Positions 1 to 64,000 of a stretch of 64,000 nucleotides of DNA are shown piece after piece; positions within the stretch are counted from its first letter, which is position 1; each line of letters starts with the position of its first letter. This stretch comes from Eukaryota sp. TZLM1-RC. Its lineage: Eukaryota > Protista > Metamonada: BaSk clade. The notes under the pieces were generated by a model, which searched no databases, had not been told where the DNA came from, and saw only the letters and a program-made list of their open reading frames with translations. The stretch is from positions 3,720,001-3,784,000 of the forward strand of contig JAUPSS010000002.1 in the NCBI GenBank assembly GCA_040285825.1. Direction: 5' to 3'. The translations under genes were made by a program, and so were the position numbers.

Positions 1-631
1 CGAAAGCTCAACGTCTGAATCAACCTACATCAACAACATTCAATCCAAATTTGCCAGATTGAAGAAGAAACAGGAGGAAGCAGAGCTCCGTCAAGCTTCC
101 AAGGCTCCTCCTCGTGATTCCCAAATCGAAGCCAACCCTTTCTCTCCTGGCCAATTGGTAAAACGAGCTTCGTCTTCCACTGCTAAGTTACATGGTAACT
201 ACAAAGGACCATTCTTAGTTATCGACACACCCTCTACCTCCACAGCTGACATCAAGAACCTGTGTACTGGTATGGTTGTTAAAGCCAGTGTGAAGCACCT
301 CCAACCTTGGCATTCCAGTTTACCAGTAGATGATGAATTTCACTCCTGGGTTGCTGCTGGCGATGCAGAAGAGCACGTGATCCAGAAAGTCCTCAGTCAG
401 GATGGTGATTACTGTCAAGTCCAATGGCCTGGCAATCATATTACCACTGAGCTGGTTTCGACTGTTCAAAACACCTCTGCCTATAAAGAATTCTCCAAGT
501 CTGTTTCTAATACTCGCTCTCGTCCTTCACGCCGTAAACGTCGTTCTGTTAATATTAACAATAATGTTAATCCAACTCCTATCAGGCCTCGACGCTCGAA
601 AAGAAGAAAGGGCAGTGTTAGCCTTGGATAA
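1..631 (+). mobile_element. 3' end of a Ty3/Gypsy (chromovirus-like) pol ORF: integrase C-terminal GPY/F region plus chromodomain, with polypurine tract and probable start of the 3' LTR
   Basis: Frame is open from position 2. Motifs FSPGQLV..KLHGNYKGPFLVI..SVKHLQPW (integrase GPY/F, SH3-like) and EEHVIQKVL..QVQWPG..TTE (chromodomain). Purine run AAAAGAAGAAAGGG at about 599-612 is followed by TG at 616. Confidence 0.8.
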
Positions 632-769
632 TATTTATAATAGTTTATTTATAGTTTACTAATAGTATTTGTATTTATTGCGCCTATGCGCTTAAGTTTA
701 GGGAAATCCTTATTTCCCTGTAATAAATTACATTTAAGGTATACTCAATGTCTAACCCCCACAGATCAT

Positions 770-1020
770 CAAAAGTTGCTATCCTTGTACGCTGAATCAC
801 ATACTCACTAAGTCCGTTGTCCATTTGCTTTTCCCTACATGGCACGCTTACACCGCTTACTTTGTCTTTTTTGGATGATTTTGTTGAAATTGTGAAACAA
901 TATACAATAAGAATTTGTTGACAAAATGTTTTGGCAGAACAGAATTGTGTTTTCAATTTTCAAGTCTTGTCCCCATATTATCTTTTGCATTACTATTACT
1001 TGATGAACAAGTTTTTGCTG
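770..1020 (+). mobile_element. Degraded 3' fragment of RLE non-LTR retrotransposon family D
   Basis: Near match to 10105-10385 (CPFAxSLHG..FLDDFVEIVK..FWQNRIVFSIF). Confidence 0.7.
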
Positions 1021-1131
1021 GCTCAGAACCAACAACTTATTTTCAATTATAGGATTGTATTTTGATAAATTTTCACACAATTTAAAACTGCCAAAAATTC
1101 CTCCCACATCCACTTAACAACAACATCTTGA

Positions 1132-1662
1132 ATGTTTGGATCCCTTTCCCAAAGAACTCCTGTACGTCGCTCTACTACACAGACTATTGGCTACCTTCGC
1201 CTTCAGAAAGATGTTGGTGAATTAGACCAACTGGATTGTAAGGATGTTACTTGGGATTGGCCGGATGCCAAGAACAAACCCATGGAGTTCAATGTCACTA
1301 TTTCTCCTCGCAACGGTATCTTCGCTGGTGGAGTCTTTCCCTTCTCCTTCAAAGTTTCAAGCGACTATCCCCACAAAGCACCTGAAGTTCGTTGTTTGCG
1401 GAAGATTTACCATCCCAATATTGACTTGGAAGGTCACGTCTGTCTCAACATCTTGCGTGAGGATTACAGACCAGTGTTAACCATAACCTCTATCATCCAT
1501 GGACTACGTTTCCTCTTCACTGAACCCAATCCCAACGACCCCCTCAATAGGGATGCTGCTGAGGATATGGTGCGCAGTATGGACTCGTTTAAGAACAATG
1601 TTAAACGTTCCATGCGTGGGGAGAGAGTTGGTAACGAGCGTTTTGATAGAGTTTTGCAGTAA
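1132..1662 (+). CDS. UBC12: NEDD8-conjugating E2 enzyme Ubc12/UBE2M
   Basis: LRLQKD, YPHKAPEVRC, IYHPNIDLEGHVCLNILRED (catalytic Cys), EPNPNDPLNRDAA; basic N-terminal extension typical of Ubc12. Confidence 0.9.
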   Translation: MFGSLSQRTPVRRSTTQTIGYLRLQKDVGELDQLDCKDVTWDWPDAKNKPMEFNVTISPRNGIFAGGVFPFSFKVSSDYPHKAPEVRCLRKIYHPNIDLEGHVCLNILREDYRPVLTITSIIHGLRFLFTEPNPNDPLNRDAAEDMVRSMDSFKNNVKRSMRGERVGNERFDRVLQ

Positions 1663-1850
1663 AGTTTATGTAATTTTTAGGTTTTGATCGGTGTTTCTTG
1701 TGTTTTGTAGCTATTGGCAGCAGGTAGTAGTAAACTATCTTTTCCAGTTTCAATGTTCTGTTTCTAACCCATATTCCCTTTTACACTCAGTGCATCCTTG
1801 TTGTTTATGAGGTTTTGATTTATCAGAAGAGTAATTTGCTAGGTATTATT

Positions 1851-4800
1851 TTTTTAAAAAAAACTGGAATATTTATTGAGATAAAAAAACCCATCTAGAA
1901 ATCAATATCCTCCAAACAAGCGTCACTATTACTGAACCTACTCACAGCATTACGTTCATATTCTACACCAATAGCTAAAAGTGCCTTTGAAATCATTGTA
2001 GGAATAGACTTGAAAATGCAAAAAACAATTCTATTTAACCAGAAAGTGGAGTTCATTGTTTTACCAGACCTATTCAGTAACACTTTTTTAAAATTTTCCA
2101 AAAAGTGCAACCCTGAAGGTCCAATATTGCCAAAAAGAGAAATTGCAAACGGCACAAACTGATATTTCACATGTTCCACTCTACCTAACTGTGCCAAAGG
2201 TTCTTCATATTTTTTTATCTTCTTTGTTTCGGCGTTAGATAACGGCGAATCAGCGGAATACACTAAACGAGCAGCAGAATTTTTGCAAACATCAACTGAG
2301 ACAACATCTACAACATTGAGAACACCATCGATCCCTGGAGCTACTAAATCTGCCCTTCTTTTTCCAAAGGAATCATCAGTTTGATCTGAAGACAGCTTAC
2401 GTACTAGTGGCTCAATAAATGCCTCTATATTGAAACTTTTGCACATGGCATATAATTGATCACGAACTGAGTCATGAACAATTGAGCGATAAGTTATAAA
2501 ATACTTACAGTTTAAAATATGGGAAAGCGTAACAACACTCTTGCAGCGACAAATTAAATCATTTGGTAATGAACAAGGCCATAGAAAACATCTCATTCTC
2601 ATTGCAGTGGTCCATTGGTGATCATTAAGTAGAAGGCCATAAATGTTGGGAATTTGGGAGATTAGGCAACTTGAGCAACTGTCTTCAAGATCAATCAAAA
2701 AGTTTGCAAAAACGGGATTTTTTTCCTTAGCCAAGCTAAGACGTACAATATAATCCAAGTTTTCTAAAACTTTCAAGATTTTTTTCTGCAATTTTGCAAA
2801 AGTCAGTGGTAAAAAGAGCAAGCTTCTTGAAAGAAGTTCCACAATATCAGAGGGGAAACATTTAGCCCAAATATTGGGTGAAAGAGTTTCAATTTCCTGT
2901 TGCAATGAAATAAGATAAGAGCTACCGCAATTTTCAATGAGATGAATTTTTTCAGGAAAACGATTCACAAATTCAAAAATAAAATTCTTTCCACCTCCAA
3001 TAAAGGCAGCTTTACAAAGGTAGCTTGATTTATGAAAATCAACACCGCCAAAATTTGTACCACAAAAAATGTGGTAATTGAGATGCATCAATTTCCAATA
3101 ATTTTGCTAAAAAATTGGTTTTTTGTTCATTAAAAATGCGACAAAACTCCAAAGAAATTGATGGTGATGTTGATCTCAAAATATGAGTAAATTTTCCAGA
3201 ATAACAGATTTTTAGGAAAAAGAATTTCAAATATTTCTCAATATTTATATTTTCTATTGATTCTAATTCATTTCCAAATTGAGTCAACAGAGTCGAAAGT
3301 TGGCCTTTGACTTCATCAATATTTCCGAGATAACAACCCAAAAAACGAAAACCAGACTGATCATAATTGATAAAGGGGACATTGACATCATTAATGAAAT
3401 AATCAATTGGTTCATGGCCAATAATCAAACATTTGGAGATATTCAATGAGAGACCAATATTTTCATAACGCTGTTGAATAAAAGTTGCTATTTGTTTCAG
3501 AATTGTAATAGGAGCAATTACAGAAATGTCATCCATATATGCCACAATATCTATTTCTGGGAATTTTTCTTTCAATTCGCACAATAATGGATGAATTGCC
3601 AGACAAAAGAAAAAAGGACCAAGTGGATCACCTTGTTTTACACCTGAAGACGAAAGCAGGTCAAAGTTTTCATAGACCAATGTGGATGATTTTCCATAAA
3701 ATGAATAGAAAAAAGGCTGCACTTCAGGAAAATGCTTTCGCAGCAAAGGTAAAATGGAAGAACGAGATACAGAATTGAAAGCATTCTTAAAATCTAAATT
3801 GAATATGTAATTAGAATCACTAGAATTAAAAAACACATCCGACGAAAGAGCAGCAGCAGAAGCACCATCAATTGTCTTGATTCCAAATTGAAATGGACTG
3901 AAAAATTCCTTGGCTTTTTTCCCAATTCTATTGAAAACAAGAGACGCAAGAATTCTTGAAAACGATTCTCCAATTGCAATTGGACGGATTTTGGATTGAC
4001 TTTTTTTGAGAGCAATTAAGCGAGCACTGGTCATCTCAAAAGGGACTTTAATTTTTAACGTAAGAAGATTGTTGAAAAAAAGAACAAGATCATCAGCAAT
4101 TTCAGGACACTGTTCAACAGCTGATTTGATCATGTCAAAATTCAACAAAGATGGCCCAGGAGCTTTTCCAGTAGGCATTTGCTGAATCAGTTTCAATACC
4201 TCTGAAGCATTGATAGGATTTTTCAGCCAATAATCAACTGAATCTGGTTTAGTACAATGAAAATTTTCTTCTGGATGAAGATGATTCAATTGGAACAATG
4301 TGCTTTCATTACATTCAGCTAAATCAGAAGAGAATAGACATTGTTTTGCAGATCCAAAACGTCCTTTTAAAGCTAATTTTCTCACTAATTTTTCTTTCGA
4401 AAAAACAATTTTTTTTAAATTTGATTTTTTCGATAAAAGTTTTTTATCTTTTTTTCAGAAAAAATTTCCAAATAGGCGTAACATCCCATAATCCTTTACG
4501 GAGATTTTCAGTAAAAGCACGAAGAACAACAGCAAAAGGTATCGAAGCCAACGGACTAAGCTGAGCAGGAACACGAATGGGACAACGTAGCTGATCGGCA
4601 GCAACACAAGAATCACAAAAAAGTAAAGGTCGACCAGAATCATTGACAGCAACAAGCATTCGACAAAAAACACATTTTTTTTTCATCTTTTTGATCTTCT
4701 TTGTTAGAAGAGTTATCGGGAATCTCGCTTAAAAATTCATTTTCAGGATTGTGTGATAACGAAAAATTTAAGTCAGCAGTTGCAGCACGAGCATTAAGTT

Positions 4801-5116
4801 TTTCCTTTTGAATAAGCGGACAGGTTGCAATGTTATGTCCGGATTTTCGACATTTACTACATTTGCGGCGTGGTTTAGAACAATTTTCATTTAAATTTTT
4901 TTCCAATGACTTTCCAGCACGGAGTGACAGGTGGGGAGAATGAGAACGATTGGTGGTTGAGGAGGTTGGTTTGTCAACATCACGTTCGGTACTTTTTGCA
5001 GTCCAGTCAGTATCAATGAGAGTGTCTGACATGGAGACTGGAGGAATTCAATCGAACCGACAATTGGTCGTCAAGTTGAGAAAAAGGAGGACGTTGAAAG
5101 TGAGTGGGAAAAAAAA
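1851..5116 (-). mobile_element. Full-length CRE-clade-like non-LTR retrotransposon, family A1 (zinc knuckle, RT, CCHC, restriction-like endonuclease), frameshifted
   Basis: ORF pieces 5032-4640 (CSKCRKSGHNIATC), 4686-4444 (CxxC..CxxC), 4385-3039 (GKAPGPS, RPIAIGE, LDFKNAFN, GVKQGDPLGP, YMDD) and 3091-1895 (CRCx7HxxxC, HD, RAD..D, KKIKKY). Short poly(A) tail. 11-bp TSD TAGGTATTATT at 1840-1850 and 5127-5137. Confidence 0.95.
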
Positions 5117-5704
5117 TTATTATTATTAGGTATTATTGGGAAACTTGGACTAACTATAAATTTCATTTTTTTGGACCTTGTGAAATTAATAACTTTAATT
5201 CTGAGTTATTTTTGCAAGACATTCTAATATGACACAATGATAGTTTTCATATTTTAGAAGGCACATTGTTTTTAAGAAGTGTTTCTCTAGTTGTGATGAG
5301 AAAATCTTGTATGTTTCCCAATAATGCCTTCATAACAGGACATGCAAAGTTCAATTCAGATCAAGCCAAATTTAAAATCTCAACTAAACTGATATACGAA
5401 GAGATGAGTCGAACATAATGCTATTCAGAACAATATAAACGAATTTTTCAAAAGAATTTTCTATTTTTGCCGAGAGAATTATTTGGATAGTCCAAGGCAA
5501 CAAAATTTCAAAATAAGTCGTTGATGAAGCGTAGTATAAACATTTCCCTAAAAATGAAATGAAGGAGACAAGAGGTAATCTCCTTGTTGACATTCTGAAA
5601 ATATACTATGTACCAGAAAAAGCCACCAACACAAACAGCTTTGCCTTTTATTTTGGTTTCAAATAGTTGTGTTGATTTAATGTCATTTAATAATACTAAA
5701 TATT

Positions 5705-5905
5705 AATGAAAAGATTTGATATCTTTTTATGGCACTCTCGAATTCAATTTGCCATTATTAATGGATTACCTCGGTTGTTCATACGAATTAGAGGAGCTTT
5801 AGCTAGACAGCAAGCATATCACGATTTTGTAGAGGAAATTTTGGTTCAATGAATTTCGTCCCATTAGTTATGATTTTGTTTTGCCAAGTGTGAAAGTTTA
5901 ATAAA
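5705..5905 (+). mobile_element. 3' fragment of RLE retrotransposon family C
   Basis: Matches 61977-62180 (encodes ..ALARQ..DFVEEILVQ* plus 3' UTR). Confidence 0.8.
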
Positions 5906-6220
5906 AGTTAAATTTGTAAACTCAATATCTGTGTTTTGTGTGGGTTTTGTTAAAATCTTTTTGAGTTCAATCATGACGATACTTTTGAACAAAATACTGT
6001 ACTGGTGGTAACTACTCAAAGTGGGGAGAAAGTTCACTTGTGCTGATGACACAAGAAGATTTACATAGACCTCGATATGGAACATTGTGAGAATTTTATC
6101 ACCAGTATGTTAAAGACAAATGGTGAAGATGGACCGATATTCCCACAAAGAGCCAATGTTGATGAAGATTCATGAAGATGTTTTCTTGTGGAGATAATTC
6201 ATTTCTGAAATTCCTTAAAC

Positions 6221-6923
6221 TTTTTTTATCAATTTTATTAAAAACCTATAATTTTTTAAAACAGGAATATTTATTGAGAATATTTATTATTTATACCTAT
6301 AAATCTACATCTAAAAAATCCATCTCTCCCAAAACAAAAACACTAGATGCAACTCTCTCTTAGAGAGATCCAAGAGAAAGCAAAGCAACAGAAACCATCT
6401 TCAACATCCCCTTAAAAATAGAAAACACAATTCTATTTTTCCAACACAATCTGTTGAAATTTCTGTTAGTTCTTCACCTTACAATCATTTCAAAATCTTC
6501 CAAAAAACGTATAGCCGTTGGAGCAAGGGAAACAAAAAGAGAAAATACAAATGGATACAAATTGTATTTTACATGCTGTGGACTGGACAATTTGGACAGA
6601 GGTTCATTGTATTTCTTGATTTTGAAATTTTCAGCATTTGAAAGAGGATTATTAATTTCAGAATTAACAAGCCTTTCATTAGAGGCATTACAAGGATCAA
6701 CAGACATTACATCCAATAAAATGAAGGTTCCATCTAATCCAAATAATATGACATCACCTCTATTATTCTTATGAAAATCATCTTCACTATCAAACAGATT
6801 TGACAACAGAGGTTCCAAGAAAGATGCAATTCTATGAGACTTACACATACAATATAATTGGTCTCTTACAGCATCGTGAACCTTACTTCTAAAAGTAATA
6901 AAATGTTTACTATTTAACAAATG
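6221..6923 (-). mobile_element. 5'-truncated RLE retrotransposon family B containing a micro-insertion of the family A1 3' end
   Basis: RSKVHDAVRD..NRGDVI..LDVMSVD. Poly(A) at 6221-6227. 12-bp TSD AATTCCTTAAAC at 6209-6220 and 6924-6935. Confidence 0.9.
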
Positions 6924-7124
6924 AATTCCTTAAACCGCCAACAATCCCACCACCAAATTCTTCCCCGCCCCTACGACTTTCATTCTAGATTCAATCTATC
7001 TAGAGTCTACCAATAACTCTTCCTTTAACATTACCCAGTTGGATATCTCTAAGACCAAATCTCAAAACTAGCCATCTTCGAGAACCACTATCTTCATTCT
7101 GATTTTCTCCCATAGTGACTACTG

Positions 7125-7916
7125 ATGAATCTCCTAGAATGTGATCCTGATATTGATCCTGTTACCACATTGGTAGACATGACTCCCACGTCAATAACTA
7201 TTGGTACACTGCTACTTTTGGGAACTATTCTGTCCACTCTACCTCAACACTTCCGCATCATCAAGAAGCGTTCCTCACATGGTATTTCACCCTTCTTTCT
7301 CTTTTTGGCGAATGTTGGTCAATTTTCTGTGGCCTTGTCCTCTGTGATCTTTGGAATAACTCACCTGGAAGCCTGTAGTATAGTCGGCTTTTGGAAGTGT
7401 TATCCCACAATTCTAGCTATGCTCAATTTAGTAGGTCTTTTTGTTATTTATTTTCCCATAACAGTTCTTTTTTTAGTATTTTTTGATGGAAAAAGAAAAG
7501 AATTCAATCTTTCCGTTACTCTTCTTATAACGTTTTGCACATATGCAGCTAGTTTATTGTTTTTTTCTTTTTATTTATTTAAGAATTATGGTAAGTGTAA
7601 TATTTATTTATTAGAAATTGGCTCAATTGCTGGATTAATTAGTACTGGAATCAATATTCTCCAATTTGTTCCCCAAATAATTAAAACGTATAAATTAAAA
7701 AACGGGGGCTCTTTTTCATTAGCTATGCTGCTAATACAAGCTCCAGGGGCAGCCATTATGTTGTTTTTCCTTATAATATCAGGGGAGAACTTTTCTGTGT
7801 GGTTGAGCTATTTTACGTCGGCTTCCCAGCAATTAATTTTGTTGTCTTTGCTGATCAAATATAGAAAAAATTCAGCACACAAAGGTGATCCACCTTTGCT
7901 GACGTCAATACAGTAA
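7125..7916 (+). CDS. PQ-loop (cystinosin/PQLC2-like) 7-TM transporter
   Basis: Two PQ motifs (TLPQHFRIIKKRSSHGIS; FVPQIIKTYKLKNGGSFS) and about seven hydrophobic helices. Confidence 0.85.
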   Translation: MNLLECDPDIDPVTTLVDMTPTSITIGTLLLLGTILSTLPQHFRIIKKRSSHGISPFFLFLANVGQFSVALSSVIFGITHLEACSIVGFWKCYPTILAMLNLVGLFVIYFPITVLFLVFFDGKRKEFNLSVTLLITFCTYAASLLFFSFYLFKNYGKCNIYLLEIGSIAGLISTGINILQFVPQIIKTYKLKNGGSFSLAMLLIQAPGAAIMLFFLIISGENFSVWLSYFTSASQQLILLSLLIKYRKNSAHKGDPPLLTSIQ

Positions 7917-9209
7917 TAAATAAATAAAAGTAAGAAAAATATCAAATAGTTTTTATATACATTATAATTAATTCATAGAGGGATATGGATAAAAGCGCAT
8001 ACAACAGTTGGAACAACAAAGTGAGACCTTTTAAACCAAGTTTTCGTCTCAAAAACTTTTTCAGAATCTACTCTGTCGTCAATTCAGCTTTCCCTGCTCT
8101 CACAAAACAGCGGCTCTTCCTGGACAAAATACAGGAACATCACAAAACACATCCTTTCTTCTTCTCTAGATCATGTGGTAACATGAAACTTTTGCTCACA
8201 GCTTACTCATAGCTTCGTCACTCGATTTCTGCATTAAAAGGGATCATTATTTGAAAGATTGGGACTTGTCATTTTGTAAAACGACATTCAAACTCAGATT
8301 AGACCATGTGCGCGGTTTTAGATGTTGTTAGAGGGCTGGGTTTCGAAAATCAACATACAGAATACAAAACTAGAATTTAAACTAATGATCACGTGATAGG
8401 AAACGTGATACTTTCCAGATTAGGAAGGTCAGGTTTAGCCTAAGCTAACAAGAGATCAATTATTCTGTTTGTGTAGGTCCCATAGAAATATATATGGTGG
8501 AATTGCTGTTGTTAACTGTATTAATAGCCTCAATATCATTATCATCGTTATGTTTGCAATTGCCTAACTATAAGGTATCCATAGGATTTGTTTCCTCTGC
8601 ACCAAAGTGAATTATGTGTCTGTTCCAGGAATAAATTGCCTATTGTTATGAGAATGAGGTTAATTTTGAAAAATTGGTATTTTTAATTTTATTGCCTTTA
8701 GCTCAACCTCTCATATCGAAATGTTCTAATGATCATATTACTGGTGACAAGCAACCTTAAATGTGTTACTAATTCAGTAATGGAGAACCATTACCTTAAC
8801 TGTGCAAATAATAAAGCAAACTTGAAGAATGTGCAAGGTTTGTTTTACGTCCTGTGATTAGGAATTAATTGAATCATTAAAATTTTGTCCTTTAAAATAT
8901 TCATCTTCTGCTGCGAATGCTGATGAAAGTAAATGTCCAGGGGAATTTCTTCCTGTTCCTTCAATTGCTTGATAAACAACATGAGATTAAAATAGATAAT
9001 AATGGAATAGTCACTAGTAGAACCAAATTGATTCAGACCTGGGAACATTCATGAGATTATTTATCTAATGGTACAAGTGATAATAGAGCAACTGTTGCCG
9101 TTAGGCATTATGCTAGCTGTGTATGTATAGGTTAGTTAAGGCGGGTTAAGATAAAGATAATTTTATTTAATGTTATTCTATATACTTAGGTACTCACTAG
9201 TGAGATACC

Positions 9210-9770
9210 TACACAACCTGAAAATGATGATAATACTTTCGGGAAACACCGTGCTGATGTGATTACTTCTGAGTCTGATGGCGTGATCAAATTTGTTGAT
9301 GTTGTCACTGTTGATGTTTGTAAAGAATCAGCAATTGATTTTGCTAAACAAAGTTGAAGCTCCACTTTGCTTTGCTGAAAAGAGCAAAATATAAAAGTAC
9401 AATGAACCCCTTTCTCAGCTGGGGCGTGTTCAGCATGTAAAGTACCAACTGGTTTCATTTGCTGTTTCTCTTTTTGGTGACATTGGAATATCTGGTATTA
9501 AATTTCATGAAGGTTTCAGATGATTAAAAAGGAAAGAGTAGGAAAAGAGTTGAACTTTAATTTCTGGCACATCAGAATTGTTTTCAGTATACTTAAAGCA
9601 ATTCCCGAAATGATAACACATACATTGTTACAATTGGGAATATAGTACGAAAATCACGCACTCAAGAAATTTGATGATGTTGATGCGTGTATTGAGAATA
9701 TTGAGTTCTAGTTTTTTGTTTAATGTTTTGTTTGTGTTTCAAAATAAATAAATTTAATTCGAAAAAAAAA
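9210..9770 (+). mobile_element. Degraded 3' fragment of RLE retrotransposon family A2
   Basis: Homologous to the reverse complement of 39750-40285 (..DVDACIENIEF*); A-tail at 9763-9770. Confidence 0.85.
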
Positions 9771-9774
9771 CAAT

Positions 9775-10460
9775 ATCAAAGAAATTGTTTGTGGATCAAA
9801 AATTTCTCTAAATCATTTATTCAATTGTAAACATTTTATTACTTTCCGATCAAAAGTTCATGATGCGGTAAGAGATCAACTCTATTGTATGTCAAAATCA
9901 CATAGAATTGTTTCGTATTTAGAACCATTACTTTCGCGTTTGGTTGATGAAGATACTTTGAATTCATTTAGAGGTGATTTAATGCTTGAAGGCCTTGAAG
10001 GTACTACCATTATTACAGATGTGAGATCCACTGATGTATGTAATGATTCTTTTATTCCAATGGCTCAATCAAAATATAGGGAAAATCAAAATTGACAAAT
10101 ACAAAGCAAAATTGTTATCCTTGAATGCAGTATCGCATACTCATTATGTCCTCTGTCCATTTGCAGTTTCCCTTCATGGCACGCTTGGACCTCTTGCTTT
10201 GTCTTTTCTGGATGATTTTGTTGAAATTGTGAAAAAACGTACTGGAAAAGTTTTTGACAAGAGTTTTTGGCAGAACAGAATTGTATTTTCAATTTTCAAA
10301 GGTGTTGTTCCCTTATTATCTTCAGCTTTGTTATCTCTTGGACGCGTTTATGAAAGAAAAACCTCCAGTCAATTCTTCTTGGCCGACTTGGGTTATGAAG
10401 ACATAGAATTTTAACCTGGTCGTATTGTTTATTTTTTATTGGAATAAATAGAAAAAATTA
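9775..10460 (+). mobile_element. 5'-truncated RLE retrotransposon family D
   Basis: HLFNC..RSKVHDAVRD..RGDLML..ITDV..KIDKYK..CPFAVSLHG..ADLGYEDIEF*. Confidence 0.85.
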
Positions 10461-10535
10461 AGAAATTCTTTTGATGGAAAAATCATCATCTTTGTTCATT
10501 ATATTCTTCTTCCATTAATCCCAACTGATTGTTAG

Positions 10536-11180
<645 letters not shown>

Positions 11181-12232
11181 ATGTATAAATTATTTGGTTA
11201 TTGTTTGTTTTTATTTGATTTGTTGTTATTGATAATATATAATTTTGTGTTTGCGCTTTTTTATTAGGTTGGATGTAATAAAATAGTTTTTCAAATTTGA
11301 TTTAAACTTAATTTAAAAGAATTTTCATAATGTATATATAGTGCCAAACTTTTAATTAGTTTGATAGTTGTAACCTAGTGATGTTTGTAACTCAACAAGA
11401 AGGACACAGATCACAATGGATGTATGGAAATTAATCAATATATTAATAAATTTTAAACTATCAATATGTAAATTAATGATAATCATGTACAATTTCTATT
11501 TGGTAAAGCTAATCACTAAACCCAACACAATTAAATTAAAAAAAATTAAAAATTAAAATTAAAAACTTAAGTTAAAGTAATATAATGGATTAATGTACAA
11601 ATTAATTCATTGATAACCTCCGTAGTTGAATAGAATACTAGGTTGTGGTGAAGGTTGTCTTGATTTGTATGAGGCCTTTAGTTACTCTTTATGTTAACGT
11701 CTTGTCAACACATCACTTGAGTCAAAGGACGATGATTGAACCCAGCATTTATCGATAAACTCTTAATCTCGTTGTCCTATATCTACTGATCACTACTTGT
11801 CGAATTCTTCACCCTTTGTTGAGTCCAATTCTTTTATCTTATCAGCTACATCATTATTTTTTTGATGTCCATTCAGAATTAAATTCAGTTGTAATTGATG
11901 AGTAGTTTGAATTCAATCAAGATGATGATCCTTGCTCCAATCAAACATTGTTGAAAGTTGAACCTTCAAATGTAATTCACTAAAATTCAATACTGAAGTG
12001 TTTAAGCAAGGATAGTTGAAAAAATCATGCCACCTCAATAGCTGATATCTCCGCACGTCTGGTTTCAATATGGCTTATAATGAACTCAAATGTTTATAAT
12101 AAATGATTTATTTGGTCTAATCTTATTGCAAATTACAACACATTTTTGATTAAACAAAATAAATAGATAAAATGATGAATTAAAAGAAAAAATATTACAA
12201 TAATTAATTAATTATTAATAAATAATGATACA

Positions 12233-13123
12233 CTATTGATACAACAAATCGAGAAGATTCTTTGATAGCAAATGTAGTTCTTCATTCAGTTCTAAATAAT
12301 AATCACAAATATCATTCAAAGCATTCTCCAATTCACTAAACTGTGTTTCTCCTATTATATCAATTAAATTAAGATTAGTGGAATTATTTAAAAAACCATT
12401 TAATATTTCCAAAACACGCTGGAAGAAAACTTCCTGCTTTCCCACACAAATCCCTATATAGTATAAAGGTAAACAAGTTAAATAATGATCAATTCCAAAA
12501 CGACATGAGAAATAATATAAAGATTTAGCAAAATGTTGGCTCGATTTGGAAAGATTATTTTGATTGAAATAAAGGCGACCAAAAAGAAGGAAAATTCTTG
12601 ACCGGAGTTCGGTAATCACAATCGAGAATTGATTGCTTTCTGATGACTCTGGTGATTGATCAGTTTCCGTTTCCTGTTGCATTAAAATCCACGACGCCAA
12701 AGACAAATACTCTTTGGCGTAACCATACCTCTCCAACCCGATGGACGATTCTGCCAGCAAGAGATATGCAGGAACAAGATGTATGGAAGTCTGTCCGTGG
12801 AGAGAGACAGAGTGGTTGAGGGTGTGAAGAGAGGGTGGAATGGCGAAAGAATAGTTGTGGGAGCTGAGTAGTGTCATTGCTTCCCGCTTGCATGTTTCTA
12901 TGATTTCTGATCTTATGGTTTGGTCTGTGGGTGTTTGTTCAAGGGAGAAGAGATGGTTGCATACCAGGGAATGAATGCTCTGATGATCAAGGTCATAGTG
13001 TTCTTCTGAGCAATAGTATACGGCTTTGCAGATAGAGCAGTAAACACGGGCAGTTTTTCCGCAGAGCTCGCATCGTGGCTGTGAACCTTTGGGTATGGCA
13101 AGAGGATTTAAGAAGGCTGCCAT
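12233..13123 (-). CDS. ZMYND12: MYND zinc-finger/TPR protein, ZMYND12-like (flagellar)
   Basis: LNPLAIPKG..CELC..CSIC..YYCSEEH..IH..C N-terminus and LVPAYLLLAE..IGL..A..YLSLA.W helix repeats. First ATG at 13123. Confidence 0.8.
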   Translation of the reverse strand: MAAFLNPLAIPKGSQPRCELCGKTARVYCSICKAVYYCSEEHYDLDHQSIHSLVCNHLFSLEQTPTDQTIRSEIIETCKREAMTLLSSHNYSFAIPPSLHTLNHSVSLHGQTSIHLVPAYLLLAESSIGLERYGYAKEYLSLASWILMQQETETDQSPESSESNQFSIVITELRSRIFLLFGRLYFNQNNLSKSSQHFAKSLYYFSCRFGIDHYLTCLPLYYIGICVGKQEVFFQRVLEILNGFLNNSTNLNLIDIIGETQFSELENALNDICDYYLELNEELHLLSKNLLDLLYQ

Positions 13124-13199
13124 TGTCAACAGAAGCTGTTTAAAACAAGTAAAGGGCTATGAATTAATTTCTATCAAAACACATTTCTCGCTTTTGAAA

Positions 13200-13362
13200 A
13201 AAATTTATTGAATTTGCACACTTAATTAAATTTACTCATAACTAATGGGACGACTATCATTCAACCAAGATTTCCTCTACAAAATCTTGATCTGCTTGCT
13301 GTCTAGCTAAAGCTTCTCTTATTCGATTGAAAAACCGTGATAATCTATTGATAATGGCAAAT
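13200..13362 (-). mobile_element. 3' fragment of RLE retrotransposon family C
   Basis: Near identical to 25725-25885 and to the reverse complement of 62020-62180. Confidence 0.85.
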
Positions 13363-13390
13363 ATCGCTTTTGACCAATTCATGCAATCTT

Positions 13391-14112
13391 TTTTTTAAAT
13401 TTTAATTTTATTCAAAACCTATGAACCAACATCCAAAAAATCCATCTCTCCCAAAACAAAAACACTAGATGCAACTCTCTCATAGTGAGATCCAAGAAAA
13501 AGCAAAACATTAGAAACCATCTGCAACATCCCCTTAAAAAAAGAAAACACAATTCTATTTTGCCAAAACAATCTGTTGAAATTTCTGTTAGTTCTTCTCT
13601 TTACAATCATTTCAAAATCTTCCAAAAAACGTAAAGCTGTTGGTGCAAGTGAACCAAAAATAGAAAATACAAATGGAAACAAATTGTATTTTGCATGCTG
13701 TAGACTGGTCAAATTGGACAAAGGTTCATTGTATTTTTTGAATTAGAAATTTTCAGCATTTGAAAGAGGATTATGAATTTCAGAATTAACAAGCCTTTCA
13801 TTGGAGGCATTACAAGGATCAACAGACATTACATCCAATAAAATGAAGGTTCCATCTAATCCAAATAATATTACATCACCTCTATTATTCTTATGAAAAT
13901 CATTTTCAGTATCAAACAGATTTGACAACAGGGGTTCCAAAAAGGATTCAATTCTATGAGACTTGCACATACAATATAACTGGTCTCTTACAGCATCATG
14001 AACCTTGCTTCTAAAAGTAATAAAATGTTTACAATTTAACAGATGAGTAATTGTAATTTCTCGAGAACATTTACAAATTAAATTATGAGGTAAATTATCA
14101 GGCCAGATAAAG
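13391..14112 (-). mobile_element. 5'-truncated RLE retrotransposon family B
   Basis: ORF pieces 14120-13743 and 13721-13419; poly(A); 16-bp TSD CAATTCATGCAATCTT at 13375-13390 and 14113-14128. Confidence 0.92.
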
Positions 14113-14128
14113 CAATTCATGCAATCTT

Positions 14129-14275
14129 GATAGATGTTAAGCTTACTTTAGTTCTATCACTATATGATCTCACTATCAAATGATAGTTAAAGCAGCAACA
14201 TCACAATACGCATACAGGTACGCAATACATGGAAAAACACTTATCTACGGGGTCTCCGGAACGCTTCCGGTCTTT
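14129..14275 (-). ncRNA. Candidate Fanzor omegaRNA region (3' end of ORF plus downstream flank)
   Basis: Position expected for TnpB/Fanzor omegaRNAs. Hairpins CCGGAA-cgc-TTCCGG (14256-14270) and ACTATC-aaat-GATAGT (14172-14187). Boundaries are unknown. Confidence 0.35.
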
Positions 14276-16161
14276 CATTGTGGTAGTGCTCACTTATGGC
14301 AATCTCCAGTTGATTTCTGGAGGCTGAGATGTCCCTCGACCAGAGTGTCTGACATTGATGACAAACAAACTTATCATTGTTCACCCTCCCATCATCGTGA
14401 TACAACTTTTGATTGAATACCTTACAGCAATTCGTTTTGGTAGATGTGTAGAATTCATCTCCATTAGGTTTCACATATGTAAAATGTTTCTGAATCTCCT
14501 TCAAAAAGCACTTCCTTGGGGTTTTCACAGATTGTCTTGATGGCCCATCACCTCCACTGCCAAACCAAATTATGGTTTCTTTTCCACTAGCTATTAGTTT
14601 AATTCTTTTCAATAAATCCCATTATTCTTTTTTGGCTTCTTATAAAAATAAAAAATCAAACTTATTGCGGCGCAGGACTCGGCGATGTACATTTATCGGC
14701 AGTTGGTCTAATATAGTTCTCGGACGGAGGTCGGGATTCCTGATTTCTTCCTGTGTCGGTACCCATGCCTTTAGTGTTGCTATTTCATACAGATATTCGC
14801 GGAAATTCTTAGCAAAAAAGCAATTTGGTTATGCATGGGTCAAGACCGGTGGTTGAATGATCTTCTTTGCCTTTGGATTTAGAACAAGGCCCGAAAGTTG
14901 ATGGTCAACATTGTTATTATCTCTTCTTGATCCAATTGAATAACCAAACAAATTTTTGGGATCAATTGCACAAAATGAGTATTCAATTGGATCAACGGGA
15001 AGAGGCTCGTAGGTGTCATCAGTTCTTCGACGTTGCCTACGACAAACCTATTGTTGACGTCTGGAGTTTCTTTCGACTCTCAGCAGGTAAATCGTCTTCC
15101 CCATTGGCTCTGGCGGTTACCATTTTTCGGGCTGTGTGGCGATTCTTGGTTTTTTTAAAGACAGTCAAGAACGTTGTTCTCACTGATATACCGTCCGATG
15201 CAATGGTAATATGTGGAAAAGTTCTTCCTGTTGAAATTTTTGAATGGATTCCTCAGAAATTATTGATCTGGGTTTAAACATAAGAAGTGTCGTTCCAATG
15301 CCGGACTCAGTGCAATTAAGCCAGGGGAGTAACTTGCGGAAATAGCTAGAGCATGCCTTTTCATTGTTTCACTCGCCATGTTCTCGAGGAAGGACAAACT
15401 ACGGAGGCCGACGGAGAAGATCAAAGTCATCGATTCAACGTTCAGTTGGATTTCAGTCTCTTCTCAGAGGGCATGGAAGCTAGCAGGGTCACCTACTTGT
15501 TGTTAAATATATCAGTCATATAAGCATGATGTTGCTCATTCCAACCAAATAGTTCTGAAAAACGGCAGCAGTATGTTCTTTTGGAGCTGGACAGTCAAAG
15601 AAGATTGCCATTGTTTCATAGAGGTTAAGCTTCCATACAACTGAACCATCTGTCATAATTTGACTGAAGCTGTTTGTTACTTGAGGTGCGCAAAAGCTCC
15701 AGATGTCAGAATGACACCAGTTGTCAGTCATTTATCTAAACCCAGAGGGGGAAATGGCCACCTGGTTGGGTCAGAAGCGTGAGAGAGAGCCTCGTAGACC
15801 TCTTGGTGGTTCTCAAAAGGTCGTCGGACTGGAATATTGACCATCATCACACAGTTCTGACATTGATACCAGATCTGTTGATGGTACAACCAGTGGGCCA
15901 TCTGTGGATGCATCAGTGTATAATACTGAGCAAGACGACATGTCAGGACACTGACAGTTCGTTTGCAACGAAACTGTCGCTCCATTGCATCTCTTGCAGC
16001 ACTAGCAAAGAATTTGGTAGTAGTAGTAGCAACGGTTGTCTTTTTTTCAGGACGCTTAACCTCCCAAGGGAGTACTTGGCCTCGACTTTTATGTACTTTG
16101 TTTCCTTTTTGACAGTGTTAAAAATCCGACCAGTCGAAAATTTTTTGACCCAATGGCCCAA
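14241..16161 (-). pseudogene. Fanzor1-like (TnpB-derived) RNA-guided endonuclease, disrupted by stops and frameshifts
   Basis: Manual minus-strand translation gives, in order: TIASDGISV (about 15181-15207), RuvC-I FCAIDPKNLFG (D at 14961-14963), bridge-helix-like RRVLRRNKFDF, IIWFGSGG, DEFYTS (E at 14454-14456), CC..CHQC zinc finger, RuvC-III WSRDISASRN (D at 14331-14333) and terminal RPEAFRR. Confidence 0.85.
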
Positions 16162-16809
16162 CAGTTGTTTCTATATAGGTATAGTGTTAGTTCAATATAG
16201 TGCATTACTTATAGAATTGCGCCTCTGGGCTGAAGGTGCAAGATATTGAAATGTTTTCATACTAGCTTACTTTATTTCCTCCTATGATTACCATATTCCA
16301 AATATTTGGCCCGAGACGTGATTCAATTTGAAATTATTTTGTTAACCTCCTACTTCCCTGCATTTACCATTATCATGTTTACTGTGATTTAGCCCATCAC
16401 AAAAATCATTATGTAAAGGTTCCGTTAGTTGTGACCGAGTTAAGACCTGATCTATTTCCTATCACAAATGAGTCGTAACAAGAAGAGGAAATGTCTTGAT
16501 TTGTGAGTTAACATTTCATAAACATCAATATTTTGATAGTTGATATGGATTAAAGATGCACAATCGATTACTTGATAAGGTCTTTGATAAGAGAACTTTT
16601 GGGTCGGCAATTGAGTTATCTTTTTGTCTTGATCTTATCATTATCCTTATCTTGAGATATTTATTTGTTAAGAATTATTGGATCATCACATAATCAATCA
16701 CTATTTAAAGTTTGCAAAAGAAAATACCATTTTATTTATACGCAATACCACATCTCGTGCAAAAAAACATTGTATCAATGTAACAATTGTGAAAATCAAA
16801 AACATTGAC

Positions 16810-18389
16810 CTAGCAAGGTTCAGTGGTACGCTGGGAATCCGTATCTGGAGCTCTAAAGAACCCAAGCATGCGCCTCGTTACCTCAAACCCTCCAACTAGA
16901 TTCACTGCTAGCAATAGAATGGCAAATGACGCTAATAAACCTACAAGAGACCAAGGATCGGCAGCTCGTGACAGGACTATGAACCCACCAACTAGAACAA
17001 GGCCAGTAATGGCATTTGTAAGACTCATAAGAGGTGATTGAAGCCCGACAACCACCCCTAAAGTGACATAGACTCCAGCAATTACACTGAGAACAAATAG
17101 CAGAAACTGTCTTAGGAAATCCAAACCACCAGCAGTTCTATGGTTAGGACTTTGAACGCAACAAACCGTGGAGTGGCCACAGCCAGGCCAGACAAAGCTC
17201 CAAGCAGTAGTGCAATGATGAGAAAAAACAATGCATCAGGACTAAGATATCTTCGTTTGACTAATGGTGGTTCCACTGTTTCTACTTTAGACTCTTCTTG
17301 AGCAGGTGCTAAAGGCAATGGTGGATGTTCCACTGGACACCCCTTCTTGACGATAATCATTCTGCCTATGACCGGATTACAGGGATCCATGTTGAATAAA
17401 CAAACATCGCCAGGAGGATCATCACCAAAGGCTTTCAATATTGCCACGACATTTGCACTATATAATTCACTAAAGTAAGTTGCTTTGAAATTTCCATACC
17501 TTGCCTGCGAAGGCATTCTTCTCGCTATATTTGTATCCCCTATCACTAGGATGTTTCTCCCCACGTCAACTGTCTCGTCTGGTACAGTCCCCATACAATT
17601 TCCCCCAGATCCTGCTGCCAGGTCCACTATCACTGCTCCCGAAGGCATTCCCTGCAGTGCATCCTCAGTTATCAAGAGCGGAGCGGGTTTGCCTGGAATA
17701 GCAGCAGACGTCACAACCACGTTAACATCTCTCATTTCTAAAGCAATCAGTTCTTGCTCTCGTAAAAGAAAATCTTCCTCCAGCTCTTTAGCATAACCTC
17801 CCGTCTCTGAAACCTCAATTCCCATCTCTATGAACTCTGCCCCCAGAGATATAACCTGGTCTCGAACTGCTGGTCTCGGATCAAATGCTTTCACATTGGC
17901 CCCCAACGCTCTAGCTGTTGAAATGGCTTCCAAACCGGCAACCCCTACCCCAATTACAAATACAGTAATCGGCTTAATCGGCTGGGCTGCAGTGGCTGTT
18001 TGCATTGGAAAACGTCCTAAAAGCTGAACAGCTTCTATAACACTGCGGTAACCCGCTACTTTTGCTGTAGAAGTTAAAGCGTCCATGTACTGAGCAGCTG
18101 TGGTTCTAGGGACTGATTCAATAGCGCAGACAGTTGAGCGTTGTTGTATCATAGAGTCTAAACGTTGAGGATATTGGTATTTGTAAATGAATGAAACAAT
18201 TCCACTGCCCTCTGGAAGTTTCTCAACTTGGTCTTCGGTGAGTGGATTTATAGAGATGATGACAGCATTCTCTGTTTCATCAGCATCACCAGAAGGAGGA
18301 GAGATGGGTATTGTATGGGAAGAAGGTGCATCGGGGTAGATATCAAAGAGTGAAGGTTGATCATCTTCATCAACTTGGTTCTCAAACAT
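16810..18389 (-). CDS. pntA: NAD(P) transhydrogenase alpha subunit (dI plus membrane dIIa), stand-alone, 2 introns, about 506 aa
   Basis: VPRTTAAQYMDALTS..AGYRSV, VIGVGVAGLEAI, GGYAKE, AAIPGKPAP, DLAAGSGGNC and LQSPLMSLTNAITG..NLVGGFEVTRRML. Introns 17470-17499 (30 nt, restores QASELY) and 17138-17166 (29 nt, joins the two ORFs). Confidence 0.9.
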
Positions 18390-18523
18390 ATGGTGTTGTA
18401 GAGTAAAGAGATAGTCTGTGCATAATAGAGGATATCATGAAGTGATAGTTGAAATCTGTTGAAATTTGCATTGCTTTGTGGAGGCAATTAATTTTCATAG
18501 GGCAACTGCCTACTAGTACCTAC

Positions 18524-19003
18524 ATGTATCATGAAAGACAACGGCTCTCACGATGTGCAGTTCATGCATTAAACAACTTCTTTCAGCGTCCAGAAGTGAC
18601 TGTGCAAGAGCTAGAATCCATTGCACACAGTCTTTGTCCTTCTGTCTTATTCAACCCACATAAATCTATATTTCAATGGGGTAACTATGATGTCAATGTC
18701 ATTGGTATTGCACTGGAAAGAAGAGGTTATCAAATAGATTGGTTTGATCAACGCAGGTCTCTCAGAGATCTACCTACCGATGTTGAGGCATTTCTCATCA
18801 ACTTTAAGTGTTGGAGTTCTTACATTCCCTTCAAGAGAACTAGACATTGGGTTTGTGTGTTGAACATGGACGGGGCCTATATTGATATGGACTCCAAGCT
18901 TGACGAGCCAAGAGAACTTAGATTTGGGGACTTTATACACTATCTTCAGTCATTGGAGGACCTACAAGTGTTGGAAATAACTCCATGTACAAGCAAATCA
19001 TAA
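18524..19003 (+). CDS. Josephin-domain deubiquitinase (JOSD1/2-like)
   Basis: YHERQ..RCAVHALNN (catalytic Cys), GNYDVNVI, RHWVC (His) and YIDMDSKL (Asp). First ATG at 18524. Confidence 0.9.
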   Translation: MYHERQRLSRCAVHALNNFFQRPEVTVQELESIAHSLCPSVLFNPHKSIFQWGNYDVNVIGIALERRGYQIDWFDQRRSLRDLPTDVEAFLINFKCWSSYIPFKRTRHWVCVLNMDGAYIDMDSKLDEPRELRFGDFIHYLQSLEDLQVLEITPCTSKS

Positions 19004-19684
19004 TATCTGTTAAAGTGTTGCAGTACACTACACGCAAAACATTGATGCAGCATACCGCTGTGTTGAATCTACGTTTGTGTCATTTTTTTGTTCATGACTG
19101 AGCTGTTCATTTTGCAATTAACATTCACCAACATTCACCAACATTAACCACAACCCCAACACATTTGACAACATTGCTCGAGACTCATCTCAATGATCTC
19201 CAGAAACTTCCAGAGGCCTTCTTTTCATTCATCTCATTTTGATTTGACTTGGGAGTTTTTCATTGATCTTGCATTGGTTGATTTTATTTTTTTTATTTGA
19301 TATTTTTTATTTTTTTTATCACAAATAAGCTCGCTATTCATTTTCAAAAAGATACAAATGATTTTTTAAATTACTCTTATTCTCGTTGAGTCACGGTTCC
19401 GTGGGTGACATGTTTAAATCTAAATATGTGTTTGGTAAATTTAAATTTGATTTATTTTGTTAGTTGATTCTTATTATAGAGCATTTCCTTGCACATCTTG
19501 GATTTTCTGAGTCATTGACCACTTCACAAAGATCACATATTAGCAGAATTGCTCCGCGCTTAGTCGTATACTGTCACGTGGTAGTTGAAGTAGAGAAAGT
19601 GATTGTGAATGATACAATCAAAACAACTATTTGATCAAATGACATTCAAAATACAAATACCAGAGGTACAGATTGACAAAACAC

Positions 19685-19966
19685 TTAGGAAACAAGAGCC
19701 AGACCGACATCTGAAAAAAACCTTCTCGCATACTCAGCACTTACCTGCATGAGAAACGAATGAAAATCTTCAGCATGATGATCACAATGGTCACAATGAA
19801 CACCGGTGGCATTAAGAGTGACTTGATGAACAACATTTTCCAAAGTGCTAAATGAAACAACAGCATACATAGTTTCAACTTCCTCGATTTGATAAGAATG
19901 AATTCTTTGACTATACTCATCGAGTGACGATAGTTCTTGTTGGATAAAGTTTGAAGAGGTGTTCAT
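19685..19966 (-). CDS. GSKIP/DUF727-like small protein
   Basis: 93 aa with STLEN..VTLNATG and FHSFLMQVSAEYARRF..V patterns resembling GSK3-interacting protein. Confidence 0.6.
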   Translation of the reverse strand: MNTSSNFIQQELSSLDEYSQRIHSYQIEEVETMYAVVSFSTLENVVHQVTLNATGVHCDHCDHHAEDFHSFLMQVSAEYARRFFSDVGLALVS

Positions 19967-20084
19967 TTCTTAGAGAAATAGACAAAAGTAAAGATTGGGT
20001 AGCTACATGAAAACTTACCAAATTTCAATTTCCAAATAACTCAATTTGATAGTGGTAAGGACATTTATTCCCTTATCGTCAAAA

Positions 20085-20756
20085 ATGGCCTTGAAATCGA
20101 TTATAGCACCTTCTATGCTTTCATGTGACTTTGGTCACCTTGCTGAAGAATCATCTTTTATGAAATCATGTGGAGCCGATTGGCTTCATCTTGATGTCAT
20201 GGATATGCACTTTGTTCCAAACCTCACCATTGGTTTTCCTGTCATCAAAAGTCTTCGCAAACACTCTGATATGTTCTTTGATTGTCACTTAATGGTTGAA
20301 AATCCCGCTTCTTACATTGATGGTTTTGCCTCTGCTGGTGCTGATATGTTTACGTTTCACTATGAAGCCGTAGATAACCATGAAGAAATCATTACACAAA
20401 TCAGAAATTCTGGAATGAGGGCAGGTATCTCAATTAAACCCGCAACACCAGACTCTGCCATCCACCATCTCTTAGACCTTGTAGACATGGTGCTCGTCAT
20501 GACTGTGGAACCTGGTTTTGGGGGCCAAGCTATAATCCAAGATTGTTTGGACAAGGTCAAGTCTCTTCGTGGTATTAAGCCCAACTTGGATATTCAAGTT
20601 GATGGAGGTATTGACACAACGACCATTAGCTTAGCTGCTGGTGCTGGCGCTAATGTTATTGTTGCAGGTTCTGCCATTTTCAAGGCAGCAGATAAAAAAG
20701 AAACAATTAAACAATTGAGGAATGCTGTTGATAACGTTTTAAATAAAAATAAATAA
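20085..20756 (+). CDS. RPE: Ribulose-phosphate 3-epimerase
   Basis: IAPSMLSCDF, WLHLDVMD.HFVPNLT, DCHLMV, MTVEPGFGGQ, IQVDGGI, VAGSAIF. Confidence 0.95.
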   Translation: MALKSIIAPSMLSCDFGHLAEESSFMKSCGADWLHLDVMDMHFVPNLTIGFPVIKSLRKHSDMFFDCHLMVENPASYIDGFASAGADMFTFHYEAVDNHEEIITQIRNSGMRAGISIKPATPDSAIHHLLDLVDMVLVMTVEPGFGGQAIIQDCLDKVKSLRGIKPNLDIQVDGGIDTTTISLAAGAGANVIVAGSAIFKAADKKETIKQLRNAVDNVLNKNK

Positions 20757-21194
20757 AAATAAATAAATTAACATTTCATTTGGGTTTTTTAATGTACATC
20801 AGATAAGAAAACAATTTAACCAGCAACTTAAACCAATTCTCGGTTTAAACATGGTTGTTGGCTTTCGTGCATTAATATCCATAAACGAGGTAACGAGATG
20901 TTTATAGAACGGAATAAGAAAATCAAACTAAATAAAAGCAAAAACAGATTTTAAACTAATTATCACGTGATGCTACACATGATACATTCCAGATCCGGAA
21001 AGTAGTATTTAGCCTTAGCTAACAACGTATTGTAATAATTTCTTCCATAAATGATATTAAACAACTGCTCCCTTAAATTACAGCTAAGGCAAGGGTAATG
21101 CTTTAGTGTAAAACATCTAATTTCGTATAGTTGGGTTACCCTCTCCATTTTTTGCAAAAAATGATTCATTTGGATTTACAACAATTCTTGCTCT

Positions 21195-21405
21195 TGAACA
21201 CTAACAGAAATTTCAACAGATTGTTTTGGCAAAATAGAATTGTGTTTTCTATTTTTAAGGGGATGTTGAAGATGGTTTCTGATGCTTTTCTTTCTATTTG
21301 ATCTCACTATGAGAGAGTTGCATCTAGTATTTTTGTTTTAAGAGAGATGGATTATTTAGATTTTGATTTATAGGTTTTTAATAAAATTGATTATTAAAAA
21401 AATAA
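21195..21405 (+). mobile_element. 3' fragment of RLE retrotransposon family B
   Basis: Matches 34960-35155. Confidence 0.8.
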
Positions 21406-21984
21406 ACACCACCTAATTCGAGTTTCTGAAAATTTGATTTCAGGGATCATAAGCAATTTTCAATCCATTCGAAAAGAGTGCTCCTAATGAATCATATTAT
21501 AATATATTTCATCAAAAATAATAAAATAAAATAATTAAATAAAATTAATTAATCAAAAACGATTATATATTAGTACTTCAATTTTCAATTTTCGAAAAAA
21601 CCTGAGAAGAACATGAACCGAACCGAACCGAACCTTGAACACTCTTAAGAATGTGAGAATCTCATCTGGATCCATAAAGAATCTTCTCATGACGATTATT
21701 AATTTTTTATATTATATAATGTAATATTTAAAGAGAATTAAGTAGGGTTTACAAAAGCATCACCAAGATTGGTGCTGAATTCAAAAGCTATATGTTTACC
21801 AAATGTTCAGACGTCACCAGTCGATGATATATTGACATTCGATATGTTTGGTCAATAAATTATGGAAAGCAACTTTTTGGTAATTTTGCTTATTAGTTTA
21901 TTTTTTATTTTATTTAAATTTAATAGTATTGGATGTGAAGATAAAAATTGTAAAAAAACCAACAAGGAAAAAAGAAATTTAAAC

Positions 21985-23720
21985 TAGAGTATCTTCATCT
22001 ACGAAGTCTAAGAAAATATCAACCAAATACCTTTCAGCTGAATACTGAGCCCACCATGGAAAACAAGAAAATTCAATTAAATATCCATTCTTGATTAGTT
22101 TAGCACATTTATTAAACCTTTGTTGACAAAATCTACTGGAGATAGGGAAGAATCTAACAAATTGTCTTTTGAAAGTTCAATTAATTGAATGAATTGCAAA
22201 GAAGGAAAGTTTTGTTGAGTGATATTGGTAAGAATTGAGCGATGAATTATCAATTCCTTCAAGTTTGGTAATTGTACTTCAATACTGAGAGAACTCCACA
22301 GATCTAACTTCCAACCTCAAAATGGATTCAGGTAAAGCAATTTTTCCATTAAATATTCTTATCGACATATTAAAAAACAAAACAACCAACTCTTTTAAGA
22401 ATGTAAGATAGCTTAAATCAGTAACCTCAATACATTGTTTAAGCACTAACTTCACTAGTGAAGTGGGTAAATTGGTCAATGTAGATTGGTAATCAAGTTC
22501 CAAAAATTTCAGGTTGGATGAATGTCAAATTAATGGATATAGTTTCACCAAAACTTGGCCTTCCACCAAGCTTAACAATCTCAAATGTTTGGGACAACGA
22601 CATCAACTGAGAGTCGTAACCAATATTGTTGTAGCAAACATCAAGTTTTTTAATTCTGGTATTAATTACTTTGAATCTTTTGTAACGAGTAGATAATTGC
22701 AATTATAAATCACAAATGTTTCCACTTAGAGCTAACTCTTGGGGATCTTTCAAAAACTCCAAACTGTTGATCACTTCTTTAGCAAATTTAGCCACTCTCT
22801 TGCTAATTGAACATTTGGTATAGAATCTGGCTTTTGTATAAGGATGGCTACCAAACAATTTTTTCAAATATTGTGAATATTCAAGGTAAATTAATGTGAG
22901 CAGACCACTCAAGAACCTATCCACAGTTTGTTTTGGATAATCGAAACTGCCAAGAATTTCAGATCCAAATACCTTGACAGGATGTGGTCGATCAATCAAA
23001 TCACCTGTACCTAATTGACCTTTATCGTTTTTCCCCAAGAACCAACTGAAATACCTTCTATAATAGTGAAAGCTTCAATACAAATTGGTTCTTGACAATC
23101 TTTATAAAAATCAATTATTCTGCTCAGCTTACCCCAAACAAAAACTTTACCATCATTATCAATGACAGCATAAATTCCTTTTTTCCCAGTGATAAAAACA
23201 ATATTTGTTAATATTTCGACCTTGGAGAGTGCACAGTTGAAACAACCACCATTCCCCCTTTGAAACTCCCAAAAAGTGCCAAAAGTATCAATAACAAATA
23301 GACAATCACGATCAAACAAAGAGCAGTCTTGCGAAGTCTTGGATAAAGATAAGACTTGACTGGGATGGTAGCAGTGATTGGAACAAACTGGAAGTTGCCA
23401 TAAATTGTGTAAACTTTAAAGAAATCTAAATTTTCATCAATTGCCACAAAAAAAATCATCATGCACAGTAATAAAAACAATATTAGTTAGTTCTTTAATA
23501 TATTCAAATGATTGTGCATGAACCCATTTAACAACTTGGCCTTCTTGGGTCAAAGCAAATGAACAATGTTCACCACCATAAATTTCCTTAATGTTATAAG
23601 GAATGTCAATTGAAGTGATTGGTAACAATTTTTGTTTGAATTATTAATTTGATGGTGAAAATTTGCACCCCAACCTCATAGACTACCGTCAGAGCGAAGA
23701 ACAAAAAAGTGGTGGTAACA
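21985..23720 (-). pseudogene. Decayed RCC1-repeat plus LRR-like gene copy
   Basis: GKNDKGQLGTGDLIDRPHPVKV (RCC1 repeat), GGEHCSFALTQEGQVVKW and LPTSLVKLVL (LRR-like), with many frameshifts. Paralogous to 39225-39742 plus 43256-43700. Confidence 0.65.
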
Positions 23721-24044
23721 AGTTTACATAGTGCAAATATCATTTAAGTTCAATTTGATTGGTGATTTAATTTCATTGGCTCCGTTATATAGAAATCTAC
23801 GATGATCGTTAGATCCCCAACCATAAAGCTTACCAGAATGTGTGAGGAGAAGGGTGTGATTGACTTAACTCCTACCTTGTGATCAATCAGAGAAGAGCAA
23901 GAGTAGGCAGAATGCGACGAATCTTCATTGATGAGAGAGAGGTTAGTGAATTCAGGGACAGCGGCGTGAGAAACACCAGGAAGCGTTTGTGGAGATGTAA
24001 TTTGGGACATAAATTGATTCAACCAATAAATTCCCCAACCACAC

Positions 24045-24170
24045 TTTCTGATGCTTTGCTTTCTCTTGGGTCTCACTATGAGAGAGTTGCAGCAAGCTGT
24101 TTTGTTTTGGTAAAGATGGATTATTGAGATGTTGATTTATAAGTTTTCTAATAAATATTATTAAAAAACC
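24045..24170 (+). mobile_element. Very short 3' fragment of family B
   Basis: SDALLSLGSHYERVA..; matches 35040-35150. Confidence 0.75.
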
Positions 24171-24312
24171 ACATTTTTGGTAAATTCATTAGGTAAAAGA
24201 TCCAGAAAATTGCCATTAGGAAGGCTTATATTCCAACTAAAATTTTGGCATTATTGGAATTGATTAAAGTTTATGTATTGGAGGTATTGTAATTGACAAT
24301 TACAATATTCTG

Positions 24313-27062
24313 AAAACTGGAATAATTATTGAGATAAAAAAACCCATCTAGAATTCAATATCCTCCAAACATGCGTCACTATTACTGAACCTACTTACAG
24401 CATTACGTTCATATTCTACACCAATAGCTAAAAGTGCCTTTGAAATCTTTGTTTGAATAGACTTGAAAATGCAAAAAACAATTCTATTTAACCACAAAGT
24501 GGAGTTCATTGTTTTATTAGACCTATTCAGTAACACTTTTTTGAAATTTTCAAAAAAGTGCAACCCTGAAGGTCCAATATTGCCAAAAAGAGAAATTGCA
24601 AACGGCACAAACTGATAATTCACATGTTCCACTCTACCTAACTGTGCCAAAGGTTCTTCATATTTTTTTATTTTCTTTTTTTCGGCGTTAGAAAACGGCG
24701 AGTCAGCGGAATACACTAAACGAGCAACAGAATTTTTGCAAACATCAACTGAGACAACATCTACAACATTGAGAACACCATCGATCCCTGGAGCTACTTA
24801 ATCTGCCCTTCTTTTACCAAAGGAATCATCAGTTTGATCTGAAGACAGCTTACGTACTAGTGGCTCAATAAATGCCTCTATATTGAAACTTTTGCACATG
24901 GCATATAATTGATCACGAACTGAGTCATGAACAAGTGAGCGGTTAGTTATAAAATACTTACAGTTTACAATATGGGAAAGCGTAACAACAGTCTTGCAGC
25001 GACAAATTAAATCATTTGGTAATGAACAAGGCCATAGAAAACATCTCATTCTCATTGCAGTGGTCCATTGGTGATCATTAAGTAGAAGGCCATAAATGTT
25101 GGGAATTTGGGAGATTAGGCAACTTGAGCAACTGTCTTCAAGATCAATCAAAAAGTTTGCAAAAACGGGATTTTTTTCCTTAGCCAAGCTGAGACGTACA
25201 ATATAATCCAAGTTTTCTAAAACTTTCAAGATTTTTTTCTGCAATTTTACAAAAGTCAGTGGTAAGGAGAGCAAGCTTCTTGAAGGAAGTTCCACAATAT
25301 CAGAGGGGAAACATTTAGTCCAAATATTGGGTGAAAGAGTTTCAATTTCCTGTTGCAATGAAATAAGATAAGAGCTACCGCAATTTTCAATGAGATGATT
25401 TTTTTCAGGAAAACGATTCACAAATTCAAAAATAAAATTCTTTCCACCTCCAATAAAGGCAGCTTTACAAAGGTAGCTTGATTTATGAAAATCAACACCG
25501 CCAAAATTTGTACCACAAAAAATGTGGCTTCGTAACTGAGATGCATCAATTTCCAATAATTTTGCTAAAAAATTGGTTCTTTGTTCATTAAAAATGCGAC
25601 AAAACTCCAAAGAAATTGATGGTGATGTTGATCTCAAAATATGAGTAAATTTTCCAGAATAACAGATTTTTAAGAAAAGAATTTCAAATATTTCTCAATA
25701 TTTAAATTTTCTATTGATTTTTATTTATTTATTGAATTTGCACACTTGATTAAATTAAATCATAACTAATGGGACGACTATCATTAAACCAAGATTTCCT
25801 CTACAAAATCTTGATTTGCTTGCTGTCTAGCTAAAGCTTCTCTAATTCGATTGAAAAACCGCGGTAATCTATTAATAATGGCAAATTGAATCCGTGAACG
25901 CCATAAAAAATATCAAATCTTTTCATTGTTTTTTCTTTCACCATTTTTTGGAAGTCATCCAAAAAGTTTCTGCTTCAACTGATAATCTTCCATTTATCGA
26001 AAATGGAAAAGCAATAAAAACCAGCTGTGTATTTCTATCGATATTTGCATCTTCAATTTCTTTATCATATTTTCTATGTTTTTCTTTTGCTTTAAAATCC
26101 AGAGCAGCCACAGGATTAAGTTTTTCTTCTGTGAACCAAAGTATCGTTTGCAACATTACATGAGACAAAGTCAACAATAGCTTCAGAATTATCAATCCAA
26201 TCACAGTATACATCACCTCTATCATCAGAACCAAAATTATTCAGAGAAAGTGTTTCTTTCAGCAGGGGCTCTTTGATACACGATATCCTTGCAGTTTGTG
26301 CCATATTGAAAACAGTGTCTCTAACAGCATCATGTAATGAAGAACGATAAGTTATCAATTTAGAGCAATTTAGAGCATGGCGCAAAAGTGAGTTGAGGTG
26401 AATTCGAACAAATACATTTTTCTTTTGATAATAATTGGTTAATGGGGATGTTCAAATATAATCTCATTTTTGTTACAAATGCTTCATTAGTAGCACACAA
26501 TCCAAATCTTCGTGGTACAATGGTTACAAAAAGTGAAGAATCTGACACCTTGTTTTCACAAACACCCTTTTCCAATAACAATGAGTGAAGATCTTGATTT
26601 AAAACAGCCGAGCTGCAAATATTATTATAAAGATCTTTTTCATACATTCCAGTCAATCTTTTTCTGTAATGTTCGAAGAGTGTACTTCAAATTTAAAACA
26701 TTTTTTTCTGGAATATTGCCATTGAATGATTGGGGAAAACATCGACCCCATTTTTCTACATCAATTCTTGAAATTTCTTCATTTAATGCAAAAACAGTGG
26801 AACTTTGCGTTGTCATCAATAAATCTTCCCAATCTGCAAATCTTTCGGAGAACTCAAAGATTGCATTTCTGCATCCACCAACAAAAGCACACGAGGTAAG
26901 AATAGAAGCCTTCGTCCACCCTAAACCACCATATTGTGGACTAAGGTAAGCATGATCTGGAATTTGAAACATTCCAGAATAACAGATTTTTAAGAAAAAG
27001 AATTTCAAATATTTCTCAATATTTAAATTTTCTATTGATTCTAATTCATTTCCAAATTGAGT
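24313..27062 (-). mobile_element. 5'-truncated family A1 copy interrupted by a nested family C insertion
   Basis: 24313-25719 and 26972-27062 are highly similar to 1860-3285. Confidence 0.9.
25720..26971 (-). mobile_element. 5'-truncated family C copy nested in the A1 copy, with a 68/69-bp duplication of the target
   Basis: CICSNSPQLT..HALNC..RSSLHDAVRD..DRGDVY..IVDFV..KHRKY. Duplicated flank at 25652-25719 and 26972-27040. Confidence 0.9.
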
Positions 27063-27189
27063 TCACAATATTGTGGAATTCTGAAATTCTGCTGGTTAAA
27101 ATTCTAAAATGAAAAAGTTGAAATTTACAGGATTGTTTAAAGTTTAAACATATACGAAAAGTAATATGTCATTACAAAAACATCCACCT

Positions 27190-27669
27190 TTAAGAGGTGT
27201 CCACAAAGACATTGACTTCATAGTGCTCTCTGTACCCCTTACAGGAACGTCTTTCCCTTTTGGCGTCCACGATCTCGCAATAAAAACTAACCAAGTAACC
27301 TCTTTCATCGATTCTGATGTCCATAATTATCTCTTCCTTGGGGTTGCCAAACATAGCTGGATTTAGATAGTGAAAGAAACAAACTGTGAGTAACCCAAGT
27401 TACTGTTGCAGTTGTCTTGTAATCACTCATGCTAGTGAAATGGTAGGTAGCAGTTGTGTCCGCAGCTATTTTACCAGGCCCTTTTCCTTTCCAAACAACT
27501 AAAATAAGATCGATATCAACAACTTACGGTCACCAGAAGATACTTTGGTCGTTGAGTAGTGAAAATCGTACCAAGAGTTTTCATTTCTGATATTCAAGGT
27601 GTAAACTGGATCACCACAGACAAGAGCTAGCAGTAAGGCTAGTAAGAGACAAAGAGAAAAATGGTTCAT
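27190..27669 (-). CDS. Small secreted protein of unknown function, 140 aa, 2 introns
   Basis: Signal peptide MNHFSLCLLLALLLALVCG. Removing GT-AG introns 27499-27527 (29 nt) and 27357-27384 (28 nt) gives a continuous 141-codon frame ending ..EVNVFVDTS*. Confidence 0.75.
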
Positions 27670-27727
27670 TGTTGGACAGGATTTTGGAGAAGATGTGTAG
27701 ATTGTTTTGAAGATAAAAAATTGTAAA

Positions 27728-28413
27728 TATTTATTGAACATGCACACTTAATTAAATTAATTCATAACTAATGGGACGACTATCATTGAACCAAGATTTC
27801 CTCTACAAAATCTTGATCTGCTTGCTGTCTAGCTAAAGCTTCTCCTATTCGATTAAAAAACTGAGGTAATCTATTAATAATGGCAAATTGAATCCGAGAA
27901 CACCATGAAACAATATCAAATCTTTTCATTGTTTTTTCCCGAACCATTTTTTGGAAGTCATTCAAAAGTTTCTGCTTCAACTGATAATCTTCCGTTTATC
28001 GAAAATGGGAAAGCAATAAAAACCAGCGATGTATTTCTACCAGCATTAGCTTCTTCAATAACTTTATCATATTTTCTATGTTTTTCTTTTGCTTTAAAAT
28101 CAAGAGCACTCACAGGATTAAGTTTTCTTCTGTGAACCAAAGTATCATTTGCAATATTACATGAGACAAAGTCAACAATAGCTTCAGAATTATCACTCAA
28201 ATCACAGTATACATCACCTCTATCATCAGTTCGAAAATTATTCAGAGAAAGTGTTTCCTTCAGCAGAGGCTCTTTGATATATGATATTCTTGCAGTTTGT
28301 GCCATAATGAAAACAGTGTCTCCAACAGCATCATGTAATGAAGAACGATAAGTTATCAATTTGGAACAATTTAGAGCATGTCGCAAAATGAGTTGAGGTG
28401 AATTTGTACAAAT
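27728..28413 (-). mobile_element. 5'-truncated family C copy
   Basis: ORF pieces 28416-27958 and 27980-27783, ending DFVEEILVQ*. Confidence 0.88.
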
Positions 28414-28620
28414 CAAAATTAAATTTCTGTTTCTTCATACCCCAGATCAGCCAAACAGAATTGACTGGAAGTTGTTCTTTTGTAAAACCATCCAAGGGAT
28501 GACAATGCAGAAGACGACAAGGGGACAACTTCCTTTAAGATTGCATATGCAATTCTGTTCTGCCAGAGTCTCATCAGAAACTTTTCCTCTACGGTGTTTC
28601 ACAATACTAACAAATGTTTT
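28414..28620 (-). mobile_element. Degraded 3' fragment of family D
   Basis: Reverse complement resembles 10215-10415. Confidence 0.65.
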
Positions 28621-28840
28621 TTAGTAACATGTTTTCTAATAAATTAAAATAAAATAAATAAAATAAAATTGTATAAAACAAAATTCAAAAATCAACCCAA
28701 CCCATTGACGCCCCTATGTGCTACTTTAAGGTAACTCTAGAGACCACATTCACGTGGATGATTACATTTATAGGAAAAGGGTATCTCCATAAGCATTGCG
28801 AAGAAATCTGACATGAAAATGAACTGACAGTTTTGCATCA

Positions 28841-29611
28841 ATGAAGTGCGAAAGTATATGTGCATTGATATGTGTTCTAAGCCTGGGTTTTGGTGTGGTT
28901 CCCATCATGGATTTGAAAACCTTTTCTGTAATGGAGACTTTAGCCCTTTTATTTTCCCTCATACCTGTGGGTTCTGCCTCCTGGATCATCAGAGCAAAGT
29001 TGCTCCACAACGGTTCTGTGCAGTGGAAGCCAATCCTAGTGGCAGCAATTGCAATGTTTGGAATCTTTATGGAACTTGTTCTTTGTTCACTTAAACTTTC
29101 CAATGTCGATCATATTGTGCTTTTTATTATAGGTCTGCTTCAGTTGATTGTTTTAATTTGTTTTGCGGTTTTGATGTGCCTTCTTCTACCCGATATGGTC
29201 CTCCCAGTTGTCCTTTCAGTGATTGGTCTTTTTATGACAACAGTATTGGCAGAAGTTTGGTATGGCCAACCAAATCACCAAATCAATGAACTCGATCACA
29301 AATTCAATGTCAAATTCAATGAACTCGATCACAAATTCAATGAACTCGATCACAAATTCAATGAACTCGATCACAAATTCAATGAACTCGATCACAAATT
29401 CAATGTCAAATTCAATGAACTCGATCACAAATTGGATCGATTGATCGAATTCATCAACGGTAGGACCCCAAAGCCGTCATTTGAAACAGAGGCACAATCA
29501 TTACTCGAACCTCTCTCTGACCTCTTGGACCGTCATAATCGAACAGTTCAAGACTTTGTACTAGTGTTTTCGCACTATACAAACAATAGTCTAGTTCATT
29601 TCACACTATAA
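28841..29611 (+). CDS. Multi-pass membrane protein with tandem-repeat coiled coil, unknown function
   Basis: About five hydrophobic segments followed by (F)NELDHK repeats. The 3' end may be incomplete next to the TE at about 29750. Confidence 0.6.
   Translation: MKCESICALICVLSLGFGVVPIMDLKTFSVMETLALLFSLIPVGSASWIIRAKLLHNGSVQWKPILVAAIAMFGIFMELVLCSLKLSNVDHIVLFIIGLLQLIVLICFAVLMCLLLPDMVLPVVLSVIGLFMTTVLAEVWYGQPNHQINELDHKFNVKFNELDHKFNELDHKFNELDHKFNELDHKFNVKFNELDHKLDRLIEFINGRTPKPSFETEAQSLLEPLSDLLDRHNRTVQDFVLVFSHYTNNSLVHFTL
29284..29433 (+). repeat. Coding tandem repeat: six 21-bp units (CAATGAACTCGATCACAAATT) and two 12-bp units
   Basis: Seen directly; encodes NELDHKF and NVKF. Confidence 0.95.
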
Positions 29612-29749
29612 AGAAAGAAACCGTATTATTCTTTTTACTTACATCAAAATTCTTGACAAGACACCTTCTAAAGATTACCCCTATTCGCAACTTTTACCAT
29701 CATCAAATGGAGTCTTCAAGGTTTCTTTCAAATACCTATTGACAGCACT

Positions 29750-30505
29750 GAATGTGCCTGATATTCAGCATGAATTACAAATAATTTTGGAAAAAGTGAA
29801 AATTGAACTTGATTCAATTTCTTCTTTAGATCTAGAAAAGCATATTAAGTTTTTTATGCTTAAAATTTGCTATAGTGGAAGAATAACCGACATTTTGAAA
29901 TTTTGTGATCCTTCCATAGCATTAGATTTTTGTCGATTTTATAATTCATTGAGAACAGAATTTTTTGCTCAATTATTGGATGTAAAGCCAGGAATGTTGA
30001 AAAATCACTTATTTTCGTCAGCAAATTTGGGTGGTGTTGGATTTACTAAATCTTCTATTATGTGTCAATATTCTATGCATATTCATATTTGTATATTCTG
30101 TGCATTTTTGGGGTGGATGCAAGAATTTTATTTATGATTTTTCTCGTAGATTTCCTGAAGATTCTCATTTGTTAGTTCCCAGTTGCAGGCCTTATTTAAA
30201 TGAGTTATCTCGTGAAGTCGATAGATTGCCTACATTAATCTGGACCAAATGTTCTTCCCAATCAATTCAAGAAATTCCCAACCAATCTCTTCTTTATTTG
30301 CAGTTTTGTTGCAAAAGGCTTTTTTTGAAAGCTTGGATTTTGATGGCCAAGAAAAGTAATCCCGCTTTTGCAAATCTTTTACAAGATATGTGTGATAGTA
30401 CATCTTCTGCCTCAGTAACAACAATTCTTCAAGTTCATGGCACTCTTTTGAGTAATTCTCACTGAACTTTAAATATGAGACTTCGTTCCCTTATCTGGTC
30501 AGACA
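29750..30505 (+). mobile_element. Degraded internal fragment of family B
   Basis: Homologous to 33705-34460 (LEKHIKFFMLKICY, SSANLGG). Confidence 0.85.
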
Positions 30506-31279
30506 AGGAAGTTTGTAACAAATACAAATCTGTTATCTCCTTGGATTTTGGCGTTATCCGACGTTTCCACAATTGTTTTTGCTCAGTTAAAGTTGGTACA
30601 GCAACTTTTGATATATCGAACATTACTTAAGCGTGATGAGGACTTCAATGTTGTAACTTTCAATCAACAATTATTATGTTTGATTCGAAACTGACAGCTT
30701 TTGATGGGTCCTGCTAATATTGGATGGCGAACTTTAATCAATTAATACACCGATTCACTACCATTTACATTGAGTTGGTAATGCTCACAAGTACTTTAGA
30801 AGGACTGATGAATCTTGTCAACGTGGACTAAAATTTAAAAGTGTATTGTCAAAACAATATATTCAGCAAGATTATTACCAATTAAAATGATTGAATCTGA
30901 GCTTTCAAGGACATGAAAAATCTTTATATAAGTGTTCATTTTGCACATCGGGAATCAGAAAATTAATTCTACAGCAAATCAAGTTTAGAGATTAAAAGCG
31001 GTTAAAGTCATTGAATCAAAATCTTCATACTGTAAATCGACTAAAACTGGAATTCGTATTTCCATCAATGCTATCTGTCAAATAACAAATAGACTGTTCC
31101 TTTTTGATTTTGAGTTGGCTTGTTCTGCTGAATCATTACGAACCTTCATAACGATTATGGTCATTGAACATCTTTTGTAATAGCCTTGATTTAAATCGAA
31201 TGATCTACCCAGTTACAAATGCCAACATTGTTTTAGTTTAGTGTTGTTACATGTTGCCACTTTTATTTATTTATTTTTA

Positions 31280-31487
31280 ATTTATTAAATTCAAAAAACT
31301 AAACACAAAAATTAAAATTCTAAATCTTCATATCCCAAATCAGCCAAAAAGAATTGACTGGAAGTTTTTCTTCATAGAAGCGACCAGATAATAAAGCAGA
31401 AAACAATAAGGGGACAACACCTTTGAATATTTGAAAATACATTTCTAATCTGCCAAAACATTTTGTTGAAAATTCTTCCTGTACGTT
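31280..31487 (-). mobile_element. 3' fragment of family D
   Basis: Matches 62290-62500. Confidence 0.75.
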
Positions 31488-31497
31488 CTATTACATC

Positions 31498-32729
31498 GTA
31501 TTTATTGAATTTGCACACCTAATTGAATTAACTCAATACTAATGGGACGACTATCATTAAACCAAGATTTCCTCTACAAATTCTTGATTTGCTTGCTGTC
31601 TAGCTAAAGCTCCTCTTATCCGATTGAAAAACCGAGGTAATCTATTAATAATGGCAAATTGAATTCGAGAACGCCATAAAAAATATCAAATCTTTTCATT
31701 GTTTTTTCTTGAACCATTTTTTGGAAGTCATCCAAAAAAGTTTCTGCCTCAACTGATAATCTTCCGTTTATCGAAAATGGGAAAGCAATAAAAACTAGTT
31801 GTGTATTTCTACCAACATAAGCTTCTTCAATATCTGTATCATAGTTTCTATGTTTTTCTTTTGCTTTAAAATCAAGAGCACTCACAGGATTAAGTTTTCT
31901 TCTGTGAACCAAAGTATCATTTGCAACATTACATGAGACAAAGTCAACAATAGCTTCAGAATTATCACTCAAATCACAGTATACATCACCTCTATCATCA
32001 GAACCAAAATTATTTAGAGAAAGTGTTTCCTTCAGCAGAGGCTCTTTTATACACGATATTCTTGCAGTTTGTGCCATAATGAAAACGGTGTCTCTAACAG
32101 CATCATGTAATGAAGAACGATAAGTTATCAATTTGGAACAATTCAGAGCATGGTGCAAAATGAGTTGAGGTGAATTTGTACAAATACATTTTTCTTTTGA
32201 TAATAATTGATTGATGGGGATATTCAAATATAATCTCATTTTTGTTACAAATGCTTCTTGAGTGGCACACAATCCAAATCTTCGTGGTACAATGGTTTCA
32301 AAAAGTGAAGAATCTGACGCCTTGTTTTCACAAACACCCTTTTCCAATAACAATGAGTGAAGATCTTGATTTAAAACACCCGAGCTGCATATATTATTAT
32401 AAAGATCTTTTTCATACATTCCAGTCAATCGTTTCTATAATGTTCGAAGAGTGTATTTTAAATTTAAAAGATTCTTTAGTGGAATATTTCCATTGAATGA
32501 TTGGGGAAAATATCGACTCCATTTTTCTACATCAATTTTCGAAATTTCTTCATTTAATGCAAAAACAGTGGAACTTTGCGTTGTCTTTAATAAATCTTCC
32601 CAAACGGCAAATCTTTCGGAAAACTCAAAGATTGCATTTCTGCATCCATCAATAACAGCACACGAAGTAAGAATAGAAGCCTTCATCCAACCTGAACCGC
32701 CATAATGTGGACTAAGATAGGCATGATCT
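31498..32729 (-). mobile_element. 5'-truncated family C copy
   Basis: ORFs 32428-31616 and part of 32830-32435; highly similar to 25720-26960. Confidence 0.9.
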
Positions 32730-35158
32730 TGAAACATCCTCAAGAAAATTTCAAGTGAAGCAAGTCTGAAATGTGTCCTTTTTGGATTGAAAATCCAATT
32801 ACTGCAATTGAAGTTCTTAAGGCTATTCAAAAATTACCAAAGGGGAAAGCAGCAGCCCCATCTGGAATTTCTTTTGATCTCTTAAAAATAGCGTGTTCCA
32901 GTGCTCCCGAAATTGCTGATGATCTAGCCCATTATTTTCAACAATTAATTGTTTTGAAAATTAATCGTCCATTTGAATTACTCGCTGCACGTCTTATTGC
33001 TTTAGTAAAGCCTGAAAACGGCATTAAACCTGATGGAATACGCCCAATTGCTGTTGGTGAATCTCTTTCTCGTTTGCTGGCATCAATTGTCTTCGATCGT
33101 GTCAAAGACAAAGCTTCTACATTTTTGAATCCTCATCATCTTGGAATCAAAACAATTGATGGTGCTTCTGTTGATGCTATTGCCTCTGATACCTTTTTTA
33201 ATGCAGAGGAAAATAATGTTATTTTTAATCTCGACTTCAAAAATGCTTTTAATTCTGTAAAGCGAGAAGCAATTTTTGAAGTTATTAAATCTGATTTTCA
33301 TGAGCTATCGAGTTTTTTCTACCATTTTTCTGGGAAAGAATCAGATTAAATTTTTAATTCATTTGGTCTTAAATCATCTTCTGGAGTGAAGCAGGGAGAT
33401 CCTTTAGGCCCATTATTGTTTTGTTTAACTATTCACAAAAATTTAAATATCATTAAGCAAAAATACCCTTCTATAAAAATAGTTGCTTATATGGATGATA
33501 AATCCTTGATTGGTTCATTTGATTTACTAGAATTGGTTGCTCAAGAAATTGCCGATTCATATGAAAATATTGGGCTTCATCTTAATGCCAGCAAATGTCT
33601 TCTGATTGGCTCTTCTGCTCAAGACCTCGTGATAAACGATTCTATTGTCCCTTTTACTAATTATAGTAGTGATGCTTTTAAGTTCCTTGGTTATTGGTTA
33701 GGAAACGTGCCTCAAATTCAGAATTAATTGTAAGTTATTTTGGAAAAAATGAAAATTGAACTTGATGCAATTTCTTCTTTAGATATAGAAAAGCATATTA
33801 AATTTTTCATGCTTAAAATTTGCTACACTGGGAGAATAACCCACATTTTGAGATCTTGTGCTCCTTCCACAGCATTAGATTTTTGTCGTTCATTTAATTC
33901 ATTGAGAACAGAAATTTTTGCTGATTTATTGGATGTTAAACCAGGAATGTTGAAAAGTCACTTATTTTCTTCAGCAAATTTGGGTGGTATTGGATTTACT
34001 AAATCTTCAATTTTGTGTCAATCAGCATTCTTGGGTGGTGGCAAAAATTTTATTTATGAATTTTCTCGTAGATTTGCAGATGATTCTCATCTGTTAGTTC
34101 CCAATTGCAGTCCTTATTTGTATGAGTTATCTTGTGAACTTGAAAAATTGCCGCCACAAATTTGGACCAAATGTTTTATTCAATCAATTCAAGAAATTCC
34201 AAACCGATCTCTTTTTAATTTACAGTTTTGCTGTAAAAAGCTTCAACAAAAATTGTCAAAGATTTTTGAAAGTCTAGAGTTTGATGTTAGACTTGGCTTG
34301 GCCAAGAAAAAGAAACCCGCTTTTGTAAATCTTTTACAAGATATGTGTGACAGTACTTCTTCTGCCTTAGTAACATCAATTCCTCAAGTTTATGGTACTC
34401 TCTTAACCGATTCTGCTTGGGCTCTAAATATGAGATTTCGTTCCTTTATCTGGCCTGATAATTTACCTCATAATTTAATTTGTATATGTTCTCGAGAAAT
34501 TACAACTACTCATTTGTTAAATTGCAAACATTTTATTACTTTTAGTAGCAAGGTTCATGATGCTGTAAGAGACTAGTTATAATGTATGTGTAAATCTCAT
34601 AGAATTGAATTCTTCTTGGAGCCTCTGTTGTCCAATCTGTTTAATATTGAAGATGATTTTCATAAGAATAATAGAGGTGATGTTATATTACCTGGATTAG
34701 ATGGAAGTTTCATTTTATTGGATGTAATGTCTCTTGATCCTTGTAATGCCTCAAATGAAAGGCTAGTTAATTCTGAAATTCATAATCCTCTTTCAAATGC
34801 TGAAAATTTCAAATTCAAAAAATACAATGAACCTTTGTCCAAATTGGCAGTCTACAGCATGCAAAATACAACTTGTATCCATTTGTATTTTACCTTTGTG
34901 GTTCACTTGCACCAACTGCTTTACGTTTTTTGGATGATTTTGAAATGATTGAAAAGAGAAGAACTGGCAGAAATTTCAACAGATTGTTTTGGCAAAATAG
35001 AAATGTGTTTTCTATTTTTAAGGGAATGTTGAAGATGGTTTCTGATGCTTTGCTTTCTCTTGGATCTCACTATGAGAGAGTTGCATCTAGTGTTTTTGTT
35101 CTGGGAGAGATGGATTTTTTAGATGTTGATTTATAGGTTTTGAATAAAATTAAAATTT
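32730..35158 (+). mobile_element. Long family B copy (RT plus RLE) lacking the N-terminal zinc-knuckle region, with premature stops
   Basis: HPQENF, GKAAAPSG, RPIAVGESL, LDFKNAFN, KQGDPLGP, YMDD, CCHC, RGD..LDV; ends EMDFLDVDL*. Confidence 0.92.
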
Positions 35159-35167
35159 TGGTCAAAA

Positions 35168-35368
35168 AGAAAAGATTTGATATTTTTTATGGCGTTCTCG
35201 GATTCAATGTGTCATAATTAATAGATAATTTCGGTTTTTCAATCGAATAAGAGAAGCTTTCGCTAGACAGCATGTAGATCAAGATTTTGAGAAGAGATCT
35301 TGGGTCAATGATATTCGTCCCATTAGTTATGAATGAACTTTATTAAGTGTTCATGTTCAATAAATATT
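35168..35368 (+). mobile_element. 3' fragment of family C
   Basis: Matches 61980-62180. Confidence 0.8.
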
Positions 35369-35485
35369 GCCAATACAGTTTACAAAAGCTAAACAACCAG
35401 TAAGGACATTCTACTTTTTGGTAACAAGGATGTTCCTCCCACCATACTACAAATAGGAACATCTGATGTTGATGCATTTACACTA

Positions 35486-36106
35486 TCAAAATCCCTTAAT
35501 TTTGGTAAGTTCTTCAAGCCATTGTAGCGGTTCGTCTAGTCCCTCTCCTGTAACAACCGAAACCTTCTATGATAAATACAATCAAAAATCATACAAAAAT
35601 CGGGATATCATCTAGTAAGATCTCTCTCAAGCATTGGCGAAGTTCTTGCTCATCTATGAAGTTCGAACAATCACATTTCTGCAATCAGTTGAGAGATTGT
35701 TATAACAAACATTCAGTAGTATGGAAACATATGGAGGCGCTGCCATTTTGAGAAAATCTTCCACTACAATGGCCCAAGAACAATAAACGCAGAGTACCCC
35801 ACATTTCTTGTCTTTGCAACACAATCGTTCTCTGTCAGCAGCATCAACTACAAAAAAGACTGCGAAGCAATCTGCAGTATAGTGACACCATAACCTCTTG
35901 ATCATACAACCACCTCCAACATCCCAGAACTCATACCTTGTGTGACCATAAGTGATAGTTTCGACATTGAACCCATTTGTTGGGAAGGTTTCGATAGAAA
36001 CACCTTCCTTGTATCGATATAGAAGTTTGGACTTACCCACGGCATCAAGACCTAATATGATAACTTTCTTAGTTGGTTTACTTTTGAAAAAAGAGAGGAA
36101 ACCCAT
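35486..36106 (-). CDS. Divergent Arf-family GTPase, 186 aa, 2 introns
   Basis: MG start, GLDAVGKS, PTNGFNVETI, WDVGGG. Splicing 35679-35710 (32 nt) restores NKCD; splicing 35567-35594 (28 nt) gives SVVTGEGLDEPLQWL. Confidence 0.88.
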
Positions 36107-36229
36107 CCAGCAGTAGATGGGATGATTTTCACCAGGGTCACAATTTATGTAAATCATCATTTCGCACCACTAAAATCACCATATTTTTCTTTGAATTTAT
36201 TTTTTTCTTTGTGTAGTGTGAGTTCTTTT

Positions 36230-36370
36230 CAAGAGTGCATCTTCTTTCTTTTTTTTGAGAGTTGTTTGATAACTCAAATTCCTCACCGATTTGGACTATT
36301 GCTCTCAGATATTCAATTTTTTAACAGTCATGCGAACCAAACTTAATCTCCACTTTACTTTAGTTCAGGT
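36230..36370 (+). mobile_element. Short internal fragment of an RLE retrotransposon (family unassigned)
   Basis: SCLITQIPHRFGLLLSD resembles SCLISQIPNIYGLLLND of A1. Confidence 0.5.
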
Positions 36371-36399
36371 TTGTTGTCTAGTTTTAAATTTTGTTATCA

Positions 36400-37950
36400 T
36401 TTTTATTGAAAACTTATAAATCAACATCTAAAAAATCCATCTCTCCCAAAACAAAAATACTAGATGCAATTCTGTCATAGTGAGATCCAAGAGAAAGCAA
36501 AGCACCATAAACCATCTTCAACATCCTCTAAAAAATAGAAAACACAATTCTATTTTGCCAATACAATCTGTTAAAATATCTGTCTCTGTTTAAGAGCAAG
36601 AATTGTTATAAATATAAATAAACCATTTTTTGCACAAATGGAGAGGGTAATTCAAGTATACGAAATTATGAATTTCAGAATTAACAAACCTTTTATTTGA
36701 GGCATAACAAGGATCAACAGATATTACATCCAATAAACCGAAGGTTCCATCTAATCCAGGTAATATGACATCAGCTCTATTATTTTAATGAAAATCATTT
36801 TCAGAATTGAACAGATTTGCTTCTAAACGTAATAAGATGTTTACAATTTAACAAATGAATAATTGTAGATTTGGTGAACATATACAAATTAAATTATGAC
36901 GTAAATTGTCAGGCCAAATAAAGGAAGGAAATCTCATATTCAAAGTCCAAGTAGAATCAGTTATGAGAGTACCATATACTTGAGGAGTTTTTATTACTAG
37001 GCAGAAGTGCTATCGCACATATCTTGTGAACAATTTGCAAAAGCGTGATTCTTTTTCATGACCAAATCAAGTCTAACATCAAAATCCAAGCTTTCAAAAA
37101 TCTATGACAATTTGTGTTGAAGCATTTTACAGCAAAACTGCAAATTAAAAAAGATCGGTTTGCAATTCTTTCAAATGATTGGGGAAACATTTGATCCAAA
37201 TTTGTGGTGGCAATCTATCACGTTCACAAGATAACTGACTTAAATATGGATTGCAGCTGGGAACTAACAAATGAGAATCTTCAGCAAATCTATGAGAAAA
37301 TTCAAAAATCAAATTCTTGCCTCCACCCAAAAATGCTAATTGACACAGAATAGAAGATTTAGTAAATCCAATACCACCCAAATTTGCTGAAGAAAATAAG
37401 TGATTTTTCAACATTCCTGGTTCTACATCCAATAAATCAGTAAAAAATTCTGTTCTCAATGAATGGAAAGAACGACAAAATTCTAATACTATGGAAGGAG
37501 CACAAGATCTCAGAATGTCGATTATTCTCCCAGTGTAGCAAATTTTGACCAGGAAAAATTTAATATGCTTTTCTAAATCTAAAGAAGAAATTGAATCACG
37601 TATGGTTTTCGTTTTTTCCAAGATAACTTTAAATTCATTCTGATTTTGAAGCACATTTCCTAACCAACAACCAAGAAACTGAAAAGCATCACTTCCATAA
37701 TTGGTAAAAGGGACAACAGAATCGTTTATAACAAGATCTTGAGCAGAAGAGCTTTATCATAAAACATTCGCTTGCATTAAGATGAAGCCCAATATTTTCA
37801 TATGGATCGGCAATTTCTTCAGCAACTAATTCTAGTACATCAAATGAACCAATCAAGGATATATCATCCTTATAAGCAACTATTTTTACAAAAGGGTATT
37901 TTTGCTTAAAGCTATTTAAAAAAATTTTGTGAATAGCTAAACAAAAACAA
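36400..37950 (-). mobile_element. Degraded family B copy with internal deletions
   Basis: ORF pieces 37991-37689 and 37654-37145; 3' end matches 35000-35145. Confidence 0.85.
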
Positions 37951-37967
37951 TAATTACTAATAAAAAC

Positions 37968-38849
37968 TACTTGTTCTTGAACACGTGCCACGTCATCATG
38001 TGAATTTCAACAGATTAGGTTATCAATAACAAGAGCACTACCTCCCATTTTCTTTCAATGTTTTGTAAACCTTTTAGCATAATGACGATAGGGGATTTGT
38101 GAGATACTGAGGCACATGGTGTAGATGATTTACTCAGTGCTTAACTCTTGAGGGGCAATCACGACCTGGGTGACCTTTCTGATGACATTTGAAACATGTC
38201 CCGTCAGTTAGGTTGCGAGACCTATTGGATGAACGAGATTTCATACCAGTTTGACGCACAGATTCAGTATTATCAGAAACAGTCTTTGAATTCGAGAAAT
38301 CAAAAATTTCTGCGATCCTAATGGAAGAATACTTTTGGCGAATCTGATGATGAAAGCTGAGTCAGGCAAGTTCAGTCCGAAAGCCCTGCTTTTCGCCTGA
38401 AGAAAATGTCTCAGGTGGCAGGGTATGCGTTCACGGACGTCGCCCTCACGGGCATCAACCATCAACTCAGATATCACTAAGTTGAATTCCTTGTACGAGG
38501 AAAACGAGGTGGAGGATCTTGAAAATCCAGAAACACCTGGACGGATGAATCAACCCCAGGTCTTGTCAGAATCAAAGATTCTAACATGAAGGGGTCAACG
38601 ACGAGCCTTGCTGGGTTCTTTTTCGGTGTAACAGAGGAGTACATCTTCCACTGTTGTAAGAACAAAAGCACATCATCCACTTCCATAGAAGCAAGAGACG
38701 GATGTAGTACGCGTGTAGATAACCAATAGAATCATGGCCAATAATTGTTGATGCCGTTAGGCAGAATTACCAAAGATGAAAAGAAGAGAATAGAGCTTTA
38801 TTATTGAAAATACTTGTTCTTGAACAAGTGCGACGTCATTTTGTGAATT
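37968..38849 (-). mobile_element. Small element bounded by 39-bp direct repeats, with a decayed internal ORF (possible gag remnant or TRIM-like element)
   Basis: Repeats at 37968-38006 and 38811-38849 (35/39 identical) flank a GC-richer segment with broken ORFs 38686-38477 and 38477-38241. Confidence 0.45.
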
Positions 38850-39224
38850 CTTTATCTGTCTACCAGGTTATTTTATCAGTAATGATGATTCATTTGTTTT
38901 CGTTCGATAATTGCCGCCTTTTGGTTGATCGGAAGTCAGGAGTAAAATGAATTTCAGTGGCCCCTCACCTATTCTGCTGAAATATATGATTAGAGATGTA
39001 ATGGTAGTGGTCAAGTTCTATAAAAAGGACCTAAAAGGATATTTACACCAACAAAACTCTGCATCAGTGATGTTGTGTCCATTTCTGCTGGTTTAGTGAT
39101 TCCCTTGTCCTCACTTTTGCATATCACTTATATAAATGGGGCATGAATGCAGATAAGCAAATTAATTTGTCAGACAGCAATTTATTGCCATTGACCCTAA
39201 TGAATAGACTTTATGAAATAAAAG

Positions 39225-42200
39225 ACGTTGTTCATTTGCTTTGACCGAAGAAGATCAAGTAGTGAAATGGGGTTAGGGAAAATCATTTGAAATAATTAAA
39301 GAATTAACTAATTCTGTTTTTATTACTGTGCATGATGATTTCTCTTGTGGCAATTGATGAAAAGTTAGATTTCTGCAATGTTTACACAATTTATGACAGC
39401 TCTCAGTTTGTTCCGATAACTGCTACCATCCAAGTAAGTTCTTATCTTTATCTAAGACTTCGCAAGACTTCTCAAGACTGCTCTTTGTTTGATCGTGATT
39501 GTCTATTTGTTATTGATACTTTTGGCACCTTTTGGTAGTTTCAAAGGGGGAATGGTGGTTGTTTCAACTTTGCACCCTCCAAGGTCGAAAGATTAACAAA
39601 TGATGTTTTAATCACTGGGAAAAATGACAATCACTACACCAGTGAAGTCAGTGCTTAAACAATATATTGAGGTTACTGATTTCTTACATTCTTAAAAGAG
39701 TTGGTTGTTTTTTTAATATGTCGATAACAATCTTTAATGGATTTTTTTTAGGATAAATTTATTTTCAACGCTAACAAAACATTAAACAAAAAACTAGAAC
39801 TCAATATCCTCAATACACGCATCAACATCATCAAATCTTTTAAGCGCGCGATTTTCATACTCTATTCCTAATTGTAACAGTGCTTTGGTCAACATTTCTG
39901 GAATTGCTTTAAGAATACTGAAAACAATTCTATTGTGCCAGAAATTGAAGTTCAATTCTTTTCCTGCTCTTTCTTTTATTAAACTTCTGAAACCTTCAAG
40001 AAATTTAATGCCAGATATTCCAATGTTACCAAAAAGAGAAACAGCAAATGGAACCAACTGATACTTAACATGCTCAACACGTCCTAGCTGAGATAAGGGT
40101 TCATTGTACTTTCTGATTTTGCTCTTTTCAGCAAAGCAAAGTGGAGTTTCATCTCTTTTAGCAAAGTCAATTGCTGAGTCTTTACAAACATCAACAGTGA
40201 CAACATCAACAACTTTAATAACACCATCAGACGCAGGGGTAATTAAATCAGCACGGCGTTTCCCAAAAGTATTTTCATTTTCATTTTCAGATGACAACCT
40301 TCGCACAAGTGGTTCAACAAAAGCTTCAATGTGATGGCTTTTGCACATAGCGTATAGTTGGTCTCTAACAGCATCGTGAACAACTGAGCGATATGTAATA
40401 TTAAATTTGCAATTAAATAAATGATTCAGATTAATGAGCTGACCACAACGACAAATCAAATCATTTGGCACACTACATGGCCACAGGAAACACCTCATCC
40501 TGAAGGCAGTTGTCCATTGATGATCATTTAATAATAGACCATATACATTTGGAATCTGGGAAATAAGACAACCTGAGCTACTATCCTTGAGGTCAATTAA
40601 AAAGTTTGCAAAAACGGGATTCTTTTCTTTAGCCAAGCTAAGACAAACAGTGAAATCCAAGTTTTCAAAAACTTTTAATATCTTTTTCTGCAATTTAGCA
40701 TATGCAAATTTCAAGGAAATCAAACTCCTGGGTGGAATTTCTTGAATATCAGCAGGAAAGCATTTGGACCATATGTGAGGAGAGATGCATTCAATTTCAC
40801 TCTGCAAGGACACTAAATAGTCACTAACACAACATTCTATCAAATGCTGGTTTTCAGGAAAACGTTTCAAAAATTCAAAAACGAAATTTTTTGCTCCACC
40901 GATGAATGCGGCTTTACACAAATATTTTGATTTGTGAAAATCCAGGCCTCCCAATTCTGTGCTACAAAAAAATATGACTACGTAAAAAGAAGAATCAATA
41001 TCGAGCAAATTAGCCAAAAATTTTGTTCTTAATTCATTAAAAATTCTGCAAAATTCGAGAGAAATAGATGGTGATGTTGATCGTAAAATATGAGTAAATT
41101 TCCCTGAATAACAAATTCTGAGGAAGAAAAATTTAAGATGTTTTTCAATATTTAAATCTGAAAGAACCATCAATTCTTCTTCAAAATTATCCAAAAGAGA
41201 GGAAAGTTGATTTCGAATTTCATCAAAGTTGCCTAAATAACAACCTAAAAAACGAAATCCTGATTCAAAATAATTGATAAAAGGAACACTTTGACCATCA
41301 ATAATGAAATCAGCAGGCTCTCTACCAATCAATAAACATTTGGAAATATTTAGAGAAAGACCAATTTCATAATAGCGCTGTTGAACAATTTCAGCAATTG
41401 TTCTCAATGAATCAATTGGACCAATTATTGATATGTCATCCATATAAGCAGTTATATGAACATCTGGAAATTCTTGTTTTAATTCACACATTAAAGGATG
41501 GATAGCAAGACAGAAAAAGAAAGGACCTAATGGATCACCTTGTTTGACACCAGATGATGATATTAGATTGAATTCCTCATAAACAAGAGTTGACTGTGAG
41601 CCATAAAAATTGTAAAAGAACGACTCAGCTTCTGGAAAATGAGTTTGAAGCAAGGGCAAGATGGACGACCTCTTCACTGCATTGAAAGCGTTTTTAAAAT
41701 CCAAATTAAAAATATAATTCGAAGTATTGGAATTAAAAAAGACATCAGAAGAGAGTGCTGCAGAAGATGCACCATCAACTGTTTTAATTCCAAATTGGAA
41801 AGGACTAAAAAAATCTTTAGCCTTTTTACCAATCCTGCCAAACACAGCTGAAGCAAGAATACGAGACAAAGATTCACCAATTGCAATTGGCCTTATTTTT
41901 GATTCATTCTTTTTTAAAGCAATTAAGCGTGAACTTGTCATTTCAGATGGAAGCTTGATTTTTAATGTTAAAATTTTGTTGAAAAAGAAAACCAAATCAT
42001 CAATACATTCAGGACATTGGTTTATCGTGGATTTTAACATGTCAAAAGTGATCATTGATGGACCAGGCGCTTTTCCAGATGGTAAGTGGTTTATCAATTT
42101 AATTAGTTCATCATTAGTTACGGGATTTTGCTCCCAATAACTTAGATTATTGGGTTTAGGGCACTTAAAATTTTCAACAGGATGGAGACTCTTTAGTTGA

Positions 42201-43700
42201 GCAACAGTATTTTCATTACATTCTGCAAGTTCAGAGGAAAACAGGCATTGCTTAGCGGAACCATAGCGTCCCTTTAAAGCTAATTTTCGAACAATTTTTT
42301 CTTTCTTCATTACTGAAGGACGAAATTTTGATTTTGATGACAATATTTTTTTATCTTTAAGCAAAAAAAATTTCCATAGCGGTGTTACATCCCATATGCC
42401 TTTTTTTAAATTGGTGGTAAATTTTCGAAAACTAATTGAAAAGGGAGAGGACTTACCTGTGATGGAACACGTATTGGAGGCCTCAAGGAATCAACAACTT
42501 TACATGATTCGCAAAAACGTAATGGTCGGCCAGAAGAATTAATGCCCAAATTTTTGGTACAAAATATACACTTATTATTCGGAGAATCAATGGATAAATT
42601 TATAGGTACTATTGCTGGTATTTCTTGATCAGAATTATCATCATTTATGGGTAACGAAGAGAGGGATTGTTTCAAATCAGCAGATGCAGCACGAGCTTTT
42701 AATTGTTCTTGTTTTATTTGGGGACATGTTTTAACGTTATGTCCCGGTTGACGACATTTGCCACAACTCTGAGAATGAACTTTTCCAGTTTTTAATGGTA
42801 ATGGTTTCATTTTTTCAGTTATTTCTATTTTGTCAATTGGTGAGTTAAAGGTAGAAACAGATTTTTGACTTTTTCCGATTTCAGCTGGAGCAAACAAATT
42901 TCGAGAAACGGAGTTGTTTATAGAACGCGCAAAAGAACGTAAAGATCGTAATTGTGGTTTTTGTGAGTTTTTTCTGGTACAATGATCAGTTTTTGAATTG
43001 AAATTTTTTTGAGATGAATTTCGAGCACAGCTTGTATTGTGGGGAGAGTGGAGAAGTGAAGATGATGAGCTTGGTCTGACTGGTAGAATCTTTACTCGGG
43101 CGTTCCAATCAGTATCAGAGTCACTATCAGCCAATGGCATCGTTTTGACAGAGAAACAGTACGACTTTGACGCCGTGACAGAAAGTGAAATATGAGAGGG
43201 TTGACCAAGGGAGGGAGAAAAAAAAATCTTAAATGATCTTAAATCTTTAATGGATCAGATCATCTTTCATCATTAGATCTCAGAAACTATTTTCAATATA
43301 AAATTGTTTTACCTGAATTTTATTTTGAAGTTGAAAGGTAGAATTGTGGAGTTCTCCCAGTATTGAAGTACAATTGCCAAACTTTAAGGAATTGATAATT
43401 CATCGCTCAGTTCCTACCAATATCACTGAACAATATTTTCCTTCTTTGGAATTCATTCAATTGATTGAACCTACAAAGGCAATTTGTTAGATTCTCCCCT
43501 TTCTCCAGTAGAATTTGTCAACAAAGGTTTAATTCAATCTGCCAAAATAATCAAGAATGAATTATTAATTAAATTGTCTGGTTTTCCATGGTGGATTCAG
43601 TATTCAGCTGAAAAGTATATGATTGATTTCTTTCGTAAGTATGAAGATAAACATTGCGTTGTTCAGAGATTTCATAAAACTTAGCTTGAAGATATTCTAG
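39225..43700 (+). pseudogene. Decayed RCC1/LRR gene copy split by the full-length A2 retrotransposon
   Basis: 39225-39742 and 43290-43650 are homologous to the reverse complement of 23565-22000. Confidence 0.6.
39743..43226 (-). mobile_element. Full-length, nearly intact CRE-clade-like non-LTR retrotransposon, family A2
   Basis: 43140-42406 (CGKCRQPGHNVKTC; CIFC..CESC) plus 42364-39794 (RT with YMDD, CCHC, RRADL..VVDV, KIRKY). Poly(A). 14-bp TSD AATCTTTAATGGAT at 39729-39742 and 43242-43255. Confidence 0.96.
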
Positions 43701-44616
43701 TCAGCAATTTCTTTATTCCATGTTGTTCTAGTTGACGCTGTTAGGCTATACTCAAGACAACATAAAAGTAATAAAATTCTCTGGCCCTTATATAAGCCAT
43801 CACTAGTGAAGTCTTTTATTCACCAATTGTCCACAGAACAACCTAGTTGGTCAACATTGATATCAAATAGGCGGCAAACAAAAAGCTTGTTATTAGCGCA
43901 AAAAGAAGTTATTTTCCACATTCCTATGAAAATTGAAATCAGAATCATGTTTTGCTAGTCAACACAATTGAAAAATCGTCCAGTCATTTCTGGGCCAACA
44001 GTATATTTTTCGAGAAACAATTATAGCGAGAAGCATGGGACATAAACCATTAAGGGCCTAAAATTGTTTATTGATAGTAGAAATGGGTTATGTAGATTCA
44101 GCAATTTTGTATTACCTTTCAGCATGAAGAAAATCGTTAACACCAGAATTAATGAATGGTTTATTGATTAGAATTAGAGGAGAATTACAAAAGTCAATCT
44201 ACATGGTATCTGAAATGGTGATGCTTCTATAAGCTAGGGACATCCAAACCACATCTTGTTAGAACCATAAGACCTCAATTATAACGCGTACCATCATTAT
44301 TAGAATCTCCGAAATTTAATATTTATAACAATAGAATTTAAAAGGGATTTGCTCTATATGATTTGCACAGGGAATATGTGTGATACCTGAAACTATTACG
44401 TGTTTTACATCTATTTTGCCTCAATAGTTATGAATACATTGTATTAAAGTATTAATGTAAAGTTCAGTGAAACAAAGTTATTTTTGTATAATGAATATGG
44501 AATTCTGAATCTGAACATAAAGGTAACCATTCGAGAAATATCATTTTCAAATATCAACATATTTGAATCAGCTTCTCAAACATCCAGACAATCTTGTCTG
44601 ACACAAACTCCTGTCT

Positions 44617-46368
44617 ATGGTCTTCTTGACCGCATTCACATGTCAACTCACATCTTTTCTTCAGCAAAATTGTGACAAACTGCGAAATATTTCAGAAGAA
44701 GAAGTTCACCAAAGGCTTCACTCCGAAGACAAAATCAGCGACTTCCGTGTGGATGAACTCAGTCTCATTCTACGTTATCTCTCTTCTCACTTCGAATGTC
44801 CACCGCTTCGTGGCCCCAAACGGAAAAAGAATCTCAGTGACGCTATCCTAAACTTTCTTCATTCACAATCCATGTCCTCCCACTTCCTTAGTGACGGAAA
44901 CTTACCTTCAAATTTCAATGATTGCGATTATTATTTCCAAAAAACCCAGCATCCTTTATACAAAGTACATCAAAATATACTAACTCGCCAATTTCCAAGG
45001 CCTTATCCTAGCAAGGACGCTTTCAGGCTTGATATCACACCAGAGATACTTGCCCAATTAAGGTTGGTTGATGGCAAATTTGCAGTAGTTGCTAGACTTT
45101 GGATTCCGTCCGAAACTCCACCTGTGACCTGCTGGGATCCATCACATCATTTGGCAGTTAATAACTGTCGTGTTGACGTCACTGATTGCATGAAGAAACT
45201 ACGAGGGACCATCAATGAAGACAAGGTGGTCACTTTCAAACCTGCTGACGTCACCAGTTTCTTTGCCAATTATAATCGTACCTCTGCTCATGTTTCGTTT
45301 GAATCACCATCGCCTTCTTCTGGATCTATTGTTTTTCAATTTGTTTCTAAAATTTCCATTCAGGAAGCTGCCCAGGAAGTACTTTCTAGACCTGTAGCTG
45401 TTTCTAGTTCGTTTGACTTGGATGATGATCTGATGGAGGACCAGAGCGAGATTTCCCTTATGGACCCATTAACGTTTACAAGGATCACTACCCCAGCTCG
45501 CGGTCTGCACTGTACCCATCGAGAATGTTTTGATGTTTTTCTTTTTCTACAACATTCAGTAAGGTTATGCGTTTGGCAGTGCTCCATTTGTAATAAACCC
45601 TTACCATATCCTGAACTACGCTATGATGAATGGTTTGACACTAATTTGCTCAAAAACGCCCCGGATTCTGCTGAACTTGCAATTATTTCCCAAGAAGGAA
45701 CAAAATTAAAAGTTGTTTACGAAGATGAGACGTCAAAAGATGGTGTCAGTGACTCTGATGATGATTTGATTCATGGATACAAGCAGAGTTCAAACCAGAC
45801 TATTGAGGTTATTAATGTAGATGAGGTGGTATCGAGTCCTCCCTCAACTCTTTTTATGAGAACAAGGCCTAGAGGACCAGTAATGTGTCAGCAACCTACA
45901 AGGATTCAACTGAACCGTGATCCCACCATGTACCAATCTTCACCTCCACTCCACAACCCTAACCCATACCCCAACCCTAATGTTTACTCCAATATTGGTG
46001 GTAATCTAAGTTCTGGAACCTTTCAGGACACAGGTTTCAGACATTCCAACAGATTTAATTCTCCTCAACCGGTTTATCGCCCCCAAATGCGGTCCACACC
46101 AGTTGAGGAAGTCATTGATCTCGACCTTAATGAAGGTTCTCCTTTGGATTTTCACCCTCCTTCAATCGGCTCAGACAGAACTGCCGATCGTCAACGGCTG
46201 AACATGTTTTTCCCACGACATTCTCCTTCTGGGCTTGACCATCCTAGACCACCGGCACCTTCGATACGTTCCTTCACACGTCCCAATGTTAGTCCTTTTC
46301 TGCCTGTCAAAAGGGCTCATATTGAATCCAATGAAGAAGTTATATTGATTTCTAGCGATGAAGATTGA
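44617..46368 (+). CDS. SIZ/PIAS-type SUMO E3 ligase (SAP-like domain, SP-RING, SIMs)
   Basis: FRVDELSLIL..RKKNL (SAP-like); ISLMDPLTFTRITTPARGLHCTHRECFD..WQCSIC (SP-RING); SIM-like EVINVD, EVIDLD and VILISSDED. Confidence 0.88.
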   Translation: MVFLTAFTCQLTSFLQQNCDKLRNISEEEVHQRLHSEDKISDFRVDELSLILRYLSSHFECPPLRGPKRKKNLSDAILNFLHSQSMSSHFLSDGNLPSNFNDCDYYFQKTQHPLYKVHQNILTRQFPRPYPSKDAFRLDITPEILAQLRLVDGKFAVVARLWIPSETPPVTCWDPSHHLAVNNCRVDVTDCMKKLRGTINEDKVVTFKPADVTSFFANYNRTSAHVSFESPSPSSGSIVFQFVSKISIQEAAQEVLSRPVAVSSSFDLDDDLMEDQSEISLMDPLTFTRITTPARGLHCTHRECFDVFLFLQHSVRLCVWQCSICNKPLPYPELRYDEWFDTNLLKNAPDSAELAIISQEGTKLKVVYEDETSKDGVSDSDDDLIHGYKQSSNQTIEVINVDEVVSSPPSTLFMRTRPRGPVMCQQPTRIQLNRDPTMYQSSPPLHNPNPYPNPNVYSNIGGNLSSGTFQDTGFRHSNRFNSPQPVYRPQMRSTPVEEVIDLDLNEGSPLDFHPPSIGSDRTADRQRLNMFFPRHSPSGLDHPRPPAPSIRSFTRPNVSPFLPVKRAHIESNEEVILISSDED

Positions 46369-46489
46369 GTTTTTTGTAGTTTTGTCAAATCGCTTTTTTT
46401 GAGTCTATCTCAGTGTTTTTTTAGATTTTGTACACCTATTATTGTTGCATTATTAAACATTTATTACTTTGTTTTTTGCTTGGCTTGTT

Positions 46490-46880
46490 ATTTACACTGG
46501 AAGACAATATTTAGACTCGATACAATGCACGAGAAGCTCTTGAATTTATAACCAAAGAAAAACATGGACAATATCAAAATAATATCGTAGAAGCTATTGC
46601 AGGTAGAAACAGATCACTTGTTTTTATTGGTTTCCCATTTGCTATAAACGGAAGACTATCAGTAGAAGCAGGAACTTTTTCGATTGATTTCCAAAAAATG
46701 GTTCAAGAAAACAAATGAAAAGATTTGATATCTTTTTATGGCGCTTTTGAATACAATTTGCCATAATTAATGGAATACTTCGGTTTTTTAATCGAATAAG
46801 CTAGATATCTTTAGCTAGATTGCAAACATATCAAGATTTCGTAGGGGAATGTTGGGTCCATAAATTTCCTCTCATTAGTT
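46490..46880 (+). mobile_element. Degraded 3' fragment of family C
   Basis: Resembles 61765-62142. Confidence 0.75.
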
Positions 46881-46884
46881 ATGT

Positions 46885-48200
46885 GTCACATTTTGAGTTC
46901 TTGTGCTCCTTCCATAGCATTAGAGTTTTGTCGTTCCTTTAATTCATTGAGAACAGAATTTTTTGTTGATTTATTGGATGTAGAACCAGGAATGTTGAAA
47001 AATCACTTATTTTGTTCAGCAAATTTGAGTGGTATTGGATTTAAAAAATCTTCAATTTTGTGTCAATCAGCATTTTTGGGTAGAGGTAAGAATTTTATTT
47101 ATGAAGTTTCTCATAGATTTCCTGATGATTCTCATCTGTTAGTTCCCAGTTGCAGTTTATATTTGAATGAGTTATCTTGTGAACTTGATAGATTGCCACC
47201 ACAGATGTCTACCAAATGTTTTCCCCAATCAATTCAAGCAATTCCAAACCGACCTCTTCTTAGTTTGCAATTTTGCTGTAAAAAGCTTCAACAAAAATTG
47301 TCAAAGATTCTTGAAAGCTTGGATTTTGATGTTAGACTTGGCTTGGCCACGAAAAAGAATCTCGCTTTTGCAAATTGTTCACAAGATATGTGTGATAGTT
47401 CTTCTTCTGCCTAGTAACAGCAATCCCTCAAGTTTATGGTACTTTCATAACTGATTCTACTTGGACTTTGAATATGAGATTTCCTTCCTATATTTGGCCT
47501 GATAATTTACGTCATAATTTAATTTGTAAATGTTCTCGAGAAATTACAACTACTCATTTGTTAAATTGTAAACATTTTATTATTTTTAGAAGCAAGGTTC
47601 ATGATGCTGTAAGAGACCAATTATATTGTATGTGTAAATCTCATAGAATTGAATCCTTCCTGGAACCTCTGTTGTCAAATCTGCTTGATAGTGAAGATGA
47701 TTTTCATAAGAATAATAGAGGTGATGTCATAATACCTGGATTAGATGGAACCTTCATTTTATTGGATTTAATATCTGTTGATCCTTGTAATGCCTCAAAT
47801 GAAAGGCTTGTTAATTCTGAAATTCACAATCCTCTTTCAAATGCAGAAAGTTTCAAGATCAAAAAATACAATGAACCTTTGTCCAAATTGTCCAGTCAAC
47901 AGCATGCAAAATACAATTTGTATCCATTTGTATTGTTTCTTTTTGTTTCACTTGCTCCAACGGCTATACGTTTTTTGGCATATTTAGAAATGATTGTAAG
48001 GTGAAGAACTAACAGAAATTTCAACAGATTGTTTTGGCAAAATAGAATTGTGTGTTCTCTTTTTAAGGGGATGTTGAAGATGGTTTCTGATGCTTTGATC
48101 TCTCTTGGATCTCACTATGAGAGAGTTGCATCTGGTTGCTTTGTTTGGGGAGAAATGTATTATTTAGATATTGATTTCAAAGTTCTTTAATAAATAGATA
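46885..48200 (+). mobile_element. 5'-truncated family B copy
   Basis: ORFs 46881-47414 and 47468-48004; matches 33840-35150. Confidence 0.9.
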
Positions 48201-48276
48201 TTGTTAAATAAATATTTAAATGTGCAAGATTAATGAACATTAAACAGAAGCACAATTCATTTCAAGTCCAACAAAG

Positions 48277-49722
48277 ATGGATGCACCACGACCTCGGTGT
48301 CCAAGTACCCATAGTGTATACTCTGAAAGTGAGATTGAACCTCCTGTTAGGGGATTCACTGCACCTATTCCTTTCAAACCTACTGTCACTTCCATTTCTG
48401 AAGAGCACTTAAGCTCTGATGATGAATCTCCTTCATTCAAACCACCTTCCAAAATTTCTCTACTAAAGCAGTTTCTGCTCCATCAATCCAAAGCCGGATT
48501 CCACGAACACGATACTGTTGAGCAGTACAATGAACGCAAACGCAAGCTCAAATCATTCACACACATTCCTTTCCATTTAGAACGGTTCATACTCTTTGGA
48601 CTTCTTATCTGCCTTGACGTCTTCCTCTATATGTTTACTATCCTTCCACTCCGTATCTTCACTTGGTGTTTCTCCTTTCTTCCTTTTAAAGTGCCTTTCG
48701 TTCGTTCTTCTGAGTCTTATAGTCATGATATCACTGCTGGCCTGCTCTTTCTCGTAGGCTCGCTTACCGCTCTGTCATGGGACATTTCTTCTGTTTATCA
48801 CGCTGTACGAGGCCAGAACCTGCTGAAACTCTACTCGATATACCAACTAATTGAAATTGTTGATAAACTTCTTGGTGCGTTGGGACAAGATGCCGTTGAT
48901 AACGTTTTATTTAGTCAGAAAGTATTTCAAAAGGGTCTATTCAATTTAATTTATAAAAAAGCGGCAGATTTGCTTTTTTCTTTAGTTTATATTGTTTTGC
49001 ACGTCACGTGCTTGCTGTTTCAGTTGATTACCTTCAATGTTGCGATTAATTCAAAATCTTATTCAATAGTGGCGTTGCTTATTTCTAATAATTTTACTGA
49101 ATTAAAAGGTGCAGTTTTTAAAAAATATACGAAAATTCCTCTATTCCAGATTGCTTTTACAGATATTACTGAGAGATTTCATTTGTTAACTCTAACAATT
49201 TTAACCGGAATTCAGTCATTTATTGACATGAAGGGGTCAACATCGGGAAATTTTGATGTTGATCTATTTAGGCAACTCTTGTCGACAATTTCTGTTTTGT
49301 TGGGGTCGGAATTGATTGTTGATTGGGCCAAACATTCGTTCATTTGCTATTTTAACAATCATTCAAGTAAACTATATCCCAAATATTTAAAAATTTTACT
49401 TTCTGACATTTTTTACTCTTTCAACGGGTTTAATTCTAATCCTAACAACCCAAAAAAACGTCCTTCTGTTGCTAGAAGAATTGGTTTTGTGCCGCTTCCT
49501 CTCGCTTGCGTTACTGTCAGGGTTCTAATCGATGCCTTTACTGGTGAAGTTGTTAAATTTAAAGCTTTTTATTTAGTCATGGCATTCGCTTTGGCTTTTG
49601 CTGTCAAATTTGTCATTTCAGCGCTCTTGATATTCATTTCTTGTAAGTCCAGTGGCGCGAGGTTGGATTTAGACTTGCATAAGGTGGAACGGTATTTGTT
49701 ATTGGAGAAGAGGGTGCCTTAA
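48277..49722 (+). CDS. TAPT1: TAPT1/Emp65 (DUF747) multi-pass membrane protein
   Basis: IPFHLERFILFGLLICLDVFLY.FT.LPLR, YHAVRGQ..LKLY, LLISNNFTELKGAVFKK, SELIVDW.KH.FI, RRIGFVPLPLA. Confidence 0.9.
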   Translation: MDAPRPRCPSTHSVYSESEIEPPVRGFTAPIPFKPTVTSISEEHLSSDDESPSFKPPSKISLLKQFLLHQSKAGFHEHDTVEQYNERKRKLKSFTHIPFHLERFILFGLLICLDVFLYMFTILPLRIFTWCFSFLPFKVPFVRSSESYSHDITAGLLFLVGSLTALSWDISSVYHAVRGQNLLKLYSIYQLIEIVDKLLGALGQDAVDNVLFSQKVFQKGLFNLIYKKAADLLFSLVYIVLHVTCLLFQLITFNVAINSKSYSIVALLISNNFTELKGAVFKKYTKIPLFQIAFTDITERFHLLTLTILTGIQSFIDMKGSTSGNFDVDLFRQLLSTISVLLGSELIVDWAKHSFICYFNNHSSKLYPKYLKILLSDIFYSFNGFNSNPNNPKKRPSVARRIGFVPLPLACVTVRVLIDAFTGEVVKFKAFYLVMAFALAFAVKFVISALLIFISCKSSGARLDLDLHKVERYLLLEKRVP

Positions 49723-50142
49723 TTGTGGAACAACTGTTAGTTTTTAATTGAATTTTTAATTAATTTTCTTTATGAATTCAGACTCTTTCTGTTTCAAATG
49801 GTTTTTTCTTGCACTGTTTATGATTTTTTTTATTTATTTATAATTCATAACTAGCTAAATCCTCTTATTCTCTTATGGAGCAATTTTTGTTAATTTTGCA
49901 TTATTTTGATTGTAATCATTTTTCGTAGCTGAAAAATTTGCATAAATGATTGAATAAAGAAGATATGTGTCAAAATTTTCAATTATTGCAGCAGTGTGGT
50001 ACATGTCGGAAATCAACAATTACTATTCGTTATAATAATAATTATTAATAATTTTTGGGTTATTTCATGTGACAATATCGGAATATGGATAAGTGTAGAA
50101 ACCCAAAGTGAGTTATTATTAATAAAACTTTTTATTTACAAC

Positions 50143-53100
50143 TTAAAAGCAACAAAACCTACAAGATTGAACCCCTTGCACTCTTGCTCGTTGTTTAACT
50201 GCTTTTTTGGAAACACCTTCAGGTTCATGACCAACTTGACGCATACATTGCTGCAACAATCGCGTGGCTTCTGAATTTTCTGCTTCTGACGCATAGTTTA
50301 AAAATGGAATCGCTTCATTAAACTCCGATTGATCATAGCAAGATTGACCTACCAAAAAATGAGCTTCAACTACTCGTTCATCACTGGTACTGTTTTTACG
50401 GGCTGAAATGTAATTTCTAAGATATTCATCTCTCAAGGGGCACTCATTGGAGCAATTAATGCCATAAAGGAAAAGAGATTCAACATGGTTCACGGCACAT
50501 GTCCTTTGAAGTAATTCAAGTGCTTTTTCCTTGTTTTTTTCAGTTCCCGAACCAGTCAAATAGCAAACGGCAAGGTGATAAACGCCTTCAATTGGAGCAA
50601 AATGACTGATTTCGCATGGTTGAAAGCAATCGAATGCTTGTTGTTTACAAACATTGATAGTCGACAGTAATTGTTCAGCTTCCTGGCCTGATGAGTTGAG
50701 GTAAACTTTTCTTCTTCTTTCAGCCTTATCGAGGTAATATTTACCAAAATGATAAAGCACAGCAGGACTATTGCCAACTCTTTCATGCAATTGTTCAATT
50801 TCTCTTTCAAAAGTACCTTCATTGGTATTGTTTTGCTTTTCTATTAATATTAATACTTGATACAAACATGCTAATTCATCATTAGGGAGGGTCTCAAAGA
50901 ACTCAATTGCTTTATTTCGAGAATTATCCGAGGGTAAAAGCTCAAAGTAATGGCAAAGTCCAATATACAGATTGGAGTTACTGAATGAATTATTTAATAG
51001 TAATTCACAACAATGTGGTACAATTTCAGGAATAAAGTTGGTAAAATGAAATGTGTCACCTTCCTTTTTTTTGTAATAATCAACTCTTTCAACAACATAC
51101 TTCAAGGCCAAATAAGACAATTGCTTGTGAGAGGAGAAAAAAGACAAAAAATTGTAGAGTAATTCAAATAAAGAAGCCTCCACCATTTCAATTAATTCAA
51201 ATAGATTTGAATCATTTAAAATTGGCGATTTTCCGACATATTTGCCAAGGGATTTTTCAATGAAATTGCCTGTAATTGTGGTAATAGTAGAAAAAAGGTC
51301 AGCAACTGATGATGACAATTGATTGGTGAGTGAGGGTTGATTGATTGTTGAATTTTGGGGTAAAAACTTGGCTAGCTCATTAATTTGCTTAATGTCTTTC
51401 AAAAAAGAATCACTGGCTGATTTTGTAAATATTTTCGAATGATCTTCTTCATTGATTATCTCATCAAGTTGTTGTAGTTCAATCGAAAATGATTGTGTTC
51501 TGGCTGAAGAGATCAAAATATTCAAAATTTCGCAATTCAGTGCTGTGAGCTCATCCGTTGAAATTTTGTGTTCGTCTGACAGCTCAGCATTAGTCATTAA
51601 GCAAGAATGAAGATAAAAAACAGCGTTGCTAATATCGTCATCTTGTGAATTAAACAGATTTAAATAAACTTTGGCTAGATAATAAAAAGCAGGTTTAAAA
51701 TCTGATAATTTCAAAAACCAAAATAAACAAGAATTTTCCTCCATATTTAATTCAGAGTTGTTCCTCAGTAAAAATTTAGCAACTTTAAAGATAGCTTCTT
51801 GGTGACCAAGGTAAGCTGCTTGATATAAATAGTGTAAACAATCGATTTCCACGTCATCAGACCACAACTCACCGGAAAAACGAGGAAAAGCATAAAGTTG
51901 AGTTAGAATTGGAATGAAATTGGAAACTAAACTTGAAACATCAGAGTCTTCATCACGTGAGCAATCAATCAATGGTTGCAAGGCTGATTTAATTGTATCT
52001 AAAATAGGAGTGGTAGGTTTAGATGGATCAACAACAGAAGTGTATCTGATGGAGATCTCTTCCCATATTTGAACTTTGAATGGATGAGCAGAATTATTTT
52101 GAAAATAATTAACAACTTTTTCACACAATTCTCTGGAAATTGACGTGAATTCATTCAAAATAGCAGTAGGACAACCGTCAAGGTGCAAACCTTGCAGTAA
52201 CAATTTATGTGATTTATCAAGATCTTTTTCTACAAATTGTTCCTTAATGTAGAGCAAACCTAGTAAATAATAAGGTTTGGGTGAATCAAGTTCGGTTTTC
52301 CATTGGTAAAGTAAATCAAAATACAAAAGATGACTATCAGGAGTGGCAACAGTTAATAACTGGGAAAATAAAGTAATGTAATCATCGTTTGATTGATAAT
52401 CGACACCTTCCGTTGGTAAATCCCCAAGTGTTTGGTTGATAAAATCAGAAATTTCACGTTCTACACGTAGTAGTGACGTGGCACTTGGAAGGGGTTTAAA
52501 AGTGCGAACTAACTTGACATTGCAACCTCCAAAGCAACTTCTTAGTAAGGTTAATAATTCAAAATAGTTTTTGGTTTGGTTTAGGTCAGCTTCATCCTGA
52601 TCACCAACTTTCTTAATAAAATTCAAGTAATCTTCAAAACTTGACTGAGCAAAATCATAAAATCCAGATAGAAGAAATGCTCTGGCTCTCAGATGAAGTA
52701 CTTGAGCTTTGTTGTTATTAGGAAAATCAAAATTACTTAAATTTTGGAAATAATTAATAAAAGAGCTCCAAAAAATAGTTTCTAGATAATTTCCAAGATT
52801 AAAGGAATTAATTGTATTTTTAATAATAACTTTAATCACATCTTCTTTATAACAATTTCGTAAATTATGGTCATATTGCAATGAAAAATATTTTGGTGAA
52901 TAATTTAGCAAAAAATCGAAATATTTGGTAAAATTTTGATTGGGATCAGCAGCCCGACCATGAATGGGTGCATTTGATTTAAATACATTTCCAACATCTG
53001 TCTTTTTAATTGAAGAAATCACGTCAGCAAGATCTTGACGTCCTGCCAAGTCAAGACATTTATGAGCCTTTGCCAAGGAAAAGCTGGTTTTTGATGATAG

Positions 53101-55304
53101 ATAAGTGATTGCTGCCTTGAAATAATTTGGTTCAGGAGATAATTCGTATATTTTAGCTAGAGTGGCAAAGGAAACTCCACGTGATATGATTACGTCAGCA
53201 TCGACAAAATGAATGGTTCTGTAGAACAATTTGGTGGCAAATAATTCTGCAACTTCTGGTGAGATAGTATCCACAGATTTGATACCAAATTCGACTTCAA
53301 AGAGCTCAACGAAATTTTCGTGGAGTAACACGGAATTTTCACAAGGCGGACTTCTGAAAAACCAAGTAACGAGTTCCCTAAATAGAAACAAATTTGATGG
53401 ATTTTGGATAAAAATATTGGATAAACTGACTAGCACTTCTTGGGAAGGATCTTCATTAAAATTACTGACTCTGCCTAAAGAACCACAGTTCTGTGACACA
53501 AAGTCTTCCAATATTTCCAGAGGGACGTCGTGTAATTGCAAAATTTGGTCTACGTCAATAGAGATCAATGATTTCGGAAGTAGAGGTGCTAATTGATTGG
53601 ACTTGCAGGTAGAAACAAAGCGATGTACATCGACATTACCAATCAAATTCACCAAAAATTCAAGGTAATCCGTAACAGCCTCACTAGCTGAAATTTTAAG
53701 AGCTTCACCATAAAGACCTAACGTAATTAAACCAATGAAATTCTGCTCATCAGATGGAAAATTTGGTAAAACGTCCTTATCACTGACAACATCACTATCA
53801 TTTTGATTGTTATCACCAGGTTTATGGACTTCTTGCATTGGAGTGTCTGTTTTTGAATTACCTTGTTCAAAACCTTGATTACCATTTACAAAAGCATTTT
53901 TAGAATCAAAAGTATTGTCAGAATCTGTCTCACTTGGTGTCTCACTTGGTGTCTCACGTGGTGGATCACGTGGTCGTTCAGTAGGTGTCTCACGTGGTGG
54001 ATCACGTGGTCGTTCAGTAGGTGGATCACGTGGTCGTTCAGTACTATCCTTGGGGTCTTCGTTTTGACCTTTTCCAGGGTCTTTTTTGTCCCAATCATCA
54101 CTGTCAGAATCATCAGAATCAGAGCTTGGGTTGAGGTTATGGCTAGCAATTAAACCATCAATGCCAGCAACAAGTCCTCCGTGACAAGGGGAAATTTTCT
54201 TGTTATTTCCAAACGATCCCTTCTTGAACCCAAACAAATTAAGGACATTTTCCCTAACAAAATTCAATTCCAACCCACCCCCAATCAAAATCACATCATT
54301 GATTTGAGTGATTCTCTGGTTTTCAAACAATCGCAAACTACACTTCTTAAGTTCTTCCAATAATGGCTGGCATTGAATAATAAAATCATTAATGTTTAAT
54401 TTAGTTTCATGTGGTTTGTCTTCACCAACAAAACTACAAAACACGTCTACAGAATCTTGACTGGTATTGCATTCGCGCTTGATTTTCTCTGCAATATTGA
54501 AGATTTCAAGTCTTGCTGATTCAAGCTGCTTACGTGTCATATCTGAAACTTCTTCAGAAATCATAGGTTCAAAAACTTCAATTTTTCCAACCTTTTCAGC
54601 AATAATTAATGCCATAACAAATGTATAGTCCCTTCCACCGGTCATTTGCTCAACAACAACTGGTTCCTTCCCTTTTTGAATCAACACCATCTTGGTCTGA
54701 GCATGTCCCATATCGACCACTACCACTGACGGAGAGTTGGGGTAGTAATACCGAACAGAGTGAGAGAGGGCCGTTGAGCTGGAGAGGGGGGACTGGTGGA
54801 TGACCCAGTTAGTGAGAGAATTGTTGATGAAGGAGAGGATCGCTTGTCGAGGGTGATCGTTCCAGTATGAAGGAAGAACTAGAGCGACATAGAAAGAAGC
54901 TTCGTTAGTTTCGTGGAGGAGAGATTTGTTGATGTGTTGAAGGATGAATTCAAGACATTCCAGATAGTAGACAGATTTTCCCTTGGGGTGAACAAACCTA
55001 TGGTCATGAGCATGCAGGTATTCCGAATGAGCGAGACGCAATTTGAGATCGACTTCCTTAAGAAGAAGAGGGATTGAGTGAACACGGTTTGTTGAAAGAT
55101 CAGTACCAGGGGCAAAGTTGAGCTTTCCCTTTTTGTTGAGAGTGAGACAGTTCCTGAGATGAGCAGTAGAGGGATTACTTACCAAAAAGTCTTGGAATGT
55201 ACCGTCTGGTTTAAAGAAGGAACAGAGAGATTGTCGACCCGAGTGAAATGGACACGAGTTTCATTAGAGCCAATGTCTATGGCAACAAGAATCGAAGGTG
55301 GCAT
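50143..55304 (-). CDS. About 1710-aa protein: divergent Hsp70-like nucleotide-binding domain, acidic/repeat linker, long TPR/SEL1-like helical region; 1 intron
   Basis: Exon 1 (55304-55183) encodes ILVAIDIGSNET (phosphate-1). Intron 55154-55182 (29 nt). Then LVLPSYW, VVVDMGH, GGRDYT, AEKIK, VILIGGG; SEL1-like YHLAVCYLTGSGTEKNKEKALELL. Confidence 0.8.
53926..54043 (-). repeat. Coding tandem repeat (TERPRDPP / RETP / SETP) in the linker of the 1710-aa protein
   Basis: Repeated GGTGGATCACGTGGTCGTTCAGTA and GGTGTCTCAC units seen directly. Confidence 0.9.
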
Positions 55305-55494
55305 TGATAGATTGGTTGTGTTGCTTCAAAAAAATTTACACTTTGACCAACGATTGGAACATTAAAAATCACTTTGTTAGCAACAGGGTGCATAGAATGT
55401 TCAACTTCTTCTTGCTCATCACATGAGAAACATGAAAAGTTGAGTCAATGTTGTCAAAACATGAATAACATCTCAAAACATTTTTAAACAAATT

Positions 55495-56077
55495 TGTAAG
55501 ATTTTGTAAATTTTCATACCCCAAATCAGCTAGGAAGAAGTGACTGGAAGTTTTTCCTTCATAAAAACGACCAAAAGATATTAAAGCAGAAGATAATAAG
55601 GGGACAACACCTATAAGAAATTGAAAACACAATTATATTCTGCCAAAACATTTTACCAAAACATTCTCCTGTAGGTTGTTTTACAATTTCCACAAAATCA
55701 TTCAAAAAAGATAGAGCAAACGGTCCAAACGTGTCATGTAGGGAAATGGCAAATGAAAAAAGGACATAAAGAGTGTGCGATTCAGCGTTCAAGGATAGCA
55801 ACTTTCCTTAATATTTATCAATTTTACAATTTTCGGCAACAGACAGCGGATTCTTGTGTTTCATCTGAGCCAACGGTAAAAAAGAATTACAACACACATC
55901 AGTAGTTCTCACATCAGTAATGATAGTGGTCCCTTCAAGACCTCCAAGCATTAAATCACCTCTAATCCGACCAAAAGAATTCAAAGTATCTTCATCAACC
56001 AAACAAGAGAGTAATGGTTCTAAATAGGAAAAAATTCTGTGTGACTTTGACATACAATAGAGTTGATCCCTAACTGC
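55495..56077 (-). mobile_element. 5'-truncated or internally deleted family D copy
   Basis: ORFs 56053-55808 and 55801-55559. Confidence 0.85.
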
Positions 56078-56359
56078 ACTGATGCTGGATAATTATTTCC
56101 ATTGGCCAGGGTCGAAATTAATTAAGAAATCTTGGAAAATGTATTTTTCGATTATTCAGACAGATAGAAAAACAACAAAATGTAAGATTTTGGAAGTCAC
56201 ATGAAACACAGATTTTCAATAAAAAATGGTTTTTATTGAGCTTTCAGAAAAAAGTAGGAAAAACTATATAAAATCATATTTTTATTTATTTTTGTCATTT
56301 TAAAAGATTAAATAAATTCAAAAAAACTAATGATACTGAAAAACTGAAAAAAAAACAAA

Positions 56360-57973
56360 TTAAACTTTAGATCTATGTTTTGGAACAAAAGTAAAGTTCT
56401 CAGGAACTTTTCCCAACAACATTTCAGAAATACTTATCCAATCTGAAACCCTGCTTGAAGCTAAAAGAGATTCCATATCGTTTCTTCCCTTGAAAGGGGG
56501 TGCCCTAAGGTTTAATTCGTGAACTTCTTGTAAGATACCGACAGGAACATATCTCGTATAGAAGGAAAGCCATTCTAAGAGGTATCTTCTGGTGGTTTCC
56601 ACCCCTTGAATATCCGAACCCCAGAAAGAGAGACCTAAATTACAAAACTTTCTTAACAAGTCAAACCTTTCCGAAGAAGTCTTGTCGATGATTTGACCTG
56701 TTTTGAGCTCCTCAAAGATCCAGGGCTTCATTAATGCACCTCTACCCACTGCATAATGAGAAATTCCCAAATTATTTAATTGTTCTAAATGTTTTGGCAA
56801 ATAAATATCCCCATTGGCTACCAAAAGAGCTGCATTACTTTGATCTCTATTCAAAATATTGTTAATATTCGCCAAATATTCGTAATCTGCTTTTTTACTA
56901 TATCTTTGTTGTGCAGTCCTTCCATGCATCATAATCGAATCAACCCCCCAATCAATCACGTCACCCACCCAGTTATGAACCGTCGGGTCAGAAATTCCCT
57001 GTCTGATTTTGATTGACAAAAACTTATTAGAAACACTTCTAATTCCTTGCACCAAACCTTTAATCTTACTCTTATTCCTCATCAAAGCGCTTCCCATTCC
57101 TCTTTTAGTAACAACATCTATAGGACAAGCGCAATTAAGCGACATCCAGTCAAATTCTACATTCTCTTCCAAAAAACAAGCACTTTTCTTTGCCAACAGA
57201 GGATTTCCAGCAACTAATTGAACCCCAAACCTCTTTTCATCAGCATGTTTTCGTAATAAACCCAACTCAGAAGCATTTCCCTGCATCAAAGACCACGAAC
57301 TGACCATTTCAGAACAAGTGAATAGATCTGAATCAAAATCAAGGCAGATTTTACGGAATGGAGCATGGCCTAAAGTGGCTAAAGGAGCAAGCCATGACGT
57401 GGATTGTGAGCTGTTGACGTGTATTTTTGACCTTTCGGTGTAAATAGGAATCAGTTCGTCCTTGTTAAAGTACTTATTCTTTTGAAGTTTAAACTTTGTT
57501 TCCACTTCTATATGGTTATCGTAATGGACTGTCTGAAATGGCTTTTCTGGAGGATTTGATGGTGTTACATGGTCTTTACCAAGACAAGTGATTCCAAATG
57601 AGCAGCAGCTATTGTTAGGGTTAGGGTTAGGGTTAGCGTCAGGGTGTGATGGGGAGAAGGGACACGGGAGATCAAGAGTGGAAGGTTTTTTTGCAAGGAA
57701 ACCATCAACATCATGTGAAAATTTGCAATTCTCTCTGGGACATGGTTGGTTGTTGACGACGGCTGTGCAGAGCTTATCAAAGGATTTGATGTAAAGAAGG
57801 TTTTTCTTGTTGCGCTTGGCAAAAGCTCCACGTTTTTTGGGTTCGGAGTCAGAAGTAGTGGAGCTTGAAGTTCTTTTTGAGCCTGCTTCATTGTCCACTT
57901 GTTCAGTTAGAAGAAATTCGGGTTTAATAGATGCTTCACCGGGGGCATTAGTAGTTGGTGGCTGTTCAGACAT
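56360..57973 (-). CDS. DUS3: tRNA-dihydrouridine(47) synthase DUS3
   Basis: CCCH zinc finger (C..CKFSHD), LAPLATLGHAPFR, NCACPID, HGRTAQQRYSKKADY, NGDI, GRGALMKPWIFEE, WGSD..G, FVPKH. Likely start is MSEQ at 57973. Confidence 0.93.
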   Translation of the reverse strand: MSEQPPTTNAPGEASIKPEFLLTEQVDNEAGSKRTSSSTTSDSEPKKRGAFAKRNKKNLLYIKSFDKLCTAVVNNQPCPRENCKFSHDVDGFLAKKPSTLDLPCPFSPSHPDANPNPNPNNSCCSFGITCLGKDHVTPSNPPEKPFQTVHYDNHIEVETKFKLQKNKYFNKDELIPIYTERSKIHVNSSQSTSWLAPLATLGHAPFRKICLDFDSDLFTCSEMVSSWSLMQGNASELGLLRKHADEKRFGVQLVAGNPLLAKKSACFLEENVEFDWMSLNCACPIDVVTKRGMGSALMRNKSKIKGLVQGIRSVSNKFLSIKIRQGISDPTVHNWVGDVIDWGVDSIMMHGRTAQQRYSKKADYEYLANINNILNRDQSNAALLVANGDIYLPKHLEQLNNLGISHYAVGRGALMKPWIFEELKTGQIIDKTSSERFDLLRKFCNLGLSFWGSDIQGVETTRRYLLEWLSFYTRYVPVGILQEVHELNLRAPPFKGRNDMESLLASSRVSDWISISEMLLGKVPENFTFVPKHRSKV

Positions 57974-58069
57974 TAGCCAAAAATGCTGATGGATGTGGAT
58001 GAACAATGTACGATTTTTGATCACACAATGTGATTCACCTAAGACGCACTGTTACCTCCCCCCCAACCA

Positions 58070-59215
58070 ATGGACATTTTATCCAATGCTATCAATATAC
58101 TTCAAGACTTCAAACCCTCCGTTTCTGTCAGTCAACTCTTGAGAACTACAGATCTGGAAAAATTTAAGGAAGCAATATCACTTCATCACAAACTTCCCTC
58201 TACAATGCATCAGTCATGGACAGCCGTTGTAAAGAACCCCATCAACAACACTGAGGACCTTATCGCAGCTCTCAAGGTCTTTGCTTCACGCACTGCTGAA
58301 ATGGGTTTTGATGTTGAGGGTTTCAATTTAGAGGATACCACATTCTCAGTCATTTTAGTGGCGGATCTTGAAGAATTCAGATCACGATCAACAAAAAAGA
58401 CCTTCAATTCCATCTTGGAGGCAGCCTCTGGATACTGGCAACAGTTCACTCTTCGCCTGTGGTATATCTTCTTCAAACTACAAATATCCAGCTCTGATTT
58501 AGACTTTGTCGCTCTGGACGTCTATGTCAACACTGATGAGATATATGAGTATGAATATGATGAGTCAGATGAAGAGGAGGAAGAACACTTGTTTATTGGA
58601 ACCGTACGTGCTTCGAGAAGGATTTTTGATGAAGTTGTTGTCCCTTTTATGCAGCCGTTAGAGCAGAGTTGGTTGGAAAAACCTGATCCTAATACTGGTC
58701 CAGAAGAAATGAAACTTTTTTATGCAAACGTTGAGGTATTATCTGATTACTGTAAGCAATTCCCTTATTACTACTTCATTAAACCCGTTGAACTCAGTGA
58801 TAGTGATAGTTCAGATAGTGATTCTGAAATGGAATTTGGTTTCGGTGACCAATATTTGGATCATTTTGATGGCTTTGATGGCTTTGATGATGATTTTGGA
58901 AACCATCAGGTTTACCACAATGGGGAGGTTTATGATTATCAATTTCCTGATTCTGATGATGATACTTATTTTGGACATCCTTATTCCAAACATGATTTTC
59001 GCAATTTAATGTTACAACAGTTGAGTATATCAGCTGCTGCCGATCGATCGGGTGTCAAGTCTGGTTCACAAGTTCCAAAGAGAAGAGCGGTACCAAAGGT
59101 GAAGAAGGGTAAGGTAGCACCACCACCCAAGCCAGCTAAACCAAAGCCAGTTATTCCCAAGAAGAAACCCACTCCTTCAAAGCCACCAAAGAGGAATACA
59201 AGGAAGAGGAAGTAG
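58070..59215 (+). CDS. Hypothetical protein with acidic tracts and a Lys/Pro-rich basic tail (possible NLS)
   Basis: 381-aa ATG-initiated ORF with coding-like composition; no family recognised. Confidence 0.7.
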   Translation: MDILSNAINILQDFKPSVSVSQLLRTTDLEKFKEAISLHHKLPSTMHQSWTAVVKNPINNTEDLIAALKVFASRTAEMGFDVEGFNLEDTTFSVILVADLEEFRSRSTKKTFNSILEAASGYWQQFTLRLWYIFFKLQISSSDLDFVALDVYVNTDEIYEYEYDESDEEEEEHLFIGTVRASRRIFDEVVVPFMQPLEQSWLEKPDPNTGPEEMKLFYANVEVLSDYCKQFPYYYFIKPVELSDSDSSDSDSEMEFGFGDQYLDHFDGFDGFDDDFGNHQVYHNGEVYDYQFPDSDDDTYFGHPYSKHDFRNLMLQQLSISAAADRSGVKSGSQVPKRRAVPKVKKGKVAPPPKPAKPKPVIPKKKPTPSKPPKRNTRKRK

Positions 59216-59495
59216 GGTGTGGTTTATCGATAAATGATTTGACTGATTTAATTGAATTTAATTTTGATTTATTTGCTTTTCTATTGCTATTACTTTTGCA
59301 ATAGTGAGATTACGACTTTTTTGTTGTTGTTAAGAGAATAGTGGTTTTGGAAGCATTGTTTTTTAACCATTGCTGGTCCACATAAAGTTTTGTGCAGTTT
59401 ATTTGACCTTTGACTGAGGTTTGATTTATCTAGAGTAGAGGAGACAAAAATGTGATATCAAATTACAATTAATTCAAAAATTTTCAAAAAAAAAC

Positions 59496-60323
59496 TTAAT
59501 ACTTACATTTATAAATATACAAATAAACCCAGAACGAAAACACCCCTCCACTCACAAACAAATGAAACAAAACATGGGAATGAAATACACTGCCAAACTT
59601 TCTTAATAATTTATTGGTTTTAAAGAAACGTTCTGGAATTCTTAAAACATATAAAATTGTACCAATAGCATAGAATAACAACATTATTGCAAAAAATTTG
59701 ATTGAATTATAAGGAATGAAACAACCTAGATACCAAGCATATAGCAGAACAAAAAACAAATAACACCCTTGTAGGACGAATACAACTGCTCTCAGCAAGG
59801 CATGAGACGGAGAGCAGAACTTTGGGATGAGTAGAAGAGCAAGGGGTATTGAAGCTAAGAAACAGCAGATTAGGGTAAATACAAGCTCTAACTGCCCATT
59901 GAAAAGTTGTGTAATGTAGCAGAGGGTGGTAGTACAAATTTGAAGAGAAATAGAAGCTAAATCTAATCGAACCAGGTTGTAATAAGCTTTTTTGGAAATA
60001 CAATTAAATGAATGAAAAATAGTAGATGTTGCAAATACCATAATCGAGCTGCAAAAGTAAGCGATATGGTGCGGTGATGGTGTAATTGGTAAATAGTTAA
60101 TCACTATAAAAACAAAGAATATCAAGCTAAGAAGATGAGTGTAGATATTGAGAGTTTGGTTGTGGAGCTTGAAAATAGAGGCTATACAATTTCTGAATGT
60201 ATGATGAACTCGGTAAAAGTAGTGGATGTACTGATTCCCTTGTAGGAAAGCAGGTGCATCAGGGTAAACCGTGTAAGACGCAGACGGGCGAGAAAGGAGA
60301 GGTTCTGTTGAAGTAGGCGACAT
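59496..60323 (-). CDS. PAQR/hemolysin-III (adiponectin receptor-like) membrane protein
   Basis: NQYIH..YR, SIFKLHNQTLNIYTH, STIFHSF, RLDLASI, RIPER, SHVLFH. Start is 60323 or 60371. Confidence 0.9.
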   Translation of the reverse strand: MSPTSTEPLLSRPSASYTVYPDAPAFLQGNQYIHYFYRVHHTFRNCIASIFKLHNQTLNIYTHLLSLIFFVFIVINYLPITPSPHHIAYFCSSIMVFATSTIFHSFNCISKKAYYNLVRLDLASISLQICTTTLCYITQLFNGQLELVFTLICCFLASIPLALLLIPKFCSPSHALLRAVVFVLQGCYLFFVLLYAWYLGCFIPYNSIKFFAIMLLFYAIGTILYVLRIPERFFKTNKLLRKFGSVFHSHVLFHLFVSGGVFSFWVYLYIYKCKY

Positions 60324-60396
60324 TGTTCTGTTGCCATTTTTGGGGCATTCAATCTGATGTTGATGAATCATCTCAACTTGAGATTTTCAAGTATCA

Positions 60397-61717
60397 ATGA
60401 ACATACCTTCATTGCAACTCCTTTTAGGAGTCTTTTTAGTCCTTGCCGTTGCTGCTGACTGGAACGATATCGATGGTCTCGTCTTGAAAGGTATCAGGGA
60501 TAAGATTTATCCTGGTGCATCAGCTATTGTATACTCCCAACAGCATGGTATTCTTTATCATAAACACTTTGGTCGTTTTAGTTATGGAGAACCTATTCCT
60601 TACAACAAAAATCCTCCTCCTGTTGATGATGACAGTATATGGGACATGGCCTCTTGTACTAAAACGGTCGCCACAACATCTGCACTTGCTCAGTTCTATG
60701 AAAGAGGTGAATTAGATCTAGACACCCCCATAGCCGATCCCTCACTACTAGGTCCTGCTTTCGCTGCTGCTTCCAAGGGTAGTATTACTCTTCGTCACGT
60801 ACTGCTTCACCAATCTGGGTTACCACCTGATCCTTCCCCTAATTTCATGTCCAAAGCCTTTGGTTGTCCCGCTTCTAAGGAAACCCCTCCTCCTGAAACC
60901 TTTTCTTGTCTTCCCAGAATTCACAATGCTATCATGAACCAGCCAGTTGTTCGTCCTCCTGATACCAAGTATGTCTACTCTGATCTTTCAATGATGATTG
61001 GTGCTCTTACTGTTGGTAGCCTTGCCCGTAGACTTGGCTACGTTGAAGCCCATCACACCGAACCAGACTGTGCTTCTTTCCTCACCATCAATGAAGCCGA
61101 CTCCTCTCTCCCCGTGGATATTTGTTATTACAGAGCATATGTTGCTCGTCATGTTCTAGGCCATCAGTTTGATGGAAATTTAATGAAGTTTTACGTTCCT
61201 CATTTTGAAAGATCCAAATGTCCTCCACAATGGTTTGTCTTCCCCATTTCGCCTTTCTTACTCTAGGAATGCCACTGATGTTGGTAGAGGTATCATCCAA
61301 GGTAGCTGCAGTGATGAGAATTCTTACGCCGCTGGAGGTGCTCTAGGACATGCTGGGCTATTCGCCACGTCACACGGTGTTGTTTCTTTTGTTGCTGAGC
61401 TGATGAATGGTCAAATTGTCAACACAACCACTCTCAATACCTTTTCCAAAGTTGGGAACAAGACCTTCTCATCAAGAGCTTTGGGTTGGGATACTAATCT
61501 CAAACCTGGTGGTTACTCTTGCGGCTCGCTTTCAGAGGAGACTTTTCTTCATTTGGGGTATACTGGGACTATGATTTGTATAGATCCTGTTCGTTCTATT
61601 TCAGCTATTCTGCTGACAAACCGGACTTATCCTAATAAAAATGAGAAATCTGTGGGTCCTACTAGAAATGCATTTAGCACATTAGTTCAGCAGATTTTTG
61701 ATGAACATTTTAGTTGA
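60397..61717 (+). CDS. Secreted beta-lactamase-fold serine hydrolase (class C/PBP-like), 428 aa, 1 intron
   Basis: Signal peptide; WDMASCTK (SxxK), LLHQSGL, YVYSD, GHAGLF, HLGYTG, LLTNR. A 34-nt GT-AG intron at 61233-61266 joins the two ORFs in frame. Confidence 0.88.
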
Positions 61718-61759
61718 TTTGTTTTGTAAAATTTATTATTGATTTAATTTACTTAAAAC

Positions 61760-62180
61760 ATACTTTGGTCCACAGAAGAAAACTTAATCCTGTGGCGGCT
61801 CTGGATTTTAAAGCAAAAGAGAAACATAGAAAATATGATAAAGATATTGAAGAGGCTAATGTCGATAGAAATACACAGCTGGTTTTTATTGCTTTCCCAT
61901 TTTCGATAAATGGAAGATTATCAGTTGAAGCAGAAACTTTTTTGAATGACTTCCAAAAAATGGTGCAAGAAAAAACAATGAGAAGATTTGATATTTTTTT
62001 ATGGCGTTCACGGATTCAATTTGCCATTATTAATAGATTACCACGGTTTTTCAATCGAATAAGAGAAGCTTTAGCTAGACAGCATGCAGATCAAGATTTT
62101 GTAGAGGAAATCTTGGTTCAATGATAGTCGTCCCATTAGTTATGAGTTAATTTAATTAAGTGTGCAAATTCAATAAATAC
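61760..62180 (+). mobile_element. 5'-truncated family C copy
   Basis: Ends DFVEEILVQ*. Possible 10-bp TSD TTTACTTAAA at 61748-61757 and 62186-62195. Confidence 0.88.
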
Positions 62181-62289
62181 ATATCTTTACTTAAATGTGA
62201 CAAGGTATAACTTTTTCATGTGCTACAATTGCTCTGCAGTTTGACGAGCATTAAAATCCAAGTCTTCAAACAATTCTTTTATCTACAAT

Positions 62290-62888
62290 TTCATTTATTC
62301 CACCGAGAAACTAAACACAAAAATTAAAGTTCTGAATCTTCATATCCAAAATCAGCCAACAAAAAATGAGTGGAAGTTTTTCCTTCATAAAAGCGACCAA
62401 GAGATAATAAACCAGAAGACAATAACGGGACAACACCTTTAACAATTTGAAAATACAATTCTGTTCTGCCAAAACGTTTTCAAAAATTCTTCCTGTACGT
62501 TGCTTTACAATTTCAACAAAATCATCCAAGAACGATAAAGCAAGTAGTCCAAGCGTACCGTGTAGGGAAAAAGCAAATGAACAAAGGACACAATGAGTAT
62601 TCAAGGATAGCAATTTTGTTTAATATTTATCAGTTTTAGGTATTTCGGCAACAGACAGCGGATTCTTGTGTTTTGACTGAGCTAATGGTAAAACAGAATT
62701 ATTACATACATCAGTGGATCTCACATCAGTAATGATAGTCGTTCCTTCACGGCCTCCAAGCATGAAATCACCTCTATTTCGACCAAAAGAATTCAAAATA
62801 TTTTCATCAACCAAAAGAGAGAGTAAAGGTTGTCAGTAGAATAAAATTGTGTGTGACTTTGACATACAATAGAGTTGATCCTTACTGC
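62290..62888 (-). mobile_element. 5'-truncated or internally deleted family D copy
   Basis: ORFs 62814-62620 and 62613-62311; same 5' junction as 55495-56077. Confidence 0.85.
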
Positions 62889-63115
62889 ACTGATGCTGGA
62901 TAATTATTTCTATCGGCCAGGGTTGAAATTAATTAAGAAATCTTGATTTTGACATACAATAGTCTAACAATGCTTTAAGGATTTTCCGTTCCCGTTCACA
63001 TTCAAAAATATAACGATATCTGCAAAATTTATAGAAAAAGACCAAAAGATGGTGAAAACAGAAAAAAACAAAATAATGCTACATTAACCCTAAAAGAATA
63101 AAAAATTAAATTTTA

Positions 63116-63988
63116 TTAATTATCCCTTCCAGAAGCAAACACTATGGAATTTGCTAGCAATAAATGACCATCTGTGGAGCTCTTCCATCCAGATCCACTG
63201 ACGCTATCAGCACTGAAACCATCTGAAGCAAAATCCACCACTCTACTTTTGTTATATTCACTCTTCAACACCAAAGGATCTCCATTTTTCAAGGTAGCAA
63301 CTGTTTGAAATTCAGGGTTGATGGAACTGTATTTTGCACCACGATAACAGGAAAAAGAGTTTACTGATTGCATAATTGAATCATTCTGGTTTGAGTTACC
63401 AAGTTCAATGAAAGAGCCAAATGAATTAGTACCACTCAAACCCTTGAATGCTCCATATCTAAAATCACCTTTGATTATACTTCCATTACAACTAAACAGA
63501 ATCAAACCTTTGCCAGCTTCTACTACTTGTTCAAGGAGTCTGGGTTGGATAGGTAAGGCAAATGTACTGTACAATACAACATCAAAATTATCAATGTCAG
63601 TAAAATCTGGTTTATTGGTGGGGATAATTTGTACCTCAAGATGAGGCCAATTTTGAGTGAACCCTTTTTGAATATTTTGAGTGATATTATTATGCCAGTT
63701 TGAATATGCCCACAAACAAACCCTAATTAATCGGCTTGGTAAATCTTCAAATAAAACATTTCTGCCAAATAATTTTGTCGTAATAGTTTCTAATTCAGTT
63801 GAATTAGAATTAAGAGACTTTTTCAGCACACTTTTCAACCAAATTTCCTTATTTTCATTCATGAATTCCTGTTGTGTTAACCCAAATAAAAGATTTTTGG
63901 GAATAACAGAAACCTTAGGTTTGGAATTGAAGCTAAAAAATGAAATTACGTAATTGAAAAGAGAAATGTTGTTGTATTTGATTGACAT
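63116..63988 (-). CDS. Hypothetical protein, possibly 5'-partial; C-terminal alpha/beta domain weakly resembling class I glutamine-amidotransferase-like folds
   Basis: 290-aa ORF whose frame stays open to the window edge. FDVVLYS..VEAGKGLILF..RVVDF..LLANSI pattern. Confidence 0.55.
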   Translation of the reverse strand: MSIKYNNISLFNYVISFFSFNSKPKVSVIPKNLLFGLTQQEFMNENKEIWLKSVLKKSLNSNSTELETITTKLFGRNVLFEDLPSRLIRVCLWAYSNWHNNITQNIQKGFTQNWPHLEVQIIPTNKPDFTDIDNFDVVLYSTFALPIQPRLLEQVVEAGKGLILFSCNGSIIKGDFRYGAFKGLSGTNSFGSFIELGNSNQNDSIMQSVNSFSCYRGAKYSSINPEFQTVATLKNGDPLVLKSEYNKSRVVDFASDGFSADSVSGSGWKSSTDGHLLLANSIVFASGRDN

Positions 63989-64000
63989 AATGATGAGTCG

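Follow-up and report, generated by a model that had tools for sequence, protein, structure and literature searches.

General features of the locus

The window, a 64,000-nt stretch of DNA from strain TZLM1-RC, carries on its minus strand a broken Fanzor1 gene, followed by a putative omegaRNA region split by two LINE fragments, the right end of a mobile element, and a co-oriented host gene. The strain, which we take to be Skoliomonas litria, is a free-living anaerobic metamonad. The Skoliomonas assembly listed first in Table 1 of PMC11316075 comprises 31.9 Mb in 16 contigs, with 55% repeats. Element loci were examined in 12 fetched loci (L001 to L012) and in the window. The features of the window locus are as follows.

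14241-16086 (-): Fanzor1 pseudogene; frameshifts near 15729, 15559, 15503, 15208, 15069, 14644, and 14604; stops near 15464, 15260, 15048, and 14829; no ATG
15160-16086 (-): 5' half (REC/WED), second subfamily type; nucleotide identity 54-69% to L008, mostly 78-83% to L011
14241-15159 (-): 3' half (RuvC, bridge helix, TNB zinc finger); nucleotide identity 83-97% to the intact subfamily (L008)
14961-14963 (-): RuvC-I Asp codon, with a two-codon deletion straight after DP
14559-14561 (-): Gly at the canonical RuvC-II Glu position (IIWFG)
14454-14456 (-): alternative RuvC-II Glu (DEFYTS)
14352-14429 (-): TNB zinc finger, variant CC-x20-CxxC
14331-14333 (-): RuvC-III Asp (SRD)
14113-14240 (-): 5' part of the putative omegaRNA scaffold, 94% to intact copies
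13391-14112 (-): 5'-truncated CRE-like LINE fragment with an A-rich tail, in the omegaRNA region; 16-bp duplication 14128-14113 / 13390-13375
13198-13363 (-): second LINE 3' fragment; 10-bp duplication 13373-13364 / 13197-13188
13157-13197 (-): terminal part of the putative omegaRNA and element right end, a mutated family end motif; last base 13157 or 13166
13142-13156 (-): host flank of about 15 nt in the upstream region of the host gene, the would-be guide (PMC10432273, PMC13565253)
12233-13123 (-): host ZMYND12-like gene, co-oriented, with its ATG 34 nt past the element end

Frameshift-aware alignment with the intact sibling P0117 shows that the window copy covers residues 9 to 637 of the sibling colinearly, with seven frameshifts, four stops, and the ATG gone. 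The read-through protein, which carries an X at every break, has 617 residues, compared with 637 in P0117. An earlier note on this DNA had described about 640 codons under stops and frameshifts at 14241-16161. The lesions are present and the boundary at 14241 holds, but the codon number was too high and homology begins only at about 16086, the TTG ORF at 16161 lying in another frame. In addition, the gene but not the whole element lies within those bounds, since the element runs about 1.1 kb beyond 14241, to about 13157. Some of the frameshifts could be long-read assembly errors, and the exact locus is covered in public reads by only a few short contigs.

An unclassified repeat at 16313-16538, 74% identical to L007:13102-13332, bounds the Fanzor on the 5' side and is unrelated to it. 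A PntA-like transhydrogenase alpha subunit spread over two ORFs (16810-18389, minus strand) lies directly upstream of the element. The window also contains many LINE fragments from at least three CRE-like families and a near-complete CRE-like LINE (39743-43226, minus strand) with an 856-aa ORF encoding a reverse transcriptase plus endonuclease.

Fanzor1 identity of the window copy and its family

The window copy is a Fanzor1, and it is dead. The reading of 16086-14241 on the minus strand as a broken Fanzor1 copy is highly probable as a whole, a confidence that covers identity, dead status, and element anatomy and not the mobilizer. All of the landmarks listed in the earlier note are present on the minus strand in the same order, and the three catalytic acids are still encoded where it had placed them (Asp, 14963-14961; Glu, 14456-14454; Asp, 14333-14331). 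The copy has a split TnpB-type RuvC, a D-E-D triad, and a C-terminal TNB zinc finger, and it belongs to a multicopy mobile element of a eukaryotic host. The RuvC-I motif of Fanzor1 is typically DPG, and DPN in SpuFz1. DPN is also found in the intact siblings; in the window copy the next two codons after DP are deleted, which removes the counterpart of N385, the Asn that acts as a metal ligand in SpuFz1 (PMC10432273). The Fanzor1 zinc finger was defined by a Glu six residues ahead of CxxC...CxxC. In the family, all four cysteines are conserved, with the first pair adjacent (CC) and 9 to 10 residues past the Glu, which constitutes a clade-specific variant.

The stop-free C-terminal piece (14621-14244) matches the Pfam family Cas12f1-like_TNB above the cut-off (E = 4e-6), and six upstream pieces matched no relevant Pfam family. 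Searches with the relatives' proteins (tblastn) recovered the upstream pieces colinearly within the window and found no second Fanzor there. Among 1.84 billion representatives, the C-terminal piece retrieved nine proteins at E ≤ 1e-10, the best with 70% identity. Eight of the nine were looked up and are all from Eukaryota sp. TZLM1-RC, TZLM3-RCL, or GEM-RC1 (Skoliomonas), whereas proteins from outside Skoliomonas score E ≥ 1e-6 with about 30% identity, in agreement with the divergent clade suspected earlier. Word-indexed homologue searches, which are of limited sensitivity, returned Skoliomonas proteins only, and in a quick tree the Skoliomonas proteins cluster apart from three outsiders. Atlas neighbours of the family are TNB/DUF8286 clusters, mostly from giant viruses. 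The window copy belongs to a large, Skoliomonas-specific Fanzor1 family that is apparently unreported.

The genome contains intact copies, as the earlier note had anticipated. S. litria has several Fanzor subfamilies with 44-48% identity, whose annotated members form clusters of 17, 18, and 28 and include intact ORFs; intact siblings are 632-637 aa long, and those of L008 to L010 are 97% alike. Because natural intact copies exist, the consensus protein proposed for a cleavage assay is unnecessary.

A PDB sequence search with the 126-aa tail alone gave nothing significant, and a family profile was therefore needed. The profile matched, in order, SpuFz1 (E = 1e-19), PpFz1 (2e-8), a Cas12f-like protein, and GtFz1 (4e-6). 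In Fanzor1, the canonical RuvC-II Glu is replaced by Gly or Pro, and an alternative Glu stands just before the zinc finger (PMC10530073, PMC10711439). In a second profile, DPN, the Gly that occupies the canonical Glu position, the alternative Glu, and RD line up with their SpuFz1 counterparts, with WFG and DEFYTS aligned to MGD and DEYKTS.

The AlphaFold model of P0117 had a pLDDT of 81.6 and a pTM of 0.72. Its seven best matches by Foldseek and VIA, a comparison that had been suggested, are all Fanzor1 structures (Foldseek E values of 7e-12 to 9e-8; VIA Z of 17.3-20.3, rmsd of 4.9-5.7 over 457-517 residues), although the identity is only 11-14%. The next best match had a Z of 13.3, TnpB had 10.1, and Fanzor2 had a Foldseek E value of 9e-3. 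The predicted structure of P0117 has an enlarged REC/WED lobe and is nearer to Fanzor1 than to Fanzor2, TnpB, or Cas12. An earlier model, that of P0008, was poor (pLDDT 55), and Foldseek still put SpuFz1 first. The family profile, the SpuFz1 alignment, and the sibling model therefore agree on a Fanzor1 with a rearranged RuvC-II Glu, as had been claimed. Membership in Fanzor2/IS607 was rejected on the length of 637 aa, the Fanzor1 fold, and flanks without the serine recombinase TnpA.

Right end and putative omegaRNA

Alignment of copies gave a sharp right end. In four sibling copies, near-identity extends about 165 nt past the stop codon and breaks off abruptly after ...GAAATTCACAG. The end motif TGCAT-N6/7-GAAAWWCWCAG or a variant of it terminates elements of nine families in two species, and it is common to two Fanzor clades unrelated to the window family. 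In a third, divergent clade (L009:4594-6488, minus strand; VDLG, SEFNTS), an 11-bp duplication accompanies the motif. A very different Fanzor1 from Skoliomonas TZLM3-RCL has the same right-end motif; the ORF upstream of it encodes a Ulp1/C48 protease together with a 2A-like StopGo motif and, as judged by eye, a stretch resembling a PolB exonuclease (L002:1758-4733 and 51-1631, both on the minus strand).

The last five to eight bases of the element are predicted to pair with an upstream segment in eight of the nine families, and in two families CUGAG:CUCAG stands in place of CUGUG:CACAG, a compensating change. The shuffle test gave a summed P of 0.001, with single-family P values of 0.04-0.25, and the fold of the window subfamily alone is weak (z = -1.6). 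A terminal stem has been described for Fanzor1 RNAs (PMC10711439). The families thus appear to share a conserved, structured 3' region that reaches the element boundary and is predicted to close with a terminal stem rather than a pseudoknot. Rfam gave no credible match for the 3' region.

In the window, this region is interrupted by 915 nt (13198-14112). Related copies were found in contigs of two public DNA runs, one of which joins 14113 to 13197 and skips the 915 nt, and L003 also spans that junction, in an alignment at 91% that reaches 13166. The skipped segment consists of the two LINE 3' fragments, and the 16- and 10-bp duplications beside them are exact. The fragment at 13198-13363 ends with AATAAA and a run of T on the coding strand, not with an A tail. 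A 15-mer in a LINE endonuclease coding region of the window (61864-61878, plus strand; 26025-26039, minus strand) matches the subfamily right end at 14 positions, probably by chance.

Position relative to host start codons

At 9 of 16 independent sites, a same-strand host ATG lies within 50 nt of the right end, compared with a background of 1.3% of positions and 1 of 36 LINE ends, in a sample that is small and non-random because annotated proteins guided the choice of loci. For the first 14 sites, the figures were 8 of 14 versus 1 of 36 (Fisher's P = 4e-5). The insertions favour a zone 20-60 nt upstream of host start codons in this small sample. In L011, three element ends are apparently stacked ahead of the start codon of a kinesin gene; a second Fanzor element there (L011:11880-13523) interrupts the putative omegaRNA of the first one. 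Both LINEs of the window locus landed in the same promoter-proximal zone as the end of the Fanzor element, which shows that the locus is a record of repeated insertion into one such zone. A search for orthologs of the host gene in other Skoliomonas gave none, so that no empty site could be read.

The proximity to start codons may reflect survival. Insertions would persist if they spared the short core promoter of a gene in a compact genome or, alternatively, if they supplied read-through transcription and a CAG splice acceptor. The element end qualifies as a splice acceptor, and CTCAG is the terminus of the best candidate host introns; two further full-length copies have instead their left end 47 and 63 nt from a divergent ATG, and additional inserts have accumulated within the same 30-60 nt, all of which is consistent with survival. 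However, the LINEs are under the same selection and have no such bias, and survival as an explanation seems rather doubtful.

Domestication would be another explanation, with guides from host 5' regions letting the Fanzor bind and regulate or mark promoters in a TldR-like manner. The guides would derive from promoter-proximal DNA, and the copies are many. However, the catalytic acids are whole in most full-length copies, the copies are young, dispersed, and often broken, and constraint is modest, with 14 silent and 17 replacement codon differences between L008 and L009. We consider domestication very unlikely.

Mosaic structure

The two halves of the window copy have different relatives. Overall, identity to the main subfamily is about 60% in the 5' half and over 90% in the 3' half. 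Identity to L011 is about 80% in the 5' half and 84-93% in the 3' half; informative sites favour L011 over L008 by 242 to 76 in the 5' half and L008 over L011 by 60 to 21 in the 3' half, with the switch point at 15150-15200. Two kinds of REC/WED half thus appear, from these alignments, to be combined with one kind of RuvC and RNA. The TAM is read by REC and WED (PMC11423790), and a REC/WED swap may therefore change specificity. L001 was dropped as a second mosaic; its two copies, 98% alike, form an inverted duplication of a Fanzor and an RBBP4-like WD40 gene (L001:51-9345).

Left ends and mobilization

In contrast to the right ends, the left ends differ between copies and are ragged or C-rich. 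Duplications starting at the first flank base occur in four copies (three exact, of 13, 13, and 11 bp, and one of 13 bp with a single mismatch), compared with 0 to 1 of 40 nulls, and a fifth, of 7 bp, lies beside a full-length left end. Most copies, including that of the window, have no duplication, and the left end of the window copy is undefined because the search for its duplication gave nothing above chance. The bases left of the duplications (TCTC, CCTC, TTCT, TACC, and ATTG) reveal no single TAM, and extra unique DNA separates some left duplications from the shared element. The right ends abut unique flank, with neither an A-rich tail nor a copied guide at any of them. Full-length copies of one subfamily, 99% alike over 3.7 kb, start with a tandem ATTCCC repeat (L007:7590-7640 and L012:8226-8276), which is telomere-like and not the host repeat. 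In two copies, the left duplication stands at the 3' end of an antisense ORF inside the copied segment (L009:8248-8966 and 6744-7178).

The search for associated transposases proposed earlier found none in the 12 fetched loci, and TIRs were also absent there; no HUH, DDE, or recombinase gene was found in any fetched element. The "Fanzor-bearing transposon" of the earlier note is therefore a mobile element, but a non-autonomous one. A DDE cut-and-paste type (Spu-1, Mariner, hAT, MuDR) was rejected on the ragged or C-rich left ends and the duplications of 0-13 bp. The fixed 3' end, 5' truncation, and variable duplications are those of Helitron2-type elements; a RepHel-encoding Helitron sharing the ends, ATIRs, and a TTTT target were not found in the 12 loci plus the window. 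By analogy with the proposal for CRe-1/2/3 of Chlamydomonas, an HUH rolling-circle enzyme is our first choice of mobilizer, with a probability somewhat short of even.

A less probable alternative is that the elements are SINE-like passengers of a CRE-like LINE reverse transcriptase that starts at the structured omegaRNA end. A fixed 3' end, a variable 5' end, and duplications of 7-13 bp are the classic TPRT signature; LINEs are abundant and left the 16- and 10-bp duplications at the window locus, and template switching would account for the mosaics. However, the right ends lack an A-rich tail and a copied guide, LINE 3' ends dock at start codons in only 1 of 36 cases, and the equivalent pattern in Chlamydomonas is linked to Helitron ends (PMC3627910). 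Formal membership among LINE-mobilized (SINE-like) elements was rejected on the tailless right ends and the different LINE 3' ends.

It is rather unlikely that the elements move without any transposase, with the Fanzor making a staggered break at a part-matching site and host repair copying the element from its right end. The duplications start exactly at guide position 1 and are about as long as a guide seed, no transposase was found in the 12 loci, and Craig 2023 proposed Fanzor cutting behind such duplications in Chlamydomonas (PMC10288648). However, guides do not predict new sites, because the flanks of sibling copies have little in common apart from an initial T; known Fanzors cleave at a distance from the TAM and not at position 0 (PMC10432273); and an end motif common to unrelated Fanzor clades fits a shared trans-acting enzyme. 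A mobilizer other than an HUH enzyme, a LINE, or Fanzor-made breaks is improbable.

Proposed mechanism and significance

In intact copies, the region behind the ORF would be transcribed into an omegaRNA of about 165 nt, the last bases of which close the stem, and the 632-637 aa protein would bind it. The guide would be supplied by about 15 nt of host flank, and RuvC would cut DNA with a TAM and a guide-matching sequence; such RNA-guided cutting is inferred from SpuFz1, PpFz1, and GtFz1. If the guide comes from the host flank, the target would be the element-free insertion site, which, once cut, may be repaired from a filled copy, that is, by homing (PMC13565253). The empty site would offer the full target, whereas the left junction of a filled site would retain the TAM and no more than 13 bases of the target, probably too few for the 15-bp duplex observed in active Fanzor1 states (PMC11423790). 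The element, which has no transposase of its own, would be copied in trans, starting at the fixed right end and proceeding leftwards. The end pattern is observed, and right-end-first copying would produce ragged left ends, occasional duplications of 7-13 bp, and subfamily hybrids. Frameshifts, stops, and the insertion of two LINEs into the omegaRNA region later inactivated the window copy.

In a more far-reaching version, which is fairly unlikely when its parts are taken jointly, this would be a transposase-free, promoter-seeking system in which the nuclease is itself involved in insertion, its cut defining the 11-13 bp duplication from guide base 1 onwards, a single RNA end common to unrelated Fanzor clades is recognized by the mobilizer, and REC/WED halves are swapped between subfamilies to alter TAM specificity.

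Fanzor1 and the one-ended insertion pattern are both already known. In the full-text literature outside subscription journals, we found no paper on Fanzors in metamonads and no report of Fanzor start-codon targeting. If the promoter bias reflects active targeting, it would be of a kind for which no report was found in the Fanzor family. Skoliomonas can be cultured and carries many young copies from several clades; their intact ORFs, predicted sharp RNA ends, and duplications marking pre-insertion sites make the TAM, guide, and insertion mechanism directly testable. The family also adds compact candidate editors with about 13% identity to the solved Fanzor1s. The dead window locus is a fossil of a family worth assaying, a record that fixes the element end and shows a REC/WED-for-RuvC mosaic.

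Comparison with known systems

The Skoliomonas family resembles SpuFz1 (8GKH), PpFz1 (9CF0), and GtFz1 (9CER) in the predicted whole-chain fold, the Gly and alternative Glu, the RD, the zinc finger, and a structured 3' RNA that lies behind the ORF and ends in a closing stem, as predicted for Skoliomonas. It shares the DPN of RuvC-I with SpuFz1. It differs from the solved Fanzor1s in sequence (11-14% identity), in its CC-x20-CxxC zinc finger, in a longer putative RNA, and in having SDG, SDA, or SNG where their WED domain has TDG. Spu-1 has 30-nt TIRs and a TA duplication, neither of which occurs in the Skoliomonas elements.

The MCi-2 Fanzor1 elements of Mucor circinelloides (PMC3627910) match in part, with duplications of 11-12 bp, no TIRs, and near-identical 3' parts on different 5' parts; their fixed duplication pattern and partial Crypton recombinase were not seen in Skoliomonas. 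The closest precedent is CRe-1/2/3, the non-autonomous Helitron2-type Fanzor1 elements of Chlamydomonas reinhardtii (PMC3627910). Like the Skoliomonas elements, they lack a transposase, keep their 3' ends intact, and are often truncated at the 5' end; some but not all copies have duplications (7-19 bp in CRe), and extra sequence has been captured on the 5' side. The Skoliomonas elements differ in having an intron-less ORF and a strong bias to host start codons, with no Helitron partner or ATIR seen and no fixed TTTT target. Promoter-proximal targeting with a bias in distance and orientation is found in compact genomes for Dictyostelium TRE5-A and yeast Ty3/Tf1, which are autonomous retroelements without an RNA-guided nuclease, with TRE5 and Ty3 acting at Pol III genes. 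The Skoliomonas insertions, too, tend to lie just upstream of genes in a compact genome.
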